A DNA stretch of 64,000 bases from a virus (taxonomy: Duplodnaviria > Caudoviricetes). Positions within the stretch are counted from its first letter, which is position 1. Each line of letters begins with the position of its first letter. Of this stretch, positions 1 through 64,000 are shown piece by piece. Location of the stretch: positions 1 through 64,000 of the IMG/VR virus record IMGVR_UViG_3300037461_001438. One strand, given 5' to 3'. The notes beneath the pieces are model-generated. The model ran no database searches and had not been told where the DNA came from. It saw nothing but the letters and a program-made list of their open reading frames with translations. Made by a program: the position numbers and the translations under genes.

Positions 1-361
1 GACCGTCTTTTGTGTCCCTTATTTTCATACTAACTTGCCATGAATTGACCCTGCTTTGCTTGACCTGCCAGACATCCAGATCGACATTGGCCGCTGCAAG
101 CGCTTCGTCGACCGTGCTGATCGTCAAGGATTCGACGACCAGCTGGAACTTGTCGTCTTCGATGATTCTCTTGATCGTTTCGCTTTCTTCCCTGAATGAC
201 TCCGTTTCGCCCGACAAGCCATTCTTCAGAACAGACATGACGCGGTAGGACTCGCGGACGTCGAGCCCTACCGCTGAGGCAGCCTTGAGAACGCTCGGCC
301 ACGTACCGTGTTTTTCCCGGTGTTCCTTGGCTAATTGGATTAGCCGCTCTTTCTTGGTCAT
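1..361 (-). CDS. Phage protein, truncated by the window edge (not in the ORF track)
   Basis: Open frame from ATG 361 to the window edge: MTKKERLIQLAKEHREKHGTW...VDEALAAANVDLDVWQVKQSRVNSWQV. GGAAGGGA RBS upstream. Reads as a better protein than the overlapping 30..365 ORF. Confidence 0.7.
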   Translation of the reverse strand, partial: MTKKERLIQLAKEHREKHGTWPSVLKAASAVGLDVRESYRVMSVLKNGLSGETESFREESETIKRIIEDDKFQLVVESLTISTVDEALAAANVDLDVWQVKQSRVNSWQVSMKIRDTKDG

Positions 362-395
362 TCATGTTGTCCCTTCCGCCCCGTCTTGAAAATCG

Positions 396-1901
396 TTACT
401 TTGCGCTTGTGTCCTTGACGGCATTGGCGCCAGTCTTGAACTTTGGTTGATCGCCGCCGACAGGCTTCGGGAGACTCATCTCCTCATCACCGTCCGGGGT
501 ATGGATTGAAATCTCGCTACGGATCTGCGCCAAATCCTGCGGGGAGCAATCCGGTGTGACCGTCTTGACGATCTTGTCCTGAACGATCTCGCGGAAGCGC
601 TTGCTCTTGACCGAATCCATGGCGGTAACGGCGTTGTCGAGTGCAACCGCAAGGTCATCGATCGAAAACTCGGTCGTCCGGCTGATGTGGACGTCTTTGA
701 TGATTTTTTCCTGGCCGGCCCACTTGAGCCACAGCCGCAGACACTGATATTCGGCCTCGTTGATATTTTTCGTCTTGGCCTGGAGCATTGAATTAAGCTG
801 CGAAAAGGCGTAGCGCAGCGACAGGCCCGAATGCACGCCGCCCTGGTCGGAACGCCGCTGACCGCGGATCCCGTTGATATGGGCGAGCTCCTCGATTTCC
901 TCGGTCTTCCGGTCGATCCACTTCAAAATCGCCTCGACAGGCTCAAGCACTTCGGTCGGCATCCAGTCGGGTTTGGCAGCCTCGCCCAGGCTCGGATCGT
1001 ATTCTTCGACGGCCGTCACGCTAACAGGAACCTCGTCTGTCCCGTCACGGAACTCCCCCTCGCGTTCCATCGGCCGGCGCATAATCGGAAACCCGGCAAA
1101 TTTAATGATCTCCTCGCCGCTTGAAAGATTCTGGATAATCGAAACTACAATATGGGCGATGTCATTGATGTCGGAGATGCCGATCACGGGGAACATCAGG
1201 TTACGGATATTCTGCATCCAGACAAACGGTATCTCGCCAAGCGCATTCTGGCCGCTTGCGATCATTCGCGGCCGCTGGCTCTTTTTTTCGATCCCCCAGC
1301 GTTCCCAGCTTCCCGGCGTCCAGATCGTATAGGTATCGTCAGGCTCTTTCAGCTTGAGATAGGACAAAACCATCCGGTGGCTTTTCGGGTCACGCACGAA
1401 TTCCCAGTCGTAGATGTTCGGCAAAAGATAAAGCGAGTAATACGGGTAGATGCCGGCCTCGATGTCATCGGCAAGTGTCTGGCCAACCGACGACGGCTTG
1501 TTCACAAGGATACCGATTGAGCCGAAGGCGGAGGCGAACTTTGCCGCCTCGTTGATCAGGTTGTTGTAGTCCGTTCCCTGCAGATCGGCGTCACGGTAAA
1601 ACATCGACCATGGTTCGAACTTGACCAGAGGGCCGAGGTCGCGTGTGGGTTCTTTCTGGTTCAGAAAAAAATTAAACAGATCGATGATGGTCCGGCCGTC
1701 GTTGAAGGCATATCCGTCCCGAAGCCGCGCCAGGAAATTATCATCTGATTCTCTCGGGTTCTGTTTCAGGGCATACTTGATCAGGTCGCTCCCGCCACGA
1801 TAGATCACGTCGTAGAGCGCCCAATCGTCTGAATATTCGAGATACAAGTCGTGCTTGTGCTCGAGATTGTTTCTGGTCAACGTCTGTTTTTTAGTTGCCA
1901 T
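396..1901 (-). CDS. Portal protein
   Basis: 501 aa from MATKKQ. SPP1-like portal features (YLKLKE, LGEIPFV, SG-SL..AFSQLN). Lies in the terminase operon. Confidence 0.85.
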   Translation of the reverse strand: MATKKQTLTRNNLEHKHDLYLEYSDDWALYDVIYRGGSDLIKYALKQNPRESDDNFLARLRDGYAFNDGRTIIDLFNFFLNQKEPTRDLGPLVKFEPWSMFYRDADLQGTDYNNLINEAAKFASAFGSIGILVNKPSSVGQTLADDIEAGIYPYYSLYLLPNIYDWEFVRDPKSHRMVLSYLKLKEPDDTYTIWTPGSWERWGIEKKSQRPRMIASGQNALGEIPFVWMQNIRNLMFPVIGISDINDIAHIVVSIIQNLSSGEEIIKFAGFPIMRRPMEREGEFRDGTDEVPVSVTAVEEYDPSLGEAAKPDWMPTEVLEPVEAILKWIDRKTEEIEELAHINGIRGQRRSDQGGVHSGLSLRYAFSQLNSMLQAKTKNINEAEYQCLRLWLKWAGQEKIIKDVHISRTTEFSIDDLAVALDNAVTAMDSVKSKRFREIVQDKIVKTVTPDCSPQDLAQIRSEISIHTPDGDEEMSLPKPVGGDQPKFKTGANAVKDTSAK

Positions 1902-1902
1902 T

Positions 1903-2085
1903 TTATTTTTTCCTCTTCTTCGCCAACCTGCGAAGCGTCTTTCTTGCAGCTCACCGCTTGCGCGCAATCGACGAAAGCTTTGATTTCGGTTGAGAGCAGA
2001 ACTTGGCCACACTCATGCCGGAACGTTTGGCCTGAGAGGTCAAGGCGCCTTTTTTAAGTTTTCCGATCCATCCGTTTTTGGCCAT
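1903..2085 (-). CDS. Small basic protein with in-frame UGA (candidate selenoprotein)
   Basis: AAGGAG RBS, ATG 2085. MAKNGWIGKLKKGALTSQAKRSGMSVAKFCSQPKSKLSSIARKR(UGA 1951-1953)AARKTLRRLAKKRKK, then TAA 1 nt before the portal ATG. Confidence 0.65.
1918..1935 (-). promoter_or_regulatory. Bacterial SECIS-like hairpin
   Basis: CUUCGC-AGGUUG-GCGAAG; the stem starts 15 nt after the UGA. Confidence 0.55.
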
Positions 2086-2663
2086 CCCCAAAAGCTCCTT
2101 TTGATAATCCTGGCTAAGTGCCCGCGCCGCACAATGCGCTTTGCGACGTTGTGGTCGTCTGTGTCCATGGGATGCAAAAACACCCGCTCAAAAGATGCGA
2201 TATGCTGTGCATGCATTGTGTCTTCGTCGTTCTTGTCGCCATAAAAAATGTGATATTGTGTTTTTCCGGATAAATTCTTTTTTAAAGCCCTTCTGCAATC
2301 GACGGAAACCTTCGGGTAAAGTTTTGTTTTCATCGTTTGCGGGGAAAAGGCGACAACGCAGTCAAGATCAAGCATCGCGCCGATAACGATCGCCCCGTAG
2401 CCACCCATCGATGAGCCGAGGATCGTTACGTGCTTTGCCTCCGATTTGGCAACCTGCTTTCTCACAATTTTCGCCCATCCATGAAAACCTTCGCCGCATG
2501 ACCACCACCTGGCGCTTTCATCGAAAAGAAAAAGCTTTTTGCAGTCGAATTTAAAAAGTGACCGTTCCCACTCGTAACGGTCAGCCATCGCATTGTGGCA
2601 ATTCATTGCGACGACGAGATAATCCGACTTCTTCCGGTAATCTGCGTGAAACGGATCAAGCAC
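2040..2663 (-). CDS. Alpha/beta-hydrolase-like protein (esterase/acyltransferase fold)
   Basis: Nucleophile elbow ILGSSMGGYGA, AFSPQ, later D and H (DTDDHNVA). Probable GTG start overlapping the upstream stop. Confidence 0.6.
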   Translation of the reverse strand: MLDPFHADYRKKSDYLVVAMNCHNAMADRYEWERSLFKFDCKKLFLFDESARWWSCGEGFHGWAKIVRKQVAKSEAKHVTILGSSMGGYGAIVIGAMLDLDCVVAFSPQTMKTKLYPKVSVDCRRALKKNLSGKTQYHIFYGDKNDEDTMHAQHIASFERVFLHPMDTDDHNVAKRIVRRGHLARIIKRSFWGWPKTDGSENLKKAP

Positions 2664-3396
2664 AGCGATGCCATACCGTGTGAGACTTGTCGCAGTTTTT
2701 CTGCCAATTGTTGCGACGCATCCAATCACGCCCGATGTCGATGACGTTGGGCGGCGAATTGGGGTCGATGAAAACCCCATACCGCCACTTCATGACCTCC
2801 TGAACAACCCGGTAAAAAGAATGAAACTGGTTTTCCGGGTTATGCCGATGATCCATAAGTGGGATCGTTTTCTTCAAAAACTCTTTCTTGATCAGCGACG
2901 GATGCCCACAAAAGCCGAAACGCTGTTTCGTCCGTGATTCAGAAGGACATTCAAAATACCTTCCGTTCCATGGGAACACGCAAGCACCCCAGTTCAGCAT
3001 GCACCTTGCCCCGGAGGGAAACATTGAAAGCCTCAGCAGCGCGAGCGTGCTCTCTTTTTCGAGCACCCTAACCATCCTCGGGAAATCGATAGGCCTTGGC
3101 GCACACCAATCATCCTGCAAATGAAACACAAGGTCAGAATCGGCCTTGCTCAACACCCACCTGAAAGCCGTGTTGAAGTCAGCCTCTTCAGGCATGTTGT
3201 AGACAATGTCGTCAAAATAATCGGCGGCCGCAGCAACAACGTCGACAGAATCTATGTCGAGGCCGATCGGGTCGACATTCAGGATGAGCCTGAAGCCATC
3301 GGTCGTCTTGAAGACGTTTTTTATGAAAGACTCAATCGTCACACGTAAAATGTCCGGCCGCCTCGTTGCGGTCATGGCAATGTCGATTCGTTTCAT
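2656..3396 (-). CDS. Glycosyltransferase, GT-A fold
   Basis: N-terminal TATRRPDIL, VFHLQDDW acidic motif, HPSLI. Confidence 0.65.
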   Translation of the reverse strand: MKRIDIAMTATRRPDILRVTIESFIKNVFKTTDGFRLILNVDPIGLDIDSVDVVAAAADYFDDIVYNMPEEADFNTAFRWVLSKADSDLVFHLQDDWCAPRPIDFPRMVRVLEKESTLALLRLSMFPSGARCMLNWGACVFPWNGRYFECPSESRTKQRFGFCGHPSLIKKEFLKKTIPLMDHRHNPENQFHSFYRVVQEVMKWRYGVFIDPNSPPNVIDIGRDWMRRNNWQKNCDKSHTVWHRCA

Positions 3397-3929
3397 TTGC
3401 GTTCAAGGACAAGTAGACCGTTGTTGTTTTTGAATTCACGCAGAAGCGACCAATGCGGATTTGCTACAACGAACTCCTCGATCGGCCGCCTGATCCCCTC
3501 GCCGCCTTTTTCGCCAATCTTCCCGAAAGTCACCGTGTCATGAAAAACCAGGAACTTCCTTGCGGCGTTACCAGAAAGGCGCAATTCTTTTTCGATGTGA
3601 ACGGCGTTGTGCCAGGTGTCGATGAAAAGCATATCAGTCGGTTCGGCCGAGATAAGCCCGGTGTCGGCGAGAATGAGCTTGAAAGAAACATTCAGCGCGT
3701 CTGCGTATGGCTTAAGAAAACTGTAAACCGGCCGGCACCGGACATCGATGTCGTAGCTCACAAGCACTTCCGGTTCTGCACAAATAAAGGCCACCGTGCT
3801 GACACCCTCGCGCATACCGAATTCGGTCACATGCCGGCACTCGGAGGCCAGGCGACGCAGCTCCGGCAGGTGCTCGTTGATGTCGGAGCGCTTGCTGCAA
3901 AGAGATTTGTAGAGCTCTTCAGGCGTCAT
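3393..3929 (-). CDS. Class I SAM-dependent methyltransferase (Methyltransf_24-like)
   Basis: VTEFGMREGVST motif I, SYDID, DMLFIDTWH, VFHDT. Confidence 0.75.
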   Translation of the reverse strand: MTPEELYKSLCSKRSDINEHLPELRRLASECRHVTEFGMREGVSTVAFICAEPEVLVSYDIDVRCRPVYSFLKPYADALNVSFKLILADTGLISAEPTDMLFIDTWHNAVHIEKELRLSGNAARKFLVFHDTVTFGKIGEKGGEGIRRPIEEFVVANPHWSLLREFKNNNGLLVLERK

Positions 3930-5383
3930 TTCCAAAACCTCATCTTGCTTCGAACGAACCGCGGCTTACCGGCCCACTGCAGAAACTGGGACGTCGAGTC
4001 GACCAGGTCGTCGGTCCTCCAAAGCGGGAATCGAGTCAGTTCCGTCTCATACGGCACAAGCCAGGGGGCCCTGTCCGGCAAAAAGACGCGGCCGGCCTCG
4101 ATGATGGGCGCCACAGCGTCAAGTCGGATCTGCTTGTTATTTTCAGGAGTGACCGCGATCACGGGGATTGATGTGGAGTTTTTGAGCTCTTGGATCAGGC
4201 TCTGACCCGAGCCGCGGTCTTCGACGATCACGGGGACAGGGCGCCTCAACACACCGCGGAACTTGTCGTGAATCCCAATCACCCGCTTTTTTAACGCAGG
4301 GAACCCAAGCCGCTCCGCAACCACTTCAAGCAAATAGAATTCGGAATTGTTTTTAGTCATGCCCCAGATCGTGCAAGCAGAAGGGTCGTTCAGCTGCTTT
4401 TCCTTGAAGGCCGTATCCCAGGAGCAGGCGATTCGGGTAATCCCGAAAGGGGCGGGCGCGTCTGGATCAGCCTGTGTCTTCGCAAAGCCATCCTGCATCT
4501 CCTGGTACTTGTAACGCTTGAACCAATCGAGATTGATCATCCCGCCGGACGACGGAAGCGGGTTTTGCTGATACTGCGAATTCCACTCACGGGTCCCGAT
4601 TGTGTCTCTAATTTGATACAGTGTCTCGATTGGATACCTGTCCGGCCAAAGCGCATCGCCGGCGGCCCGGCCCATCGGGTCGTCGTCATGCTCTGCGATC
4701 GCCGGCAGACTCAGCACATGCCAGTTTTCGTGCTTCAGATCTTCGAGCAGAAAGCCGGTCAGATCATCGAAGTGCCATCGGGTTTGGACAACGATGATGG
4801 CGTTGCCAGGCATGAGCCGCGTGTAGGCGACCGAACGGAACCAATCGACAAGCTTCCCACGCTGAAGCTCGCTCTCGGCCTCCTCGCGCGACTTGATCGG
4901 GTCGTCGATCACGAAAAGATGGGCGCCACGGCCGATGATCGCTCCGCCGACGCCGACGGCGAAGAAATTCCCGCCTTGTGTGGTTGAAATGCGGTTCATA
5001 CCCTGGTTGTCTTTCGATACGCTGATCCCAGGAAAGATCTGCGAATGCATCGGATCGATCAGCTGGTTTCGAACCTTGCGGCCAACGTCGCCGGAGCGCT
5101 CAAACGAATAGGTCGCAAAAATAATCTGGTTCTGCGGATTTCTTCCAAGGTACCAGGCAGGGAAATACTCGCTGATCAGGTTTGTCTTGCCATGCCGCGG
5201 CGGCATGTTGACGATCAGGCGTCTTATCTCGCCGCGTTCAACCTTCATCAAGGCGTCGATGATCGAAACGACATGCTTGGCAAATATGTAATTGTTGTTC
5301 TGAAGCGCGACGTAGGCGCTCAGGTGCTTGAAGGCAAGCTTCTCGGCGACGACGCCCTCAAGACGTTTTTTGATATTTGCCAT
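3926..5383 (-). CDS. terL: Terminase large subunit
   Basis: Walker A MPPRHGKT, Walker B LFVIDDP, TRWHFDDL, nuclease SWDTA and DDLVDSTSQ. Confidence 0.95.
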   Translation of the reverse strand: MANIKKRLEGVVAEKLAFKHLSAYVALQNNNYIFAKHVVSIIDALMKVERGEIRRLIVNMPPRHGKTNLISEYFPAWYLGRNPQNQIIFATYSFERSGDVGRKVRNQLIDPMHSQIFPGISVSKDNQGMNRISTTQGGNFFAVGVGGAIIGRGAHLFVIDDPIKSREEAESELQRGKLVDWFRSVAYTRLMPGNAIIVVQTRWHFDDLTGFLLEDLKHENWHVLSLPAIAEHDDDPMGRAAGDALWPDRYPIETLYQIRDTIGTREWNSQYQQNPLPSSGGMINLDWFKRYKYQEMQDGFAKTQADPDAPAPFGITRIACSWDTAFKEKQLNDPSACTIWGMTKNNSEFYLLEVVAERLGFPALKKRVIGIHDKFRGVLRRPVPVIVEDRGSGQSLIQELKNSTSIPVIAVTPENNKQIRLDAVAPIIEAGRVFLPDRAPWLVPYETELTRFPLWRTDDLVDSTSQFLQWAGKPRFVRSKMRFWK

Positions 5384-5942
5384 CGGTCCCAAACAATGTG
5401 AGCTCGACGCACTCGCGCGCCTCGTCGACTGTTTTTTCAGGAATCTGCGGCCGAACCAGATCAGGCAAAAGCTCGGCCTCCTCGATGTCGTCTTCGATCG
5501 AAAAGCCAGCCTCGTGCATCTTCAGCATGGCGTTGATGGCGGCGTCATGCTCATGCTTGTCGAAGCTCTTGCCACGCTCGATCGTGAGCACGTCGTTGTT
5601 GCCGATGCCGATAATTTTCATCTCTTTTTCAGTGAGCTTGGTCCATTCCTCCATCCAGCGCGAGCCCTCGCGGTCGCCCAGGCTGCGCAGCCGGCGCATG
5701 CACTCGATTTTATTCAGCCTGATTTCATTCAGGATACGCTCACGCTGCAGCTCGTAGTTTGCGATGTTGGAGTTCTTGTATTCCTCGGAAAGCCCTTTCA
5801 AATCACGGCTGATCGTGGCCTTATCGACCCCAAGAATGGCGGCAAGCTGGGCGTTGGTCAGCGACGGATCTTGCCGTAAATGTTCAAGAATCCGGTGCTG
5901 CCGGTCCATGGACATCATCTTTTTCTTTGCGGATACATTCAT
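5358..5942 (-). CDS. Probable terminase small subunit (N-terminal HTH)
   Basis: LTNAQLAAILGVDKATISRDLK helix-turn-helix; directly upstream of terL. Confidence 0.6.
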   Translation of the reverse strand: MNVSAKKKMMSMDRQHRILEHLRQDPSLTNAQLAAILGVDKATISRDLKGLSEEYKNSNIANYELQRERILNEIRLNKIECMRRLRSLGDREGSRWMEEWTKLTEKEMKIIGIGNNDVLTIERGKSFDKHEHDAAINAMLKMHEAGFSIEDDIEEAELLPDLVRPQIPEKTVDEARECVELTLFGTDGKYQKTS

Positions 5943-5968
5943 AAAATTTTAACCGTTCATTTTTTTTC

Positions 5969-6004
5969 TTGACATTTCTTACTATAGGTGAGATAAACTG
6001 TCAA
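5969..6004. promoter_or_regulatory. Overlapping bidirectional promoter with central palindromic operator
   Basis: TTGACA at 5969-74 (+) and at 6004-5999 (-), flanking TCTTAC-TATAG-GTGAGA (5977-5993), between divergent terS and scaffold genes. Confidence 0.65.
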
Positions 6005-6166
6005 TAATTTTAAATCGTTATGAAGACGATTAATGGCCAAAAAAAGGGATAACAAATTGAATTAATTGCAAAAAGAGGGGGCCAAAGGTGCAGGGGGTGA
6101 TCTCTTGCAGTCCGAGGCCCACAAACCATCAGCAGCGGGGGTGACCCCCGCAGGAGGCGCGACGCC

Positions 6167-6982
6167 ATGAAAATCAAAATCGACGAGCAGACAAAAACGG
6201 CAGTGCTGAAAGACGGACTTCCTGTCTACGTCTACGACGACGGAACAGAGGGCCCGTTCGACGCGAAAGCAACCCTCGAGAACCTAAACCGCCGGATCTC
6301 GAACCTCTCGGAAGAGAAGGATCGATTTTTCGGCAAGGCCAAGGATTACGAGGAAAAATTCAAGGCCTACGAGGGCATCGATCCGGCCAAGTACGGCGAA
6401 TACGAAAAGGTCGTCAAGAACCTGAACGACAAAGCGCTCCTCGACGAGAAGGGCATCGAAGCCCTGAAGAAGACAATGCGCGAGACGTTCGAAGAGGAGA
6501 AGAAAGCCGAGGCCAAGCGTTACGAGACGATGGTCAACGAACGCGAAACGCAGGTGCAGAGCCTGAACGGCCTCGTCTACGACCTGGTGATCAAAAACAA
6601 ATTCGCAACGTCGGATTTCTTCGCGGGCGACAAGCCCAAGACGATTTACCAGCCCGAAGACGCGGCCCTGATCTTCGGGCGGAACTTCGAGGTCCAGATC
6701 AAAGACAACAAGGTTGACCTTGTTGCCAAAGATGAAAAAGGCGCCGTGATCATGTCTAAGAAAAACCACGGCGAACCAGCGGACTTCGATGAAGCCATCA
6801 CAACGCTCGTTGAGGCGCGTGCCAAGAAGTACAGCATTTTGCGGAATCATTCACCGGGCGGCCCGCCGATCCATGGAAACCTGGACACCGGCGGGAAGTC
6901 CATTGACGAACTGACACCACAAGAACGAATCCGGGTGGGGTTGAATCAGCGTTTTAAAGGGCATTTCGGGGCACCCAAATAA
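6167..6982 (+). CDS. Capsid scaffolding protein
   Basis: AGGAGG RBS; charged coiled-coil protein; G..YVYDDG.E..FDA start; directly before the major capsid gene. Confidence 0.75.
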   Translation: MKIKIDEQTKTAVLKDGLPVYVYDDGTEGPFDAKATLENLNRRISNLSEEKDRFFGKAKDYEEKFKAYEGIDPAKYGEYEKVVKNLNDKALLDEKGIEALKKTMRETFEEEKKAEAKRYETMVNERETQVQSLNGLVYDLVIKNKFATSDFFAGDKPKTIYQPEDAALIFGRNFEVQIKDNKVDLVAKDEKGAVIMSKKNHGEPADFDEAITTLVEARAKKYSILRNHSPGGPPIHGNLDTGGKSIDELTPQERIRVGLNQRFKGHFGAPK

Positions 6983-7034
6983 GATGATGGTTCGGCCACA
7001 CCTGGGATAACCACCCAACCCAGGAGGTTTTTAA

Positions 7035-7970
7035 ATGGCTACTCAAACTATTGCCGAAGCCGGGAGGCTGATCAACGATCAGATCGTCCGCGGTGTGGCC
7101 GAAGACATCATCAGCATCAACCCCATGTACTCCGTCATCCCCTTCACCCCCTACCAGGGCCAGGGTCTGATCATCCCGCGCGAGCTCGCCCTCGGCGGGA
7201 CCGGCTACGGCGCTGTCGGCACCGCGCTGACCAGCACCCAGAAGGCGGCCGCGACCTACACGGTCAAGACCGTCACGGCCATCAAGCTGATCGGCGACGC
7301 GGAAATGGACGGCCTGGTCCAGGTGCAGTCCATGAGCGCAGGTGTCGACCAGGTCGCGCTGGAAATTGCCAGCAAGTCGAAGTCCATCGGGCGGCTCTTC
7401 CAGACCGGCATGGCCCAGGGCAACGGCTCCACCACGATGCGTTCGCTCCACAGCGAGTGCGATGCCACCCAGTATTGCACTGCCGCCACAACGCGGACCA
7501 TCTCCTTTGAGCTGCTTGATGAGCTGCTCGATCTCATCAAATCCAAGGACGGAGCGGTCGACTTCATCGTGATGCCGGCCCGTACCATCCGTTCCTACAA
7601 AACGCTCCTGCGCAACCTCGGCGGAACGCCGGCCGACTGGGTCGTTGAGCTTCCCGACGGCCGCAGCACCATCGGGTACGAGTCGATCCCGATCTTCAAA
7701 AACGAGTATCTGTCGACCGCCGAGACTTCCAACGGCGCCGCCCTGACCGGCGGGGCCCTGACCTCGGTGTATGCTGGTGTCTGGGACGACGGTTCCGGCA
7801 AGGTCGGCTGCGGCGGAATTTACCCCGCCGGCGCTTCGATGGGCATCGTGGTCGAGTACATCGGCTACAAGGAAAACTACGACGAGCAGATCTGGCGGGT
7901 AAAATGGTACACGAACTTCGTGTGCTTTAACCGCCGCGGTCTTGCTCGGCTGACCTCGATCTCCAACTGA
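7035..7970 (+). CDS. Major capsid protein (HK97 fold)
   Basis: 311 aa, very high GC3; MATQTIAEA..LINDQIVRGV, IGDAEMD, FELLDELLDL, NRRGLARL; follows the scaffold gene. Confidence 0.85.
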   Translation: MATQTIAEAGRLINDQIVRGVAEDIISINPMYSVIPFTPYQGQGLIIPRELALGGTGYGAVGTALTSTQKAAATYTVKTVTAIKLIGDAEMDGLVQVQSMSAGVDQVALEIASKSKSIGRLFQTGMAQGNGSTTMRSLHSECDATQYCTAATTRTISFELLDELLDLIKSKDGAVDFIVMPARTIRSYKTLLRNLGGTPADWVVELPDGRSTIGYESIPIFKNEYLSTAETSNGAALTGGALTSVYAGVWDDGSGKVGCGGIYPAGASMGIVVEYIGYKENYDEQIWRVKWYTNFVCFNRRGLARLTSISN

Positions 7971-7990
7971 TCCTGGTCAGGATAGCAACC

Positions 7991-8029
7991 AAATGGGCCT
8001 GGAGCCTCATCGGGCTCTGGGCCCATTTT
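7991..8029 (+). terminator. Hairpin/terminator after the major capsid gene
   Basis: AAATGGGCC...GGCCCATTT inverted repeat with an inner GAGCC/GGCTC stem; short T run. Confidence 0.5.
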
Positions 8030-8048
8030 ACTGAAACGGGGCGAATCC

Positions 8049-8486
8049 ATGAAAAAGGCAATCGTAAAATTGGTGCTTGGGAACTTCCAGGTCGTCGGAA
8101 GCCCGGGAGACATCGTCAAGGTATGGGGGTACGAATTTATCGTCAATCAAGCGGGTGACTGCATCAGCGAAATGCCGATCGAGACAGCGGAAAACGAGGC
8201 GAGCGCCAAAAGGGTTGAAATCATGCTCGTGAACGACGACGAGCCTGAGCCCGCCCAGGAGCAGGAAGAGGACGTTGAGATTCCGTTCACAAAAGAAATC
8301 GAAACCTGGTTTGGCTGCGGGACCGCGGAAGACTTCAAGAAAATGATCTCGAAGCTCCCAAAGTGGAAGCTGATCGACTTTGCGAACGAAAACCTTCGCA
8401 TGTCGCTTGCGCCGATCAACAGCAAAACGAAGATGATCGCCGATATCTGCAACGCCGTCGGCAACCTGATCGGCGGTGAAAAATGA
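8049..8486 (+). CDS. Hypothetical protein after the capsid gene
   Basis: ORF overlapping the next gene (ATGA); acidic linker, helical C-terminus. Confidence 0.6.
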   Translation: MKKAIVKLVLGNFQVVGSPGDIVKVWGYEFIVNQAGDCISEMPIETAENEASAKRVEIMLVNDDEPEPAQEQEEDVEIPFTKEIETWFGCGTAEDFKKMISKLPKWKLIDFANENLRMSLAPINSKTKMIADICNAVGNLIGGEK

Positions 8487-9697
8487 TCAAACTCTCGGCG
8501 GCCATGATCGTCAAAAACGAAGAGAAAAACCTCGAGCGCTGCCTTCGCTCAATCAAGCCATTCGTCGACGAAATCGTTATCGTCGACACCGGCTCGACCG
8601 ACAGGACGGTCGAAATCGCGAAGAAATTCACGGACAAGATCTTTCACCAGCCATGGGAGGACAACTTCTCGAAGCATCGCAACTACAGCTTTTCACTTGC
8701 AACCGGAGACTGGATCTTCCAGATCGACGCGGACGAAGAGCTGATCGTCGAAGAAGGGTTCGACCTGAGAACGATGCTGGAGGAAATCAAAGATGAAATA
8801 AATGTCGTGGCGCTGAAGCTTCGCGACTGGAGCGATCGTATCAAGACCTTCGCGGGCGAAACTGAAATCATCCGCATCTTCAGAAACGGCAAAGTCACCT
8901 TCAAGCGGCGCATCCACAACGAGCCGGTCTTCGAAGGTGTGGCCGGGTACACCGCGCGCTGTTGGATCAAGCACTACGGCTACAACCTGACAGCCGAAGA
9001 GCGAAAGGCGAAAGCCAAACGGACCATCGGGCTCCTTGAGCAAAGCATCGCCGAAGATCCGGATGACATCGAAAGCCTCTTTTACCTTTCGCAGGCGCAT
9101 CTTGTCTTTGGCGACGACAGCGAAAAGGCGCTCGAGTACGCCATTAAATATTACGAAAACAAAGACAAGCTCGGCACCCGCTTCAACAGGAGTACGATCC
9201 ACCTGATCGCATCGGTGCTCACAAGAAAGCAGGACTTTAAGCAGGCGATGCAATACATCGAGGCCGGCCTAAAGGAGAACCCGATCGACATCGACCTGAA
9301 CTACGATCTCATGAACCTCGGGATCGCGATGGCGAACAACCAGATGGTCCTGGTCGGGGCGAGCCAATATCTTAATTCGATGAGCGCCTACCAGAAAGGC
9401 AAAGGCGCAACCGGCATCATCGGGAACCAATTCTACTTTCACATCGACCCGCACTCGTATGCCGCGGCGACATATTGGTTTTCGATCCTTCACATCGAAA
9501 TCGGGATAAGCCGCCTGCGCCTTTTGGCCAAGTACACACGCGAGAACTGTAACGAAAAGGTTGTAGAGGAAATCGAATCGCGGAAGCGTGAGGATTTCGC
9601 CAAACTTTCGCTCGAAGACAAAACCGAATCGCGGCTGATCATGCCGGGGATCCTCAATGGAAATACAGGTCATCGTGCCGTGGGGGCCCGACGATAA
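8483..9697 (+). CDS. GT2 glycosyltransferase with TPR-like C-terminus
   Basis: LSAAMIVKNEE..LERCL, VDTGSTD, FSKHRN, IDADE (DxD), RIHNE, HYGY, followed by helical repeats. Confidence 0.9.
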   Translation: MIKLSAAMIVKNEEKNLERCLRSIKPFVDEIVIVDTGSTDRTVEIAKKFTDKIFHQPWEDNFSKHRNYSFSLATGDWIFQIDADEELIVEEGFDLRTMLEEIKDEINVVALKLRDWSDRIKTFAGETEIIRIFRNGKVTFKRRIHNEPVFEGVAGYTARCWIKHYGYNLTAEERKAKAKRTIGLLEQSIAEDPDDIESLFYLSQAHLVFGDDSEKALEYAIKYYENKDKLGTRFNRSTIHLIASVLTRKQDFKQAMQYIEAGLKENPIDIDLNYDLMNLGIAMANNQMVLVGASQYLNSMSAYQKGKGATGIIGNQFYFHIDPHSYAAATYWFSILHIEIGISRLRLLAKYTRENCNEKVVEEIESRKREDFAKLSLEDKTESRLIMPGILNGNTGHRAVGARR

Positions 9698-10205
9698 CCT
9701 CGGCGCCACCTACAATCGGATCATGGCGAACCACGTAAGGGACTGGGTCTGCTTTCTTGACCATGACATCCTGAACGTAAACCCGGATTGGTACCGGCTT
9801 ATCTGCGGTGCGGCAAAACGCCTCGGGAAAAAAGCCGGTTGGATCACCGGGACAACCAACGCGATCGCCTGCACTAACCAGCTCCAGAAAGACGCCCCGA
9901 AAGGCCACGACATCATGGCCCATATGGCGTTCGGCAAAAAGGTCTACAAGGAACACGGCGACCGTCTTGTCCAGGTCGATCCGGACGACACTACCAAAGT
10001 CGGCTGTCTGCAGCTCTTCAGCGGCTTCATGATAGTCACTCATAAAGAAGCCTGGGAAAAGGTCGGCGGGTTCAGAAATGGGTTTCTCGGGGTGGACAAT
10101 TGGTACTGCCAGGCCCTCAAGCGAAACGGGTACGATCTTTACGTAATACCGGGCCTCTACATGTATCACATCTATAAGGACAAAGCCCTCTGGAAGAACA
10201 TGTGA
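9657..10205 (+). CDS. GT2-like glycosyltransferase
   Basis: LGATYN, WVCFLDHDIL, GGFRNGFLGVD, MYH. Confidence 0.7.
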   Translation: MEIQVIVPWGPDDNLGATYNRIMANHVRDWVCFLDHDILNVNPDWYRLICGAAKRLGKKAGWITGTTNAIACTNQLQKDAPKGHDIMAHMAFGKKVYKEHGDRLVQVDPDDTTKVGCLQLFSGFMIVTHKEAWEKVGGFRNGFLGVDNWYCQALKRNGYDLYVIPGLYMYHIYKDKALWKNM

Positions 10206-10206
10206 A

Positions 10207-10602
10207 ATGAACGTCATTAAACTAAGAAAAGACGCCGAAGTCCCGAAAGACGAGCTCGATCGCCAGGCGGTCGGAACCGCCATCGTGATCCTCCACGGCG
10301 AGGGTCGCTACTACGAGGCGCTCGACATCCTTTGCCGTGTGGTCGGCTGGCCGCCGCTTGTGCGCGGCTTCTCCACGCCGGAGGAGCGCGACAAGTGGCT
10401 TGCCGAACAGGCAGGGAAACTTCGAGGGACCTCGGCGCCAGCACCGAAAATCGTAACCGAAACACCTCCCGGCAAGCTGATTAAGTGCGAGACTTGCCGG
10501 CGCTTTTACGACCCGCACAAAGTCTTCAAACGGAAATCAATCAATGTCTGCGGCGAATGCGGCAGACGATTCAACCAAAACGGGAAAGGAAAAACACGAT
10601 GA
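10207..10602 (+). CDS. Hypothetical protein with C-terminal zinc ribbon
   Basis: CETC...CGEC. Confidence 0.55.
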   Translation: MNVIKLRKDAEVPKDELDRQAVGTAIVILHGEGRYYEALDILCRVVGWPPLVRGFSTPEERDKWLAEQAGKLRGTSAPAPKIVTETPPGKLIKCETCRRFYDPHKVFKRKSINVCGECGRRFNQNGKGKTR

Positions 10603-10958
10603 AAAAGTTTCTCATGATCATGATTGTCCTTCTTTTTGCAGCAGCCCCCGCCTTCGCCGATTTCAACTTCAACGCCGGCTGGAACGATGACTCCCCTGGG
10701 AACGTAAAGGCCGAATTTGTCACCGACCTGAACGGCAATGGCGCAATCGACGCAGGCGAAGTTAAATGCGCTGTCGACCAGGGCCAGCCCTCCGTCTGCG
10801 CCGGCACAGTGCCCGATTCGTTCGTCGGAAAGCAGTTCTGGGTGCGGACCTACAACAGCGTCGGGCAGTTCGTCGACACTGAGAAAGTGACCTTCTCGGT
10901 CATTCCGCCAAGCCCGGCGACTGGCGTTTTCTTTAACGCGACCTGGTTCCAACCGTAA
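10599..10958 (+). CDS. Protein with Sec-type signal peptide
   Basis: MKKFLMIMIVLLFAAAPAFA-D; beta-rich mature part. Confidence 0.65.
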   Translation: MKKFLMIMIVLLFAAAPAFADFNFNAGWNDDSPGNVKAEFVTDLNGNGAIDAGEVKCAVDQGQPSVCAGTVPDSFVGKQFWVRTYNSVGQFVDTEKVTFSVIPPSPATGVFFNATWFQP

Positions 10959-11410
10959 TGAAGACGATACTCGCCAGCCTGGTTTTGTGGGCGGCTTTAT
11001 GCGCCTCCGCTCTTGGGGCCTCCCTTGCGTGGGACCCCAATTCGGAGGCGCATCTGGCCGGGTACAAGATCTACTATGGCCTCTCGCCGCGGCAGTACAC
11101 GCAGTCGGTTGATGTCGGGAATGTCACGACCTGGCAGATACCGAATTCATGGCCGGGTGGGCAAACCTACTTTTTCGCAGCAACCGCCTACGGCAACTGC
11201 ACCAAATGCCCCGACACAAAGCCAAACTGCCTGCCATCCGAACGTATAGCCTTTGTGTGCGAGAGCGGCTATTCGAACGAGGTCTTCTGGGCGAAACCGG
11301 CCGAACTTTTGCCGGAGCCGGCGAAAGACCTGATCGTCACATGGGCGGTCAAGCCGGTCAAAAAAGTCTATTTCATCGAATCGGTAACGATGGATTTAAA
11401 AGGGCCGTAA
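10958..11410 (+). CDS. Fibronectin type III domain protein with signal peptide
   Basis: ASLAWDPNSE..LAGYKIYYG, YFFAATAY, ESGYSNEV; hydrophobic N-terminus ending ALGA. Confidence 0.8.
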   Translation: MKTILASLVLWAALCASALGASLAWDPNSEAHLAGYKIYYGLSPRQYTQSVDVGNVTTWQIPNSWPGGQTYFFAATAYGNCTKCPDTKPNCLPSERIAFVCESGYSNEVFWAKPAELLPEPAKDLIVTWAVKPVKKVYFIESVTMDLKGP

Positions 11411-11411
11411 A

Positions 11412-13382
11412 ATGCCAATAACCTTTGTCAACTATTCGATGCAGCAATATGATATCCAGACTGGCGGCAACACTCCCCTTGCGCCTCCTACCGGCATTCA
11501 GGAAAACGACATCCTGATCGCATCGTTTGTTTTTTGGGCGACAGCCGATCTCACGCCGCCGACAGGCTGGGAGTTGCACACATCGCAGACGACCAGCGGA
11601 AACTTGATTCAATACGTCTACTGGAAGCGGGCGACGGCATCCGAGCCATCGACATACCAATGGACTTGGACAGGCTCAAAAGATTATGATCTTTGCATCC
11701 TGGCCTACCGTGGCGCCATCCAGAGCGGCAGCCCATTCGACTGTACCCCAAGCAGCTCTTATGACAATTCGGCATCGAGTCTCCAAATTCCGCAAATAAC
11801 GATTGCGACATCCGGGGCGATGGCCGTTGGTCTTATCCACCATAATACGAGTGCAACTCGCGGCAGTACATCAGATTTCGACAACGAGCGATACGACATC
11901 TCAGACAATATCGCTTATGACAAAATTTTCTCTACAACCGGGGCGACCGGAGCATTCACGATAACCGGGAGCCAATCTGACTCTTGGACTGGCATCGTTT
12001 TGGCGCTGAAGCCAATGACGCCCGTTGAAATAACCGGAACGCCGGTAGTCTGGAAATCTTCAGACAGATCTGCAAGCCAGGCATTTACGATCCCCGCAGA
12101 CGCCCAGGCTGTCATTGTCATCGCAGAAGGGGAATTGGACAACGAAATTGTGCGCCTCACCTGGGATAACAGCGCAAATCTTCACTTCACGCAAATCGCA
12201 ATTTCAAATCCTCATGAATGGTGCCGCGCCTTTATCATGACATCTGCCGATGCGAATTGGCCCGGCGCGGGGGCGAAAACTCTTTATCGATATTTAGATA
12301 CCGGCGGCGCGGCAATCGCAGGCCAAGTCTGGTTGATCTTTGCCGTCAAAAACATCAACGTAGCCTCACCCATCGGGGATACGGAAACATACGATAGCGC
12401 GGCTCAACCGGCCACATTCGACATGGCCTTAACGAACGTCGGCGGTGCCGACATGTCGGTGGTCGCATCCTATTCATGGATGTACGAATCAAGCGATGCA
12501 GACCCCGCCGGATACGGACAAACCGCCCTGCTCGAAGGCGTAAACGCCGCCTACAACAACAATGCGCTTACGGTTGGGTATGAGATAGGCGAAGACAGCC
12601 TGCGGATTACCGCTTCTTATCCAAGGGCTATTGCCTTTGTCATAAAGGCGACACAAGCAGTCCATACTGTTGAAAAGACAGGATTGGTCTACACCAGGCA
12701 AAGTACCGACAGCGGATCGATAGGATCAATCACAATACCAGAAGATGCAGAAGCAGCGATTTTTATAGTTGAAGGGGCAAATACCAATAGTGTTGCAGCT
12801 CTTGCCCAAGAATTAAATTGGGACGATGGGGACGATAACGATTTCACATTGATAGAATATACCGACTACGATGAAACCGGATACAGGCAAGTAGAAGCAT
12901 GGATAATGCTTTCTTCAAATCCAAACTGGCCTGGAGCTGGTCAAAACAAAACACTATATTTTACTAAATACGGCTACAATCAATGGGATGGGTATTCAAT
13001 GGCCGTATTTTTTGTCAAGGGAATTAATAAATCAGAACCGATAGGCGACACGGACAAACGACTTGTCGGAGGGAATTGGGTTTCATCACTAACAGGCGTT
13101 GGTGGTGGTGATATGTGCGTAATTGCGGCTTATCGATGGGCAGGCACAATAGATATAGATCCAGCAGGATCGGGATAATCGGTAATATGGGAATCGAGTG
13201 TTTTCAACGTCTCATCGCTGGCTATCGGATATAAAATAAATGATGGGTCTTTAGAGGCAAACGCAGCAAATGAACTATGCCCTATTGCCTTTGTCATAAA
13301 GGCGACACAAGCAGCAAAAGCCATTTCACCCTTGGTTCTTTCGCGTCAACGCGATGCTTTCAAACACATGCTAATCAGATAG
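11412..13382 (+). CDS. Beta-rich putative virion surface protein; in-frame TAA at 13176-13178
   Basis: 588-aa ORF with two internal repeats; the same frame continues 67 codons past the TAA to TAG 13380-82, still homologous to repeat 1. Confidence 0.65.
12628..13314 (+). repeat. 33-bp exact direct repeat pair (12628-12660 and 13282-13314)
   Basis: CTATTGCCTTTGTCATAAAGGCGACACAAGCAG occurs twice, 654 nt apart, in frame. Confidence 0.95.
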
Positions 13383-13392
13383 GAGACTTAAA

Positions 13393-13869
13393 ATGGGCAG
13401 AATCTACACGGCAACTTTCGGCGGGGTCGCTGTCGCGGCCACAAACGCACAGGACATCTTCGAGCTGGTCGCGCCGTCAGACGCGATCGTCAAGATCCAC
13501 CGGATAACACTCGGCCAGACCTCCGACGTGGGCGACGCGGCGGAAGAAATCCTACGTTTGCAGCTCACCTCCGGCCACACGACATCCGGCTCAGGCGGGG
13601 CGAGCGTCACTCCGGTTCCCAAAGAGCCAGGTGATGCGGCCTTCGGCGGAACCGTCGAGCGCAACAACACGACCCAGGCTGCCGACGGCACCATCGTTGA
13701 GCACTACAACTGGGTGTGGAATGTTCGCGGGCCATTCGATCATGTCTTCACGCCGGAGGAAGCGCCTATTTTGAGTCCGTCGCGGCGCATGTGCCTGGAG
13801 CTTCCGGCTGGCCCTGCGGATGAGATCACGATGAGCGGGACGATTGTTTTTGAAGAAATAGGCGGATAA
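13393..13869 (+). CDS. Putative virion structural protein
   Basis: AGGAGA RBS; beta-strand pattern; late operon context. Confidence 0.6.
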   Translation: MGRIYTATFGGVAVAATNAQDIFELVAPSDAIVKIHRITLGQTSDVGDAAEEILRLQLTSGHTTSGSGGASVTPVPKEPGDAAFGGTVERNNTTQAADGTIVEHYNWVWNVRGPFDHVFTPEEAPILSPSRRMCLELPAGPADEITMSGTIVFEEIGG

Positions 13870-13872
13870 AAA

Positions 13873-14154
13873 ATGTCCGGCGTATTCAGACGGCGGTTCG
13901 ACTATGCAATTCGCAAGCCCTCATTGTTTTTACCGAAGGGCATTTACATCACCATTGGCCCAACCTGCTGGGGCCATCAAACCGGTGTCACGCAGACCAA
14001 CATCCGAGCCTTCCAAGGCAACTGGACCGGCACCGGCAGCATTGAGAATACGGGCGATAGCGAGCGCATCAAGCTTGAGCCGGGCCAGTACATGATTTCT
14101 GAAGTGGTCGAAACCGGGGCCGTCACGGTCACGCTGGGGAAAGATGTTTATTAG
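13873..14154 (+). CDS. Hypothetical protein (possibly the N-terminal half of a split gene)
   Basis: 93-aa ORF packed in the operon. Confidence 0.55.
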   Translation: MSGVFRRRFDYAIRKPSLFLPKGIYITIGPTCWGHQTGVTQTNIRAFQGNWTGTGSIENTGDSERIKLEPGQYMISEVVETGAVTVTLGKDVY

Positions 14155-14165
14155 GAGAACTGACG

Positions 14166-14855
14166 ATGGGCCAATTTTCATCTGACTTTAGCTCTTCGGC
14201 GGGATGGACTTTAACCGGGTGCGAATTTACAGGTGGGGTATTTGTTTCCACCTCAAACTATTGTAGGGCCAGATACGACACCCCCTGCAACGGTTTAACT
14301 CAATATAGCAAAGCCAAATTTCCTTATACTGGAGGCAATGGCTCCGGGCCAGCCGTTAGGCTATCAAATGATGATCCACGCTATTATGCGCTCGAATCAG
14401 GGTGGGGTGGAATTTGGCTAACGCTTAACAGCGCCGTCGACGGATGGATAGCTGATATTGGGTTTGTAGATATAGACCTTACAAATGGCGATTCCGTTGC
14501 CATTACAATCGATGGAACCGGACAAAATTGCACCGTCAGAGTTTGGCATAATCCGACAAATGCTGTGCCACATGATGTTGCTAATTGGGATAGCGCGAAC
14601 GATCCTCCAGACGGAACGATAACCAATGTCGGCGCAACATGGGATTTGCAGGGTTATTACGTCGGCGTTGGAAGCCAACTATCCCAATCTAACACTTTGG
14701 ATGATTGGTCAGGCGGAGATGTTCCGACTGGTATCATCATGTCCTACCGCACCGGCGCCACGAAAGCCGCCTGCGAAGCGGCAAACTGGATCGAATACAC
14801 GGCGCCGTTTGAATCGTCAGGATTTGCCCAGGTGAAAGTGGAGGCACCCGAATAA
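14166..14855 (+). CDS. Beta-sandwich (lectin-like) putative virion protein
   Basis: AGGAGA RBS; G/S/T/N/W-rich; A+T-richer than the flanks except the last ~130 nt. Confidence 0.55.
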   Translation: MGQFSSDFSSSAGWTLTGCEFTGGVFVSTSNYCRARYDTPCNGLTQYSKAKFPYTGGNGSGPAVRLSNDDPRYYALESGWGGIWLTLNSAVDGWIADIGFVDIDLTNGDSVAITIDGTGQNCTVRVWHNPTNAVPHDVANWDSANDPPDGTITNVGATWDLQGYYVGVGSQLSQSNTLDDWSGGDVPTGIIMSYRTGATKAACEAANWIEYTAPFESSGFAQVKVEAPE

Positions 14856-15703
14856 TGCTGCACGTTCCAATTGGATCAAACACCTTCTGCCTGAACACGG
14901 CAAGCTGGGGGACGACCCGCCCCGCCGCAGCCTTCGGAACGGCCGTCACCCCTGCGGCGGGAAGCTACGGCTCCTGGGCGAACCTCATCAGCGCCATATC
15001 GGCCGATGCGTTCGGCATCCTGATAAACATCAACAGCAACTACACCTCTGGCGCAGGCCGCAACACGGTTGTCAACATCGGGATCGACTATGCGGGCGGC
15101 ACCAGCTACTCGGTTTTTATCCCAGACCTGATCTGCGGTTCCGCTGACAGCTACGTTGCAGGCGGCCGGTCGGGCAACGGTGTCTGGTATTTCTTTCCGA
15201 TCTTCATCCCGGCAGGGGCCTCAATCGGCGTCCAGTCGAACAGCACGGTTGCAACCGCCCACCGTGTCGCGGCGATGCTCTATCAGAACCCGGCGAACCC
15301 TTCATGCATCAGGAAGGGCAGCTTCGTTGAGGCCATCGGGATAAGCGGCAACCAGGGTACGGCGATCACCCCCGGCAGCACATCGGAGGGCTCCTGGACC
15401 TCCATCGGCACCACATCGAAACGGCTTTGGTGGTGGCAGATCGGCGTCCAGGTGCCGTCAACCGACACCTCCCACAACGCGGGAGCGCTGCATTATGACC
15501 TGGCGGTTGGCGATGCCACGAACAAGGCGATTATCATCTTGGACTTGTGCGTCCAGGTGTCTGCCAGCGAATGCATATCGAACCGGCCGCTGACAGCCGG
15601 GGTCGAGTGGGAGGTTGAGGCCGGTTCGTCAATTTATGTGCGGGCGCAGACATCAGGCACGGCGGAAACGCATCAGGTCGGCGTTTACGGCCTTGGAGGG
15701 TAA
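14855..15703 (+). CDS. Putative virion structural protein
   Basis: 282 aa, G/A/S/T-rich, two internal repeats (GTAVTP..GSYGSW and GTAITP..SEGSW). Confidence 0.6.
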   Translation: MLHVPIGSNTFCLNTASWGTTRPAAAFGTAVTPAAGSYGSWANLISAISADAFGILININSNYTSGAGRNTVVNIGIDYAGGTSYSVFIPDLICGSADSYVAGGRSGNGVWYFFPIFIPAGASIGVQSNSTVATAHRVAAMLYQNPANPSCIRKGSFVEAIGISGNQGTAITPGSTSEGSWTSIGTTSKRLWWWQIGVQVPSTDTSHNAGALHYDLAVGDATNKAIIILDLCVQVSASECISNRPLTAGVEWEVEAGSSIYVRAQTSGTAETHQVGVYGLGG

Positions 15704-16357
15704 ATGAAGAAATTCCGGCTCACGATTCCGACGATGGGGGCAGTAGCCCTTGACACGATGCGGGCTGCGGAACGCATTTGCGCTGCGGCTGGCGCACGGC
15801 CGCCTGAGTACATGGTGGCAACCAATTCGGCCGGGGAGACAAAATGCAGGATCGTGCGGTGGTTCATGTGGGACACCGACGATGAATACCTGATCATACT
15901 GGACGACGATGTGGTGCCGCCCAAGAACTTCCTGTCGCTGCTCGATCGTGAGCTGCCGATAGTAGGCGGCGTCTATCCCTTGATGAACCCGCGCCTGTGC
16001 ATGATGCCCTTCGACGGCGCCTATGTCAGGCAGCAAAAGGGCGGCTATCTGCCGATTGAGGACGACGGCACCCGGCATGGCCTGGTCGAGTGCGATGCCA
16101 TTTGCAGCGGTGCCATCTGCATCCACCGATCGGTCTTCGAGAAAATACGCCCGGCCTTCTGCGAGCAGTATGACGATTGGGGCATCGTCACGAAATCAGA
16201 CGACATCTACTTTTGCGAGCGGGCAAAGGAGCAGGGCTTTAAAATCTACGCCGATCTGGATGTCAAATGCGAGCACCTGAAGCGTGTGGGCCTGCGCGAC
16301 ATGACAAACCGGATCGCAACGAGCATCCAGATGTGGAACGCCATGCAGGAGGTCTAA
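15704..16357 (+). CDS. GT-A glycosyltransferase
   Basis: YLIILDDDV (DxD), IVGGVY, GAICIHRSVFEKI, SDDIYFCERA..GFKIYAD..VKCEH. Confidence 0.8.
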   Translation: MKKFRLTIPTMGAVALDTMRAAERICAAAGARPPEYMVATNSAGETKCRIVRWFMWDTDDEYLIILDDDVVPPKNFLSLLDRELPIVGGVYPLMNPRLCMMPFDGAYVRQQKGGYLPIEDDGTRHGLVECDAICSGAICIHRSVFEKIRPAFCEQYDDWGIVTKSDDIYFCERAKEQGFKIYADLDVKCEHLKRVGLRDMTNRIATSIQMWNAMQEV

Positions 16358-16358
16358 G

Positions 16359-16703
16359 ATGGCCATCACAGAAGCCTACACCGAAAACGCATTGATCGGC
16401 AGCACCGAGTATTCGCTGACCAATGACAGCACGACCATCGCGGCACAAACCGCCGATGGCGTCTATCAAGTCTTCATTGACACCGGCAACATGGCAGCGG
16501 GCGATCAGTTCAGGATCAAAATCAAAGAGAAGGTCTATTCAGGCGGCACACAGCGGGACATCTACGCTGCGGTCTTGACCGGAGCGATGACCGACAATTG
16601 GGTATCACCCAGTCTTATTTTGATGCACGGCTGGGATGTCACAATTCAAAAACTTGCCGGCACCGACAGAACATTTTATTGGTCGATCAGAAAAGTCGCC
16701 TAA
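16359..16703 (+). CDS. Putative virion protein
   Basis: 114 aa, beta-strand pattern, tightly packed. Confidence 0.55.
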   Translation: MAITEAYTENALIGSTEYSLTNDSTTIAAQTADGVYQVFIDTGNMAAGDQFRIKIKEKVYSGGTQRDIYAAVLTGAMTDNWVSPSLILMHGWDVTIQKLAGTDRTFYWSIRKVA

Positions 16704-19700
16704 ATGTCCTGGACCTATCAGCCACTGCTTCCGGCTGCAGCGGACCTACAAGCCGGCGGCGCACAAGAAAACACGATAGCAACCGGCGCCGACGGCTATC
16801 TCCAAAAAGCCGACGCGAAGACGACCGGCGCTGACGGCTACCTCCAAAAAGCCGACTCGAAGACGACCGGCGCTGACGGCTACCTCCAAAAAGCCGACTC
16901 GAAGACGACCGGCGCTGACGGCTACCTCCAAAAAGCCGACTCGAAGACGACCGGCGCTGACGGCATTCTCCAGGCATTTGCTCTCAAGACGTTCGGAATC
17001 GATGCTTACACGCTTGCGCCGTACACCAAAACGATCAGCATCGATGCGGTTCTCTACGAACAGATTATTCATTATGTAAACGATGTCGTTCTCGATTATC
17101 AGACGTCGACGACCGGGGAAAAAACAATCAGTCTTGACGCCCTCGTTCAGGCGGCCCTGACGAAAAGCTTTGGCTACGACGCCTATATCCAAAAGACAAT
17201 CTCGGCATCACTTTCACTCGACGGTTTTCTTAGAATCTCAAAAGAGCTTGGGATCCCGGTTGACGCACTCCTCATGCGGCTTGGGATGTCATCTTCGGTT
17301 TCAATCGATTCGCTTGTTTCACAGCTAAATCTTTACCGAAACGCATCGATCGACGTTCTGGCGAACAAAGCCGGGCTCATCGCAGCGGCCGACCTCGACG
17401 CCATGGCCACAAAGGCGACTGAAATTCAGGCCGCAATGGACGTACTCGCAAACAAAACAGGCATCTTCGCAGGCACATCGATCGATGCGATGACGCTTCT
17501 TCAGGCGATAAAGCAGGTTCAGGCCGATGCACTGCTTCTAAAAGAAGGCGCACAAAAACAGGCCGACCTCGACGCTGTCATATCCCAAACGAAGGCGCTC
17601 GAGGCCTCGATCGGGGCGCTTATCAAAAAGACGATCGCGGCAAACATCGGTCTTGACGCGATTGCGGCATTTTCTGAACTTTACGAAACAGCCCAAATCG
17701 ACGCCTTTATCAAAGAAATAAAGATACTCCAAGGGGAGCTCGATGCGCTTGTCTCGAAACAAGGGCTTTCGTCATCTTCAACCATCGACGCCCAAGTTTA
17801 TCTCCAGGTCTTAAAAGAGATTCAGGCCGATGCAGTGCTGCTTAAGCTTGGCCAGGAAAAGCCAACCGAGGTCGATGCGATCATCTGGCAGGCAAAGTCA
17901 CTTCAGGCATCAATCGAGGCGCTTCTTCAAAAGGCGACCGTTTCATCCGTAGGGCTTGACGCCCTTACTGGAGCAGATGGCGCCTATGAATCGGCTGAAA
18001 TTGACGCCTTCATCCAACAGGCGAAAGTTCTTCAAGGCCAATTCGACGCGCTTCTTTCAAGTGAAGGGCTTTCTTCTGAAACCGCAATCGATGCACAGCT
18101 CTACATCCAGGCTCTGCGCCAGATTCAAACCGATGCGCTTCTTGCCAAATCGGACCAGACGAAATCAGCCGAAGCCGATGCGATCCTTCAGAAGGCGACG
18201 GCGCTTGAGACTTCAATCGACGCTTCGCTTCAGAAGGCCTTCTTCGACGCGGTCGGGATCGACGCACTGATCGAATCAAACGCGCTCTACGTTGAAAATA
18301 TCGTTCTTGACTTTGCCGCTGCCGGCACAAAAACGGCAAGCCTCAATGCGCTTCTCCAGAAGGCGCTGTTGAAATCGACACAACTTGATGCCATCATCGT
18401 ATCGATGATCGCAAAGACGATCGGTGCCGACGCCATCTTGAGCAAAATCGGGCTGTCGTTGACGGTGGCGGTTGACTCTCTTATTTCAGGCCTTAGGCTT
18501 TCGGCTTCCACGGATGTCGATTCACTCCTTCAGGCGACGGGGCTTTCTGTGGCCTCACCGGTCGATGCGCTTATCTCGAAGGCCGGAACCGAAATCGGTG
18601 CCGCCATTGAGGCGTTTATTGCCAACGCCGGCATCGAAAAAACAGCATCGATCGACTCGGTTCTTTCAATGGCTGGTGTTGAAAAAACCGCCCTGGTCGA
18701 TGCCCTTCTCCATAAAATAGGCCTTTCATGCGAAACAAGCCTTGATGCCTACACGCAAAAACTCAATTCGATCCAGACCGCACTCGATGCGGTGCTTGAA
18801 GTGCTCGAATTTCCAACGGCCAACTTCGATGCGCTTCTCATAAAAAACCTTTTCACGGCAACTGGACTTGATTCGACTCTTTTGAAAACCGGCGTTCTGT
18901 CGCAGGCCGAAGTCGACGCCCTTATTCAGGAGCTCGAAAAAACACTTTCGGTTGGGCTTGACGCCTTCGCAACACACGCATTTGCAAAGACGCCGCAGAT
19001 CGACGCCCTCATCTCCGCTGTCGCCCGTGTGACCAATCTGTCGGTTGATGCCGTCCTTTCGATGATTGGACAATCGACGACTGCAATCGATGCCATAATC
19101 GAGCGCATCACAGGCCTTTACACATCGCTTGACGCAATGCTGCGCAAAACAAAGGGCACATCCGCCCAGGTAGACGCCCTGGTCCGAAAACTTTTTTCAA
19201 AATCGGTTTCGATTGGGGCTGTCCTTTCGAAAATGTTCTCATGTGCGGCGGCAATCGACGCATTCCTTGTAATCACAAGGGCAAAGACGCTATCGGTCGA
19301 TGCCGTCCTGCTAAAGACGGTAACCCGCAATTTTTTAGTTGACAGCTATCTCACTAAAAGTGATATAATGGTATCGCCATTGATCGATGCCCACCTCTAC
19401 AACTTGGGGCGGATCGATCAGCAGCTCGACGCATTGCTATCCAAGCGATTTGTTTCGTGGGTTGCGCTGGATGCCTACCTGACGAGATTGGACCAAAAAC
19501 TCGTTGGCTTCGATGCGTGGCTGTATACCGGGACGATCTTTGAAACGACACTTGATGGAATCCTGTCGCTTGCGATCCCAAGGCCTGTCCAGACCGATGC
19601 ACTTCTGAACAAGGCGGGCCTTGAGAAGACGACGATGATGGACGTGATCATCTACAGCACCCTGATCACAACCCACGCAAAATACAAATTCGTCGTCACA

Positions 19701-19841
19701 AACGCCAAGCCAGCATTCATCTACTCCGCAACAAAGCCGACCTTCGTGGTCGATGCCTTGAAGCCGGAGCTGACCTCCGACCAGGAGAAGCCATCATTTG
19801 TCGTTACAAACACAAAACCCAGGTTTGCAGCCACACGATAG
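16704..19841 (+). CDS. 1045-aa repeat protein (recurring [ILV]DA[LIFV] about every 14-15 aa)
   Basis: Degenerate periodic motif along almost the whole length. Confidence 0.8.
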   Translation: MSWTYQPLLPAAADLQAGGAQENTIATGADGYLQKADAKTTGADGYLQKADSKTTGADGYLQKADSKTTGADGYLQKADSKTTGADGILQAFALKTFGIDAYTLAPYTKTISIDAVLYEQIIHYVNDVVLDYQTSTTGEKTISLDALVQAALTKSFGYDAYIQKTISASLSLDGFLRISKELGIPVDALLMRLGMSSSVSIDSLVSQLNLYRNASIDVLANKAGLIAAADLDAMATKATEIQAAMDVLANKTGIFAGTSIDAMTLLQAIKQVQADALLLKEGAQKQADLDAVISQTKALEASIGALIKKTIAANIGLDAIAAFSELYETAQIDAFIKEIKILQGELDALVSKQGLSSSSTIDAQVYLQVLKEIQADAVLLKLGQEKPTEVDAIIWQAKSLQASIEALLQKATVSSVGLDALTGADGAYESAEIDAFIQQAKVLQGQFDALLSSEGLSSETAIDAQLYIQALRQIQTDALLAKSDQTKSAEADAILQKATALETSIDASLQKAFFDAVGIDALIESNALYVENIVLDFAAAGTKTASLNALLQKALLKSTQLDAIIVSMIAKTIGADAILSKIGLSLTVAVDSLISGLRLSASTDVDSLLQATGLSVASPVDALISKAGTEIGAAIEAFIANAGIEKTASIDSVLSMAGVEKTALVDALLHKIGLSCETSLDAYTQKLNSIQTALDAVLEVLEFPTANFDALLIKNLFTATGLDSTLLKTGVLSQAEVDALIQELEKTLSVGLDAFATHAFAKTPQIDALISAVARVTNLSVDAVLSMIGQSTTAIDAIIERITGLYTSLDAMLRKTKGTSAQVDALVRKLFSKSVSIGAVLSKMFSCAAAIDAFLVITRAKTLSVDAVLLKTVTRNFLVDSYLTKSDIMVSPLIDAHLYNLGRIDQQLDALLSKRFVSWVALDAYLTRLDQKLVGFDAWLYTGTIFETTLDGILSLAIPRPVQTDALLNKAGLEKTTMMDVIIYSTLITTHAKYKFVVTNAKPAFIYSATKPTFVVDALKPELTSDQEKPSFVVTNTKPRFAATR
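16782..16964 (+). repeat. 42-bp tandem repeat, about 4.4 copies (TGADGYLQKADSKT)
   Basis: Units begin at 16782, 16824, 16866, 16908 and 16950. Confidence 0.95.
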
Positions 19842-19871
19842 GTCGAAGCCCAAAGGAAAGGACATTCAGTC

Positions 19872-20363
19872 ATGGCTGCAACCGTTCAAATCCACGAAAT
19901 GACCGGCGCAAGCACCGGAGTCGACAAGACTTCCGGCACCGTCCGTTTCAAATCCGCCGACGAAACAACCGTCGACACCAACAACCGCATCCAGATTCCG
20001 CCCTCTGGGACCACCTATTCCTACACGAAGACGCTGCGGTTCTATTTCGACAGCGCTCCTTCAGTAGACATCCAGAACCTGCGCGCCTACTCGGATGGGA
20101 GCAGCGGGTTCGGCACCGGGATCGGCGTCCAGTACGACACGTCCGGATCCTGGGCCGCGAATATCAACACAAACATCTCCGGGACCGATCTGTTCACCAA
20201 GACATCCGGCTCCCCGATCGACCTGGACGTCACGAACACCGGCCCACACACCGGGACTGGATACAAAGGCGACTTCCTGCGGCTGCAGATGACCGTTGCC
20301 GACACCGCGTCCCCTGGATCTCTTACTCCCGAGACACTTACGTTCGCCTACGACGAAACCTAA
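19872..20363 (+). CDS. Putative virion structural protein
   Basis: High GC3, T/S/G-rich beta protein; followed by a GC hairpin at 20371-20400. Confidence 0.6.
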   Translation: MAATVQIHEMTGASTGVDKTSGTVRFKSADETTVDTNNRIQIPPSGTTYSYTKTLRFYFDSAPSVDIQNLRAYSDGSSGFGTGIGVQYDTSGSWAANINTNISGTDLFTKTSGSPIDLDVTNTGPHTGTGYKGDFLRLQMTVADTASPGSLTPETLTFAYDET

Positions 20364-20417
20364 TCTCAAACAAGGGGCCCCGGGGATCCGGGGCCCCTGG
20401 AATAAAGACGGGGTGGC

Positions 20418-20771
20418 ATGGAACCGAATCAATTCTACACATGGGAAATGGAAACAGCAGACGGCGAAGTGCGGCGCCAGTACGATGAGTCCGGAAAAGA
20501 GCAGACATGGAAAACGCTGCCGCTTCACCGGATCGTGAGAGTCTCTTTCATACCGGCCGTCAACCTTTTACCGAAACACGACATCCTGCTTGACTTGACG
20601 CAGGGCGATCAGTTCGTAAGGCGATTCGGGCGCGGTTTCATGAAACTCACAAACGACGGCGTGCGCCTCAAAGAATACCTGAACTGCTGCGTCACCAACA
20701 AATATCGCGCATGGGTGTTTTCGAGCGGGCGGATGATCATCACACCGCCGGAGCTGGAGATCAATCTATGA
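20418..20771 (+). CDS. Hypothetical protein
   Basis: 117-aa ORF, ATGA overlap with the next gene. Confidence 0.6.
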   Translation: MEPNQFYTWEMETADGEVRRQYDESGKEQTWKTLPLHRIVRVSFIPAVNLLPKHDILLDLTQGDQFVRRFGRGFMKLTNDGVRLKEYLNCCVTNKYRAWVFSSGRMIITPPELEINL

Positions 20772-21082
20772 GCCAGAAATTCACGCTGTCTCGTGCAAAA
20801 GACCCATACGAGCGCTTCTTTGCCGAAATCGACATTTCGCAATGGCTTGCCAACGAGACGATTTCAAATGTCGACTTCACCGCCCAGGATGAAGATGGGG
20901 TCAATATGTCGACGACGTTTCTTGACGCGGCGAAATGCACTTTCAGCGCCGGCATCCTGAAGCCCTATATCCAAAACGGCGAAGACGGCAAACGCTATCA
21001 CATTGTCATGAAGGTGAGCACGCTCCAGGACCCGAGCCGGGATGTCTTCACCCTGACCGTCAACGTCAAAAACATCATCTGA
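20768..21082 (+). CDS. Hypothetical beta protein
   Basis: KDPYE...DISQWLANETIS pattern of small phage Ig-like proteins. Confidence 0.55.
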   Translation: MSQKFTLSRAKDPYERFFAEIDISQWLANETISNVDFTAQDEDGVNMSTTFLDAAKCTFSAGILKPYIQNGEDGKRYHIVMKVSTLQDPSRDVFTLTVNVKNII

Positions 21083-21089
21083 GGGTAAA

Positions 21090-21605
21090 ATGGCACTCAT
21101 ACTCGTAGCCACCCCCGGCGCCTCCGACGCAAACACCTACTGCACATTGTCGGATGCAAACACCTACTTTCAATCGCGCCTCCACAAAACCGCATGGGAG
21201 GATGCCGGAAGCACCGAAAAAAACGCGGCGCTTGTCTGGGCAACCCGGCTTCTCGACGAGCTGGTCATCTGGAACGGAAGCAAAACCGTCGATGACGGCG
21301 CCCTTAAATGGCCAAGAAGCGGCGTGAGAGACACCGACGGGATCCTCTTTGAGGAAAACGCGATCCCCACCTGGCTTGAGCAGGCGACCGCCGAATTTGC
21401 TTTTCATCTGCTCTCTGAGGATCGCACCCTCGAGACGAACCGCGATCTGAAAGGCCTACGCAAAGTCAGCGTCGATGTGATCAGCATCATCGTCGACACC
21501 AAGTCAATGAACTCGAAAAAGCCCACCATGCCGCCGTCTGTGTGGAGCATCGTCAAGTTCTACGGCAAGATGTACGGACAACGAAAAACCCTTGTGAGGG
21601 CATAA
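21090..21605 (+). CDS. Head-tail adaptor (DnaT-like domain family)
   Basis: ANTYCTLSDANTYF, ALVWATRLLD, LKWPRSG, ATAEFA; first gene of the neck module. Confidence 0.75.
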   Translation: MALILVATPGASDANTYCTLSDANTYFQSRLHKTAWEDAGSTEKNAALVWATRLLDELVIWNGSKTVDDGALKWPRSGVRDTDGILFEENAIPTWLEQATAEFAFHLLSEDRTLETNRDLKGLRKVSVDVISIIVDTKSMNSKKPTMPPSVWSIVKFYGKMYGQRKTLVRA

Positions 21606-21982
21606 TGGGACTCCTTGAAACAGTCAGGTCGGTTGCCGATGTTGCTTTCGAAATTGCAGGCAATTTCAAAGTTCAAGTTCAGTATGTCTCAAAACAGGCC
21701 CAAACATACAGTCCATCGACCGGATCAGTGACCGCAACCGCAGACAGGTCGGTCACAATGAACGTCATCATGACCAAGGCCAAATCACGCGAGGTCGACA
21801 ACGTCGCCGTCCTTGCAAACGACGTGTGGGCCCTCGCACTTCAGAGCAGCTTTGATGATTTTGAGCCGAAAGAATCCGACGAAGTCGTAAACGGCACAAG
21901 GCGTTACCGGGTAATTTCGGTCCACAAGATCATCGAATCGGGGACTGTAGCCTGGAAGCTACAGTTAAGGCTCAGAAAATGA
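21605..21982 (+). CDS. Head closure/stopper protein
   Basis: YSPSTG, D.V.NG.RRYRVISV...AWKLQLR; synteny. Confidence 0.6.
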   Translation: MGLLETVRSVADVAFEIAGNFKVQVQYVSKQAQTYSPSTGSVTATADRSVTMNVIMTKAKSREVDNVAVLANDVWALALQSSFDDFEPKESDEVVNGTRRYRVISVHKIIESGTVAWKLQLRLRK

Positions 21983-22482
21983 GAAAAGAAATCGCCAACA
22001 TAAGAGAGTTCAGGCGCTCGATCCGGCGTGACATCGAGGGAATAAAGAAGATCCTCAAAGACGCCGCCTTCAAGGCCATGGACGAGGCGATCGAATACGT
22101 CGCAGACGAAAGCAAGGTCTGGTCGGGCTCGTTTGTCTGCAGCAACCGCATCGGCGTGAACGAAAAAAATGCCGCGGCCCCGACCGACCTGAAGCGTTGG
22201 GACCCAACCGACACGAACCCAAAGTACCCGATCAAGGTCACAAAAGAAGAGGAAACGGCCGTTCGGGTGAAAGCCACGTCGGAAATGAAGGCCGATCTCA
22301 GGCTAAAACGCAAAGAAATTCAGCCATTTGGCCAGTTACACATGACGAATCGCATCGAGTATGCGGATGCCGCGAACGCCTGGTCGGGTGATGTTTACAC
22401 CAGGGCCGCCAGGGTTGCCGACCTTGCGGCTGAAAAAGAGTTTAAGCACGCGAATTCAATTGACAAAAATTCTCACTTATAG
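21979..22482 (+). CDS. Tail completion/neck protein (HK97 gp10-like)
   Basis: SKVWSGSF, MTNRIEYA; synteny. Confidence 0.55.
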   Translation: MRKEIANIREFRRSIRRDIEGIKKILKDAAFKAMDEAIEYVADESKVWSGSFVCSNRIGVNEKNAAAPTDLKRWDPTDTNPKYPIKVTKEEETAVRVKATSEMKADLRLKRKEIQPFGQLHMTNRIEYADAANAWSGDVYTRAARVADLAAEKEFKHANSIDKNSHL

Positions 22483-22488
22483 TAAGAC
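22460..22488 (+). promoter_or_regulatory. Promoter/operator
   Basis: TTGACA-AAAAT-TCTCAC-TTATA-GTAAGA. Confidence 0.6.
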
Positions 22489-22525
22489 ATTTTCTGAATA
22501 ACATTAACTTTCTGAATAAGACTCC

Positions 22526-22918
22526 ATGAGCTTCAAAGACGCACAGCTTGCAATCGAGACGAAATTCGCCACGGCATTCTCCGGCTGCCCAGTGAAATAC
22601 GAAAACGTCGACTTCCAGGCCGGAGGCGAAGACACCTTTTGCGAGCTAATCGTGGTCAATACCGCCACACGCCGTGCCAGTATCGGGGGGCCCGGGCTTC
22701 ACCGCGAATGGGGGCTTATCCAGGCAAGAATCTTCACTCCACGAAACACAGGCACCGTTACTGGGAGGGATCTTGCCGATGGCGCAGCAGGCATTTTCAG
22801 GGACGCGCAATTCTCGGGGATCACTTGCCTAAGCCCAACGGTAAAAAATGTCGGTGAAGTGGAGGGTTGGTGGCTCACCGTCATGTCCGTGGAATTCTAC
22901 CGAGACGAAACTTTCTAA
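22526..22918 (+). CDS. Tail terminator protein
   Basis: VKYENVDF, G.IQARIFTPRNTG, AGIFRD; synteny. Confidence 0.7.
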   Translation: MSFKDAQLAIETKFATAFSGCPVKYENVDFQAGGEDTFCELIVVNTATRRASIGGPGLHREWGLIQARIFTPRNTGTVTGRDLADGAAGIFRDAQFSGITCLSPTVKNVGEVEGWWLTVMSVEFYRDETF

Positions 22919-22936
22919 GACACAGGAGATCTAAAA

Positions 22937-23860
22937 ATGTCGAACACCAATAGAGTCCAACTGGCCCTTATCGAGGAAAGCACCTGGGGCACAACCCCGT
23001 CAACCCCCAACATGGACAAGCTGCGCATCACGAGCGAATCGCTTGGCCACGAAGTCGAAACCATCACAAGCGCCGAACTTCGCGCCGACCGGAACCTCGG
23101 CGATGTCATCCAGGTCAACCGACAGAACACTGGCGGCTTCGAGTTCGAGCTTTCCTACGGGACGTTCGATGACCTGATCGCGGCAGCCCTCTTCTCCGAC
23201 TGGAACGCCAACGTCGTGAAAAACGGCGTCACCCGGCGCTCCTTCTCCATGGAGAAGGCCCTGACCGACATCGATGAGTATTTCATCTATCGCGGTATGG
23301 TCGTCTCCGAGTTCACCCTCAACCTTGCAACCCGTGCGATCTGCACCGGCTCCTTCAACTTTATGGGCGGCGCTTCGGTGCTGCAACAGACCGCCTTCGC
23401 GACGACCTACACCGCGGCCCCGACGACCGACGTCATGAACTGCATGACCAACGTCGCAAGCATCCAAGAGGGCATCCCATTTACCACGCTCTCCGGGGTC
23501 TTCATCCAGAACCTGTCCTTCACCGTGGCGAACAACCTGCGCGGCGTCTCTGCCATCGGCTACTCCACCGCCCAGGATATCGCCTACGGCAAGTGCGACA
23601 TCACCGGCAACCTGTCGCTCTACTTCACCGACGATCGGCTCTACGACAAGTTCATGGCGAACACCGCGACTGCCCTCTTCTTCAAAATGCAGGACGTGGC
23701 TGGGAATTACTATCTCTTCGAGTTCCCCAAGGTGAAGTTCGCCAGCGAGTCGATTCCGACCCCCGGCCAGGACCAGGACGTCATCGAGAACCTGACCTGG
23801 CGTGCGCTGTATGACAGCGGCATCGGGGCACAGGTTCGGATCACCCGGCACGGCGCGTAA
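22937..23860 (+). CDS. Tail tube (major tail) protein
   Basis: EESTWGTTP, LRITSESL, ITGNLSLYF, FPKVKF; high GC3. Confidence 0.85.
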   Translation: MSNTNRVQLALIEESTWGTTPSTPNMDKLRITSESLGHEVETITSAELRADRNLGDVIQVNRQNTGGFEFELSYGTFDDLIAAALFSDWNANVVKNGVTRRSFSMEKALTDIDEYFIYRGMVVSEFTLNLATRAICTGSFNFMGGASVLQQTAFATTYTAAPTTDVMNCMTNVASIQEGIPFTTLSGVFIQNLSFTVANNLRGVSAIGYSTAQDIAYGKCDITGNLSLYFTDDRLYDKFMANTATALFFKMQDVAGNYYLFEFPKVKFASESIPTPGQDQDVIENLTWRALYDSGIGAQVRITRHGA

Positions 23861-23966
23861 CCGATTGGGCCGGTGAGGGAGCCAACGGTGCTGCCCCGTC
23901 ACCCGCGGAACTCGATCCGGCCCAAACTAAAACAAAAATATCAACGGGGCATAACGGGGAGGCAGT

Positions 23967-24434
23967 ATGAGTTTCGGATCCTTCGAAGAAATTTACGCAA
24001 AAGACGAAAGCAAATCGGAAAGCGGAGTACCCATGGACATCGGGTTCAACAAGAAGGGCGAGCCGATCGTCTTCATTGTGGCCGAGATGGGAAACTCTAA
24101 GAACGAGCGCTCGATGCGTCGTTACGAAAAGGCCCTGGAGTCGGCCCGGCGCGACAAGACACGCCGGCGCATGGTGTGGGCGAAGATCCTCTCCGAGTCG
24201 ATCCTGATGGACTGGAGCGGTGTTCTCGACAACGACGGCAATCCGGTGCCGGCCACGCTGCAAAACAAGATCGCGGCCTTCGAGAAGTACGAAAAACTTT
24301 TCACTGATGTCATGGAGTTTTCGCAGAACCCGGAGAACTACCGGCCCGACGACAAGCAGGATGATCCGGCGGAGGAGTCGGAAAAAAACTTAAAGAGTGG
24401 GTCCGGTGGAACACCCGTTACGCCGGTCAGCTGA
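23967..24434 (+). CDS. Tail assembly chaperone (gpG-like)
   Basis: Between tube and TMP genes; ILMDWSGV.D.DG..VP motif. Confidence 0.8.
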   Translation: MSFGSFEEIYAKDESKSESGVPMDIGFNKKGEPIVFIVAEMGNSKNERSMRRYEKALESARRDKTRRRMVWAKILSESILMDWSGVLDNDGNPVPATLQNKIAAFEKYEKLFTDVMEFSQNPENYRPDDKQDDPAEESEKNLKSGSGGTPVTPVS

Positions 24435-24742
24435 CGTTCTTTCTAAACCTCGCCGATGAAGGCCGGCCGGTGCCGGCCTTGGATGAAAAGCCGGAACTCT
24501 TTCCGGAACTCATCTGGCTCTGGAAGGCCTTCATGCGGCTGAACAGATCGCGACGGTTTGGAATAAATGGTCCGGACCCATTGCAGGTTTCAGACATTAC
24601 AGCGCTGGCTGATCTGATGGAACTGACAGACCAGCCGGCGCTGCGTTTTCTTGATCGCATGCAGTTGATGGACGGGGCCTACCTCAACACTTATTACGCC
24701 AACAAGGCTAAAAAAAATGGCCGAACTAAATCTCACAGTTGA
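24383..24742 (+). CDS. -1 frameshift extension (gpGT-like)
   Basis: Slippery A AAA AAC at 24383-24389; the -1 frame is open to 24742 (KLKEWVRW...PELFPELIWLWKAF..L..SR). Confidence 0.8.
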   Translation, partial: KKLKEWVRWNTRYAGQLTFFLNLADEGRPVPALDEKPELFPELIWLWKAFMRLNRSRRFGINGPDPLQVSDITALADLMELTDQPALRFLDRMQLMDGAYLNTYYANKAKKNGRTKSHS

Positions 24743-27700
24743 TTCAACTGCTGCGGTCGGTGGCGTAAACAGGCTTGAAACAGCCCTTGAATCCGCACTC
24801 GTAAAAGCCGAAGCGCTCCAGCGCTCCCTTCACATGCAGTTCAGCATGGGCAAGGGCCATGACGCTACCACGGCCGCCATGACCAAAGCCGAACGCATGA
24901 TGAAGGCGGAAGCGACTGCGTTAAAGCGCGCCATGAAAGGCCTTGAAGTAGACATCAAGGCCACCATCAGCACAAAACACCTTATCAAAGACATGCGGGC
25001 CATTCAGCGGGCGATCACCGCCTACGGGCCGCTTAAAATATACGCCATTGTCGAAACAAAGGGTGTAGCCGGCGCGGCCAGTGCGGCGAAAGCTGCCGGA
25101 GAGGAGATCCGGAAAGAGCGCGCGGCAAAAAAAGAGGCGAAGCCGGCCGCCGCCGCCGTCATGGACACTGTTGCAGCACCGGCCGTTGCGGCCGCCAGCA
25201 AAGGAGTGGGCTCCAATTTCGTCCCCGGCAGAGACGTCGATGAAGTCATCGGCCGCTACAGAAGGGAAGACCAGCTTTGGGTTGATAAAACAGGAAGCCA
25301 CCGGATCAACGATTATAACGACGCGATCAGGATTGCGAAAGAGCGCGGCGGCACCGTGCTGCCGATTTCAGGCGAAAATCGTCAATGGGCGGTCGCCCTC
25401 GAATCGCTTGAAAAAGTCAAATACGAACTTGACGCCATTAGAAGCGAACCGCCGAAGACATCGCCCGGTGTCGTAAGCGCACCCGCAGATGCAAAACACG
25501 GCGTCTATGTCGCACGAAGCCTTGCAACTGGAGAACGTAAAAAAGGCATCACCGACGACATCGACCAGCGCATGGCCGAGCACAACGCCGGCAAAGGCGG
25601 CAAATACACCAAAAGAGACGGCGGCCCTTACGTCCTTGAGCGCTGGAGCGGACTTGTCTACCCGGACGAGGCCTCCGCGAGGGTCATGGAAAAGAAGATC
25701 CAGAAGTCCTCGAGCGCAATGAACAAAATTCCCGAAGTCGTTCGGGAGGACGCCGACCTGCGCATCCTAAAAGCCTACAGGGATCTTGCCAAAGGCCGCG
25801 GCCTTTCAAATGTCGAGATCGCCGACATCCGTGACAAAGCGGGCGTTGGACAAGGGGAGATCGCACGTTTCCTAACAGCCCGCTCCCAGGCCGGCCAGGC
25901 CGTCATGTCCCTCGGCGACGGATCGGTATCGACCAAACGCGTGCGTGGCGGCGCGGTCGAACTCCTCGGCAAGAAGAATCTTCTGGCCAGGATCGACAAC
26001 GTCGAAGACCAGATCATTGAGGCGGAGAAGCGTTTGTCGAAGCCTCGCACGATGCAGCCTCAGCCGGTGCAGCCAAAAGTTGTAGAGCCTCAACCACCAA
26101 AGCTTCCAGTAGAGCCGATTCCGGAATCGACCGCCGAATCAAAAGCAAAAGCCGACGAAAGAATGGCGCGCGCCAAGCTTCGCGATCAGGCTCAGCAAAA
26201 TCTTTATACAAAAAAGAAAAAGGTTGAGCCGGAGCCTACGCCTGCTCCAACGCCAGAGCCCAAAGTTATTCGGCGTCCCTCAAAAAGAACAATCAGCGCG
26301 ACTCCGTTTGCGCCGAGTACGGAGCCTGGGATTGTCTTCGATACGGCTGTAAAAAATCTGAGCAAAAAAGAAACCGTTGCAAGTGGCAGGCTCTTCCCGT
26401 TCATGGGAGAAGCCTGGAACGACCCAAAATATAGATCGGTCACCGCGCCATTAAACCGGCTGTGGGGCGAAATCGTCAACCGCACAAAAGATGTCGAGGG
26501 CGGGAAACATCAACGCATCCCGATGCTTGAAAAGCAGCTTGAGGCGCATTGGGGCAAACAAACCGACGTCGGGAAAGCGCTTGCACTTCTTCAGCGTGCG
26601 GCTACAGAAAAGACAATCGAGATTTCCCGCTACCCGAAAGTGTTCAATCCGGAAAGCAAGCCGCCGGACACAGATGTCCACAAAGTCGATGCCCTTAAAC
26701 GATTTCTTGAATCAAAGGGCGTCAAGGTCGGCGAACGCGAAGCCGGAAGCTACGGTTATCAAAGAGATGGGATCGTCGCATCCCCGACGCGCGAGCAGAG
26801 CCTGAAACAGCTGCAGCGCATGTTCCGTGGCCAGGATATCCAGCAGACCGGCAAAGGCGCCTATGAGATCGTGACGAAAGGCGGCGCGAGGCTCCCCTGG
26901 CAAACCGTCGGGGATCTGCCGCATCAGCGTGTGGGCCAGTACACCGTCGGCGAAGGCGTCAAGGTGCTGCGCGGCAAAGGCACGCAGATGATCACCGGCT
27001 ACCACGAGCAGGCGCACTGGCTCGAGGATACCGGCCTCATGCGGCCACAGCAGGCCGAAGCCCTCACAAAGCACCTGCGCCAAATCGGCATGGCATCGGA
27101 CGCAGAGAGCCGCGCACGCTTTTTGGGCGACACGATGTTCCGGCGCGCCTCCGGTGTTCGCCAGGATCTTCCTTCGAAAATCGAGCGGCTCGTCCAGTCG
27201 ATCGAGTCCGGCAAAATCTTCGAGAAGGCCCCGCTCTTTCCGAAAGGCGGCGGCATCGATGCGAACACGCGCTCCTACGGCATGGGACAAGATGAAATCC
27301 CGCCATATCAAAAGCGACTTGGCTCCAAACACGGGTTCTTTGAATCCCAAAAGAACGACCGCCGCATATGGTACGACTCACAGCTTGAACTTGGGCGCTT
27401 GATGCAGCTTGAGCAGGACCAGGCGGTTGCCGCTTACGGACGGGCACAGCGTCAAATCCCTTATGAGTATGGAGGAAAAAGATATTCCTACACGCCTGAT
27501 CTTGAAGTCGTAAGATCCGACGGCAGCCGCATGGTCGAGGAGATAAAGCCGTCTGCGACCAAAGCCGGCATGATGTACGGTTCGATCCCGAAGGAAACCG
27601 CTAAGGTCAATGCGGCCATCGAGTATTTGAAGAAAGCCGGGATCGGATACGACATCATTTCCGAAAAAGAGATCGGCCGCGATTTTATGAAGCAGGCGCG

Positions 27701-30700
27701 CGCGACCACACCATCTTACGGCATGACCGAAGATGAATTTTTGAAGCGATTTGCCGAATCCAAACGCGGATTAAAGCCAGAAGAAAGCGTCGTCAGGAGA
27801 GCCGAACCCGACTATAACGCGCTGGCCGAAAAAACGGCGCAGGGATACGTTGCAGAACAAAAAGCCGCTGAACAAAAAATAAGACAAACTCAAGGCGCCC
27901 AATTTGTTGAAATGGGCGGCAAAGAGAATCTTACAGAAGGCTACAACCTTCTTGGCGAAGACTTTAAAAAATTTCAGGACCAGCGCCGTGAGCTTGCCGA
28001 CATGCTCATGCGTGGTGGGACAGCTCGCGACCTTGATGAAATTGAACGGATCTTCGGGGACGACAAAAAGTTCATCAAGGCATACAAGAAAAATCTTGGC
28101 GAAATCGCCATCATGCAGAAAGGACGAAGCAAGCAGGCGCTCGAAAGCGAAGCCTACTTCGCCTCGAAGGGCAAGCTTGAAGAAAACGAATATTACAAAA
28201 AGCAGGTTCTACGAAAAGGCGGCATCGGGAAAGCGTTTAATCAGCAAGTGGACCTGCTCAAACGTGATGGCAAAACAGGCGAAGAGCTCTTCAGCGGAAT
28301 CAAGACAGCCTACGACGAAGCTATGCGTTGGCGTCTTCTTGAAGACGTCAATGAAAAAGTCAAAAAGCAGATCGAGGCGGGCGCAAAGCAGGGCATTGTC
28401 GATGGTGTCGGTGCGGGCGTTGAGGCGACACAGGAAAAATCAAGAAAAGCAGGACAAGCCGCGACGTTTAAAACAGCGGCAGAAGCAGACGCAGCGCTTG
28501 CTGCCCAAAGAGGCGAACAGGCCAAATCCGTAGTCCCCGATAAATACAAAAAGAAACTCGATCAGTATGCCGAGAGAGTCGCCGATCTTGAAATGATGGC
28601 CCGAACTCCAGGGCAGCGGGATGTTGTGAAGGGCCTACGGACGCAGCTTGGTTCGATGCAGGCAGGAGTAATCGGCACAGGCGGCATCGAAGCCTACGGC
28701 GCCGGCCTCAAGAAACTCGGCGGCGAGATCGACAAGACCCACAAAAAGATCATCGCCCTGAATGGCGGCATGCGTGGCGCAGGGGGAGGGGGCGCAGGTG
28801 CAGGCGGGTGGGGGATCATGCAAAAGTGGTCCCTCTACATGAGCGGCATCGCTGCAACACTCTTCGTCCTGCAGCAGGCCATCTCCTACATGCGTGCTCT
28901 GATCGGCGCCGGCCAGGAGTACGAAAAGATCCTGCGCACGACGGCGGCAGCGGCCGGCATGACAAAGAAGGAAATGCAGGGACTCGACGCTTCCTTCATG
29001 AACATCATGAAGTCCCAGGGCTACTCGCAGAAAGACCTGGCCGAAGCGGCAACCGAGCTCATGCGGCTTGGGTTGAGCTACGAGGACGCCCAAAAGAAAA
29101 TGGGCGATGTCGCCAAGGTCGCCGAGGCGACCGGCATGAAGCCTGCCGAGGCCGCCCGCGCCGTGGCACAGGACGTTCACGGGCTCACCCAGGCGTATCT
29201 CGAGCAGGCCGAGCTTCTCGACGGCACCCTCGCCAAAGCAACAGACAAGGCCGGCAAGTCGATCACGGTCATGCTCACGAAATGGTATCGCAGCAAAGAG
29301 CCCGATCTGATCAAGTTCCTCGAAAAGCTGATGAACTACATCGAGGCGAACCAGCCCAAGATCGAAAAGTTCCTCAATGCATTTATGACCGGGCTTACCA
29401 AGATCGGCGAGTTGCTCGGCATGGTGATCGACAAGGCGATGAGCCTCACCATCGCCCTCGAGAAGGCTTTCAGCAACCCGGCCTTCGGTGCGATCGCGGG
29501 TGGTGTGGGCGCAGGTCTTGTCGGCAAGTGGGCCCTTGGCAAAACTGCGGCAAAGCTGACAGCCTATGGCGCAAGCGAAGCGGTCGCCGGCGGCCTTGGT
29601 GCCACAGCGGCTGGCGCGGCGATGAAGACCGGTGCTGCCGCTGTCGGCGGAGCCGTTGCTGGAGTCGCGCTGCCGGTGACCGTTGCCGCCGGGACAATCT
29701 ACGCCCTTACCAAATATGCCGAAGCACAACGTGAGGAAGAAGTCAGCTCGGCAATCGGAATCAAAGAACCGAATGCACGACTCAATGCGTTGATGGCCAT
29801 TCGCGACGAACGTGTCGGCGAGAAATACGGGATCGATATGGCCGAATGGCCATACCCGGAAGAGCTTGAAAAAATGCGTGAAGAGTCGGCCAACGCGACA
29901 GATGCGTTGAGTCTTCTGACCCAAGCAATCGAGGCGACGAAGACCGAACTTGATGCGTTCAAGGCAAGGGCGAAAACCCTTCATGACATCCGCCGCGAAG
30001 TCGAGCCCGATGGGCGCAGTTACATGCGCTTCGACGACAAAGAACTCGATGCCCTCATAAAGGATATGTTTTCAAAGGGCGGCTTCGGCGAAAACACGTA
30101 TGCCAAAGGCCTTGATGCAGAAATCAAACTTGCAAAACGACAGCTTGATCGACTGAAAGCAACACCTGGAACAGAAGAGCTACAGGCCGACTACGGCAAA
30201 TTTATCGAACAAAAAGAATACGAAAAGTGGTTCACGCTGAGTCAGCGCAGAATGGGCGGCATACGCGAATACTCGCAAGTCTTCGGCGCCCCGGCCGCAA
30301 CGATTCAGGAGCAGCCGCAGTTTGCGGCCCCGGCAAGCCGCTACGACGACATCTTCAAAGAGGCGGCCGACAAATTCAGTATTTCGGTCGACCTGCTCAA
30401 GGCCGTCGCCTGGCAGGAGTCGCGTTACAACCCGGTTGCAGTCTCCAAGGCAGGTGCCGTCGGCGTCATGCAGATCATGCCGGATACGGCCAAGGAACTC
30501 GGCGTCACCGACCGCTACGACCCGCGGGAAAGCATCTTCGGCGGAGCCAAGTACCTTTCGCAGCAGATGAACCGCTTCGGCGGCGACACGGCCCTTGCCC
30601 TTGCAGCCTACAACGCAGGCCCTGGCGCTGTCATCAGAAACGGCGGCATCCCGCCCTACAAGGAAACACAAAACTACGTCCAGAAGATCATGGGCGGTGT

Positions 30701-32507
30701 GGCCACAGCCGGTACGACCGACACCTTCCGGCCGATGATAGAAAAGACGGTCAGGAATGAAGTGGCGCAGCTTGGACTCCCGCCGAAGCGGGCCGAGGAG
30801 CTCGTGCAGTCGAGGATCTTTGCCGAAGAGCAGAAGCTCAAGGCGCCGACGATGAGCTTCTACGAGCAGCTCTTCAACATGACTGGTAAGACCGACGAAA
30901 AATACTGGGACAATGAGCTTGCGAAGATCAAGCAGGAGTCCCAGACGCTCGGCAAACAGGCAACGCCCGAACAGCAGGCTGCGTTCGAGTACCAGGCGGA
31001 ATGGTTACAGAAAGAGCGACGGCGCGCGCCGCAGGTGAGGGCCCTTGAGGGGATCGAGGAGACAACCGGAGTAACACCGAAGGCCCTGATCGACATCCGT
31101 AAAGAACGAGAGACGGAGGCTTATCGCACCAAAATCAATCAAGAATGGGTCAAAGGCAACCAGGAAACCATTGCCAAACTGGAAAAAGCCCATGCTATCG
31201 AGATGCTAAAACTCGACATGCAAGGATACGCCGGCCGCCTCAAGGCAAACGAGGACTTCTTCAGCGAGACAGGCCTCATGACAAAGGACTTCCAGTCGCT
31301 CGAGGTCAAGTCACTCGAAGACCACATCGAGATCTTAAGAAAGTCCGGCAAGTACAACGAGGACGAGCTCGCAAAACTTTACGAATACCGCATGGAAAAC
31401 CTGCGGCGGAAATTCATCGAGCCGGCCAAGCAGGAGCTTGAAAAGCTCTTCGGCGCGACCGGCCGCATGGCGCCCGAGCTCAAAAAGATGGAAGCCCTCG
31501 AAATCGAAGACGACGTCAAGAAAATGCAGGACAAGAACCTGCCGGAAGACCAGATCGAAGAGTACCGATGGCGCCGCTACCTCGATCTGAACGCGAAGGT
31601 GCTGGAGAGCACCGATGACGTCGCAAGCGGCATGCAGGCGGCCTGGCTGCGCTACCAGGCGACGGTCGAGCCGCTTGCGAAGTCGGTGTCCGACACATGG
31701 GTCAACGCGGCCCACAGCATGGAGTCGGCCTTCAAAGAAGGCTTCTTCGACATGATGGAGGCGAACTTCGACAACCTCCAGGAGACGGCCACGAACGCCC
31801 TCAAGATCATCCAGCGAGCCATGGCGGCAACCCTCTTTGATATGGTCAAAATGCCGATCATGGGTGCCGCCAAGACTGGCATGGACAGTCTTTTCAAAAA
31901 CATTTTTGGGCCATCAGGAGCCACTAAGACAACGCCAACCACCGGCGACCGTCTGATTCCAGATTTTGGAGTTGCAAAAGGTGGAGCCTTCACTCCAGGC
32001 GGCCATTACGCCTTCGAAAAGGGTGGGGTGGTCGACCGGCCGACCTACTTCCGCTTCGCCAAAGGCAAAGGCCTGATGGGCGAGGCCGGCCCCGAGGCGG
32101 TGATGCCGCTCGAGAAGACGGCCGGCGGCGGCCTGGGCGTCAAGGCCTTAAGCGAAAAGCACGGCCCGATGATCATGCCGCTGAAGCGCATGCCAGACGG
32201 CGACCTGGGAGTCCAGGCGCAATTTGCCGCCGGAGGCGTGTTCGGTGCCAACGAAACGTTACAACCGAATCCGCAGATGGAAGCCGCCCAACAGGCCGCC
32301 CAGCCAGCAGCAGGAAGCGGTGGTGATGTGAAGGTCATCATCAACAACCATACCGGAGAGAAAGTCGAAGCCAAAGAGAGCCGTGGCCCCAGTGGCAACC
32401 GTGAGCTTGAAGTGATGATTGGTAATGCCTTGATGAAAGACGGGCCAGCCTCAAGGGCCCTGCAGCAGACTTACGGGTTGTCCCGGCGCGGCGTCATGAG
32501 AGGTTAA
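24717..32507 (+). CDS. Tape measure protein with accessory domains (GIY-YIG, wHTH-like, HExxH, TnsA-like nuclease, SLT)
   Basis: Position; Ala/Gly-rich core; C-terminal GEAGPEAVMPL; SLT motifs QESRYNP, GVMQIMP, AAYNAG; other motifs are given in findings. Confidence 0.9.
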   Translation: MAELNLTVDSTAAVGGVNRLETALESALVKAEALQRSLHMQFSMGKGHDATTAAMTKAERMMKAEATALKRAMKGLEVDIKATISTKHLIKDMRAIQRAITAYGPLKIYAIVETKGVAGAASAAKAAGEEIRKERAAKKEAKPAAAAVMDTVAAPAVAAASKGVGSNFVPGRDVDEVIGRYRREDQLWVDKTGSHRINDYNDAIRIAKERGGTVLPISGENRQWAVALESLEKVKYELDAIRSEPPKTSPGVVSAPADAKHGVYVARSLATGERKKGITDDIDQRMAEHNAGKGGKYTKRDGGPYVLERWSGLVYPDEASARVMEKKIQKSSSAMNKIPEVVREDADLRILKAYRDLAKGRGLSNVEIADIRDKAGVGQGEIARFLTARSQAGQAVMSLGDGSVSTKRVRGGAVELLGKKNLLARIDNVEDQIIEAEKRLSKPRTMQPQPVQPKVVEPQPPKLPVEPIPESTAESKAKADERMARAKLRDQAQQNLYTKKKKVEPEPTPAPTPEPKVIRRPSKRTISATPFAPSTEPGIVFDTAVKNLSKKETVASGRLFPFMGEAWNDPKYRSVTAPLNRLWGEIVNRTKDVEGGKHQRIPMLEKQLEAHWGKQTDVGKALALLQRAATEKTIEISRYPKVFNPESKPPDTDVHKVDALKRFLESKGVKVGEREAGSYGYQRDGIVASPTREQSLKQLQRMFRGQDIQQTGKGAYEIVTKGGARLPWQTVGDLPHQRVGQYTVGEGVKVLRGKGTQMITGYHEQAHWLEDTGLMRPQQAEALTKHLRQIGMASDAESRARFLGDTMFRRASGVRQDLPSKIERLVQSIESGKIFEKAPLFPKGGGIDANTRSYGMGQDEIPPYQKRLGSKHGFFESQKNDRRIWYDSQLELGRLMQLEQDQAVAAYGRAQRQIPYEYGGKRYSYTPDLEVVRSDGSRMVEEIKPSATKAGMMYGSIPKETAKVNAAIEYLKKAGIGYDIISEKEIGRDFMKQARATTPSYGMTEDEFLKRFAESKRGLKPEESVVRRAEPDYNALAEKTAQGYVAEQKAAEQKIRQTQGAQFVEMGGKENLTEGYNLLGEDFKKFQDQRRELADMLMRGGTARDLDEIERIFGDDKKFIKAYKKNLGEIAIMQKGRSKQALESEAYFASKGKLEENEYYKKQVLRKGGIGKAFNQQVDLLKRDGKTGEELFSGIKTAYDEAMRWRLLEDVNEKVKKQIEAGAKQGIVDGVGAGVEATQEKSRKAGQAATFKTAAEADAALAAQRGEQAKSVVPDKYKKKLDQYAERVADLEMMARTPGQRDVVKGLRTQLGSMQAGVIGTGGIEAYGAGLKKLGGEIDKTHKKIIALNGGMRGAGGGGAGAGGWGIMQKWSLYMSGIAATLFVLQQAISYMRALIGAGQEYEKILRTTAAAAGMTKKEMQGLDASFMNIMKSQGYSQKDLAEAATELMRLGLSYEDAQKKMGDVAKVAEATGMKPAEAARAVAQDVHGLTQAYLEQAELLDGTLAKATDKAGKSITVMLTKWYRSKEPDLIKFLEKLMNYIEANQPKIEKFLNAFMTGLTKIGELLGMVIDKAMSLTIALEKAFSNPAFGAIAGGVGAGLVGKWALGKTAAKLTAYGASEAVAGGLGATAAGAAMKTGAAAVGGAVAGVALPVTVAAGTIYALTKYAEAQREEEVSSAIGIKEPNARLNALMAIRDERVGEKYGIDMAEWPYPEELEKMREESANATDALSLLTQAIEATKTELDAFKARAKTLHDIRREVEPDGRSYMRFDDKELDALIKDMFSKGGFGENTYAKGLDAEIKLAKRQLDRLKATPGTEELQADYGKFIEQKEYEKWFTLSQRRMGGIREYSQVFGAPAATIQEQPQFAAPASRYDDIFKEAADKFSISVDLLKAVAWQESRYNPVAVSKAGAVGVMQIMPDTAKELGVTDRYDPRESIFGGAKYLSQQMNRFGGDTALALAAYNAGPGAVIRNGGIPPYKETQNYVQKIMGGVATAGTTDTFRPMIEKTVRNEVAQLGLPPKRAEELVQSRIFAEEQKLKAPTMSFYEQLFNMTGKTDEKYWDNELAKIKQESQTLGKQATPEQQAAFEYQAEWLQKERRRAPQVRALEGIEETTGVTPKALIDIRKERETEAYRTKINQEWVKGNQETIAKLEKAHAIEMLKLDMQGYAGRLKANEDFFSETGLMTKDFQSLEVKSLEDHIEILRKSGKYNEDELAKLYEYRMENLRRKFIEPAKQELEKLFGATGRMAPELKKMEALEIEDDVKKMQDKNLPEDQIEEYRWRRYLDLNAKVLESTDDVASGMQAAWLRYQATVEPLAKSVSDTWVNAAHSMESAFKEGFFDMMEANFDNLQETATNALKIIQRAMAATLFDMVKMPIMGAAKTGMDSLFKNIFGPSGATKTTPTTGDRLIPDFGVAKGGAFTPGGHYAFEKGGVVDRPTYFRFAKGKGLMGEAGPEAVMPLEKTAGGGLGVKALSEKHGPMIMPLKRMPDGDLGVQAQFAAGGVFGANETLQPNPQMEAAQQAAQPAAGSGGDVKVIINNHTGEKVEAKESRGPSGNRELEVMIGNALMKDGPASRALQQTYGLSRRGVMRG

Positions 32508-32510
32508 AAG

Positions 32511-32867
32511 ATGGCAACAGCGTGGCCAACACAGAATTTGCCAAACTATCTGACGGATGAAGACGCGGTTGAAATAATGCCAGACAATACGATCCGCGGC
32601 AAAATGGATGTCGGCCCGCCGAAACTTAGGCAACGCTCAACGTCGGCACCGACGATATTCCGAGGGTCGTTGCTTCTCAATAGTACGCAGGCGGGTTACT
32701 TCGAAACATTCTACAGATCGACCCTAAAGCACGGGAGCCTCCCGTTCACATGGGTCCACCCACGCACCCGGAATTCTGCCGATATGAACTTCGTCGGCCA
32801 ACCTGAAATGATCTACGTCGGCGGCGGCTGGTGGAAGGTTAACCTTGTTCTGGAGATCCTTGTATGA
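32511..32867 (+). CDS. Distal tail protein (lambda gpM-like)
   Basis: MDVGPPKLRQR, FETFY...G.LPFTW.HP. Confidence 0.7.
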   Translation: MATAWPTQNLPNYLTDEDAVEIMPDNTIRGKMDVGPPKLRQRSTSAPTIFRGSLLLNSTQAGYFETFYRSTLKHGSLPFTWVHPRTRNSADMNFVGQPEMIYVGGGWWKVNLVLEILV

Positions 32868-33337
32868 GCCGGAACGTCTCTTCGGTATTCAGGCAGGCTG
32901 CATATGCGCAGCAGACCGACCAGATCTATCTTGTCTGCCTTGAAATCAACCACGCAAGCCTCGCCCAGCCGATCCGCGTTGTGAACAACTATTCAAACAT
33001 CACTTCGGGCGGCAACGAATACATCGGGTTCCCGTTCGATATCGAGCTGCCACAGGACTTCGAGGACGCACTGCCAAATGTCAACATTGCCATCTGCAAT
33101 GTCGACCGGCAGATCGTCTACGCGATCCGAAGCCTCACCGGGCCACCGACGATCACGATGTTTGTCGTGCTCGCGTCAAGCCCCAACACGATTGAAGCCG
33201 GCCCCTACACCATGACATTGAGATCGGCCAATTATGATGCCATGGCCGTCTCTGGGACAATCGTACCAGAAATTGTGGCGGATGAAGCATTTCCCGGCGA
33301 TTACTTCACGCCGGGAAACTTCCCGGGCCTCTTTTGA
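32864..33337 (+). CDS. Tail tip protein (DUF1833/gpL-like)
   Basis: LEINH..L..PIRVV, YIGFPFDIELP, I.NVD. Confidence 0.75.
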   Translation: MSRNVSSVFRQAAYAQQTDQIYLVCLEINHASLAQPIRVVNNYSNITSGGNEYIGFPFDIELPQDFEDALPNVNIAICNVDRQIVYAIRSLTGPPTITMFVVLASSPNTIEAGPYTMTLRSANYDAMAVSGTIVPEIVADEAFPGDYFTPGNFPGLF

Positions 33338-33735
33338 TGCAGCCTGACCTGTCAAAATATGTCGGCATCCCTTTTGTAGACCACGGCCGCAACCTGGCCG
33401 GCTGTGACTGTTGGGGCCTTATCCGGCTTATTTATAAAAATGAGTTCGGTATCGACCTGCCGGACATGGGGCCGCTCTATAATCATGTTTCAGACATGAG
33501 CGGCATGGCGAATATTTATGTAGACCAGCTTCCGAAGTGGGAGAAAACGCAAGCTCCGAAAACGGGAGATGTCGTTTTACTGAGAATTCAATCTGTCCCG
33601 ATCCATGTAGGGATCGTTCTTGATGGCAGCACAATGCTTCACGTCATGCAGGGCTGCGATGCGGTTGTTGAAAACTTTAATACGCCATTGTGGAAGAACC
33701 GTGTGGAAGGATTTTATCGATGGAAAAAGTCTTAG
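33337..33735 (+). CDS. NlpC/P60 tail assembly protein (gpK-like)
   Basis: YVGIPF...GR...GCDCWGL, HVGI, MLH. Confidence 0.85.
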   Translation: MQPDLSKYVGIPFVDHGRNLAGCDCWGLIRLIYKNEFGIDLPDMGPLYNHVSDMSGMANIYVDQLPKWEKTQAPKTGDVVLLRIQSVPIHVGIVLDGSTMLHVMQGCDAVVENFNTPLWKNRVEGFYRWKKS

Positions 33736-36700
33736 TCGCCTGCCGAAAAAATCCGTTCATTCCAGGCCATGCTGACGTTGAACTGGCCGAAGGCGGCACC
33801 ATCGCCGAAATCCTCGACCAGGTAGGCTTGATGAAAACGGCCGAAATCCACAGCGGGATTTTCGTTTTCATCGATGACCGTCTGATAGAACGAGATGCGT
33901 GGCAAACCACAAAACCGACAAACGGCTCAACTGTTTCAATCGGTATTGCCCCAGGAGGGGGAGGCGGCGGTGGCGGCGGCAAGAATGCAATGCGCACGGT
34001 CGCAATGATCGCCGTAATGGTCATCGCGATCGCTGCAAGCTATGGCGCAGCGACAGTTTTGGCTCCAGGGATGGGTTTTGCCGCTGGCGGGCTTGGGGCA
34101 AGCATAATTGGAGGGATCGCCGGAGCAGCTGTCGGCATTGCCGGAGCCATGCTCGTCAACGCCCTTATCCCGCCGCCAACGCCCAAGAACAGCTCGGATA
34201 GTGGTCCCAACTATCTCTCCCGTATGGGGAACCGCATGGACCCTTACGGGCCTGTCCCGAAGATTTATGGAAAACACAGAGTCTTCCCACGCTACGCCTC
34301 AATGCCTTACACAGAGCTAGTCGGCTCAAAGGAAAACTATCTCCATTGCCTGTTCTTGATTGGAAAAGGCAAATACGATCTTTCCGATTTTAAAATCGGC
34401 GACACGGCGCTTTCATCGTACCAAGGCGTCGAAATGGCGATTTACAATACCGACTACACTCTCGACTTCCCATTATTTCCAAATGACGTAGGTGAAGAAT
34501 CGCTCTCGATCCTGCTTGAGCAAAATGTCCAGCATGTGAGGACGACCACGACAGATGTCGAGCACATCTCGCTTGAATTCACCTTCCCAGAGGGACTCTA
34601 TCGAATTTCAAGCAGCGGGGGCAGGCGCGCTACAACCGTTGAATTCACCATTGAATATTCACCTAAAAATCAAAATAATTGGAAGGCCATGGGCGGCACA
34701 AGAATAAATGTCGCCAATAATCCCACAACCCTTCTTGCAGTCGGCCAAACCGCAACAAGCGCTACCGGCTCCGGAACGATTGCAAAAATCCATTATTCGG
34801 TAATCCAGCAATTCGTCGAAACAATAGAAATAATCGAATCCTACGGCATCGGATGGTGCCCAGAATCCGGCGGCTGCTATAATGTGATTCGATACGAAGA
34901 CGTCTATCAAGATGTAACCGTGGTGTCCGCGATCGATGTCTCGGTCACAAGCGGATCTTTCTCTGCCAGTCAGACTGTCCAGGTTGAATATTCCCCTGGT
35001 AATTACGTCAATTTGACATCGACAAGCGTCTACTTGAATCCGTCTACCGTTCATGATGAAAACGGCGCCCCTTTCAGATGGGGAACATCGTTCGATGTCC
35101 CCAAAGGCCAATACGATATCAGGGTTACCCGTACAAGCTCGCACTCGGAAAGCAACCATTATTACAGCACCTACTGGACAGTGCTCCGCGGCGTCACCAA
35201 GCAAGTACCCGTCACCCTCACCGGCTGTACTTTAGTTGCACTGCGGATCAAGGCGTCGAACCAGTTGAACGGCGTGCTTGATCAATTTAACTGCATGGCC
35301 GAAGGTTTTGTCGAAGTGTGGGATGGAGCTAATTGGACCCTTGCCAAAAGCAGGAGCCCCGTGTGGGCTTTTGTCGATATTCTATGCGGAACGTCGAACA
35401 AGCGGCCAATCAGCAAATCACGAATCGATCTTGACGCCGCCATAGGATGGCATCACTACTGCGTGGAAGAAGGATTTAATTTTGATGCCATCATCGATTA
35501 CAAGACAACCGTTTGGGAACTTCTGCGGCAAGTCTGTGCGGTTGGCCGTGGCAGCCCAGGCATGACCGACAACAAATTCACTATCATCGGTGACATGCCA
35601 AAGCCGATGCCGGTCCAGCACTTCAGCCCGAGAAACTCGTGGGGCTTTTCCGGAAGCCGTGTCTTCCCCGATATCCCGCATGCGCTTCGCGTTCGCTTTC
35701 CGAACGAAGTAAAACAATACGAAGAAGACGAATGCATCATCTATGATGATGGCTACAATTCCGGCAATGCCACGATCTACGAAACAATCGAATTCTTTGG
35801 CGTGACCAATTACAACCACTGCTGGAAACTTGGCCGCTACCATCTTGCCACACTCAGGCTCAGGCCGGAAACATATCAATTCAATACCGATGTCGAGCAC
35901 ATGGTCTGCACCCGCGGCGACAGGGTGCGCTTGACGCATGACGTCCTGCTTGTTGGCCTTGGACAAGGGCGCATCAAGTCCATCTCGACCACATCGATCT
36001 CAATCGACGATGAAGTTGTAATGGTGACCGGAAAGACATACGGCTTTCAATTCAGGCGCTCGGACGGAACATTCAAGACATGTACTCTTACAACCGTAAA
36101 CGGTACCCATCCGGCCGGGACTGCCTTGACCATCAGCCCAGCAATGAATCCTGCCGATCTGCCTGCCGTCGGGGATCTTGCCTTCTGGGGTGAGTCCGAA
36201 CATGAGGCAATCGAAGTCGTCGTTTCACGCATCGAGCCTGGGCCTGATCTTACCGCAAAGCTAACCTGCATTCCTTACAATGAGGCCATCTACACAGCCG
36301 ACCAAGGGACCATCCCGATATGGGATTCGAACATCACGTTGCCGCCTGTTGTCGACCGCAGGCCGCCAAAGCCCAAGATCGTCTCGTCGATTTATAACTA
36401 CAGGCCAGAACAGCTCAACCCGGACGGCACAGTTGCCCTCATAATGAGCGTTGGCTTCTCGATGAACGCAACCGGATTTCTTATTTCAGGCTATCCAGAA
36501 ACAAGTGCCGGGTTCATTGCCCAATATCGGGAAGACGATGCTCAGTGGACAGAACTGCCGCACCTGTCCCGGGAGCAGCGAAAATTTGAGTTCCCTGTCA
36601 AAAACGGCCTTGTCTACGACATGCGGATCAGAAGCTTCAACTACCCAAACGGGCTGTCCGATTGGGATACGCTCGAAAACGTCACCGTCGACTTCGCGGC

Positions 36701-39700
36701 CCAACCGCCGTCGATGATTGCAAACCTTCGCTGTGTCGGCGGCGGGACAAGCTTCACGACCACAGATCTTGAGGTCACCTGGGACACCGTTATCAACGAG
36801 TATGGCGGCGCATCCATTCTCGACTATAAGGTTGAAGTGCGATCAAGCGATGGGAACACCCTGCGGCGAACCGAATTCGTTACGCAGAATTATTACATGT
36901 ACGACTTCGATAAAAATGTCACCGATGGCGGCCCGACGCCGGCATTGCAGATTCGCGTGTGGGCGCGAAACAAATTCGACGTTCTCTCCGACACCTTTGC
37001 AAGCGCTGTCTTTACGAACCCGGCGCCGCAAAACCCAAGCGGGCTCACTTCATATTCTCCGATGGGCGGAGTTGAATTCGGCTGGAACGCAAACACCGAA
37101 GCCGACTTCAGCCATTTCATCTATCGGTTTAAAATCGGTGACGACCCCGAGGAGCCCTGGAGCGGGTGGAAACTTGCTCCGGCAACGGCTTTCTTTAAAA
37201 TGTTTTCTGAAGACGAAAAAGCGCTTTATGGAGAAACGCCTGAATTTTATTTCGAGATAAAAGCCGTCGATGTCTTTTTCCAGGAATCAGGTGCCACAGC
37301 GTCGAACCAGACTGCAGGTTCGCTCAATATCGACCTTACCGATATCGATGATTTCGCGATCAACGCTTCGAAGATCTTCATGAAAATTCCGGTCATTCAA
37401 AATTTGACCCTAACCGACAACTCGCCTTCAGCTGGACGCATTTCGTGGAGCGACTGCGAAATCTACTACAATGGCAACAAGTATGAAATTAACGCTGGCA
37501 GCACGCCGGAAAACCCGGAGTCTCCAGCGCTTCCATACAGGTATATTTACTGGAAAGACCTTGCCACCGGAACCAGCTTCGCCACCGGCTTTCTCGTCTC
37601 GCAGGAGCACCCGGCTGACATCGAATCCGACTGGAAATCCGGTGAAGACTTCATCATCGCCGTCAACGTCAACGGGGTGGCCCAGGAGGCCTGGAACGCA
37701 ATCGCAAACCAAGTGATCGGGTCAGCCTATATCATGAATGCCGCAATCGAAGATGCCCACATCAAAGAGCTGAACGGCTCAAAGATCATCGCCTCAAGCT
37801 CAATTGCGATCGGCAGCCGCACCTTTGGTGCAGGCGGCATGCAAATCGAATACGATGGCGACCACGGCGCACAATTTCATATCGGGAACGGATTGACCGG
37901 CGATGATGCTCGCTACATGAAATATATCGGAGGTGATGTTCTTCTCAAAGGAACCTTTATCCTCGAAGAAGGATCGATGGGATTTGTGCATCTTTCGGAT
38001 GCGCCAAAATTCTTCAACCAAGGCATAATGCCCACATCGACCCCCGGCGACCAAACAATAAACTTTGCCCTTCTTGGCCCAACACATGATGGTTATGGCT
38101 ACGATCCGCAAGGCGGCCCCATATTCGAGCATCCGACATCGGGAACCTTTTCTACTTATTTCACAAAAAACGGATCAGCGGATTTTAGGACATATACCTA
38201 TTTTACTTCCGGATCAAATTATTTAGTTTGGAACAATGAACCATCTTTCAACTGTGGGATGGATTCATCTAGTGATTATGGAGCAGCTACTTGCGTGCCG
38301 GTAATCACAAGAAGCGGACCCGTAAATATCGACTTTACTTATCCATATAACAATTATGCCGATGAAGATGCGATAACAAATCCACTTGATAGTTCATATG
38401 GGAAAACATGCGTTGCATTAACAAAAAGCTCTCCTTCATATAACGGAACCAACCCACCAGAATACGGGGTCGGATCGAATAGTGGCCTTTATTTGGTCCT
38501 CGGACTCAATTCCTCAGACTTGGGCGGCAATGCAAGCGGTAAATTAAGAGTCATCCAAAGGGTGAATGGGACAAACACAACTGTTGCAAGCGTTAACCAT
38601 ACCTATACAAACAGAAGAATCTACACCGGGTCATCAAATCCTTGGAGATATATATGGACAAATTCTGTCGACAATCCAACATACGCGTCATCAACCACTG
38701 AAAATTCAATCATTAGATTCCAAGACGGAGCTAAAAAAATAATAAAGCTAAGAATGTGGCGACAGGGCTCCAATCAAGTACCAAGTGCTGTTGAGATCCA
38801 AGGATCAAACACGGGTTCGTTCACAGGAGAACAAACAACAATTTACACAAACAGTTCACTTGGGACATGGTCTTACCCGGCGTGGAAAGATCTTACTTTT
38901 GAAAATCTAAACAGCTATGAATATTATAAAATAATCCTAACCTTCCCGTCTGTGAACTGGACTAGCATGACTTCCATGCAAATAATGGATGCAAGCAATA
39001 TTAATCTTGGAACCCCAAAATTTTCAAGATTTAGCTGGTCAATTGACTTTGACGATCATACATTTTCAGTATATGAAGATGGGGCCACAGTCATCAGTAA
39101 CCAAAGTTTTTCTTCGTCGATCGATTCTTATTTGACAAGCAATGTCCAATTTAGCTTCTACAATTTTCAAACATACAAAGGCATGAAATGTTTCCAAAAT
39201 GTTAAAATATGGGCAAATGAATTCAACCCTGATCCGAACTCAATAACTATCGGGAAGATCAGCTCTAATGCTGCAAGGGCATGGCTTAGATTTGAAAATG
39301 TAAATATTCCCAAAAATGCGACAATTAACTCTGCAAAATTAGTTTTTAATTCAAAATCGCAACTTTCAGGAACTGTTAATGTAAGAATCCAAATTGAGAA
39401 TGCTGAAAACCCATTGGTGCCAGTGTATTATTCCGATCTTGTCGGAAGATCACTTGGAACTGCAAGTGACAAATCAATCACTTCACAATGGAACGCTGAA
39501 CAATCTTACGAGATAACAGGTCTTGAAGCCATTTTTGAAGAGCACTTTGGAAGATCATATTGGCAGGAAGGGAATACAATCCAAATTCATATTCTGGACA
39601 ATGGATCATCTTCCAGCGTCAATAGAATGATTTACTCTTACGAAGCAAACATAAATAAAAAAGCATATCTTGTCATTAACGTCGACACCCAGGAATATAC

Positions 39701-40289
39701 GTTGCGCGCCAAGGATCTGTGGCGAAACACGAACAACGGAACTCTTTATATTTACAGCGGGACTGAATGGCTCCCGGTGACAAACTCGGTTGAACTCGGT
39801 GACATCGCCTTCAATAACATCGTCAAAAAATACCATCTGGAATATGGCAATGTCGGCGGCCGGGTACTTGAATCGGTCACCGGGACATTCGTCCCCGGCT
39901 TTGTTTACATGGGCAACAAAACCGCCGCAACCGCCGTTACCACCAGCGCAACCGCTGTGGCCACAGCTGATGCGCTTACGGCATCCGGTGCCGATGACGA
40001 ATTCTTCCTTGTCGTTGCCGATGGCGTTGGCACGGCTGGAAGCGACAACTCCGGTACCTTGACCTGGGCCAACACCTCTATCAAGCTTGAAGCGAAAGAA
40101 GGCGCCGGCTCCTGGACCCAGATCGGCGATACCTACACAATAAAAGACTGCGGTTACGGGAAGTCGCTTTCGATTAGCCATCTCTATACACCAACCGCCG
40201 CTGGAGCGACTCAGTTTAGGGCCACAATAGAGGGGGCCTCGGGGCTCTTGCAGACGGTAAATATTCAGGTTGTTCATCATAAAGGTTGA
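33720..40289 (+). CDS. Tail tip/host-specificity protein (gpI+gpJ-like fusion) with Fn3 and receptor-binding modules
   Basis: N-terminal ubiquitin-like segment plus poly-G and TM-like stretch; PYGPVPKIYGKHRVFP; Fn3 repeats; IANQVIGSAYIMNAAIEDAHI. Confidence 0.88.
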   Translation: MEKVLVACRKNPFIPGHADVELAEGGTIAEILDQVGLMKTAEIHSGIFVFIDDRLIERDAWQTTKPTNGSTVSIGIAPGGGGGGGGGKNAMRTVAMIAVMVIAIAASYGAATVLAPGMGFAAGGLGASIIGGIAGAAVGIAGAMLVNALIPPPTPKNSSDSGPNYLSRMGNRMDPYGPVPKIYGKHRVFPRYASMPYTELVGSKENYLHCLFLIGKGKYDLSDFKIGDTALSSYQGVEMAIYNTDYTLDFPLFPNDVGEESLSILLEQNVQHVRTTTTDVEHISLEFTFPEGLYRISSSGGRRATTVEFTIEYSPKNQNNWKAMGGTRINVANNPTTLLAVGQTATSATGSGTIAKIHYSVIQQFVETIEIIESYGIGWCPESGGCYNVIRYEDVYQDVTVVSAIDVSVTSGSFSASQTVQVEYSPGNYVNLTSTSVYLNPSTVHDENGAPFRWGTSFDVPKGQYDIRVTRTSSHSESNHYYSTYWTVLRGVTKQVPVTLTGCTLVALRIKASNQLNGVLDQFNCMAEGFVEVWDGANWTLAKSRSPVWAFVDILCGTSNKRPISKSRIDLDAAIGWHHYCVEEGFNFDAIIDYKTTVWELLRQVCAVGRGSPGMTDNKFTIIGDMPKPMPVQHFSPRNSWGFSGSRVFPDIPHALRVRFPNEVKQYEEDECIIYDDGYNSGNATIYETIEFFGVTNYNHCWKLGRYHLATLRLRPETYQFNTDVEHMVCTRGDRVRLTHDVLLVGLGQGRIKSISTTSISIDDEVVMVTGKTYGFQFRRSDGTFKTCTLTTVNGTHPAGTALTISPAMNPADLPAVGDLAFWGESEHEAIEVVVSRIEPGPDLTAKLTCIPYNEAIYTADQGTIPIWDSNITLPPVVDRRPPKPKIVSSIYNYRPEQLNPDGTVALIMSVGFSMNATGFLISGYPETSAGFIAQYREDDAQWTELPHLSREQRKFEFPVKNGLVYDMRIRSFNYPNGLSDWDTLENVTVDFAAQPPSMIANLRCVGGGTSFTTTDLEVTWDTVINEYGGASILDYKVEVRSSDGNTLRRTEFVTQNYYMYDFDKNVTDGGPTPALQIRVWARNKFDVLSDTFASAVFTNPAPQNPSGLTSYSPMGGVEFGWNANTEADFSHFIYRFKIGDDPEEPWSGWKLAPATAFFKMFSEDEKALYGETPEFYFEIKAVDVFFQESGATASNQTAGSLNIDLTDIDDFAINASKIFMKIPVIQNLTLTDNSPSAGRISWSDCEIYYNGNKYEINAGSTPENPESPALPYRYIYWKDLATGTSFATGFLVSQEHPADIESDWKSGEDFIIAVNVNGVAQEAWNAIANQVIGSAYIMNAAIEDAHIKELNGSKIIASSSIAIGSRTFGAGGMQIEYDGDHGAQFHIGNGLTGDDARYMKYIGGDVLLKGTFILEEGSMGFVHLSDAPKFFNQGIMPTSTPGDQTINFALLGPTHDGYGYDPQGGPIFEHPTSGTFSTYFTKNGSADFRTYTYFTSGSNYLVWNNEPSFNCGMDSSSDYGAATCVPVITRSGPVNIDFTYPYNNYADEDAITNPLDSSYGKTCVALTKSSPSYNGTNPPEYGVGSNSGLYLVLGLNSSDLGGNASGKLRVIQRVNGTNTTVASVNHTYTNRRIYTGSSNPWRYIWTNSVDNPTYASSTTENSIIRFQDGAKKIIKLRMWRQGSNQVPSAVEIQGSNTGSFTGEQTTIYTNSSLGTWSYPAWKDLTFENLNSYEYYKIILTFPSVNWTSMTSMQIMDASNINLGTPKFSRFSWSIDFDDHTFSVYEDGATVISNQSFSSSIDSYLTSNVQFSFYNFQTYKGMKCFQNVKIWANEFNPDPNSITIGKISSNAARAWLRFENVNIPKNATINSAKLVFNSKSQLSGTVNVRIQIENAENPLVPVYYSDLVGRSLGTASDKSITSQWNAEQSYEITGLEAIFEEHFGRSYWQEGNTIQIHILDNGSSSSVNRMIYSYEANINKKAYLVINVDTQEYTLRAKDLWRNTNNGTLYIYSGTEWLPVTNSVELGDIAFNNIVKKYHLEYGNVGGRVLESVTGTFVPGFVYMGNKTAATAVTTSATAVATADALTASGADDEFFLVVADGVGTAGSDNSGTLTWANTSIKLEAKEGAGSWTQIGDTYTIKDCGYGKSLSISHLYTPTAAGATQFRATIEGASGLLQTVNIQVVHHKG

Positions 40290-40314
40290 CGTTCAATCTC
40301 TCATTTAGTAAGAT
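40286..40314 (+). promoter_or_regulatory. Promoter/operator upstream of the lysis region
   Basis: TTGACG-17 nt-TAAGAT containing TCTCTC-ATTTA-GTAAGA. Confidence 0.55.
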
Positions 40315-40353
40315 TGTCTAAACGGGGGAATACGCTTCCAGGAGCCTATAACA

Positions 40354-40773
40354 ATGGACAATTCCAGTGCCGTGATATCCACATTGTGGCCGTATATCAT
40401 GACGGTTCTTGGCGGTATCCTGTCGATCATGGTCGCTGTTTTAATTAAGAAAATCGGCAACATAGACACTCTTACCGAAAAATTAAACAACCACCTTATC
40501 TCATTTGAAAAAACTCTTGCAGGCCTTGTCACCGACAATGACTGCCGGGCGGCCCGCGAAGCCTGCGTAAAGCTGAATAAAGCCCTTATCCAGGCCCCTC
40601 TCGAAAAAGCCATTTCAGAACACGAAGAAGAATCTGCCGAAAGAATCGATGGCATCGAAAAAGATGTCGAAGAGCTCTGGTTTGCCGTTCGTCACCACAT
40701 ACATTCCAAGGAGGGAGTAATCGTTGAAGATACCCCGAAACGCTATTCCCCTCCCGGCATGAGGACGTCATGA
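40354..40773 (+). CDS. Membrane protein (one TM plus coiled coil), lysis region
   Basis: Hydrophobic residues ~9-31, then helical. Confidence 0.6.
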   Translation: MDNSSAVISTLWPYIMTVLGGILSIMVAVLIKKIGNIDTLTEKLNNHLISFEKTLAGLVTDNDCRAAREACVKLNKALIQAPLEKAISEHEEESAERIDGIEKDVEELWFAVRHHIHSKEGVIVEDTPKRYSPPGMRTS

Positions 40774-41096
40774 AAAATCTTGCCCCTGGAATCAAGTCAA
40801 GCGAATTCATCGGCCTTGCCGCCTATCTCGTCTACATGATCCTCTCTGGCACCGGGCTGATCGAACCTGGTGGTCACGCCGACATCGTGAAAGGCTTCGA
40901 GAAAGCCCCCGATGCAATCGCCGCCGTAATCCAGCTTGTTCAAAACTTCGGCGAGCAAACCCTTGTGGGTGGACTCCTCTGGGCCTACATCAAACGCAGG
41001 TCGGCCCTCAAGAACAACCAGATAAAAGTAGATGTCATTCAGGCTCAGGCACAGCTTGAAAAATACCGTGCGCTCTATGTCCAGCAGCCTAAATGA
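40770..41096 (+). CDS. Possible holin
   Basis: GIKSSEF start, two hydrophobic segments, basic C-terminus. Confidence 0.45.
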   Translation: MKNLAPGIKSSEFIGLAAYLVYMILSGTGLIEPGGHADIVKGFEKAPDAIAAVIQLVQNFGEQTLVGGLLWAYIKRRSALKNNQIKVDVIQAQAQLEKYRALYVQQPK

Positions 41097-41282
41097 AAAA
41101 AAGATTTTTTGCACGCGTGTCATTCTCACCATTTGTGAGGCATACCCGCAGCGGACCCAGCACGAGTGCGCGCTTTATGAGCCCAACCTGAGAAGGACAC
41201 ATTGCCGCTTCTTTTTAAGAGAAGGGCCGGGGTTATGTTCACACCCGTCAATCCCTCAACTCTTCAATCTGAAGGCGCCGAT

Positions 41283-41807
41283 ATGATCTACCTCGATATC
41301 AAAGACGTTGAATCGATCAAGGAAGAAGACCTGCCGCTGCTTGTTTTGAGTTCCGATGCCAAAAGCTTCCTCGCCTGGGCGATCAGGCGGCGCACCAACT
41401 CCCATTACAGCCACCTCATGTGGCTCCACAGGCCCGGCTATTTCGCCTCGCAGGATCTCTGGTATCGCGAAGTGCCGATCATGAAATATGACGGTGTCCG
41501 ACTGAAGCTGTGGCGCGGCAAGAACTGGACGGCAACCGACAAGCTGAACATCACCGCCCGCATCAACCAGGAACTCGCCAAACCGGCGCTCGACACCCGC
41601 TACGACATGCTGGCCATCGTCGGACAGCTCTTCGGCCTTGTCAGCATCCAGGTGCCCTGGACAAAAATCTGCTCCGACTGGGCCGAGCTGCTCAAGATCG
41701 CCGACCCGTTCTACAACCTCAAGTGCCCCGATCCCGGCGACGTCAACCAATGGCTGAATGAAAGACAGGATCAGTATGAATGTTTTGCGCGCTATATTCC
41801 TGATTAG
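41283..41807 (+). CDS. Permuted papain-like amidase (YiiX/YebB-like)
   Basis: SHYSHLMW (His), RYDMLAI, ICSDW (Cys), P.DV. Confidence 0.7.
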   Translation: MIYLDIKDVESIKEEDLPLLVLSSDAKSFLAWAIRRRTNSHYSHLMWLHRPGYFASQDLWYREVPIMKYDGVRLKLWRGKNWTATDKLNITARINQELAKPALDTRYDMLAIVGQLFGLVSIQVPWTKICSDWAELLKIADPFYNLKCPDPGDVNQWLNERQDQYECFARYIPD

Positions 41808-41982
41808 CCTTCTTTGCGGCTGCTCAGTCGTCCAGACACCGCGGGAATACAATCTCTATTTGCACAACTGACAAGACGTTACCGTGCGCTTGGAGGTCCA
41901 GGCGGAACACAAAGACCAGATAAAGCAAGATACGTCTCCGACAACCGATGCGAACATCCCGCTGTCGATCGTGCCAAAATAA
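41776..41982 (+). CDS. Lipoprotein with in-frame UGA (candidate selenoprotein)
   Basis: AGGA RBS; MNVLRAIFLISLLCGC lipobox-like; ...YNLYLHN(UGA 41869-71)QDVTVRLEVQAEHKDQIKQDTSPTTDANIPLSIVPK, then TAA 11 nt before the endolysin ATG. Confidence 0.65.
41887..41904 (+). promoter_or_regulatory. Bacterial SECIS-like hairpin
   Basis: CGCUUGG-AGGU-CCAGGCG; the stem starts 15 nt after the UGA. Confidence 0.55.
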
Positions 41983-41993
41983 AGGGGGAAAGG

Positions 41994-42566
41994 ATGGCGA
42001 ACTTTGAACGAGCTTTTGCAAAAACATCCGCAATTGAAGGAGGCTATAGCGACAACCCTTCAGATCGTGGAGGGGAAACTTATCGCGGTATATCACGTCG
42101 ACGATGGCCCCTCTGGCCAGGATGGGAACGAATCGACCAAATCAAAAAAGAGCCGGGGTTCCCGCAGACGGCCCAGTACCTTCAGCTGGAAGAAGACGTA
42201 AGGAAGCTCTACAAAATGCACTTTTGGGACATGCTCCATGGCGACATGAACCCGGCGCAATCGGTTGCCGAAGTACTGTTTGATTTCGGCGTCAATGCCG
42301 GTGTGGCCACGGCCGTCCGGTACTTGCAGGAGTGCCTGAACGTCATGAACCGCATGGGCACCCGTTGGCCCGACATCAAAGTCGACGGCAAGATGGGGCC
42401 CGCTACAATGCAGGCCATCGCCGCCTGCTGCCTGCAAAAATACAAATATGAAGACGTCCTGATCAAGATGTTCAAAGGCCGAATGCTGAACCATTACTAT
42501 GCCATCATGGTCAACGATCAAAGCCAGGAGGAGTTTGCAATCGGATGGATTCGAAGAGCGTCGTAA
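41994..42566 (+). CDS. Endolysin, glycoside hydrolase family 108 with PG-binding domain
   Basis: EGGYSDNPSDRGGETYRGI, FDFGVNAG, VDGKMGP.T, F..GW..R. Confidence 0.92.
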   Translation: MANFERAFAKTSAIEGGYSDNPSDRGGETYRGISRRRWPLWPGWERIDQIKKEPGFPQTAQYLQLEEDVRKLYKMHFWDMLHGDMNPAQSVAEVLFDFGVNAGVATAVRYLQECLNVMNRMGTRWPDIKVDGKMGPATMQAIAACCLQKYKYEDVLIKMFKGRMLNHYYAIMVNDQSQEEFAIGWIRRAS

Positions 42567-42748
42567 CATGCCCAAGATGCAAGTCGCCCCTTGAGAGAAT
42601 GATGAACTCGAGGGACAAGTACAACTGCAAGAAATGCAGCGATGAGTCCGGGAAGTACATCATTTGGACAAATCAATTTCTTGAAGGCTTTAAAATGGGA
42701 GTGGAGCAAACCCGTGGCGATCTACTCGGTGTTCAGCGACCTTGCTGA
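42545..42748 (+). CDS. Small zinc-ribbon protein
   Basis: CPRC...CKKC. Confidence 0.5.
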   Translation: MDSKSVVTCPRCKSPLERMMNSRDKYNCKKCSDESGKYIIWTNQFLEGFKMGVEQTRGDLLGVQRPC

Positions 42749-43145
42749 AAGCAAAAGTATCATCTACCCGTACATGCTGATCTATGACTCGCTGCACCCC
42801 GAGCTGCAGCGGCTCATCGACGCCGTCTCGCAACACTTCGACATTGTCCTTATCGAAGGCCACCGCAGCGAGGAACGCCAAAACTCCATGCGCAAGGCCC
42901 GCAGGGCGAGGAGGCTTTTCCCGAAGAGCAAGCACAACCGGATGCCGTCCGAGGCCGTCGACCTGATGCCTTATCCGCTGAACTACAGAAACATCGCCCA
43001 GGTCGCCTTCCTTGCAGGGCACATAAGAATGACAGCTATCGCCCTCGGAATAAAAATCAAGTGGGACGCCGACCCGTACAACCAGAACTTGATCAGCGAA
43101 AAAATAAAACCATACCGCAGGATCCACCACTACGAGCTTGTATGA
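42714..43145 (+). CDS. M15-family peptidase (L-Ala-D-Glu endopeptidase-like)
   Basis: LHPELQ, EGHRSEERQ, SKHN....AVDL.PYP, HYEL. Confidence 0.75.
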   Translation: MAIYSVFSDLAESKSIIYPYMLIYDSLHPELQRLIDAVSQHFDIVLIEGHRSEERQNSMRKARRARRLFPKSKHNRMPSEAVDLMPYPLNYRNIAQVAFLAGHIRMTAIALGIKIKWDADPYNQNLISEKIKPYRRIHHYELV

Positions 43146-43741
43146 ACATCGAAAACTTCATCGAAGAGTTCGACCAGGTGTTCCCGGAGTACGAGCGCTT
43201 TACCCCGTCGGTCGAAGGGTACCTTGACCCGGTGCCCGAGATTGCCGGCGTCTGCGCGCCGAAGCTCCTGTGGCTGCTGAACCTCGCCTATTCGTTCCTT
43301 GCGCCAAACGAGGCCTATCTCGAGATCGGCGCCCACCACGGCAAAGGGCTCATCTCGGCGATCCGGTACAACGACGAGCGGCCGATCTATGTATGCGACG
43401 ATTTCTCCTGCAAACCGGAGGCGTGTGTGGAGTTTTCGAAAAACATGCGCAGGGCGCGGCTGACAGACCGGATCGTCTATTTCAATTCGGACCCGCTCAA
43501 CATTCTCAACAAACGCTCGATCCCGCACAAGGTCGGGGCCTGTTTCGTGAACGACACCATTCACCCGCTCTCTGCCATCGAGCCGGTGCTTGCCAAGGAA
43601 TCGCTTGTCATCGTCGGCAAGGACGATATCCCAAGGCCGGCCGCCGGCTGGGAACTCCTCTACAATCTGCCATCCATGCGGCCACACGACCCGCTTACCT
43701 GGTGGGACGGGGCCAGCGTTTTTTCATTCAAACAGCCATAG
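43142..43741 (+). CDS. Class I SAM-dependent methyltransferase-like protein
   Basis: YLEIGAHHGKGL, VCDDFS; the second motif is degenerate. Confidence 0.6.
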   Translation: MNIENFIEEFDQVFPEYERFTPSVEGYLDPVPEIAGVCAPKLLWLLNLAYSFLAPNEAYLEIGAHHGKGLISAIRYNDERPIYVCDDFSCKPEACVEFSKNMRRARLTDRIVYFNSDPLNILNKRSIPHKVGACFVNDTIHPLSAIEPVLAKESLVIVGKDDIPRPAAGWELLYNLPSMRPHDPLTWWDGASVFSFKQP

Positions 43742-43749
43742 GAGGACAA

Positions 43750-44229
43750 ATGAAGGAAAAACTTATCATCATCGTCGTTGCGATCTTTATTCTTTTTGGG
43801 TGCGCCGGACTCGAGCCGTCGAAGTCGGTCTGCAACGAGGCGCGGCCGGCGCAATTCGTCGGCATGGAAAGTCATATCTGCGCCACCGCGGCCATGGCCG
43901 GAATGGTACCCGAAGACATCGACGGTCTTCTTCTCGATGCGACGGCAATGGCCTTCGTGACTGATGCTGTCAAAATCAAGGACATCGAGGTCTTCCTCAA
44001 CAAGGCGCGCAAGTTCCTGAAGCCGGATCAGCAATGCGCCGGGGTAAGCTTCAATGCCTTTATCGATTTTATCGACCTTGAGGCCGAGAAGGCCATCGTT
44101 CTCAAAAGCGTGATCAACCGCCGGGTCTACGCCTTCCGGTCGCTTAAGACGATCAACGCGTTTGATTGCTGGATGCTCGAGCAAAGCATGCTGCACCAGG
44201 CCGAGCAGTTTGGTTTGAAGGTGATGTGA
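43750..44229 (+). CDS. Lipoprotein
   Basis: GGAGG RBS; MKEKLIIIVVAIFILFGC lipobox. Confidence 0.7.
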   Translation: MKEKLIIIVVAIFILFGCAGLEPSKSVCNEARPAQFVGMESHICATAAMAGMVPEDIDGLLLDATAMAFVTDAVKIKDIEVFLNKARKFLKPDQQCAGVSFNAFIDFIDLEAEKAIVLKSVINRRVYAFRSLKTINAFDCWMLEQSMLHQAEQFGLKVM

Positions 44230-44417
44230 TGCCGCTCTATCAATATCGCTGCCAGGAGTGCCAACAAATATCCGAGGTGATCGCGCCGATGGAGAAGTCG
44301 AACGCCTCGGTGCAGTGCCCCTACTGCAAGGCGATCGCCACCCGGATCATTTCGCCCACTCCGACGGTCAGCCGGCTCAATGTCCGGATCGGGAAAAAAC
44401 GGCGCCGAATCGCTTAA
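44229..44417 (+). CDS. FmdB-family zinc-ribbon protein
   Basis: MPLYQYRCQEC...CPYC. Confidence 0.85.
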   Translation: MPLYQYRCQECQQISEVIAPMEKSNASVQCPYCKAIATRIISPTPTVSRLNVRIGKKRRRIA

Positions 44418-44476
44418 ACCGCCGCCAGCACCCGCCGCCACCCATGACCATTGAAATTGTAACTATTTGATTTTAT

Positions 44477-44526
44477 TGGTCGGGGCGGTCAGATTTGAAC
44501 TGACGGCCCCCTGCTCCCAAAGCAGG
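44477..44526 (-). other. attP core: 3' half of tRNA-Pro(TGG)
   Basis: CCTGC-TTTGGGA-GCAGG anticodon arm, GTCAG-TTCAAAT-CTGAC T arm, CGCCCCG-A-CCA; no D arm or 5' half; 19 nt from the integrase stop. Confidence 0.9.
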
Positions 44527-44545
44527 GGGCCCGTCCTTGGAAGCC

Positions 44546-45646
44546 TTATTTCCCAAGCTTTTCAGGCTTCCTCTTTCCGCCTGGACCCGCCGCCAAGGGC
44601 TTTTTTGGCCCAAATCCGCCGCCAGCAGCCGCCGCCAGATCGAAAACCCCCTCGAGAGCCTGGGAGGCTGCCGCAGCACCCCCTGTAAGGCCCCTCAGAT
44701 AGATCTCCGTCGTCCCCAGGCTCTTGTGGCCCAGCATGTCGCCGATCGACTTCCTGTCGACCTGGCAGGGGCCGGCAAGTGTGGATGCCACACAGTGCCG
44801 CAAGGCGTGGAAGGTGAAAGTCCGCGCAAGGCCGGCTTTCCTGCAAAGACTCTTGATCATCTTGAAGCGCCGGTTGTACTTGCGCCCGGTCTTTGGGTTC
44901 GGGAAGACGAGCTCACTGTCACACCCGCGGTGCGCATGGCACCACTTGAGCACCCGCTCGAGGCCGCCTGTGATCTTCGTTGTGATCGGGGCGAGGCTTC
45001 CGCCCTTTCTCTTCCTGGTGTAGCGGGTCACCGTCATCTGCACGAAATCGACATCCTGCCAGGTGAGCCGCTGGATCTCGTCGACGCGGGCGCCCGTATA
45101 AAGCACCGCCAAAAGAAAGGCCCGCTGCCGCTCGCTTGCCACCTGCAGAAGCTTCAGGACATCCTCGATCGTTGGCACATACTTCTGCGCTGGCGCGTGT
45201 GGGAGTCTCGCCACCTGTGAAACCGGGTTCTCCTCTATCAATTTCAAATTATTCTTTATGTAAGAAAATACAGACGATAGGTCTTTGCGGTGGGCATTGA
45301 AGTTGTTGTTGGTTGGCCGGCCGAGCAGGTAGATCGTGATCTCGTGCGCCGTGTACTGATTGCACGGGCGGTTGCCGAGAACCCGGAGGAACTCTTTTAC
45401 GACGAAAACTTTCTGTTTGTAAGTCTTGGCGACGAAGCGGGCGCGGGCTTCGTTCAGGTAGGCGGCGGCCGCGTACCTAAATTCCGTGGACGGACGGATC
45501 AACTGCCGGGAGAGCTTCTTTTTGTGCTCCTCCCTTGCGGCGAGCGCGGCCGCCTTGGTCCTGAACCCCCGCCCCGTGTAGGCCCGGCTGCCGCGCTCGA
45601 ACTTGTAGCACCAATGCTTGCGCTGCTTGTCCTTCCACAAGCCCAT
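44546..45646 (-). CDS. int: Tyrosine integrase
   Basis: YTGARVDEI (R), KRK, FHALRH (HxxR), LGHKS..TT.IY (H, Y). Confidence 0.95.
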   Translation of the reverse strand: MGLWKDKQRKHWCYKFERGSRAYTGRGFRTKAAALAAREEHKKKLSRQLIRPSTEFRYAAAAYLNEARARFVAKTYKQKVFVVKEFLRVLGNRPCNQYTAHEITIYLLGRPTNNNFNAHRKDLSSVFSYIKNNLKLIEENPVSQVARLPHAPAQKYVPTIEDVLKLLQVASERQRAFLLAVLYTGARVDEIQRLTWQDVDFVQMTVTRYTRKRKGGSLAPITTKITGGLERVLKWCHAHRGCDSELVFPNPKTGRKYNRRFKMIKSLCRKAGLARTFTFHALRHCVASTLAGPCQVDRKSIGDMLGHKSLGTTEIYLRGLTGGAAAASQALEGVFDLAAAAGGGFGPKKPLAAGPGGKRKPEKLGK

Positions 45647-45785
45647 CGATCGTATCGCTCCTGAAGCGTAGCACCTTGATCCCCGCCGGGTAAAACCCGC
45701 CCAGTCGGCGCTGGTGCTCATATACCGAACTTAACGATATTTTTAAGAGGGATGCAACCTCGGCTGGCGTCAGAAGCTCTTTCAT
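45477..45785 (-). CDS. xis: Excisionase-like HTH protein overlapping int
   Basis: MKELLTPAEVASLLKIS.SSVY; overlaps the int 5' end. Confidence 0.75.
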   Translation of the reverse strand: MKELLTPAEVASLLKISLSSVYEHQRRLGGFYPAGIKVLRFRSDTIDGLVEGQAAQALVLQVRARQPGLHGAGVQDQGGRARRKGGAQKEALPAVDPSVHGI

Positions 45786-45810
45786 ATTGCTAATCGTGAG
45801 ATTTGTTGCC

Positions 45811-45846
45811 AAAAGAAAACCCCGGGAAGTGGGAGGCTTCCCGGGG
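45811..45846 (-). terminator. Intrinsic terminator upstream of xis
   Basis: 10-bp stem CCCCGGGAAG/CTTCCCGGGG followed by UUUUCUUUU. Confidence 0.9.
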
Positions 45847-46022
45847 CTACTCCTGTCCGTATGTCACGTTCACTGAACAGCCATATGTCTGCCTGCGCGT
45901 ATCCGGTAACCTTCTGTGGCCGCAGCCGACAGTGCCTATCCCGAATTCGCGCTTGGTGTGCCGGGACCGTACTGGCGTCATGGCCCCCGAAGGAGTGATA
46001 GGCATGCTGGCGAATTGTTTAT
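45811..46022 (-). ncRNA. Candidate ~210-nt structured RNA or leader
   Basis: Bounded by a consensus promoter and a terminator; complementary segments; UUCG hairpin. Confidence 0.45.
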
Positions 46023-46183
46023 ACATGCAGCATACCACAATTCGGCATGAATGTCAACATCTGGCCATCAAACTCATATTCTTCAATGATCTCGCGTACT
46101 TGATCAATTTTTTCGTAGTCTTTCGACTTTACCGCTTCGATGAACTTTTTAACGAGGTCCAAATCGATAAAATCCGTGTCCAT
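46019..46183 (-). CDS. 54-aa acidic protein (not in the ORF track)
   Basis: MDTDFIDLDLVKKFIEAVKSKDYEKIDQVREIIEEYEFDGQMLTFMPNCGMLHV. Confidence 0.45.
   Translation of the reverse strand: MDTDFIDLDLVKKFIEAVKSKDYEKIDQVREIIEEYEFDGQMLTFMPNCGMLHV
46029..46057 (-). promoter_or_regulatory. Sigma70-type promoter
   Basis: TTGACA-17 nt-TATGCT with extended -10 TG. Confidence 0.8.
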
Positions 46184-46283
46184 TTGAGGCCTTCCGCCGG
46201 GATGAGGTGGTTGTTAGATAACGCAAACTTCTGGCAACAGTTTCATACCTCACCTCCTTTCATCGTGATCGCGGTATTATCGA

Positions 46284-46628
46284 CTACCCGAGAATCTTCT
46301 TGATCGCGGCGTAATAGGCGTTCGCTTTTTCCGAAGAGCCGCGGTCCTTCATGAGATTTACAAGCTTGACCAGCAACTTAGCATCCTCCTCCGAGATGTC
46401 GATGTCCGACAGCAGAATCGGCAGGGGAACCCCGAGGATCTCGGCAAGTTTTGGCATCTTTTCGACATCGACGCCCCTGACCCCGTTTTCAATCTGGCTC
46501 AGCGTACCCGTCGACAGGTAGCCAAGCTCCTTCGCCAGTTCGACCTGGGTGATCCTCTTCAGCTTGCGGAACACCTGGATCTTGTGGCCCATTGCCTCCC
46601 TTACCACTTTTTGCATAACCCCTCCCAT
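46284..46628 (-). CDS. XRE/HTH_3 repressor (CI-like, no S24 domain)
   Basis: ITQVELAKELGYLSTGTLSQIENG; divergent from the replication operon. Confidence 0.85.
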   Translation of the reverse strand: MGGVMQKVVREAMGHKIQVFRKLKRITQVELAKELGYLSTGTLSQIENGVRGVDVEKMPKLAEILGVPLPILLSDIDISEEDAKLLVKLVNLMKDRGSSEKANAYYAAIKKILG

Positions 46629-46658
46629 GGATTTATGCGCCGGGAGCCGTAAAATAGC

Positions 46659-46720
46659 TTGACTTAAAATCTCACTAATAGCTATAATACAAACTGCCCG
46701 GTAGCTCTCTCATAGTAAGA
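46659..46720 (+). promoter_or_regulatory. Early rightward promoter plus two operator-like sites
   Basis: TTGACT-18 nt-TATAAT; TCTCAC-TAATA-GCTATA (46670-86) and GCTCTC-TCATA-GTAAGA (46704-20). Confidence 0.65.
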
Positions 46721-46794
46721 CAGAATCCTGTTTGTCAAGAAAAATTTTTATTATTTCTGTTTTTGAATTCATACTATTTTAATGGAGAAAGCCG

Positions 46795-48261
46795 TTGCAG
46801 TACCCCCCATCAAAGACCCCTCCGTGGCGTCATCAGGTCGAGTGCTGGAAAAGGGCCAAGGACGTCCCGGCGTTTTATGTCGCACACGACATGGGTGCCG
46901 GAAAGTCGAAAGTCGCCGTCGACTACTGCAACGGGATCAACGCCAAAAAGGTCCTCATCATCTGTCCCAAAAAAGTAATCAGCGTCTGGCCCTCGCAATT
47001 TAACAAACACAGCCATGCCCGGTTCCGTTTGCTTGCGAAAGAAAATGGCTCTATAGCAAGCCAGTCTGAAGAAATAAAGAAATTTATCTCTACCTATGAA
47101 AATTATGGCGGCGTGGCCGTTGTCTTAAATTACGAGCGCTTCTGGCGAGCCCCGCTCGGCCCTTCCTACAACGAGAGAAACAGAATGGTCGACATCGGCC
47201 TTCTGTCGAAAATCCAGTGGGACCTTCTGATCGCAGACGAGGCCCACCGGATCAAAGCCCCGAACGGGCAGGCCGCCTGGGGCATGGCGCGGCTTGCGCA
47301 GCGCGTTCCGCGGCGGCTTTTTCTTTCCGGCACGCCGATGCCACACAGCCCGCTCGACATCTACTCGCAGTTTCGGGCACTCGCCCCGGAAGTCTTCGGC
47401 CGCAAATACACCGCCTTCAAAATGAATTACTGCATCATGGGTGGCTTCGAGAACCGGCAGGTTGTGGCATTTAAAAATCTTGAAGACCTTCATAATAAAT
47501 TTTACTCGATCGCTCACCGCGTCACCATCGAAGAGGCGGTCGACCTTCCCGAATTCAATGACGTCAACATTGATGTCGACCTGTCGCCCAAGGCAAAGAA
47601 AATCTACAGCCAGCTTGAGCGCGAGTTTATCGCCGAATGCGAAAACGGAGAAATAACCGCCGACAATTCGCTCACGAAGCTTCTGCGCCTGGCCCAGATC
47701 GCTGGCGGCAACCTCAAGCTTGACAGCGGCAGAGAGGAAATCATCGACTCCGGTAAAATCGACACTGCCGCGGAGATCATTCAGGATCTTCCGCCGGATG
47801 AGCCGGTTGTCGTCTTCGCCCGGTTCCGGTCAGAAATAGAGCGGATGAAACAAGCCGTCACGGGGCTTGGCCGGAAACCGGGCGAAATCACCGGCAGCCA
47901 GAACGATCTTAAGAAATGGGGCGCTGGCGAGATCGACACGGTCGTCGTGCAGATCCAGGCGTGCGGCGAAGGGATCGACCTCACAAGGTCGCGCTACTGC
48001 ATTTATCTGTCAAAAGGCTACAGCCTGGGGCAGGTCATGCAAAGCCGCGCCAGGGTCCACCGGCCGGGGCAGTCCCGCAAGGTAACCTACTACCACATCA
48101 ACGCCAAAGGCACGGTCGACGTCCTGATCGAGCGCGCCATCAAAACGAAACAGAAGATCACCAACGACGTTCTCGATATCAAGGACATTGTCTTGAACGA
48201 ACTCAAGGAGGAGTGCCATGTTGGACACCGAGAAACTGATGAAATACGCGAGGCTGTTTAG
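46795..48261 (+). CDS. SNF2-family helicase
   Basis: DMGAGKS, DEAH, LSGTP, QACGEGIDL, ARVHRPGQ. Confidence 0.92.
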   Translation: MQYPPSKTPPWRHQVECWKRAKDVPAFYVAHDMGAGKSKVAVDYCNGINAKKVLIICPKKVISVWPSQFNKHSHARFRLLAKENGSIASQSEEIKKFISTYENYGGVAVVLNYERFWRAPLGPSYNERNRMVDIGLLSKIQWDLLIADEAHRIKAPNGQAAWGMARLAQRVPRRLFLSGTPMPHSPLDIYSQFRALAPEVFGRKYTAFKMNYCIMGGFENRQVVAFKNLEDLHNKFYSIAHRVTIEEAVDLPEFNDVNIDVDLSPKAKKIYSQLEREFIAECENGEITADNSLTKLLRLAQIAGGNLKLDSGREEIIDSGKIDTAAEIIQDLPPDEPVVVFARFRSEIERMKQAVTGLGRKPGEITGSQNDLKKWGAGEIDTVVVQIQACGEGIDLTRSRYCIYLSKGYSLGQVMQSRARVHRPGQSRKVTYYHINAKGTVDVLIERAIKTKQKITNDVLDIKDIVLNELKEECHVGHRETDEIREAV

Positions 48262-48619
48262 AGCAAGAAAGAAACTGAAGAAAAAATACGACGCGCTCGG
48301 CAAAGACCTTGAGTCCATGGGCTCCGGACTGATCGAGCATTTGTCGGAAAACCAGATCGACAAATGCAATCTCCATGGAGGGTACGTCGTCTACATCGAC
48401 ACGAAGATCTGGCCAAAGCTCAAAGCCTCGCGCGAAAAAGTCGTCGAGGCCCTCAAGGCGGCCGGCCATGGCGACATCGTCAACGAGACATTCAATACCA
48501 ACTCCCTTGCATCATGGCTGCGCGAGCTCGACGCCCTCGACCAGGATGTCCCAGAGCCGCTGCAGGACTACATCGAAAAGAACCCGGTATCAACCCTGCT
48601 CGTCAAAAAGTTTAAATGA
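48218..48619 (+). CDS. Conserved-looking phage replication-region protein
   Basis: AGGAGG RBS; ETFNTNSLASWLRE. Confidence 0.65.
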   Translation: MLDTEKLMKYARLFRARKKLKKKYDALGKDLESMGSGLIEHLSENQIDKCNLHGGYVVYIDTKIWPKLKASREKVVEALKAAGHGDIVNETFNTNSLASWLRELDALDQDVPEPLQDYIEKNPVSTLLVKKFK

Positions 48620-48737
48620 TGTTCTCTTATGACCTTTTTTCTCGCTATCCGCAAGATTCCCCAAGGAAGGGGGGACGCAAGCTGCAGGGGGTTGGATAAG
48701 CGACTTGTGGCAAAAACACTCAAACGGAGAAAGTACA

Positions 48738-49508
48738 ATGTCCAGCAAATCGGTAGCCAAGAAAGAAGTGAACGGTAACGAGCTCATGGTCCCGACGCAA
48801 TTCGCCATCATGGAGTTCCGCGACAAGGATGAAATCCAAAGCCTCATCAGGGAGAACCTGGGCGGCACGGGCATTTCCGCACAAGATCTGCCCAACATCA
48901 CCGTCCCCGGTGGAGGCGGTCTTTCCTGGGAAGTCCCCGGGATCGACGGCGTTCAGAGCACCCCCTCGCTCGAGGGAATCATCATCGGCATCAAGGCCAC
49001 ACGCCGGTTCTACGAAAAGGACTTCAACGAAACCGGCGGCGGCACCCCTCCGGACTGCTTCAGCCCCGATGGCCTTACAGGCTACGGGCGCCCTGGAGGC
49101 GACTGCATGGCCTGCCCCAACAATCAGTTCGAGCAGGATACCGATGGCACCACCAGCAAGCGCTGCAAGGAGCGCAAGCTGATCTTCATGGTTCTGAAGG
49201 ATGACATTCTGCCGGTTGTAATCCATGCGCCGGTCATGAGCATCAAGCCGGTCACCCAGTATCAGATCAACCTCACATCCAAACGTCAGCGGCTGGAGCA
49301 CGTCTACACGAAGCTGTCTCTCGCCAACGACAAAAGCAAGGGCAAGAACATCAAGTATTCGATGATCCAGCCCGTGAAGACCGGCGACGTCGAACTCGAA
49401 AAACGCGAAGTGATCGACGCCTACGTCGCTGCCATCAAGCCCTACCTCGTCAAGACGATCGACGATCTGGCCCGTTTCGGAAACGGTAACGGGCACGAGG
49501 AGAAGTAG
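48738..49508 (+). CDS. Probable ssDNA-binding/annealing protein
   Basis: PGGGGLSWE, PPDCFS.DG, C..CP.NQF, CKE, P.MSIK. Confidence 0.45.
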   Translation: MSSKSVAKKEVNGNELMVPTQFAIMEFRDKDEIQSLIRENLGGTGISAQDLPNITVPGGGGLSWEVPGIDGVQSTPSLEGIIIGIKATRRFYEKDFNETGGGTPPDCFSPDGLTGYGRPGGDCMACPNNQFEQDTDGTTSKRCKERKLIFMVLKDDILPVVIHAPVMSIKPVTQYQINLTSKRQRLEHVYTKLSLANDKSKGKNIKYSMIQPVKTGDVELEKREVIDAYVAAIKPYLVKTIDDLARFGNGNGHEEK

Positions 49509-49753
49509 CACCGAATGCAATAACAAAGTGGGGTGAGGAAAAATTCTCACCCCATTTCCCATGGAAAGAGGTATGGCGATGCAACTGTTCTGTAGATTCT
49601 GCTTTCGCACATCGCCCGTCTTCATCACCAAATCGAAATGTCACTTCGAAGCACAATGCCGCATCTGTAAAGCACACATCAAATTCTTGAACAAAAAAGA
49701 AGTCTATCAATTTCTTGAAGAACTGTTGCGGGGCCAGGGATCATGGAGACAAA

Positions 49754-51547
49754 ATGGATGCAAGACAATTCCTCAACCAACTGTTCGGAGACAAGCCCGA
49801 TGATGCGCATGTCTGCATTTGGACATACCCGGCCAAACGATCCTACTTCTTCTCGGACGTAGACGCCGCCGCAGACAAATCGGTTTTGCTCACTGGCAAG
49901 GAAGATGTCTACGTCGGATGCGGCCTTTACCGTAAAGACCTTGGGCCAAAAAACAGGGGCAGCAAGGAAGACGTTGTCGGCCTGCCCGGTTTCTGGATGG
50001 ACATCGACGTCGCAGGAGACGCTCACAAAAAAAGCGATCTGCCCCCGACCGTCGATGATGCCGTAAAGCTGATTACCGGAAACGGGTTCGACCCGACCAT
50101 CATCGTTCACTCCGGAAACGGAGTTCACGCGTGGTGGCTCTTCAAGGAGCCGGTGATGTTCGGCGACGGCGCAACGCCGGACTCGCTTGAATACGCAAAT
50201 GAGCGGCTCCAGCTGACGATAAGGTCAAAGGCTCAGGCAAAAGGCTGGAAGCTTGATTCAACCCACGACATTACCCGGATCCTGCGAATACCAGGAACCA
50301 TAAATAAGAAAGGAGGTGCAAACAAGCCGGTCACCTGCATCAAATCAGACGGCCCCCGCTACGGCGGCCCCGAAGATTTCGACCCCTTCATGGTGACCGA
50401 CCTACCCACCCAATCCGCCAAAGTAACCAAAGAAGAAAAAAAGCAAGTTGCAAAAAGTATTGTCGTTGATCTGAATGCACCGGCCCCGCCGCAGGTCGAA
50501 ATCCTCATGAACGAACCGAAGTTCAGAGCGACCTGGATGGGCACGCGGGGCGATTTCGACAAGCAGTCGCCAAGCGAGTACGTCATGAGCGTCGCCTCTT
50601 TCGGCGCCCGTTGGGGAATGAGCGACCAGGAGATAACCGACATGATCGTCTCCTGGTATCGGTCGCACATCGAGAACCCGAAGTTCAAGCTGCGCCAAAA
50701 CCCGATCTCGATGGATAAGCTCCTGCGTCCCGACTACATCCCAGGGACCATCGCAAGGGCACGCCACCAATGCGACCGAAACGACGCCAAAGAATTCATC
50801 CACGAGGCGGCCAACGCCACAGACCCGGCAGTCAGGGAGGCGCTGCACATCACCGCCGACCTTGCCCGCGAGAAGGTGTCGCAGGCTATCGGCATGAACA
50901 TCGTCAAAATCGTCAAGTACAATCGCGGCGAAAAAGACCCTTACTACGACATGCACACATCGACGCATGTGATCCAGTTCAGAAAGCCGGACGATCTCTT
51001 CCGGCTGGATCGGTTCAAGCTAAGGGTCGCCGGTGTGGCCAACCTGCTGCCGGACATCACTTCAAAAGACTGGAAGGCGATCGCGCGGCTCTTCCATGAG
51101 TTCATGATCGAAGAGCACGTCGATGCCGACCAAGCGACCGTATCTGGCCGCGTCAAGTCATGGTCCGAGGGCTACCTTGAGGACAAGCCGGCCAGGAAAT
51201 TAAGCGAGGTCACATTCGGCAACGAGCCCTTTGTCCACAACGGCCACTGGCATGTGTTTACCCGGCAATTCCAGCGATTCGTCTGGCTGAGCTGCCGGGT
51301 CGCGGGCGATGCCAGCGACATCGAACTCGATCTTCGCCGCGCAGGTGCCGAAAAAATCTCATACAACTACGCACACCCCACACGCGCAGGCGCCCGCCGC
51401 AAAATCATCGTGTGGAAACTCCCAACCGCAATCGCCTTCCCGCCGCCCATGCCGGTAGAAGACGACTGCGACCTCGGAAAGGAAACCCAAAGTGGATCAA
51501 AAAATCCTCGATCAAATCGCAGACCAAGTCGCGCAGTTAATGAATGA
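49754..51547 (+). CDS. AEP-superfamily primase (RepB-like)
   Basis: GFWMDIDV (DxD), VHSGNGVHAWW, DITRILRIPGT.N.K. Confidence 0.8.
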   Translation: MDARQFLNQLFGDKPDDAHVCIWTYPAKRSYFFSDVDAAADKSVLLTGKEDVYVGCGLYRKDLGPKNRGSKEDVVGLPGFWMDIDVAGDAHKKSDLPPTVDDAVKLITGNGFDPTIIVHSGNGVHAWWLFKEPVMFGDGATPDSLEYANERLQLTIRSKAQAKGWKLDSTHDITRILRIPGTINKKGGANKPVTCIKSDGPRYGGPEDFDPFMVTDLPTQSAKVTKEEKKQVAKSIVVDLNAPAPPQVEILMNEPKFRATWMGTRGDFDKQSPSEYVMSVASFGARWGMSDQEITDMIVSWYRSHIENPKFKLRQNPISMDKLLRPDYIPGTIARARHQCDRNDAKEFIHEAANATDPAVREALHITADLAREKVSQAIGMNIVKIVKYNRGEKDPYYDMHTSTHVIQFRKPDDLFRLDRFKLRVAGVANLLPDITSKDWKAIARLFHEFMIEEHVDADQATVSGRVKSWSEGYLEDKPARKLSEVTFGNEPFVHNGHWHVFTRQFQRFVWLSCRVAGDASDIELDLRRAGAEKISYNYAHPTRAGARRKIIVWKLPTAIAFPPPMPVEDDCDLGKETQSGSKNPRSNRRPSRAVNE

Positions 51548-51755
51548 CTACAGCTCCGATCTTGAAAAAGGCCTCAAGGCCTCGCCCAAGGGGCTTCGAA
51601 TCGGCTTCGGCGCCAAGGTGAAGCCGGAGAAGGAGCCCGGCAAGTTCAAGATCACAACCTCAATGTCCTTTTCCACCCAGCCCAAGCAGCCGCCTGCCGG
51701 CCAGGTCAAGGACAAGATGGAAGTGGTCGTTAAATGTTCCAGCGACTCCAACTGA
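51492..51755 (+). CDS. Hypothetical protein
   Basis: AAGGA RBS, GTG start. Confidence 0.55.
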   Translation: MDQKILDQIADQVAQLMNDYSSDLEKGLKASPKGLRIGFGAKVKPEKEPGKFKITTSMSFSTQPKQPPAGQVKDKMEVVVKCSSDSN

Positions 51756-52285
51756 TCCTGGCCTGGTTCACCAGGTTCAATTTCAGGCTCAAGTGGCTTG
51801 CGGTCTACATGTCGATCGTGGGCCTTGTGACCTTTCCCTTGTTTATCCACGAGGAGGCGCTGCAGACCATCATGTTCGGCACTTGGCAGGCGGCCGCAGC
51901 CGACCGCTACGACATCATCGCGAACGGCGCAAACATGATGGAGAAGATCAACCGGAGCATGAAAACCATCAACTATGTCTTCGGCTGGGTAAACCCGTTG
52001 TCGTTCATGTCCTACGGCGCCTATGGCAACGCCACGGATTTTTACATCGAGGCCAGCCGGGCGAAGATCATGCGCAAGGCGCCGCACCTGGTCACAGGAG
52101 TCGAGGTCAGGGTTGATTTCAAGCCATCCAAGATCGAGCGGCTCATCGACGGAAGATGGCTTGGAATCGACGCCAGCAACATCGGCGTCATTTTCAACAA
52201 CGAGCCAAAGCTGAACCAGACGATCCGCATCGAAGGCATCTACGAGATGCTCGACGGACGCCTGGTGATAAAGGAGAACGCATGA
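51734..52285 (+). CDS. Membrane-anchored hypothetical protein
   Basis: N-terminal TM segment, OB-like C-terminus. Confidence 0.55.
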   Translation: MFQRLQLILAWFTRFNFRLKWLAVYMSIVGLVTFPLFIHEEALQTIMFGTWQAAAADRYDIIANGANMMEKINRSMKTINYVFGWVNPLSFMSYGAYGNATDFYIEASRAKIMRKAPHLVTGVEVRVDFKPSKIERLIDGRWLGIDASNIGVIFNNEPKLNQTIRIEGIYEMLDGRLVIKENA

Positions 52286-52449
52286 AGACAGCAGGAAGAC
52301 CCCCGGCAACAGGAAATTTCAAGACCAGGGAGCAGCTCGTGAAGTTCGTGACGAAGATGTCCAAGAAGGGAGCCCACCCTAACGCGATCGCGAAGGAAGC
52401 CGGGCTGAGCGAATTCACCATCCGGAAGATATGCAAAAACGGAAAGTAA
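52282..52449 (+). CDS. Small HTH protein
   Basis: HPNAIAKEAGLSEFTIRKI. Confidence 0.6.
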   Translation: MKTAGRPPATGNFKTREQLVKFVTKMSKKGAHPNAIAKEAGLSEFTIRKICKNGK

Positions 52450-52639
52450 TCATCGGCGTTCCAAAGCCATCATGGTCGAAAGGTAACGCCCTGTTCTCGC
52501 CGGACAGGGCGTACACCTTTACCCTTTATTACCCTAAGTGGGCGCCGACGTTTGAAGTCTACACGTTCACGGCAAACAACGGCAAAAATTACATACTGCC
52601 ATTATCCCAAATCGAAGAGGATTTCATATTGGTGTAGCC

Positions 52640-54355
52640 ATGGAGGAATACAGAATCTTCGGGCCGCCAGGGACCGGAAAGTCGACTATCCTGGCGACCA
52701 AGTATATCCCGGACGCCATCGCGAAATACGGCGCTGATGCGGTCATGGTGACAAGCTTCACGCGGGCCGCGGCGGCCGAGATCGCCTCGAAGAAGTCCCG
52801 TGAAACCGGCAGGACCATTGCGGTGCCGCAGTCAATGGTCGGCACCCTGCATTCGATCTGCTACAACGCGCTCGGGTGCCCCAACATCATCGAAACCGAC
52901 GTCAAACTGATCCGCGAATGGAACATGCGCCATGAGCCTTGGGCCATTAATGGAAAAAATCTCGGCTCAATCGATGAGGGCGGCAAGGATTCCTATGGCG
53001 CCAACGGCAGCAACCACGGCGACAAGGTGTTCAATTCGATCAAGATTTTGCGAAACCGCATCTCCGACAAGCGGTTCTGGAGCATAGAGCAGATCGGGTT
53101 CATCGAAAAATGGAACGAATTCAAAAAGGAGACGGACTCGGTCGACTTCACCGATCTGGTCGAACTTGGGATCGAACGGCTCCTGCACGCGCCAGGCAAC
53201 CCGAAGGTCATCTTCGTCGACGAAGCCCAGGATTTCACTCGCCTCCAGCTCAAGCTGATCCGCAGCTGGGCGATGGACATGGACTACATCGTCCTTGTGG
53301 GCGATGACGACCAGCAACTCTACTCGTGGGCCGGCACGAGCTCGGATGCGATGATCAAACCTGAGATCCCGGCCCAAAACAAGCGCGTCTTAAAGCAGTC
53401 CTACCGGGTGCCGCGTGCGATCCTCGAGCGGGCAACCCAGATGATCCAAAGGGTCGACACCCGGGAGCCCAAGGTCTACCTGCCAAGGGTTGACCGCAAG
53501 ACCGGCTTGACCGCAGAAGGGCTCGTGGAGGAGCATCCAGCAAACTGGCGCGAGCCGGACGAACTGATCGACCATGTGCTCGGCAAAATATCCCAAAACA
53601 AGACCTGCATGATCTTGGCATCGTGCAGTTTTATGATCACCCCGATCAAGAAGCTTTTGATGGAGAACGGCATCCCGTTTGAGAACCGATACCGCCGCAC
53701 ACGGGCCGATTGGAACCCGCTCTTCAGGTCGGAGGCCAAGATCGAACGGGTCGATCCGGGGAACCTGCTGCTCGCCTTTCTTGGAAACGGTGTCGATCCG
53801 CCCTACTGGAACGTCGCCCAGCTTGTGATGTGGGCCCAGCACCTTACGACCAGCGACCAAGGGCTCAAACGCAAGGTCGGCCATGCCGGCATCGACGCCC
53901 TCAAGGCCGCCATCGAGGCCAAGGAGCACGGGCTCCACACCACGCGCGAGGTGCTTTCGCAGATCATGACCGAGACGGCGGTCGAGCGGGCGCTGGCAAG
54001 AGATGTTTATTGGCTGCAAGACAACCTTAAGGCCGCCCGCCGGTCAGACACCTTCAACTACATGGTGAGGGTCCACGACAAATTCGGGGCCGCTGCGATC
54101 GAGGAACCGCCCCTTGTCACCACAGGTACCATTCACAGCGTTAAAGGCGGAGAGGCGCAATGCGTCTATCTTTTCCCGGACATCAGCTTTCAAGCCGACA
54201 ACGAAATGCAGAACCCGGATCCCGAGGGCCGCGATGCGATCTACCGGATGTTCTACGTCGGCATGACGCGGGCGAGCGAGGAGCTCTATCTTTGCAGCCC
54301 GGCATACAGCGGGCGCGACAAAAGCGGCCAGGCAAGAATGTTTGTCGAACTTTAA
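52640..54355 (+). CDS. UvrD/Rep-like SF1 helicase
   Basis: GPPGTGKS, SFTRAAA, TLHS, VDEAQD, VGDDDQ, QSYR, GTIHSVKGGE, YVGMTRA. Confidence 0.92.
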   Translation: MEEYRIFGPPGTGKSTILATKYIPDAIAKYGADAVMVTSFTRAAAAEIASKKSRETGRTIAVPQSMVGTLHSICYNALGCPNIIETDVKLIREWNMRHEPWAINGKNLGSIDEGGKDSYGANGSNHGDKVFNSIKILRNRISDKRFWSIEQIGFIEKWNEFKKETDSVDFTDLVELGIERLLHAPGNPKVIFVDEAQDFTRLQLKLIRSWAMDMDYIVLVGDDDQQLYSWAGTSSDAMIKPEIPAQNKRVLKQSYRVPRAILERATQMIQRVDTREPKVYLPRVDRKTGLTAEGLVEEHPANWREPDELIDHVLGKISQNKTCMILASCSFMITPIKKLLMENGIPFENRYRRTRADWNPLFRSEAKIERVDPGNLLLAFLGNGVDPPYWNVAQLVMWAQHLTTSDQGLKRKVGHAGIDALKAAIEAKEHGLHTTREVLSQIMTETAVERALARDVYWLQDNLKAARRSDTFNYMVRVHDKFGAAAIEEPPLVTTGTIHSVKGGEAQCVYLFPDISFQADNEMQNPDPEGRDAIYRMFYVGMTRASEELYLCSPAYSGRDKSGQARMFVEL

Positions 54356-54371
54356 ATCGAAGGAGAAAAAC

Positions 54372-54869
54372 ATGTCCGGTGATACCGAAGAAAAAATCGT
54401 TCAGGAAATCCTGAAGCTTGCAATATTTTCATGCCTTTTGAAAAAAATTTCCGACTGGGGCAAGACCGGAAAGCTTGACGAAATGGCCGGAAAAACAGTT
54501 GAAGTCCCAATCGATGTCCCGGCTGCCTTTTTGGAGGCAACCGAAGATCTCGTCGCAGAACAACTAATCACCGAAAAGGAAGTCCAGGTCGTCTGCTCCA
54601 GGGCGCTCGATGAACATTGCAAGCGTTTTCAACTCAAAAAGCCGAAATCATTTTTCTACCCTGGGATAAAGGTTAGAAAAAACACAAAGCCGATCGATAT
54701 TTTGAAAACGTTTATCACCACTGCCATCCGTCACGAAGTCCTTGGAGAAAGACAAATCATTAAAAGCCATACAGAATTCACTAATTCGCTGGACATGATC
54801 GGGGCGCTGATCATGCAGCTAAACAAGGAGCGCGGCCAAAGTGAAACGGGGAATCAAACTCTCCATTAA
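54372..54869 (+). CDS. Hypothetical protein
   Basis: AAGGAG RBS. Confidence 0.6.
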   Translation: MSGDTEEKIVQEILKLAIFSCLLKKISDWGKTGKLDEMAGKTVEVPIDVPAAFLEATEDLVAEQLITEKEVQVVCSRALDEHCKRFQLKKPKSFFYPGIKVRKNTKPIDILKTFITTAIRHEVLGERQIIKSHTEFTNSLDMIGALIMQLNKERGQSETGNQTLH

Positions 54870-55221
54870 CGAAGGCGAAGTCGTCGGCGTATCCACCGAA
54901 GAAGACGGAAACGGCCCTTGTGTTGCCGGCATTAAATCATGCCGGCACTCAGACAACTACTTCTGCAAGGCCGAAGGTGGCGGCATGTACGCCTTTGCGA
55001 TGCTCAAGTGCCCGCTCGATAAGTGGCGCATCATCGACTACACGCTCGATAAAACGCCCGCCAAAAAACGACCGGAGGAAGAAGGCGCCTGCAGCCGCTG
55101 CGGAGAAAAAATCTTCTGGAGGCTTCCGACAAGCGACCATCTTGTCTGCATGACCTGCTCGCCGCCGGCCGTTGACAACTACATCGTCGTCAGAGAGGGG
55201 GTCGAAGGAAATGGGGGGTGA
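54841..55221 (+). CDS. Cys-rich (zinc-finger-like) protein
   Basis: CSRC...CMTC plus additional Cys. Confidence 0.5.
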   Translation: MKRGIKLSINEGEVVGVSTEEDGNGPCVAGIKSCRHSDNYFCKAEGGGMYAFAMLKCPLDKWRIIDYTLDKTPAKKRPEEEGACSRCGEKIFWRLPTSDHLVCMTCSPPAVDNYIVVREGVEGNGG

Positions 55222-55391
55222 GTTCAACCTTGATGATGATGTCTTTTTTAGCTATAAACACAGGACATTATATGGCACCATCATCGGGTTTGCAGGCGAC
55301 CGCTACCGGGTCCGGCTCTTCAACAGCGAGCGGGTTTTCCGGGTAATACCATCGGCGTTAAAACTCTTGACACCAAATCTCACTGATAGTA

Positions 55392-55751
55392 ATGCAGCAG
55401 AAGGTACTTGAGAAAAATATCGCAAAGCGCATCATCTCCGCCCTGAACAAAATACCGATGACCAGGGTCTGGAAGCGACGCGCCGGGCCGTTCGAAAAAG
55501 GCCGTGCCGACATTACCGGCGCAAGCCGTGGCGTCCGAGTCGAGATCGAAGTAAAACGCCCCGGCGAACAGCCGACCGATCTTCAGGCCAAGTGGCTGCG
55601 CGAGATGCGCGAGCTCGGCTGCATCAGTGGTGTGGCTTACTCGGAGGAGGACGCGATTGAAATTCTCGAAAGCTTTTTTCCCGCACAAACGACCGCTTGT
55701 CAAAGTTCTTGTTGTCGTGATCGAAGAGACATTGCGGCTTATAAGAACTGA
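55392..55751 (+). CDS. VRR-NUC / PD-(D/E)xK nuclease
   Basis: G.ADI, EIEVKRPG..PT.LQ..W. Confidence 0.8.
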   Translation: MQQKVLEKNIAKRIISALNKIPMTRVWKRRAGPFEKGRADITGASRGVRVEIEVKRPGEQPTDLQAKWLREMRELGCISGVAYSEEDAIEILESFFPAQTTACQSSCCRDRRDIAAYKN

Positions 55752-56373
55752 AGGTGATATTATTCTCGAGAAGGAATTCTGCATCACTGGCGAAGGCAAA
55801 TACCCTAAAAATTTTGTGTTAAATACGCCTACGGAACTGGTGATGCCCAAATGGTACGCAATCAAAACGACCTTGCCGTTTACCGAATTGGAAGAATAAT
55901 TCGCTATCACATTACCGTTGCCGACTCCGGCAACACCATCTGCAACTGCAAAAGAATCGAAAACACCGGCAAACTGATGACGCTTACTGAAGTCTCCGAA
56001 GCGTTTCAAAAAACAAACAAAGGCTGCCTTATCTGTGGAAAAGTTCTCCAAAAGTTCATGGCAAACGCCAAAGCATATAAGGATAACAAGGTTTCACTAC
56101 GCGAATGTCATGGAATACCAAATAGCCCTTAATAAAGCCGAGGGTATTTTTTTCCAAGAGAAGATAATCGGAGACAACTATAAGTGCGGCATCTTCATGA
56201 AGCTTGTTGCAGCAATTGACCCATCTCCAAATAATTTTCTATACATCGTCGGCGTCAAATACGAAGAGGCCTCGACGCTGACGATGGAGCAAACCATGTT
56301 CTGGATAAATGTCTTTAATGAAAAGTTTAAAGGAAAAACTATTTTTGATGTATCTTAATGAAAGGGTATTGAA

Positions 56374-56823
56374 ATGAGAAAGTTTTTCAATGCGGTTTTC
56401 ATGCTATCTGTGATTGCCATCTCCGTTGCATCTTTGTATGAGGTGTGGTGGTGGGCTATTTTATTAGCTCAGATCTCGAGCATCGTTGTCTTACTTGGCA
56501 TCATCTGCGCATTCAAATTGGCCAAAACAGACACATTCACAAATCTCAAACAAATCACCATAAAGAAAAATATCATTCAAGCCTATCTCTGTGGCCAGCA
56601 TTTCCCCGTATATCTTGACTTCGCATTCTACGCAATCGTTATCGTCTTGTTCTCGATTTCAAGCAATTTCTTTCTTAGCACGATATGGCTCGCAATGGCA
56701 TTCTTTGACTTCAAGCTGCGCGAATACGCACATTGTGAAGAAGCCGTTCTTTTCGTTTCCGTCGCAGATCAATATTATGCATACATCGAAAAAATCCTTG
56801 CCGAGGAGAGTGAAAGAAAATGA
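56374..56823 (+). CDS. Multi-pass membrane protein in an A+T-rich patch
   Basis: About four hydrophobic segments. Confidence 0.6.
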   Translation: MRKFFNAVFMLSVIAISVASLYEVWWWAILLAQISSIVVLLGIICAFKLAKTDTFTNLKQITIKKNIIQAYLCGQHFPVYLDFAFYAIVIVLFSISSNFFLSTIWLAMAFFDFKLREYAHCEEAVLFVSVADQYYAYIEKILAEESERK

Positions 56824-57164
56824 TCTGCCCCCATTGCGGAAAACACATCGATCAGGTCAGGAAAAAGGAATATTCCGGCGGCAAGCAGCAGGAAAAGAAG
56901 TTCATCGAGTTCAGCTTCAAGATCAAGCGTGAAACCGCAAAGGCCATCGGCGTCGACTGGCTGGGAGAAGAGACGCTGTGGCTGCCCAAAAGCCAGTGCC
57001 GCCACACCACCGGGGAGGCCATCGGGGAGGATGACTTTGACGAAGGCCAGGTTGTCAGCCTCAACCTAACCGAATGGATCGCAAAGGAAAAAGGACTAAT
57101 CGAGGAAAACGGCGAGGCGAAGCCCAAGCCGAAACCTAAAGAAGAGGATGACATCCCCTTCTAA
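56820..57164 (+). CDS. Hypothetical protein
   Basis: CPHC start; WLPKSQ; DDIPF C-terminus resembling an SSB tail. Confidence 0.6.
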   Translation: MICPHCGKHIDQVRKKEYSGGKQQEKKFIEFSFKIKRETAKAIGVDWLGEETLWLPKSQCRHTTGEAIGEDDFDEGQVVSLNLTEWIAKEKGLIEENGEAKPKPKPKEEDDIPF

Positions 57165-57185
57165 AAACCTAAAAGGAGAAACACC

Positions 57186-57821
57186 ATGGAAGAGCTGGCA
57201 GTTGTCAATGTCACCCAGGAGTTCAGCATCGACAAGCAAGACGTCGTCACCGTCGCGATTGCCCGCGGTGAGGCGAAGATCAAAAACAAAATCCGCATGC
57301 TCCAGGCCCAGATCGCCGACCTGAAAAAGTCAAACGAGGCGATTGAGGCCGAATACAAGGCGATCGGCGAAAAGGAAGTCATGTCCCGGCTTGCCGGCAA
57401 GCACAAGGCCGCTGAAAAAGTTGTCGATGCCATTCGAAACGATCTTGGCATCGAAAAGACTTCATGCACCATCGAGACGCAAGTCTACACCGTAGCAAAT
57501 TCCAGCGTGAAGCTTGTTAATTCCGGCACTCTCTTTATCAAAATCAACTCAGACAAAAGCGATGTCGAAAGAATCGCTTTCGAAGCGACCGCAAAGCAGC
57601 GGGAGCTTTCGGAAAAATTTTCCGCCAACGAACAGCAAATTTCCGAACTTACCGCCGAGGCTGTCTCTTGGAAGCGCAAGCTTTCCGACATGCCTGCTTT
57701 CGAGCGCCAGATGCGCGCAGCGATCGTGGAGCAGCAGCTCGAGAAGACCGTCGCCGGTCGTGAAATCCTCGAATCGCTGGGCAAAAATTTCGAAGAATCG
57801 ATCAAGATGATCGGCGCATGA
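57186..57821 (+). CDS. Coiled-coil hypothetical protein
   Basis: AAGGAG RBS. Confidence 0.6.
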   Translation: MEELAVVNVTQEFSIDKQDVVTVAIARGEAKIKNKIRMLQAQIADLKKSNEAIEAEYKAIGEKEVMSRLAGKHKAAEKVVDAIRNDLGIEKTSCTIETQVYTVANSSVKLVNSGTLFIKINSDKSDVERIAFEATAKQRELSEKFSANEQQISELTAEAVSWKRKLSDMPAFERQMRAAIVEQQLEKTVAGREILESLGKNFEESIKMIGA

Positions 57822-58909
57822 TTGCTTTCATTAAAAAAGACTCAGGCGACTGGGTCTTTACAGAAAATCAAAACAGCATCCTTGAATCCGATCATGTCAT
57901 GTTTGTCGATGAAGAGGAGATCAACCAGGCAGGCAGAGGCTACGATGGCATGCGTGAGCTGTTCACAAAAAAATACAAGCTCTTGAAGCCTGACATAGAT
58001 GCGTTTGTTTTTGAAAAATACGAGCCGATTTGCTCGATCAACAACGGTGCCGCACCTGGATCGCATCGTGTCGTTATCGCAAACGAAAAAAATGTTTCAT
58101 TTGGAATCTTGAAAGTTATTTGCGATGCAATCGATTCTTACGATCTTCAAACATGGGGCAAGGTTGCTACTTTTTTTGAAGATGGTGTTACCGAATCGCT
58201 CTGCGCTTTCATATCAAACGAACTTTTAGGGCGCGTTGAAGGCAGACTGCCAAGCGATAAACACTCTTACCTTTGTGCCAGCGGCCTGCTCAAAAGAGGG
58301 CCAGTCCCGCATCGCACGCTCAGGGCTATCGCAAAAAAATTCAACGAAAACGGCTATCATTTCCATGTTGAAATAACACCCGACGAAAAAGGGCGAAATG
58401 CAACCGCATGCGGCGGGATCAGATTCGTCCTTGAGGAAAACAAGGCCGCAGCCGAAAAGCAGCTTGAACAGATCAACAAAGCCAAGGCTGCCATTGAAAA
58501 AAGAAAAAGGCCGCCTAAAAAACAAAAGGAAGATAGCTATAATTTTAGCAGGGATGACATTTATCAACTTATCAATTTTATTCAAAAGGATCTGAAGGAT
58601 TACTTTTCCGACAAGTTCAAGTTCGATCAATACGATCCAGTACGGTTTTGGCCGCAAGCCGGGCCACTCACCAATTCATATAAAATGCTTCGCGCCTACA
58701 TGCTGATGAGCTACCATGACATGACCCACCAGCTCAGACGGAGGCGCAGGCAAGGCGAATGGCAAATGATCATGAACCGCTGGCGCAAAACGCCGCAGAA
58801 GCGCAAGGAAGCTCTCACGAAAGAGCTTAGCAACGCCACCACCATCATTAGATATTTTGACGAAGAGGCGAAATCCACCAAAAAACACTTGACAAAAATT
58901 CTTACTTAA
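57818..58909 (+). CDS. Hypothetical protein (363 aa)
   Basis: Long ORF with ATGA overlap. Confidence 0.6.
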   Translation: MIAFIKKDSGDWVFTENQNSILESDHVMFVDEEEINQAGRGYDGMRELFTKKYKLLKPDIDAFVFEKYEPICSINNGAAPGSHRVVIANEKNVSFGILKVICDAIDSYDLQTWGKVATFFEDGVTESLCAFISNELLGRVEGRLPSDKHSYLCASGLLKRGPVPHRTLRAIAKKFNENGYHFHVEITPDEKGRNATACGGIRFVLEENKAAAEKQLEQINKAKAAIEKRKRPPKKQKEDSYNFSRDDIYQLINFIQKDLKDYFSDKFKFDQYDPVRFWPQAGPLTNSYKMLRAYMLMSYHDMTHQLRRRRRQGEWQMIMNRWRKTPQKRKEALTKELSNATTIIRYFDEEAKSTKKHLTKILT

Positions 58910-58916
58910 GGAAAGA
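58889..58916 (+). promoter_or_regulatory. Promoter/operator upstream of the tRNA cluster
   Basis: TTGACA-AAAAT-TCTTAC-TTAAG-GAAAGA. Confidence 0.5.
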
Positions 58917-59100
58917 ATGATTTATGCGCGCCGCCGGAGACACCATCTTTTCCAAACTGAAAAGCAAGACGATCCTCTCACGCAAGCCGAACCTCAAGAT
59001 CTGTTCGAACCATCAAAAGGACGAAGGCCCAAGGGTCTATCGGTACTGGGATTCAATGGTGAAAGGCACGGCTTACTCCGACGGCAAAGGCTGGTACATC

Positions 59101-59175
59101 AGCGGGGTAGCCAAACGGTAAGGCAGCGGATCGATAATCCGTCATTTGCAGGTTCGATTCCTGCCCTCGCTACCA
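59101..59175 (+). tRNA. tRNA-Ile(GAT) with non-canonical C33
   Basis: AGCGGGG/CCTCGCT acceptor, GCGGA-TCGATAA-TCCGT anticodon arm, GCAGG-TTCGATT-CCTGC T arm, encoded CCA. Confidence 0.85.
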
Positions 59176-59179
59176 AATT

Positions 59180-59358
59180 GGGGGATTCATCCAACCGGGA
59201 ATGAATACCGGCGAAAAGGCACAATCGGAGCAAGGCCGAAAAGCTCCGCAACCTCAGAGAGGCAGGCAAAGTACGCTTTTGGGCCCAAAAGCGAGAAATG
59301 CCAAAAAAGGACCCGACTTTTTTAAGCGGAAATGCGGGTTCAAATCCCGCATCCCCCA
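59180..59358 (+). ncRNA. tRNA-framed 179-nt RNA with ~110-nt multi-hairpin insert
   Basis: GGGGGAT/ATCCCCC acceptor, GCGGG-TTCAAAT-CCCGC T arm, D-loop-like AACCGG; no normal anticodon arm. Confidence 0.65.
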
Positions 59359-59364
59359 ATCTCT

Positions 59365-59658
59365 ATGGACTTAATAGACGCTCCAAGATGGATCATTGAA
59401 AGATTCTCGAAAAACACTATTGCCCCTGGTTTTTATCTCGTTGCTGTTGCATGCATAAAGGAATGCATCATTTATGGAGCACGATCATTCAACTTCATTA
59501 AATGCTACCCCCCGCAAATTTATTTCATTGCGGTGCATGTCAACCACGGCTTGAATTGGTTTTTTCTTTACAACAAAGACAACCCGAAACAAATAGGCAT
59601 GTTTTTAGACGAAAGCGATTTCAAAGAAAACTTCATGATTGTGGAGAGACTTCTATGA
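59365..59658 (+). CDS. Hypothetical protein
   Basis: A+T-rich ORF with ATGA overlap. Confidence 0.5.
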   Translation: MDLIDAPRWIIERFSKNTIAPGFYLVAVACIKECIIYGARSFNFIKCYPPQIYFIAVHVNHGLNWFFLYNKDNPKQIGMFLDESDFKENFMIVERLL

Positions 59659-60008
59659 AAACCTGCTACTACGCGCACTCGGTCGCACTCTACGGAACTC
59701 CGCAGGAATCCCGCGACATCGAGATGCTCCAAAAAATGTTCTTCGTCTTGAACCCGAGCGAGGCGATCCATCAGGAGGCCTACAAGACCAGGGGCGGAAT
59801 GCAATACTTCAAGGAGATCGTGCAGAAGTGCGATCTGCTCGCCTTCCGCGCTCATGTTGACGGTAAGATCGGCGCCGGAGTTGCTACTGAAATCGAGTGG
59901 GCCCTGGCGGCGGATCTTCCGGTTATCGAACTGCCGACGATGATGTTCGCAAGGTTTCTATCTATCGATAGCACAAAGCAGTACCTGAAGGAGATCGGCC
60001 AAAGATGA
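59655..60008 (+). CDS. Nucleoside 2-deoxyribosyltransferase-like protein
   Basis: YYAH, VLNPS, CDLLAF, GAGVATEIEWA....LPV. Confidence 0.65.
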   Translation: MKTCYYAHSVALYGTPQESRDIEMLQKMFFVLNPSEAIHQEAYKTRGGMQYFKEIVQKCDLLAFRAHVDGKIGAGVATEIEWALAADLPVIELPTMMFARFLSIDSTKQYLKEIGQR

Positions 60009-60680
60009 CTACCGAAGATGCCGGCCTCTCCGTAGCAACACACAATCTGCAGGGATCGTGACGATGGAATTCTTGGTCTTCCACAGCACATACGGCAGGG
60101 CGATCTGGTCGCGGCGGCTCTCGCGCATGACTTCGTCGAACCAGGCCTCGCCGACCGTCACCGACCGCGGGTGGTTGTGGCGTCTCAAAATGATACCGCC
60201 CATCCAAAGGCCGCTCGATTCGGGGCAACCCTCGGAGCGGTACCTTTCAACCTGCCGGCGGATGACTTCCGAGTTGTCCTTGCCGTTCCGGATGCAGAGG
60301 GCCGCCTCATGATAGAGATTCGAATGGACCGCTCCCTTCGGGGCATAGCGAGCGACGTCGTAGGCCTGCTGCGCATGAAAATGGCCAGGCTTCACAAGAT
60401 ACCTGTCAACAAGGATTCTCGGGTCCTCGAGGAGCGCCATATCCCCGTCGATCCAAACGCTAAAGTCGTATCCGGGGAAGTGGCGGTGCGGCATGAGCTT
60501 GAAAAAGCGAGACGATCGTGATGGGTCGCCCGCGACAGGAAGCGCCGGGCAATACCGGCCTTGCCACGCGGGGGAGCTGAACGGCCGGTCGGTGAACATG
60601 CAGTAGTCGGCGCCGCCTGGCTGATCGTGGGCGATCGCGTCCTTGCCGCCGAAGATAGCCGAGAAGACGATGATTTTCAT
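60009..60680 (-). CDS. DUF616-like glycosyltransferase, inverted relative to its neighbours
   Basis: VFSAIFGGKD, CMFTD, SRFFKLMPH, SVWIDGD, RDQIALPY. Confidence 0.75.
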   Translation of the reverse strand: MKIIVFSAIFGGKDAIAHDQPGGADYCMFTDRPFSSPAWQGRYCPALPVAGDPSRSSRFFKLMPHRHFPGYDFSVWIDGDMALLEDPRILVDRYLVKPGHFHAQQAYDVARYAPKGAVHSNLYHEAALCIRNGKDNSEVIRRQVERYRSEGCPESSGLWMGGIILRRHNHPRSVTVGEAWFDEVMRESRRDQIALPYVLWKTKNSIVTIPADCVLLRRGRHLR

Positions 60681-60710
60681 TGCCTAAACTTATCACAAAA
60701 GGTGAGAAAA

Positions 60711-60950
60711 ATGAAGCGTTTACTCGATGCCTGCCTTGCCGGGGCAGCCATATTTGCCTTTCTGATATTAATCTTTTCTGTCTGCTTTTCGGCCTACATG
60801 GGATTCTACGTCACAAACAACTACGACCGCGTCAACGACGAAATAATCCGAGTTACCGCCCACATGAAGGCCTGTGTTGATCGGTTCGACGCCCAGGCCC
60901 TGCACTTTAACCGCAAACTTGCCCAGTTTGAAAAGGCATCCAAGAGGTAG
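60711..60950 (+). CDS. Small membrane protein
   Basis: N-terminal TM segment. Confidence 0.5.
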   Translation: MKRLLDACLAGAAIFAFLILIFSVCFSAYMGFYVTNNYDRVNDEIIRVTAHMKACVDRFDAQALHFNRKLAQFEKASKR

Positions 60951-60952
60951 CC

Positions 60953-61447
60953 ATGGTCCTTATCAAGTTCAAAAAGGTTCACCCCAACGCGGTCATCCCG
61001 AAGTACCAGACGTTCGGCGCGGCCGGGTTCGACCTGCACGCAGTTGAGTTCACACGGCTTAACTCGGCGCGTGGCGTAACACTTGTGCGTACCGGGCTTG
61101 CCGTCGAGATCCCGAAGGAGATCACCATACGGGATCTGTTTTCGTTCAAGGCAGAGCTCATGCTCCGGCCGCGAAGCGGACTTTCAACCAAGGGCCTCAT
61201 GATCGTGAACTCGCCTGGGACGATCGACTCCGACTACAGAGGCGAAATCATGGTCCCGATGCGGCTTCTGCCCGGCGATGAAAGAACGCAGCCTGCCAAG
61301 GACATGCCCTGGACGCATGACATCCATCCTGGCGACCGTATCGCCCAGGGGGTCATCAACATCATCCTGACGCCGTGGATCATCGAGGCGGAAGAGCTCT
61401 CGAGCACGGCCCGAGGCGCCGGCGGTTTCGGAAGCACGGGGGTATGA
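60953..61447 (+). CDS. dut: Trimeric dUTPase
   Basis: All five motifs: AGFDL, PRSG, GTIDSDYRGE, GDRIAQ, RGAGGFGSTG. Confidence 0.96.
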   Translation: MVLIKFKKVHPNAVIPKYQTFGAAGFDLHAVEFTRLNSARGVTLVRTGLAVEIPKEITIRDLFSFKAELMLRPRSGLSTKGLMIVNSPGTIDSDYRGEIMVPMRLLPGDERTQPAKDMPWTHDIHPGDRIAQGVINIILTPWIIEAEELSSTARGAGGFGSTGV

Positions 61448-61649
61448 CATGAAAATCAGCGTTGCCGGCAGCAAGACTTATTCGGTGCGGGAGTTCATCC
61501 AAATTACCGCCCAAAAAGTCGATATAACCGTCGAGGTGCTTGATGGCTACCCAGTCATTCCTGAAGATCATGACTGGCCGCACGAAATCGTCAAGGTTAT
61601 CAAGTTGCTTCGATGTATCCCGTGCGAATCGAGATCGAGGACGAAATAG

Positions 61650-61922
61650 ATGGGCTTCGAATACGTCTGCGTTCACCCTGAAAACTGCAAGTGGCGCTCG
61701 TACCGGCTGAATACCGACGTCGAACATGACGGAGCGCTGTGTCCCGGCTGCAGCCAGCCCCTTGTGAAACGAATCTATGGCTTCAAGGAGGAGCCTGTTG
61801 CCGAGGCCGTTCCTCCGATGGCCAAGACTGCAAAAAGGACAAAGAAAAATGAGCTCTCAGAAGTCGACCGCCTCAATCTTGCCAGAGAAGAAGCCAATCT
61901 ACGCGGCGGGGGGTCTTTATAG
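61650..61922 (+). CDS. Zinc-ribbon hypothetical protein
   Basis: CVHPENC...CPGC. Confidence 0.5.
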   Translation: MGFEYVCVHPENCKWRSYRLNTDVEHDGALCPGCSQPLVKRIYGFKEEPVAEAVPPMAKTAKRTKKNELSEVDRLNLAREEANLRGGGSL

Positions 61923-62208
61923 GTCCGGCGGTGAGTTGCGGTTCTGTCTCGTGAAACCAAGCGGTAGAAACGCACTACCATACATTACCCAAAACAGCAT
62001 GGTAACGCTTTTCAGCTCGACAAAACATCATGCGCACCTCTACGAACTCGAAGTGGGAGAGCTCTATGTTACCGCAAAGCTCAGCATGCGGTCTTATGAG
62101 GCGGAGGTGTACGGTGTTGAGACATATATGACTCATCAACTGCCGACAGAGGAGGCATGTCTTGTCTGGTCGGCAATCAAAAACAACAAATACTGGGAGG
62201 TGGATTGA

Positions 62209-62658
62209 ATGGAAGGGCTTCCGATGGAAGAACGCATGCGCCGGTTCGAGGAGTTCCAGCAGGAGATGGCGAAGCTCCTGCGCGGCAAAGGAGCCGACTA
62301 CACCGCCGGCAAAAAGGACGAGGACAGCCTCTACAATTTCAGGGCGATCGCCAAATTTCTCGAGGGGGCGCCGATCACCCCATATACCGTGGCCATGATC
62401 TATATGCTGAAGCATACCTTCAGCCTGATTACCTTCGCCAAGACCGGCGTGCAGGAGTCCGGCGAAGGGATCCGCGGACGCCACATCGACCAGGCAAACT
62501 ACACCTTTTTGCTGAACGAGCTTGCGAAAGAACATGCCGCCATCTGCCAACGACAACTATTTCGAGCACGGGTACGGGCTTGTCACTCAGCATTACCGGA
62601 AAAGGAAGGCGATCAGGAGCGCCAAGACGATCGAAAAGTATCTGGTGATATGCATTAA
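62209..62658 (+). CDS. DUF1599/nucleotide-modification-associated-like protein
   Basis: KGADY...D.LYNF, YMLKH, D.ANY. Confidence 0.55.
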   Translation: MEGLPMEERMRRFEEFQQEMAKLLRGKGADYTAGKKDEDSLYNFRAIAKFLEGAPITPYTVAMIYMLKHTFSLITFAKTGVQESGEGIRGRHIDQANYTFLLNELAKEHAAICQRQLFRARVRACHSALPEKEGDQERQDDRKVSGDMH

Positions 62659-62947
62659 CCCTTACCAGGAAACTGTTTTTGGCTTCACGAACGAGCCGAT
62701 GCCAAAGCCAACAAAGACCATATCCTTCGGGCTGCTTGGCGTCTATCGTGCCGCAAAGATAAGAATCACCAGCGCCTGGAAAAGAAAGTACATCAAAAAC
62801 ATCTACGTTGTCTGCGAGAACCCGAGCGGTGAGCCGATCTTCGCAAGCATGATGGACGGCACCGACTTTAACAAAAGGTTCAGAATTATCCGAGAAATCG
62901 AAAAACGCCCCCCAAAAATTTAGGGGGTCAAAAGGTTCGGGGGTCAA

Positions 62948-63250
62948 ATGCCATCCGGAAAAAACTACAAACGCGACTACAAGCAGGAGCGCAAGACCGC
63001 GAAGAAGCGCGGCGAAACAGGCGTCGGCTCGAAATCGGGAGACGCCAAGCGGCACCGGGCCCGCCGCAAGGTGGCCAAAACCAAAAGTGTTGCCGGCAAG
63101 GACGTTCATCATAAGAAGAGCATCAAATCGGGCGGATCGAACAAGGCCTCAAACCTTGCCGTCGTCTCAAAAAGAAAGAACCGCTCCGCCGGCGGCAAAT
63201 CCGGCAACCGCCGCGGCAAAGCTGCCGGCGGCAGAAAAGGCAAACGATGA
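62948..63250 (+). CDS. Basic HNH-like protein
   Basis: KDVHHKK.IKSGGSN..SNL.VVS..KNRS. Confidence 0.65.
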   Translation: MPSGKNYKRDYKQERKTAKKRGETGVGSKSGDAKRHRARRKVAKTKSVAGKDVHHKKSIKSGGSNKASNLAVVSKRKNRSAGGKSGNRRGKAAGGRKGKR

Positions 63251-63486
63251 CAACCAAGGTAATCCACCTCAAAAAAGAAACTGAAACCCAGGAGTTCCTG
63301 AAAAAACTTTACGACCTGGTCGGCTCCGGAGAGGTAACCGACCTCGTCGTCATGGCCAGATACAAGGACAAAACGTCCGAATATTCATGGTTCGGCGACG
63401 ATTCCTCGTTCAAATGCCTTGGCATGGCAACCTATATGGTGAACCGAATCGATGACTACATTACCGAAAACGAAGTCGAAGTCTAA
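63247..63486 (+). CDS. Hypothetical protein
   Basis: ATGA overlap with the upstream gene. Confidence 0.55.
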   Translation: MTTKVIHLKKETETQEFLKKLYDLVGSGEVTDLVVMARYKDKTSEYSWFGDDSSFKCLGMATYMVNRIDDYITENEVEV

Positions 63487-63795
63487 AAAAGGGGGAGCGC
63501 AGGTGCAGGGGGTTATTTTTCAATATACCTGCAGCTGCACCGGGGACGACTCAAAGAAATGCGAAACGCACAAGAAAAGCGTCCATCGTGTTTTTGCAAA
63601 ATGCAAAATCTGCGGCGAAGAAATCGTTCTGAAGCTTTCCCAATACAACCCCTCGAGCCTGTTTCTTTGCCGCAGGCACAAGGCGACCCGCGAACGCTAC
63701 ATGAACTTTGTCGCCCAACATCAGCGCCGCGGAACAAAAACCATCGTCCCGAGCTGGGATGAGTATCTCTTAAGATACGAAGAAAGAGACGCAAC

Positions 63796-63966
63796 ATGTG
63801 GACCACAACGTTAGCTGTTATCGCAGTTTTTGCCTACCTTCTTGTTGGCTTTGCCGCAACAGTTCTTTACCCATGGCCAATGCCAATCAAATTCAAAATC
63901 AAGCTCTGCTTGTTGTGGCTGCCTGCTTTTGTTTCAAACAGGTTTTGGAATTATCTGCATTCATAA
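63796..63966 (+). CDS. 56-aa membrane peptide (not in the ORF track)
   Basis: MWTTTLAVIAVFAYLLVGFAATVLYPW... Confidence 0.45.
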   Translation: MWTTTLAVIAVFAYLLVGFAATVLYPWPMPIKFKIKLCLLWLPAFVSNRFWNYLHS

Positions 63967-64000
63967 ATTTTTAAGTATGTAACTTTTTGAAACTGTTTTC

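Follow-up and report, generated by a model that had tools for sequence, protein, structure and literature searches.

A candidate phage selenoprotein: comparative evidence for selenocysteine at an in-frame UGA beside a portal gene

Introduction

Cells, and a few poxviruses, are known to use selenocysteine decoding. Does a tailed phage also use it? The question is raised by a small reading frame that lies between the genes for the large terminase subunit (TerL) and the portal protein and is interrupted at codon 45 by an in-frame UGA, at a position where a cysteine would be expected. We analyzed this locus in a window of 64,000 nucleotides, positions 1 to 64,000 of an IMG/VR virus record that is 90,476 bp long and complete according to CheckV. 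Full-text literature searches returned no selenoprotein reported for any virus of bacteria. A 2026 review of prokaryotic selenoproteomes never mentions phages or viruses (PMC13188914), a review of viral recoding lists only the poxvirus selenoproteins, plus read-through in Q-beta (PMC8310308), and in a marine survey, selenoprotein families contained few viral sequences or none.

Results

A 60-codon frame runs through the UGA and abuts the portal gene

The locus contains the following elements, all on the minus strand of the window.

2100–2095, minus strand: Shine-Dalgarno sequence AAGGAG, 9 nt before the ATG at 2085–2083 (direct reading)
2085–1954, minus strand: first 44 codons of the small basic ORF (translation, homologs and a 39-sequence alignment)
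1998–1996, minus strand: TGC codon of Cys30 (translation)
1953–1951, minus strand: in-frame UGA, codon 45, the proposed selenocysteine codon (comparison of TGA and Cys at this column)
1950–1906, minus strand: 15-codon tail, AARKTLRRLAKKRKK, whose translation requires decoding of the UGA
1935–1918, minus strand: SECIS-like hairpin CUUCGC-AGGUUG-GCGAAG, 6-bp stem, minimum free energy (MFE) −8.5 kcal/mol
1905–1903, minus strand: stop codon TAA of the small ORF, where the 60-codon reading ends
1901–396, minus strand: portal gene (phrog_145 portal protein, E 8.6e-48)

The first 44 codons translate as MAKNGWIGKLKKGALTSQAKRSGMSVAKFCSQPKSKLSSIARKR. The portal ATG (1901–1899) lies one base past the TAA of the small ORF, and the purine-rich portal ribosome-binding site (RBS), AGAGGA, is embedded in the final codons of the small ORF, as the original prediction had proposed. 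The remaining elements that it had listed (AAGGAG-N9-ATG, the K/R-rich ORF, UGA45 and the hairpin) are likewise present where it had placed them. On the upstream side, an alpha/beta-hydrolase-like gene (2780–2040) ends with an ordinary TGA stop inside the first codons of the small ORF, so that the two genes overlap by 46 nt. A 15-codon open tail is by itself unremarkable, since such tails are common after any stop. The case that ORF 2085–1903 is a single 60-codon gene of a phage selenoprotein with a Cys30–Sec45 pair, which we consider probable, is therefore a comparative one.

Many relatives carry UGA or cysteine at the same column

A search of 5.8 billion proteins with the 60-residue query returned three full-length homologs of 58–63 residues (P0002, P0003 and P0006), each with a cysteine exactly at the UGA column and a similar tail, and two homologs (P0004 and P0005) that end exactly before this column; E-values for P0002–P0006 range from 1e-18 to 6e-7. 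The small protein gave no match by tblastn against 50,697 GenBank phage records. P0004 and P0005, together with P0001, are gene-caller products of 40–44 residues. As such, they agree with an explanation in which the UGA is a true stop, the protein has 44 residues, and the 50 nt downstream are conserved as an RNA element (hairpin plus RBS) that controls portal translation. Yet the homologs that end at residue 44, which the original prediction had named as a finding that would count against it, all carry TGA followed by the conserved tail.

We read the DNA of 56 loci gathered from scans of IMG/VR, JGI metagenomes and GTDB genomes. TGA is kept at codon 45 in the window and in L001, L002, L003, L007, L030, L033 and L034, that is, in eight distinct sequences from at least eight samples (the L003 sequence recurs in L020, L035 and L036). 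In these eight forms the stop at this column is always TGA, never TAA or TAG, and the tail follows the pattern x-x-R/A-K-T-L/F-R-R-L-x-K-K. Another 17 distinct loci have TGT or TGC at the column, which together with P0002, P0003 and P0006 makes 20 distinct Cys relatives, and in 15 more distant relatives the column is Ile, Thr or Ala. An alignment check confirmed the expectation that residue 45 is Cys in sense-codon homologs for those of the Cys-type branch. The pattern as a whole, with TGA, tail and hairpin in eight distinct relatives and a Cys column in 20 others, exceeds chance.

In one Ile/Thr-type relative (L011:652–830) the tail contains an in-frame TAG (AKTL-stop-KLHK); this locus is either a truncated copy or another recoding event.

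Across the UGA clade, the gene order TerL, small gene, portal is conserved, with identities to the window of 47–68% for the portal and 55–73% for TerL. On sequence comparison, the clade is old. The UGA form of L007 belongs to an unrelated phage of 108 kb. A tree, although poorly resolved, places the Cys forms P0002 and P0003 within the UGA forms and L007 outside them, which indicates more than one event of switching between selenocysteine and cysteine. Such repeated switching is usual for selenoprotein families.

These comparisons also bear on the possibility that the UGA is a nonsense mutation in a Cys codon, the mark of a pseudogene, or an assembly error. A single transversion (TGT or TGC to TGA) would suffice, and the Cys forms P0002 and P0003 are close relatives. 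However, the same TGA recurs in eight distinct sequences from independent assemblies and samples at about 50% portal identity, and their tails are intact and under selection. We regard an accident of this kind as effectively refuted.

The gene adjoining the UGA gene of L007 (L007:2456–2812, minus strand) encodes an RF-1-domain, ArfB-like release-factor protein (phrog_3122, E 9e-29). That a phage has a ribosome-rescue or release-factor gene next to a recoded UGA gene could have a bearing on recoding, or it could be accidental.

The tail evolves as coding sequence

When 13 codons of the tail are compared across the eight UGA forms, pN/pS is about 0.2–0.3, with pairwise pS of 0.3–1.1 against pN of 0–0.5 (typically 0.5–1.0 against 0.1–0.3). 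Conserved arginines of the tail are written AGA, CGT or CGA, and threonine is written ACG, ACA or ACT. In the 39-sequence alignment, the tail matches up position by position with the helix that ends the Cys, Ile and Ala forms at the C-terminus. Taken together, the substitution pattern and this alignment exclude a pseudogene and strongly disfavor a true stop followed by a purely RNA-level element.

Termination at codon 45 does have points in its favor beyond the gene calls: in the window, L001, L002 and L034, about 15 nt separate the hairpin from the portal RBS downstream of it, and TGA is a normal stop elsewhere in the genome. It does not account for a tail whose substitutions are those of a translated frame, including multi-base synonymous Arg switches, nor for the homology of that tail to a helix that the Cys, Ile and Ala forms read straight through, and in a protein of 44 residues most of the predicted helix 39–59 would be missing. 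Moreover, no portal start follows directly after the tail in L007, and a gap of about 100 nt separates the two in L003. We therefore find a 44-residue protein with a downstream control element improbable.

A SECIS-like hairpin lies at a fixed distance from the UGA

In the window, the stem of the hairpin starts at nt 19 counted from the U of the UGA, and the loop lies 21 nt after the UGA. Taken alone, this hairpin is within chance: its MFE of −8.5 kcal/mol corresponds to z = −0.62, and 45 of 200 shuffled sequences fold as well. Its value as evidence comes from comparison with the other UGA forms, whose hairpins read as follows.

CUUCGC-AGGUUG-GCGAAG: window, L001
CUUCGU-CGGUUG-GCGAAG: L002
CUUCGCC-GGUU-GGCGAAG: L033, L034
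CUC-A-UGC-GGUUGG-GCA-A-GAG: L030
UUGCGC-AGUCU-GCGCAA: L003
UUCCGC-AGGAU-GCGGAA: L007

The L003 and L007 hairpins differ by a G-C to C-G swap. Over nt 13–42, mean MFE is −9.5 kcal/mol in UGA forms, −4.5 kcal/mol in Cys forms and −2.6 kcal/mol in the others (UGA against non-UGA forms, Mann-Whitney p = 1e-5).

Two related Cys lineages, L025/L044 and L022/L043, have a strong hairpin of their own (L025:3049–3090, and also in L044, L022 and L043; down to −16 kcal/mol), with its apex at the same distance and no loop G. It may be a fossil SECIS left behind after a change from selenocysteine to cysteine.

A second gene of the same phage has a UGA and hairpin of the same geometry

The same phage encodes a second candidate selenoprotein.

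41776–41982, plus strand: second candidate selenoprotein gene, a lipoprotein-like ORF of 68 codons directly upstream of the GH108 endolysin gene
41869–41871, plus strand: its UGA, codon 32
41887–41904, plus strand: hairpin CGCUUGG-AGGU-CCAGGCG, beginning, like that of the first gene, at nt 19 after the U

The product is a lipoprotein-like peptide, MNVLRAIFLISLLCG followed by C. Five relatives from other phages in IMG/VR (L057–L061) all keep the TGA and a hairpin whose loop starts with AGGU; their stems show compensatory changes, and the peptide encoded downstream (D/N-V/I-TVRLEVQAE...) is strongly conserved. A protein-database search gave no called homolog of 37–119 residues for this gene, and no Cys form was found. 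Its hairpin sits mid-gene, 36 codons before the stop, which further argues against a hairpin that serves only to control a portal gene downstream of a true stop.

Considering both gene families together, the apex lies 27–28.5 nt past the U of the UGA in 13 of 13 UGA forms. Their loops (AGGUUG, CGGUUG/GGUU, AGUCU, AGGAU, GGUUGG or AGGU(U)) can be described as G-G/U. Published criteria for a bacterial SECIS (bSECIS) call for a loop of 3–9 nt, a stem of at least 4 bp, a G in the first two loop positions, a spacing of 16–37 nt from the UGA, and an MFE of at most −7.5 kcal/mol (PMC13188914). We applied them, allowing perfect stems only, to the 13 UGA forms and to 31 non-UGA forms. Nine of the 13 UGA forms satisfy them strictly. 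The other four are borderline, namely the window and L001, whose isolated stem at −7.2 kcal/mol (−8.5 in context) falls just short of −7.5, L060 at −6.6, and L030, where a mismatch interrupts the stem. None of the 31 non-UGA forms passes, the best qualifying hairpin among them reaching −4.3 kcal/mol. In 12 of the 13 UGA forms, the observed codons fold better than 86–99.8% of synonymous recodings.

In a gap-free alignment of the 13 UGA-plus-45-nt segments of both families, one fixed 6-bp structure pairs in 80.8% of cells. Column shuffles give 58.5%, with none of 500 attaining the observed value, and sliding the register gives at most 49%. Five of the six stem pairs change on both sides among the 13 forms, much of this covariation lying between the two unrelated genes. 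Two unrelated genes thus appear to have converged on one geometry, as a trans-acting reader such as SelB would impose. In its fixed distance, its G-G/U loop, its compensatory changes and its specificity for UGA forms, the hairpin that the original prediction had pointed out behaves as a bacterial-type SECIS.

A covariance model built from the 13 hairpins matched only its training sequences in 250 kb of window and loci, with no match in the loci that carry Cys forms, and Rfam has no family in the hairpin region. A loose genome scan for TGA plus hairpin gave 23 matches where about 14 are expected, those other than the two genes lying out of frame or at normal gene ends. A strict scan (TGA, 17–19 nt, stem of at least 6 bp, AGGU loop) picked out exactly the two genes, against 0.27 expected; as the motif was defined after the fact, we take this as modest support.

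UGA is not reassigned in this genome, and its decoding would depend on the host

TGA terminates 85 of 164 long ORFs and is the commonest stop in this genome, and TerL, the portal and the other long genes contain no internal stops. We set aside a global reassignment of stop codons (codes 4, 25 or the recoded-phage type), given this usage of UGA and the lack of a suppressor tRNA. ARAGORN (with introns and relaxed settings) and Rfam found no tRNA-Sec or suppressor tRNA in the phage record, and neither SelB nor selA, selC or selD was found there; five related records likewise yielded no tRNA-Sec. Because the phage has neither tRNA-Sec nor SelB, decoding of the UGA would have to rely on the host. 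A 93-nt 'tRNA-Arg(gcg)' that ARAGORN reported at 14738–14830 (plus strand) of the window has a poor acceptor stem and T arm and is probably a false positive.

A few leads bear on the host. L020 (DATKVL010000263.1) is a 5.7-kb contig binned in a Dehalococcoidia metagenome-assembled genome (MAG); it is a phage fragment with TerS, TerL, the UGA gene and the portal, and is nearly identical to the IMG/VR locus L003. Among 401 Chloroflexota genomes, the portal occurs only on this MAG's own small contig and is missing from the 400 others, which makes the binning doubtful and probably wrong. The MAG itself has no SelB above the cut-off, and its best tRNA-Sec match is a tRNA-Ser. The closest isolate TerL is only 42% identical and gives no host, and TerL gave no host lead in the ESM Atlas. 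The endolysin does provide a weak lead there: its nearest mainly bacterial cluster is commonest in Thermodesulfobacteriota. This phylum is rich in selenoproteins. The combination of lipoprotein and GH108 lysis genes suggests a diderm host.

In one further explanation, the UGA is read through without selenocysteine. Trp, Cys or Arg would be inserted by a near-cognate tRNA or host suppressor, helped by the hairpin, to set a ratio of 44- to 60-residue products as in the Q-beta coat and A1 proteins. A conserved UGA with a coding tail fits any read-through mechanism, there is a phage precedent in the UGA read-through of Q-beta (PMC8310308), no selenocysteine machinery is demonstrable for the host, and with the tail stop abutting the portal ATG, a fixed ratio could tune portal translation. 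Left unexplained are why the stop coincides precisely with a column whose Cys covaries with another Cys, and why it is always TGA. Nor does read-through of this kind account for the hairpin that two unrelated genes have in common, always equally far from the UGA and with the G-G/U loop of the bSECIS model, and the phage encodes no suppressor tRNA. We know of no bacterial read-through that such a hairpin stimulates. Insertion of another amino acid is, in our judgment, unlikely, albeit less so than termination.

Selenocysteine, by comparison, would explain the UGA/Cys column, the coding tail, the hairpin and the covariation together, and this evidence supports the central idea of the original prediction, that a UGA at a Cys position is read as selenocysteine. 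On these comparative grounds, we consider selenocysteine at UGA45 likely.

Residues 30 and 45 covary as a pair

The original prediction had coupled residue 45 to Cys30, and the alignment backs this pairing with perfect covariation. Among 39 sequences, Cys in column 30 and Cys or UGA in column 45 always occur together and never singly (28 sequences); the remaining 11 have the hydrophobic pairs I-I, M-I or V-A. These counts include related sequences, and the pattern may reflect only two or three evolutionary events. It is the pattern expected of contacting residues, in which an S-S or Se-S covalent link would have taken the place of a hydrophobic contact.

The product is a 60-residue, extremely basic, helical protein. 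AlphaFold2, run on the family alignment, predicts with confidence a small helical fold (mean pLDDT 81) with helices 14–21, 26–30 and 39–59. In this model, Cys30 ends helix 2 and residue 45 lies within the long C-terminal helix. A selenocysteine at position 45 would thereby come to lie on the C-terminal helix against Cys30 at the end of helix 2, and the two could bond covalently as a selenylsulfide. The Cys-type relatives would form a disulfide at the same pair, and the more distant relatives would keep the hydrophobic contact. We infer that such an Se-S bond would stabilize or regulate the small protein. A selenylsulfide can form at a lower redox potential than a disulfide, which might be relevant in a reducing host cytoplasm. 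The pair might also act as a redox 'switch', as had been suggested for it.

The function of the protein is less clearly indicated. Pfam gave nothing significant; sub-threshold hints were to helix-turn-helix and ribbon-helix-helix (HTH/RHH) domains (NikA-like, E 0.005–0.15; LacI, E 0.003, in relatives). A Foldseek search of the PDB with the predicted fold found no match, and a wide VIA-align search gave Z of at most 4.0, a value that says nothing useful about a helical protein of this size. The HMM of phrog_20603, a phage protein family without an assigned function, matches the 44-residue part of the window's protein at E 0.058 and gives no match to the 60-residue form. Four Ala-type relatives (L010, L012, L009 and L018) do match this family, with E-values from 3e-21 to 3e-15, and over their whole length they can be aligned to the protein of the window. 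These phrog_20603-type members differ in having V...A where the branch of the window has C...C/U, and they have no UGA and no hairpin. Domains of this type also occur in fusions, N-terminally to a lipase-like (GHSLGG) domain (L056:45–1283) and with a peptidoglycan-binding, endolysin-like region (L018:2962–3726). The fusions, and the overlap with the hydrolase gene in the window, hint at an adaptor role of the small domain for enzymatic cargo. The protein may bind DNA or sit in the virion, in line with the original proposal. As a working model, we picture a small packaging- or virion-associated adaptor or nucleic-acid-binding protein that is stapled by a selenylsulfide.

Discussion

We propose that the SelB/tRNA-Sec machinery of the host reads the UGA of codon 45 as selenocysteine, the identity of the residue being what we infer from the comparisons above. 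The machinery would be recruited by the bacterial-type SECIS hairpin at 1935–1918, which is part of the coding sequence and lies 15 nt past the UGA. As the tail stop abuts the portal start, selenocysteine decoding may, speculatively, influence portal translation.

A wider model can be built on this proposal, which we offer as tentative and regard as more doubtful than the decoding itself. Phages of selenium-using hosts would encode their own late-module selenoproteins, and the phage described here would have two of them, a protein in the packaging module and a lipoprotein in the lysis module. Selenocysteine would replace a structural cysteine so that an Se-S cross-link forms where a disulfide cannot, for instance in the reducing or anaerobic cytoplasm of the host; slow, SelB-dependent decoding would meter portal synthesis; and selenium together with the host's selenocysteine machinery would determine phage production.

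If selenocysteine is indeed inserted, phages exploit the host machinery for the 21st amino acid in structural or late genes. Gene callers would then systematically truncate such genes, as in the 40–44-residue fragments seen here, and selenium status and selABCD would become candidate factors for host range or productivity. The use of selenocysteine for structural cross-linking in a tiny protein that is not an enzyme would moreover be unusual for selenoproteins.

How does the locus compare with known systems? The closest parallel is to bacterial genes decoded by SECIS and SelB, with E. coli fdhF as the prototype. Likewise, these have an in-frame UGA where homologs have Cys and, just downstream and inside the coding sequence, a stem-loop in which a G and then G/U open a small apical loop. 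The AGGU loop resembles that of fdhF, and the loop lies 4–5 nt further from the UGA here than it does in fdhF. Known selenoproteins are mostly redox enzymes, not tiny basic proteins. In the present case, the gene is instead a phage gene in a phage without its own selenocysteine machinery, it encodes not a redox enzyme but a basic, helical packaging-module protein of 60 residues, and the partner cysteine is 15 residues away, not in a CxxU or UxxC motif. The spacing from UGA to loop is 21–23 nt, inside the 16–37 nt of the bSECIS model, at an MFE of about −7 to −12 kcal/mol (PMC13188914).

Among viruses, the glutathione peroxidases of fowlpox and molluscum contagiosum are selenoproteins of eukaryotic viruses, and the fowlpox SECIS also lies inside the coding sequence (PMC8310308). 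The poxvirus genes share with our proposal a dependence of a virus gene on the selenocysteine machinery of its host. They differ in being captured host glutathione peroxidases with a eukaryotic-type SECIS, whereas the gene described here encodes a phage-specific small protein with a bacterial-type SECIS. The Q-beta coat/A1 system resembles the locus in that a leaky UGA in a phage gene yields a C-terminally extended product. In Q-beta, however, the identity of the inserted residue is unimportant, and there is neither a SECIS-like hairpin nor an alignment with Cys; here, by contrast, the UGA stands on a covarying Cys column and is accompanied by a SECIS-type hairpin.

Follow-up and report, generated by a model that had tools for sequence, protein, structure and literature searches.

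A TnsA-like nuclease domain forms an in-frame cassette within the tape measure protein of an uncultured wetland siphovirus

We found that the tape measure protein (TMP) of an uncultured, lambda-like siphovirus from a wetland contains a domain that, by its sequence and its predicted structure, is a TnsA-type PD-(D/E)xK nuclease domain with an intact catalytic set. The domain lies at positions 27327-27675 on the + strand (aa 871-986 of the TMP, in the frame of ORF 24717-32507) of the window, i.e. the stretch of 64,000 nucleotides that was analyzed from the complete record of 90,476 bases, and it occupies a discrete in-frame cassette of 147 codons. TMPs are generally regarded as molecular rulers that also form channels and carry cell-wall hydrolases at most, and our literature searches turned up no description of a nuclease or of TnsA in such proteins. 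We tentatively propose that the domain is DNase cargo carried by the TMP in the virion, a reading to which we give somewhat less than an even chance. The TMP-RNA polymerase fusion of phage P23-45 and the polyvalent proteins are precedents that are already known.

The TMP gene (24717..32507, + strand; 2,596 aa) was assigned from its ORF translation, PHROGs, tblastn and contigs of independent samples. Directly 5' of it lies a pair of tail assembly chaperone genes, one G-like (23967-24434, +; phrog_313/8233) and one T-like (24470-24742, +; phrog_3817/8233), and its place in the module is fixed by the tail-tip genes downstream (32511..40289, +; phrog_384, 396, 329, 31), which are M/L/K-like and followed by a 2,199-aa J-like central fibre. 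The C-terminal module (aa 2196-2484; 31302..32168, +) is homologous to the gpH TMPs of lambda-like phages (tblastn; phrog_1716, phrog_6747), and the C-terminus matches annotated TMPs of Stx phages (tblastn, E = 1e-16). The ORF also matches TMP PHROGs and, weakly, Pfam PhageMin_Tail. Its position between the chaperones and the tail-tip genes, together with the C-terminal homology, identifies the ORF at the sequence level as the TMP, as a preliminary description of this DNA had held. The whole protein contains no cysteine, and the other ORFs of the phage contain 1.0%. Its N-terminal ~1,300 aa are basic by composition (pI 9-10), and its core and C-terminus have a pI of 6.0-6.4. The TnsA-like domain is followed by a repeat peptide and then by a charged stretch with 36-38 K/R/D/E per 100 aa; aa 1101-1200 are devoid of proline, and the charged region looks coiled-coil-like by eye.

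Three domains of unrelated catalytic type were recognized by Pfam in this one ORF: a GIY-YIG domain, the TnsA-like domain and an SLT lytic transglycosylase domain (aa 1879-1986; 30351..30674, +; E = 9.5e-31). The GIY-YIG domain is YhbQ-like (aa 260-336; 25494..25724, +; E = 1.5e-8), so that this TMP does hold two nuclease folds, as had been claimed earlier; it keeps Arg285, His289 and Glu325, and the second tyrosine of its motif is replaced by Lys275. An HExxH motif (aa 774-778; 27036..27050, +) lies within a further region at aa ~678-852. Searches with aa 560-860 gave no Pfam, NCBIfam or PDB sequence match; a weak LPD23 lead in Atlas stayed under the recognition threshold, and the single-sequence AlphaFold model of this region (pLDDT 39) was unusable. 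On these results, a zincin peptidase is no more than a candidate for this region.

The assignment of the TnsA-like domain is supported by several profile searches. As an isolated domain it matches Pfam PF08722 (Tn7_TnsA-like_N) with E = 2.8e-7 and 31.4 bits, above the cut-off of 26.5, which was also exceeded in a six-frame search of the genome; scored over the whole 2,596-aa protein, the same profile reaches 23.7 bits (E = 7.4e-5), under the cut-off of 26.5. Further matches of the isolated domain are to PF19778 RE_endonuc (E = 6e-4), the endonuclease family phrog_15427 (E = 1.4e-7) and NCBIfam TnsA_like_Actin (E = 1.4e-7, with a score far under its cut-off). For aa 850-1010, AlphaFold2 gave a confident model (pLDDT 88.6, pTM 0.80) when 61 homologues were supplied. 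The model has a folded core at aa 872-997 (27330..27707, +), whose TnsA/gp4-like nature is supported by Pfam, PHROGs, NCBIfam, Foldseek and the invariant columns. When the model was compared with the PDB by Foldseek, TnsA came out on top (1f1z, 1t0f and 9bw1; E = 2e-5 to 9e-5, probability 1.00), and a profile of the domain's homologues matched the solved TnsA chains with E = 5e-17 to 1e-9. Among the 61 homologues, E891 (codon 27387-27389, +), D928 (27498-27500, +) and E942 (27540-27542, +) are invariant, and K944 (27546-27548, +) is kept in at least 90%; E891 is the glutamate of the upstream S-x-x-E. From these intact residues we predict that the domain is catalytically competent. The preliminary description, which had quoted TnsA N-terminal motifs at aa ~870-986 and called the catalytic D and ExK intact, is borne out: the motifs are present in the translation of 27327-27675 in the frame of the TMP gene, and the family is the one it named. 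Neither an HTH nor a NUMOD module was matched beside the domain (aa 541-870 and 987-1320). Elsewhere in the genome we found no other TnsA-like or GIY-YIG gene, a single weak HNH match and no separate homologue of T4 gp4.

The domain is bracketed by two in-frame copies of a 36-nt direct repeat (27261..27296 and 27702..27737, both +), each encoding 12 residues built around S-Y-G-M, with D-E after this core. The copies are identical at 27 out of 36 nucleotides and lie 441 nt apart, which corresponds to the 147 codons of the cassette; no such repeat pair occurred in any of 20 codon shuffles of the TMP gene. The upstream copy falls in a low-confidence linker of the AlphaFold2 model. A third junction copy was considered at aa 678, where the S-Y-G tripeptide recurs; its DNA is identical at 17-18 of 36 positions, which is chance level, and it is a hint only. 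We also rejected an intein reading of the cassette: the 147 aa hold the nuclease core and leave no room for Hint halves, a Hint signal was not found, and the His-Asn that is usual for an intein is missing at the C-terminal end. The cassette is internal to an ORF that is free of stop codons and continuous in contigs. In at least two wetland metagenome samples, contigs span the cassette together with its flanking sequence and show no difference; the cassette is thus not an assembly artefact. One strain-variant contig is identical over 27113-27700 and then shows 13 differences in 27701-27798, so that its divergence starts at the downstream repeat copy. Among the assembled contigs of four wetland metagenomes, we found neither a cassette-less allele nor a joint across the cassette.

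The presence of the cassette is lineage-specific. The only related TMP that we found (P0153; 1,911 aa, also free of cysteine) was retrieved with aa 1000-1870 and is 37-43% identical to the TMP studied here. It keeps the GIY-YIG domain (35% identity); the HExxH region, the TnsA-like cassette and the SLT domain are missing from it. No match was obtained when the TMP gene was compared with cultured phages by megablast, and peptide-pattern scans of IMG/VR and JGI metagenome contigs confirmed no TMP relative; none was returned either when long proteins were queried with aa 541-1320 or shorter proteins with aa 1282-1870.

We consider that these observations are best explained, if tentatively, by virion-carried DNase cargo. 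The N-terminus of the TMP is taken to be head-proximal, as in lambda and T5. The N-terminal arm of the TMP would be built into the virion at that end of the tail lumen, adjoining the DNA end, and would exit together with the TMP when infection triggers its ejection. The nuclease could then act at the cell envelope or inside it, and the DNA that it cuts might be that of the host, that of a competing element or a structure on the phage genome as it enters. Because the cassette lacks a DNA-binding module, cutting would probably be non-specific or structure-specific, like that reported for gp4, the homologue in T4, a DNase described as non-specific, as associated with the virion and as necessary for morphogenesis (PMC7824862). 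For an active enzyme that sits on the N-terminal part of a TMP and is present in virions, gp96 of P23-45 (PMC10770324) is a published precedent, and the same kind of domain as in the cassette recurs in polyvalent proteins, a class proposed to be injected along with the DNA (PMC5512222): it lies inside at least five of them, with ART-PolyVal or LPD domains, and in one giant helicase-containing protein. The uniformly basic arm and the scarcity of homing endonucleases in the genome are also consistent with cargo, and the retention of GIY-YIG in both TMPs suggests that nuclease cargo is stable in the lineage. Like the TMP and P0153, the cassette is free of cysteine, which suggests adaptation to the constraints of the TMP; homologous domains have a median of two cysteines, but the argument is modest, since 19 out of 139 (14%) are also free of cysteine. 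Several points count against cargo. The nearest relatives in sequence resemble homing endonucleases, no TMP occurs among the best 150 representatives of the family, and the cassette is missing from the only related TMP, which indicates that it is dispensable for TMP function. Moreover, a folded domain of 14 kDa, in three TMP copies, must fit in or beside the narrow tail lumen, and an unspecific DNase beside the phage's own DNA end would need restraint.

A more far-reaching version of the cargo proposal, which we regard as speculative and rather improbable, is that the N-terminal arm is a modular delivery rack in which cassettes (HExxH, DNase) sit between junction peptides with the S-Y-G-M core. 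The peptide would be a recombination point for the gain, loss and swap of cassettes, and perhaps a site of cargo release, and the DNase would be freed next to the leading DNA end at injection. If this were true, nucleases would be a class of first-strike or end-processing enzymes delivered by TMPs, one that the papers searched do not report.

The main rival to the cargo reading is that the cassette is a selfish insert: a free-standing homing endonuclease with the HTH/NUMOD3 plus TnsA-like architecture would have supplied its catalytic domain, which landed in frame in an insertion-tolerant gene, brings the phage no benefit and is still spreading or decaying. We judge this unlikely, if distinctly worth considering. 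Relatives of the domain occur as free-standing HTH/NUMOD3-fused endonucleases, as T4 gp4 head-completion nucleases, in one intein and as modules in polyvalent proteins. The closest are free-standing proteins of 200-400 aa in which HTH arrays precede the nuclease domain (35-45% identity). Gp26 of Bacillus phage Moonbeam, a NUMOD3 plus nuclease protein whose gene lies among nucleotide-metabolism genes, is the best structural match in BFVD (E = 8e-11, rmsd 2.3 Å), one homologue (P0086) is the nuclease of a DnaE intein, and giant ORFs contain the complete HTH-nuclease unit in at least two independent cases. An insertion would also agree with the discreteness of the cassette, with the 36-nt repeat on both sides, with its absence from P0153 and with the boundary of the strain mosaic at its 3' edge. 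Against this, site-specific homing is hard to envisage for a cassette that has no DNA-binding module, and there are no flanking Hint or intein halves, for which 147 aa would be too short. Its catalytic residues are all intact, it shares the lack of cysteine with the rest of the TMP, and homing endonucleases are otherwise scarce in this genome; nor was a cassette-less allele seen among the assembled contigs of the four metagenomes. Whereas the family and the host protein named in the preliminary description hold, evidence thus stands on both sides of the choice it had offered between a homing remnant and polyvalent cargo, and we do not decide it.

Less probable by a clear step is a built-in function in head completion, in which the domain would, like T4 gp4, process the DNA end at head-tail joining; the N-terminal part of the TMP would sit where the end of the packaged DNA enters the tail. 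The strongest PHROG match of the isolated domain is indeed phrog_218 (E = 1.6e-10), which is annotated 'head closure', and the matched gp4 genes are annotated 'head closure' or 'head completion'. RB49-type gp4 was matched by tblastn (29% identity, E = 2e-4), entries named 'head completion nuclease' were matched in BFVD (E = 1e-9 to 1e-8, one at 3.5e-9), gp4 has been reported as a DNase needed for morphogenesis, and a separate gp4 gene is missing from this genome. However, P0153 does without the domain, siphoviruses in general assemble without gp4, the identity to HTH-fused endonucleases (up to 41-45%) exceeds that to gp4 (29%), and the orientation assumed for the TMP N-terminus is the one known in general for lambda and T5.

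Slightly further down we place an inert spacer, i.e. a folded domain that has lost its nuclease function and makes the TMP longer or bulkier, or else provides docking or DNA binding. Lys275 in the neighboring GIY-YIG domain indicates that catalytic decay does occur in this TMP, and in a tree of the domain the TMP sequence sits on a long branch (0.94) without placement in a supported clade. This reading is nevertheless improbable, as all four invariant or near-invariant catalytic positions of the 61 homologues are kept and the model is confidently TnsA-like. A genuine Tn7-type transposase subunit captured in the TMP gene, which the homology to solved TnsA chains might suggest, is effectively refuted by the absence of partner genes (no rve/TnsB match in the complete 90,476-base record, with a control search positive in 7 genomes), and it is further opposed by an NCBIfam TnsA subfamily score of 31 against a cut-off of 110 and by the lack of a TnsA C-terminal domain after the nuclease domain (no Pfam match to PF08721 in aa 987-1320, and none in the genome, a search in which the control genomes gave no match either).

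If the cargo reading is correct, a TMP that carries a catalytically intact DNase of the TnsA/gp4 family next to GIY-YIG would extend the range of enzymes that a siphovirus can deliver before its genome. Transposition, head completion and homing, for which one nuclease family is used in ways that have so far stood apart, would also be linked by it. With one cassette, two repeats and one cassette-less relative, this TMP is further a compact case in which the turnover of cassettes in a virion protein can be tested.

Compared with known systems, the domain has the fold and the S-x-x-E, P-D, E-x-K layout of the N-terminal domain of Tn7 TnsA (1f1z, 1t0f, 9bw1; PF08722), but it lacks the C-terminal winged helix and a TnsB partner (and presumably TnsC), lies outside a transposon and is embedded in a structural protein of the virion. 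T4-type gp4 (phrog_218) is likewise a minimal TnsA-like phage domain without a DNA-binding module, yet it is a free-standing myovirus protein of ~150 aa, whereas the TMP domain is an internal cassette of a siphovirus. The HTH/NUMOD3 plus TnsA-like endonucleases are closest in both sequence and BFVD structure; they are separate genes with N-terminal DNA-binding modules (a median of 120 aa before the domain), in contrast to the TMP cassette, which consists of the core and has neither the DNA-recognition module nor the intron or intein housing that mark homing endonucleases. Polyvalent proteins of phages and conjugative elements, for which entry together with the DNA has been proposed (Iyer et al. 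2017, PMC5512222), also string unrelated enzymatic domains in one large polypeptide, and those with ART-PolyVal and LPD37/38 contain the same nuclease family. Unlike them, the carrier here is the TMP itself, and Pfam detected no LPD or ART domain in it; ParB-like DNases are described there as not accompanied by other DNases, and the text does not contain the terms TnsA or tape measure (PMC5512222). Finally, gp96 of Thermus phage P23-45, a TMP whose N-terminal part is a virion RNA polymerase (Chaban et al. 2024, PMC10770324), has no sequence relation to this TMP. Its cargo was shown to be present in virions and active; the putative cargo here comprises two nuclease folds and the HExxH region. 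In both giant TMPs, the enzymes are N-terminal and precede the transmembrane and tape region.

The nuclease domain at 27327-27675 is encoded in frame as aa 871-986 of a 2,596-aa ORF on the plus strand (24717-32507) that is, by its gene neighbours and its matches, a tape measure protein (TMP). Upstream lie a major tail gene (phrog_290) and then a G/T-type chaperone pair, and downstream are M/L/K-like genes and a 2,199-aa J-like fibre; over its last 290 aa the ORF resembles annotated TMPs from lambda-like phages, Stx phages among them (E 1e-16), and several TMP PHROGs match at aa 1324-2479. The ORF also has an SLT domain at aa 1879-1986 (E 1e-30). Wetland contigs from different samples cover the domain and its flanks without a single difference (24400-29963 in run X1, 26999-32800 in X2 and 27122-28466 in X3), which rules out an assembly artefact as the source of the long ORF.

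A preliminary description had read this interval as a TnsA-type endonuclease domain with intact catalytic D and ExK and had proposed a Pfam search, which agreed: PF08722 (Tn7_TnsA-like_N) matches the isolated domain at E 2.8e-7 and 31.4 bits, above its curated cut-off of 26.5 bits. On the entire protein the score falls to 23.7 bits because the search size differs, the result itself being unchanged. The isolated domain is also matched by PF19778 (E 6e-4), phrog_218 ('head closure', E 1.6e-10), phrog_15427 (endonuclease, E 1.4e-7) and NCBIfam TnsA_like_Actin (E 1.4e-7, at a score far under the subfamily cut-off). When 1.84 billion representatives were searched exhaustively with phmmer, 696 matched at E ≤ 1e-3, the top one only 40% identical. 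In an alignment with 61 of them, E891, D928 and E942 occupy invariant columns and K944 is conserved in at least 90%, corresponding to the S-x-x-E, P-D and E-x-K positions of TnsA, so that the catalytic residues named earlier are indeed in place. The AlphaFold2 model built on this alignment is confident (pLDDT 88.6, pTM 0.80; folded core aa 872-997), Tn7 TnsA ranks first for it in Foldseek against the PDB (1f1z, 1t0f and 9bw1; E 2e-5 to 9e-5), and the homologue-family profile matches solved TnsA chains at E 5e-17 to 1e-9.

The domain is bordered by a 36-nt imperfect direct repeat (27/36 identical), whose copies at 27261-27296 and 27702-27737 are 441 nt, or 147 codons, apart and in frame. Each copy encodes a 12-residue peptide (an S-Y-G-M core followed by D-E), and both map to low-confidence linkers flanking the folded core. 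Pairs this similar were absent from twenty codon shuffles, against two in the real gene; the second, also in frame and 27/36 identical (25566-25601 and 26925-26960, between the GIY-YIG domain and the HExxH region), has no evident meaning, and the shuffle statistic alone is therefore not strong for the cassette repeat. One 716-nt contig from wetland run X4 (depth only 3.75) equals the window over 27113-27700 and then shows 13 differences in 27701-27798, of which seven affect third codon positions; this change, which falls exactly on the downstream repeat, marks either a mosaic boundary between strains or a point where the assembly passed from one strain to another. In several wetland runs, short contigs differ from the window by about 10% (29177-29378, 30020-30119, 31271-31376 and 31817-31874), which shows that the phage is accompanied by at least one related strain. 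A search of 5.8 billion proteins brought up a single related TMP (P0153, 1,911 aa), which is 37-43% identical in the N-terminus, GIY-YIG domain, core and C-terminus. It has no SLT domain, no TnsA-like cassette and no HExxH region (aa ~678-852), and it has one peptide loosely resembling the repeat-encoded one where the TMP of the window holds its extra blocks. We conclude firmly that the domain is a TnsA/gp4-type PD-(D/E)xK nuclease with a full catalytic set, set as a discrete cassette into the N-terminal arm of a genuine TMP.

The second nuclease fold that the preliminary description had placed in the same TMP was recovered as a GIY-YIG domain at aa 260-336 (E 1.5e-8). It retains Arg285, His289 and Glu325; the Tyr of the second motif is replaced by Lys275 (25539-25541), where P0153 has the canonical Y-I-G, and the domain may be impaired or work differently. 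A contig in X1 and X4 replaces 190 nt at 25365-25556 with 19 other letters, a net in-frame change of 171 nt that cuts off the beginning of the GIY-YIG domain; its shorter side is just 24 nt and it may come from another organism. Between the two nucleases, an HExxH motif (27036-27050, aa 774-778) has strand-like segments ahead of it and a Glu about 33 aa after it, a layout that by eye appears zincin-like; no profile, PDB or fold support for a zincin was obtained. Neither the TMP nor P0153 contains any Cys, a residue averaging 1.0% in ten other phage ORFs; the median for homologous nuclease domains is two, and 19 of 139 are Cys-free. The first 1,320 aa, which contain the cassette, are basic with a pI of 9-10, against 6.0-6.4 for the tape core and C-terminus.

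Most relatives of the domain are proteins of 200-400 aa in which HTH arrays precede the nuclease (median 120 aa ahead of it). A cultured example, Bacillus phage Moonbeam gp26, annotated 'endonuclease, contains NUMOD3' and located among nucleotide-metabolism genes, is the top BFVD structural match (E 8e-11). Minimal relatives of 124-150 aa include the T4-type head completion nuclease gp4, described as a virion-associated TnsA-like REase-fold DNase (Iyer et al. 2021, PMC7824862). In P0086 (1,556 aa), a DnaE (Pol III alpha) intein at aa ~405-680 carries a TnsA-like PD-(D/E)xK domain (aa 567-632) between its Hint halves as its endonuclease part, rather than LAGLIDADG or HNH; our literature search found no paper describing such a homing endonuclease in an intein. 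The full [HTH]n plus TnsA-like unit is also embedded in frame in five giant proteins (P0024, P0028, P0050, P0078 and P0127) beside ART-PolyVal, LPD1/5/37/38 or InPase domains, which qualifies them as polyvalent proteins, and in a sixth (P0151) it adjoins a Strawberry-notch-type helicase. The tree requires that the unit became embedded in giant proteins at least twice independently and leaves the query domain unplaced on a long branch; among the best 150 of the 696 representatives, none shares anything beyond the nuclease domain with the TMP.

In lambda and T5 the TMP C-terminus lies at the tail tip, and by that orientation the N-terminal arm would therefore sit near the head and the DNA end. 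We tentatively prefer to see the domain as virion-carried DNase cargo, a reading to which we give somewhat less than even weight, because phage P23-45 has an active enzyme joined to the N-terminal portion of its TMP (PMC10770324), the homologous domain recurs in polyvalent proteins, the cassette carries no DNA-recognition module and shares the Cys avoidance of the TMP, and the GIY-YIG domain is stable in both TMPs. The main rival, a selfish insert derived from a homing endonuclease, draws on the nearest relatives of the domain and the cassette-like borders; we consider it unlikely, given that the DNA-binding part is missing and the genome (a 90,476-base IMG/VR record, complete per CheckV) is poor in homing-type elements, with no other TnsA-like or GIY-YIG gene and, as the only other nuclease-like signal, one weak HNH/HNH_3 match (E 0.004 and 0.03, under cut-offs) in a 108-aa frame at 63095-63181. 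An assembly role like that of gp4, among the minimal relatives, is improbable, and an inert spacer, in a domain with its catalytic set complete, slightly more so. A genuine transposase subunit, in a genome where no rve integrase was found, is scarcely credible.

In our literature searches, no paper turned up that reports a nuclease of the TnsA-like or GIY-YIG kind within a TMP. The 2017 paper on polyvalent proteins mentions neither TnsA nor tape measure and says that ParB-like DNases occur without other accompanying DNases (PMC5512222). What is specific to this TMP is its TnsA/gp4-type nuclease together with the arrangement of one cassette between two repeats.

Follow-up and report, generated by a model that had tools for sequence, protein, structure and literature searches.

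Bacteriophage Qbeta extends its coat protein to the A1 protein by readthrough of a UGA codon. Selenocysteine (Sec), the other known outcome of UGA translation considered here, is to our knowledge known almost only from cellular redox enzymes. Among two-component spanins, 507 of the 528 known examples carry at least one periplasmic Cys residue, and a Cys in one subunit can make a Cys in the other unnecessary (PMC6139136). In the case of lambda Rz1, a single periplasmic Cys forms a homotypic intermolecular disulfide, and helical structure was neither predicted nor detected (PMC6139136). For bacterial selenoproteins, the pairing of UGA and Cys at one alignment column represents the standard signature that is independent of the SECIS element, and a 2026 inventory of the prokaryotic members makes no mention of phages, viruses, lipoproteins or diselenides (PMC13188914). 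Our full-text literature searches returned no paper on a phage selenoprotein, a Sec-containing spanin or a Sec-containing phage lysis protein.

The gene described here shares features with each of these systems. It lies in a stretch of 64,000 nucleotides (hereafter the window), which makes up the initial 64 kb of an IMG/VR phage record of 90,476 bp; this record is rated as complete by CheckV, encodes a tyrosine integrase and phage replication helicases, and comes without host flank. We propose that the open reading frame at 41776-41982 probably encodes a Sec-containing outer-membrane lipoprotein, probably an o-spanin, in which Sec takes the place of a disulfide-forming Cys. Most likely, it stands for a new phage-carried selenoprotein family whose members are outer-membrane lipoproteins of the lysis machinery. 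The features on which the analysis is based are the following, all on the plus strand:

40354-40773 (+), candidate i-spanin with an N-terminal membrane helix (residues ~7-37), a helical periplasmic part and two Cys residues (hydropathy scan, sequence reading)
40770-41096 (+), holin-like small membrane protein whose gene overlaps the preceding one by 4 nt (hydropathy scan, sequence)
41235-41807 (+), protein of 177-190 residues with invariant His, Cys and Asp (homologues, alignment A1)
41776-41982 (+), putatively recoded open reading frame for a 68-residue prolipoprotein, provided that the TGA is decoded (translation; same layout in loci L008, L027, L028 and L029; alignment A7)
41776-41823 (+), predicted signal peptide with lipobox L-C-G-C (read from the sequence; counterpart in every homologue)
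41869-41871 (+), in-frame TGA, proposed selenocysteine codon 32 (same aligned codon in all five loci with DNA)
41872-41979 (+), 36 sense codons 3' of the TGA (protein-level conservation), followed by TAA at 41980-41982
41884-41910 (+), SECIS-like hairpin (individual folds, consensus fold, constraints of the bSECIS model)
41994-42566 (+), GH108 endolysin with a peptidoglycan-binding domain (Pfam PF05838 and PF09374; PHROG 315, endolysin)

The small gene starts with an ATG at 41776, which follows an AGGA motif at a spacing of 5 nt and lies within a 32-nt overlap with the upstream gene at 41235-41807. Its TAA is separated by 11 nt from the start of the endolysin gene, whose product matches the Pfam families Glyco_hydro_108 and PG_binding_3 at 2e-20 and 2e-13, respectively. 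A basic N-terminus and a hydrophobic core precede the lipobox, with codon 16 (41821-41823) specifying the Cys residue predicted to be lipidated. The pattern L-[ASGVCT]-G-C occupies this place in every homologue, and a lipobox with Ser or Thr at position +2 can be read in all 11 full-length members. In E. coli, a Ser residue at this position leads to outer-membrane sorting, and Ser is also the +2 residue of the window lipoprotein. Fifteen residues lie between the predicted lipidated Cys and the TGA. If the TGA is decoded, the mature protein comprises 52-53 residues, compared with ~50 for the mature chains of the family, and the residue at the TGA is its only Cys-type residue apart from the lipidated one. 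A sequence-only reading of this DNA had claimed as much, and its account of the gene, with a lipobox, Cys16, UGA at codon 32, 36 further codons to a TAA and then a GH108 endolysin, proved accurate throughout. The GC content at third codon positions is 0.61 before and 0.67 after the TGA and resembles that of the neighbouring genes. An AlphaFold2 monomer model contains the signal helix and no other fold (pLDDT 69.6).

Relatives of the gene were obtained by two routes. Using the family of the upstream gene (41235-41807) as bait for metagenome loci, we recovered L008, whose homologue of the small gene has its TGA at the equivalent codon and is identical at 67% of the residues that follow; over the codons downstream of the TGA, the window and L008 differ by a pS of 0.61, a pN of 0.21 and an in-frame 6-nt indel. 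A degenerate DNA pattern applied to IMG/VR then yielded L027, L028 and L029, and every one of the five loci for which DNA is at hand has its TGA at this aligned codon. These three loci come from records of 17.8 kb, 38 kb (bearing terminal repeats) and 43.6 kb, as compared to 90 kb for that of the window, and since the same gene is thus found in phage records of differing size, it travels among different phages. In L029, the gene itself ends with a TGA (6356-6358, minus strand), which would place one recoded and one terminating UGA in the same mRNA. Scans of IMG/VR that used the upstream protein, the endolysin, a two-sequence alignment or three DNA patterns as query yielded no loci; the recoded protein found no match in a word index, and the GenBank phages returned nothing by DNA and only chance matches in Porphyromonas phage tail genes by protein. 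Two candidates were discarded, namely the lipoprotein of locus L009, which is not a homologue of the small lipoprotein, and P0015, a 5820-residue Ser/Thr-rich protein that represents a false match by composition.

At the protein level, we searched 1.84 billion proteins with a profile and a word index with a wider alignment, which uncovered six uninterrupted homologues of 66-75 residues that span the TGA column. The same searches produced at least eight N-terminal database pieces of 30-35 residues, each stopping exactly before this column, and seven C-terminal pieces of 31-35 residues, each starting a few codons past it. Because the two kinds of fragments flank one and the same codon, the interrupted form is common rather than the product of error, and the stop has been retained at this exact codon in at least ten lineages. 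Protein conservation continues in the same frame beyond the UGA, and this finding, together with the uninterrupted homologues that bridge the site, bears out the earlier claim that the region downstream of the UGA is coding. Judged from these comparisons, the small lipoprotein gene is real, conserved and recoded.

The identity of the residue that aligns with the TGA provides a second line of evidence. TGA occupies this column of alignment A7 in five sequences; among the uninterrupted homologues, P0016 and P0019 have Cys there, P0017 and P0027 Ser, P0022 Glu and P0031 Ile. Two of the six uninterrupted homologues thus have Cys at this place and four do not, and in the two former proteins the aligned Cys is the sole non-lipidated one. 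The expectation of the sequence-only reading that homologues would show Cys or Sec at residue 32 is borne out by the TGA in all five loci and the Cys in P0016 and P0019, although the Ser, Ser, Glu and Ile of the remaining four show that Cys/Sec is not universal in the family. The existence of these latter forms indicates that the residue at the TGA column is not indispensable to the family. They nevertheless fit the pattern seen in spanins, given that a Cys in one subunit can spare that of the other.

Downstream of the UGA, the RNA folds into a SECIS-like hairpin, CGCUUGG-AGGU-CCAGGCG, whose pairing, including its possible extension with GUG/CAC across a GAA bulge, was as first described from the sequence. 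The 7-bp upper stem (41887-41893 / 41898-41904) is capped by the AGGU loop (41894-41897), and the GUG/CAC lower stem pairs 41884-41886 with 41908-41910, giving an energy of -12.4 kcal/mol for the complete structure (centroid) and of -9.8 kcal/mol for the upper hairpin alone. The hairpin begins 12-15 nt past the codon, and the spacing from the UGA to the AGGU loop is 22 nt. A stem of 6-7 bp with an AGGU loop, again 22 nt past the UGA, is found in four of the five loci; in the fifth, L008, six bases differ, and the hairpin forms in another register, its 8-nt loop retaining G-U at the same two positions. The bSECIS model specifies a loop of 3-9 nt with a G among the first two positions, a stem of 4-16 bp, a distance of 16-37 nt from the UGA and a minimum free energy of -7.5 kcal/mol or lower (PMC13188914). 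All four constraints are satisfied by the hairpin of the window and likewise by those of L027, L028 and L029, whereas L008 complies only with an extended fold.

In itself, the hairpin is only moderately unusual. Compared with shuffles of the 65-nt stretch, the stability of the window hairpin corresponds to a z-score of -0.81. When random positions or TGA triplets of the window are considered, 4% are followed by a hairpin that fits the bSECIS model, hairpins as stable as the observed one follow ~1.3% of random window positions, and 4.3% of the synonymous recodings of the same peptide give an equally good structure. The hairpin alone is thus weak evidence, so that the weight of the case comes from the comparison with other sequences, and what raises the finding above chance is the recurrence of the same TGA, frame and hairpin place in four other loci, combined with the Cys in two homologues. 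RNAalifold recovered the common hairpin across the loci, with compensatory changes in 0 of 13 pairs, and the structure is conserved mostly by sequence identity. For the two Val codons within the hairpin, the third position is invariant in all five loci, whereas the Val two codons upstream is specified by four codons. Moreover, the peptide encoded by the hairpin is near-invariant in the UGA forms and the C-terminal fragments but different in the Cys and Ser forms, a pattern that is expected from a double constraint at the levels of RNA and protein. An Rfam search of 41700-42050 with E-values up to 10 returned no SECIS family, only two chance-level matches on the opposite strand (E 8.4). Two other roles for this element were considered and rejected: the GGAGGU in the loop is not followed by a start codon and is absent in L008, which speaks against a ribosome-binding site, and no U-tract follows the hairpin, as would be the case for a terminator.

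How else could these observations be explained? The main rival, although unlikely, is that the gene makes use of programmed UGA readthrough without selenium, with a near-cognate tRNA (Trp or Cys) accepted at low frequency, perhaps with help from the hairpin. The main product would then be a 15-residue lipopeptide, with the full-length lipoprotein as a minor species, comparable to the A1 protein of Qbeta. UGA-C is the leakiest stop context in E. coli, and the stop of the small gene is always UGA, with C as the next base in four loci and G in the fifth. Both the conservation of the frame past the stop and the fact that no Sec machinery is tied to the phages, as judged from the four records examined, are compatible with such a process. 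The alignment column cuts both ways, since Cys is not obligatory among the homologues, in which Ser, Glu and Ile also occur, but insertion of Trp would leave the sole free Cys in two of them unexplained. The same is true of the hairpin: it lacks covariation, yet its distance of 12-15 nt represents SECIS-like spacing and exceeds that of structures acting at the mRNA entrance, which usually lie 5-8 nt from the codon, and its loop contains the G-G-U typical of loops bound by SelB.

Less probable still, and in our view doubtful on several grounds, is the notion that the UGA is a true stop, leaving either a 15-residue mature lipoprotein and a separate product initiated at the GTG at 41884, or a decaying remnant of a gene. 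Although this GTG is kept in all five loci, it is not preceded by a Shine-Dalgarno sequence. In many contigs, gene callers treated the two halves as separate genes, but the downstream half has no signal peptide of its own, and the uninterrupted homologues are predicted to be exported as one chain. Across divergent phages, the sequence remains under purifying selection and its indels stay in frame, which would not be expected of a decaying gene, and it would be difficult to reconcile either version with a stop kept at this very codon in at least ten lineages. A general reassignment of TGA, whether through a host that uses code table 4 or 25 or through a suppressor tRNA with which the phage recodes its late genes, has a precedent in the stop-codon recoding known from late genes of some uncultured phages but is highly improbable here, because TGA is the commonest terminator of long open reading frames in the window (36 of 77), is absent from the interior of a 2199-residue tail-fibre frame and terminates the L029 copy of the lipoprotein gene itself, and because the only tRNAs found are a tRNA-Ile and a doubtful tRNA-Arg, neither of them a suppressor.

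Thus, TGA serves as an ordinary stop in this phage, and the standard code applies elsewhere in its genes. The four phage records examined contain no suppressor tRNA, tRNA-Sec, selA, selB or selD; the decoding, of whatever kind, is specific to this site and relies on host factors. As for the host, portal and capsid proteins show 24-42% identity to those of phages of Proteobacteria, and the sequence evidence supports a Gram-negative bacterium, with no finer assignment. The nearest ESM Atlas clusters of the integrase come from Myxococcota, Thermodesulfobacteriota and Pseudomonadota, which offers a weak lead, and a genome-collection scan gave only a distant Saccharibacteria match that was of no help in placing the host. 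A partial tRNA-Pro(UGG) gene (~44470-44525, minus strand) adjoins the integrase gene (44546-45721, minus strand); it retains the 3' part, with the anticodon arm, the T arm and the acceptor end with its CCA, and lacks the 5' half. This remnant is a probable attP core and, as such, a handle on the attB site of the host. An attP site in selC was considered and rejected, as the tRNA fragment beside the integrase is that of tRNA-Pro(UGG). The tRNA-Arg(gcg) called by ARAGORN (14738-14830, plus strand, 93 nt) lies inside an open reading frame (14166-14855), is unseen by Rfam and probably constitutes a false positive.

The reading of the small protein as a Sec-containing lipoprotein gains its functional context from the surrounding genes. 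In all five loci, an endolysin and holin-like small membrane proteins are encoded near the lipoprotein gene, placing it in a lysis cassette, with endolysins of the GH108 type confined to the window and L008. All five loci also have a nearby open reading frame for a protein in which an N-terminal membrane helix is joined to a long, helical periplasmic part or coiled coil. In L008, the end of the frame encoding the membrane helix and coiled coil overlaps the start of the lipoprotein gene by 4 nt, an arrangement shown by spanin pairs of the separated or overlapped type. The corresponding frame of the window and L027-L029 is located 0.85-1.4 kb upstream of the lipoprotein gene, with other genes in between. 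The window protein encoded at 40354-40773 would be an i-spanin as judged by its architecture only; neither it nor the product of 40770-41096 has a family match, and the candidate i-spanins of the different loci show no homology to each other by BLASTP. For the small lipoprotein itself, there was no significant match to a PHROG or Pfam spanin or to a known selenoprotein family; weak matches to an "Rz-like spanin" (E 0.05-0.4) were probably caused by the signal peptide. The protein most likely works like an o-spanin, as suggested by context only, and we do not file it in a known spanin family. The description as spanin-like given by the sequence-only reading is therefore upheld by the place in the lysis cassette, the 4-nt overlap in L008 and the candidate partner at 40354-40773, but not by similarity to known spanin families.

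Several further genes of the cassette deserve mention. The family of the gene at 41235-41807 has no Pfam match; it adjoins GH108 endolysins in the window, L006 and L008 and structural genes in distant phages. Its members are possibly peptidases of the cysteine type or amidases that serve as a second lytic enzyme. Directly after the GH108 endolysin follow a zinc-ribbon mini-protein (42545-42748, plus strand) and an endolysin-like protein (42642-43145, plus strand; PHROG 465, E 9e-14). With these endolysin-like neighbours, the cassette holds up to three candidates for wall-degrading enzymes. A larger lipoprotein of ~150-166 residues, in which a Cys closely follows the lipobox, is encoded at 43750-44229 (plus strand) and shows a weak Cor-like match (E 0.007); a comparable larger lipoprotein is found upstream of the small one in L027 and L028. 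The latter two loci additionally encode endolysin-like proteins of 236-239 residues, which are 80% mutually identical and located 0.5 kb downstream of the small lipoprotein. Their N-terminal sequences resemble signal-anchors or lipoboxes, which suggests exported or membrane-tethered endolysins.

Collectively, these observations lead us to propose the following mechanism. One gene of the lysis cassette would give rise to a small outer-membrane lipoprotein anchored by Cys16. During its translation, the UGA at codon 32 would be read as selenocysteine by the SelB/tRNA-Sec machinery of the host, with insertion directed by the hairpin and its G-G-U-containing apical loop. The resulting mature lipoprotein of ~52 residues, with Sec as its only other thiol-type residue, would then most likely serve as the outer-membrane subunit in a spanin of the two-component type. 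Since Sec would stand in place of the single periplasmic Cys of lambda Rz1, the chains could be joined by a diselenide or selenylsulfide bond. In L008, the partner frame lacks Cys, so that Sec would be the only residue able to form a covalent link. A homodimer prediction on the natural Cys homologues yielded a score of 0.02, a value that counts neither way on binding. It is tempting to speculate, if only tentatively, that a spanin cross-linked by an intermolecular diselenide (or selenylsulfide) allows disruption of the outer membrane to work in the reducing periplasm of anaerobes without Dsb-type oxidation, tying the end of lysis to the selenium and Sec supply of the host.

If the proposal is correct, a late gene of a phage would need host SelB, tRNA-Sec and selenium, a new type of host dependence and a possible marker of host range. 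Sec would moreover act as a structural cross-link in a membrane-fusion machine instead of a catalytic residue, and this structural, non-catalytic Sec would be encoded by a virus of bacteria. Searches for spanins and gene callers for phages would systematically miss or split such genes, as has happened in the databases used here. At the same time, ~200 nt of sequence would provide a natural test case for SECIS function and for disulfide versus diselenide chemistry in the periplasm. Elsewhere in the window, a small, basic open reading frame just upstream of the portal gene (1903-2085, minus strand) also contains an in-frame TGA (1953-1951), followed 18 nt further on by a 6-bp hairpin with a 6-nt loop that starts with AGGU, as in the lipoprotein gene. 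This TGA could be a second Sec site with the same motif for host SelB, or a real stop.

Among the systems described to date, o-spanins such as lambda Rz1 and T4 PseT.2 resemble the small protein in having a lipobox and a very short mature chain without predicted fold, as well as a place in the cassette next to endolysin and holin-like genes, where, in L008, the start of the gene overlaps the end of the one for a coiled-coil protein. Like Rz1, with its Cys29, the window lipoprotein has a single periplasmic thiol-type residue (PMC6139136). It differs from Rz1 by the absence of a proline-rich stretch and the specification of this residue by UGA, and from o-spanins in general by a candidate i-spanin that is positioned 1 kb upstream rather than adjacent and by the lack of a spanin match in PHROG or Pfam. 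Like the coat gene of Qbeta, the lipoprotein gene belongs to a phage, is interrupted by a UGA and continues in the same frame with conserved sequence, but it is set apart by Cys homologues, a SECIS-type hairpin and a short product that would have only 15 residues.

With the selenoprotein genes of bacteria, the gene has in common the presence of Cys at the UGA column of homologues. In contrast to them, it resides on a phage without Sec machinery of its own, some homologues have a residue other than Cys at this column, and the product is a tiny, putatively exported lipoprotein with neither a thioredoxin-like or enzyme fold nor a redox motif of the CxxU type. The prototype of such genes is E. coli fdhF with its codon 140, where an in-frame UGA is likewise followed by C and by a hairpin that lies within the coding sequence at a fixed distance. 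When read in the same manner as a control, fdhF showed UGA-C and, 18 nt further on, the loop GGUC preceded by A. The spacing in the lipoprotein gene is 22 nt instead of 18 nt, and its upper stem has no bulged U; the pentamer A-G-G-U-C in the apical region, however, is common to both.
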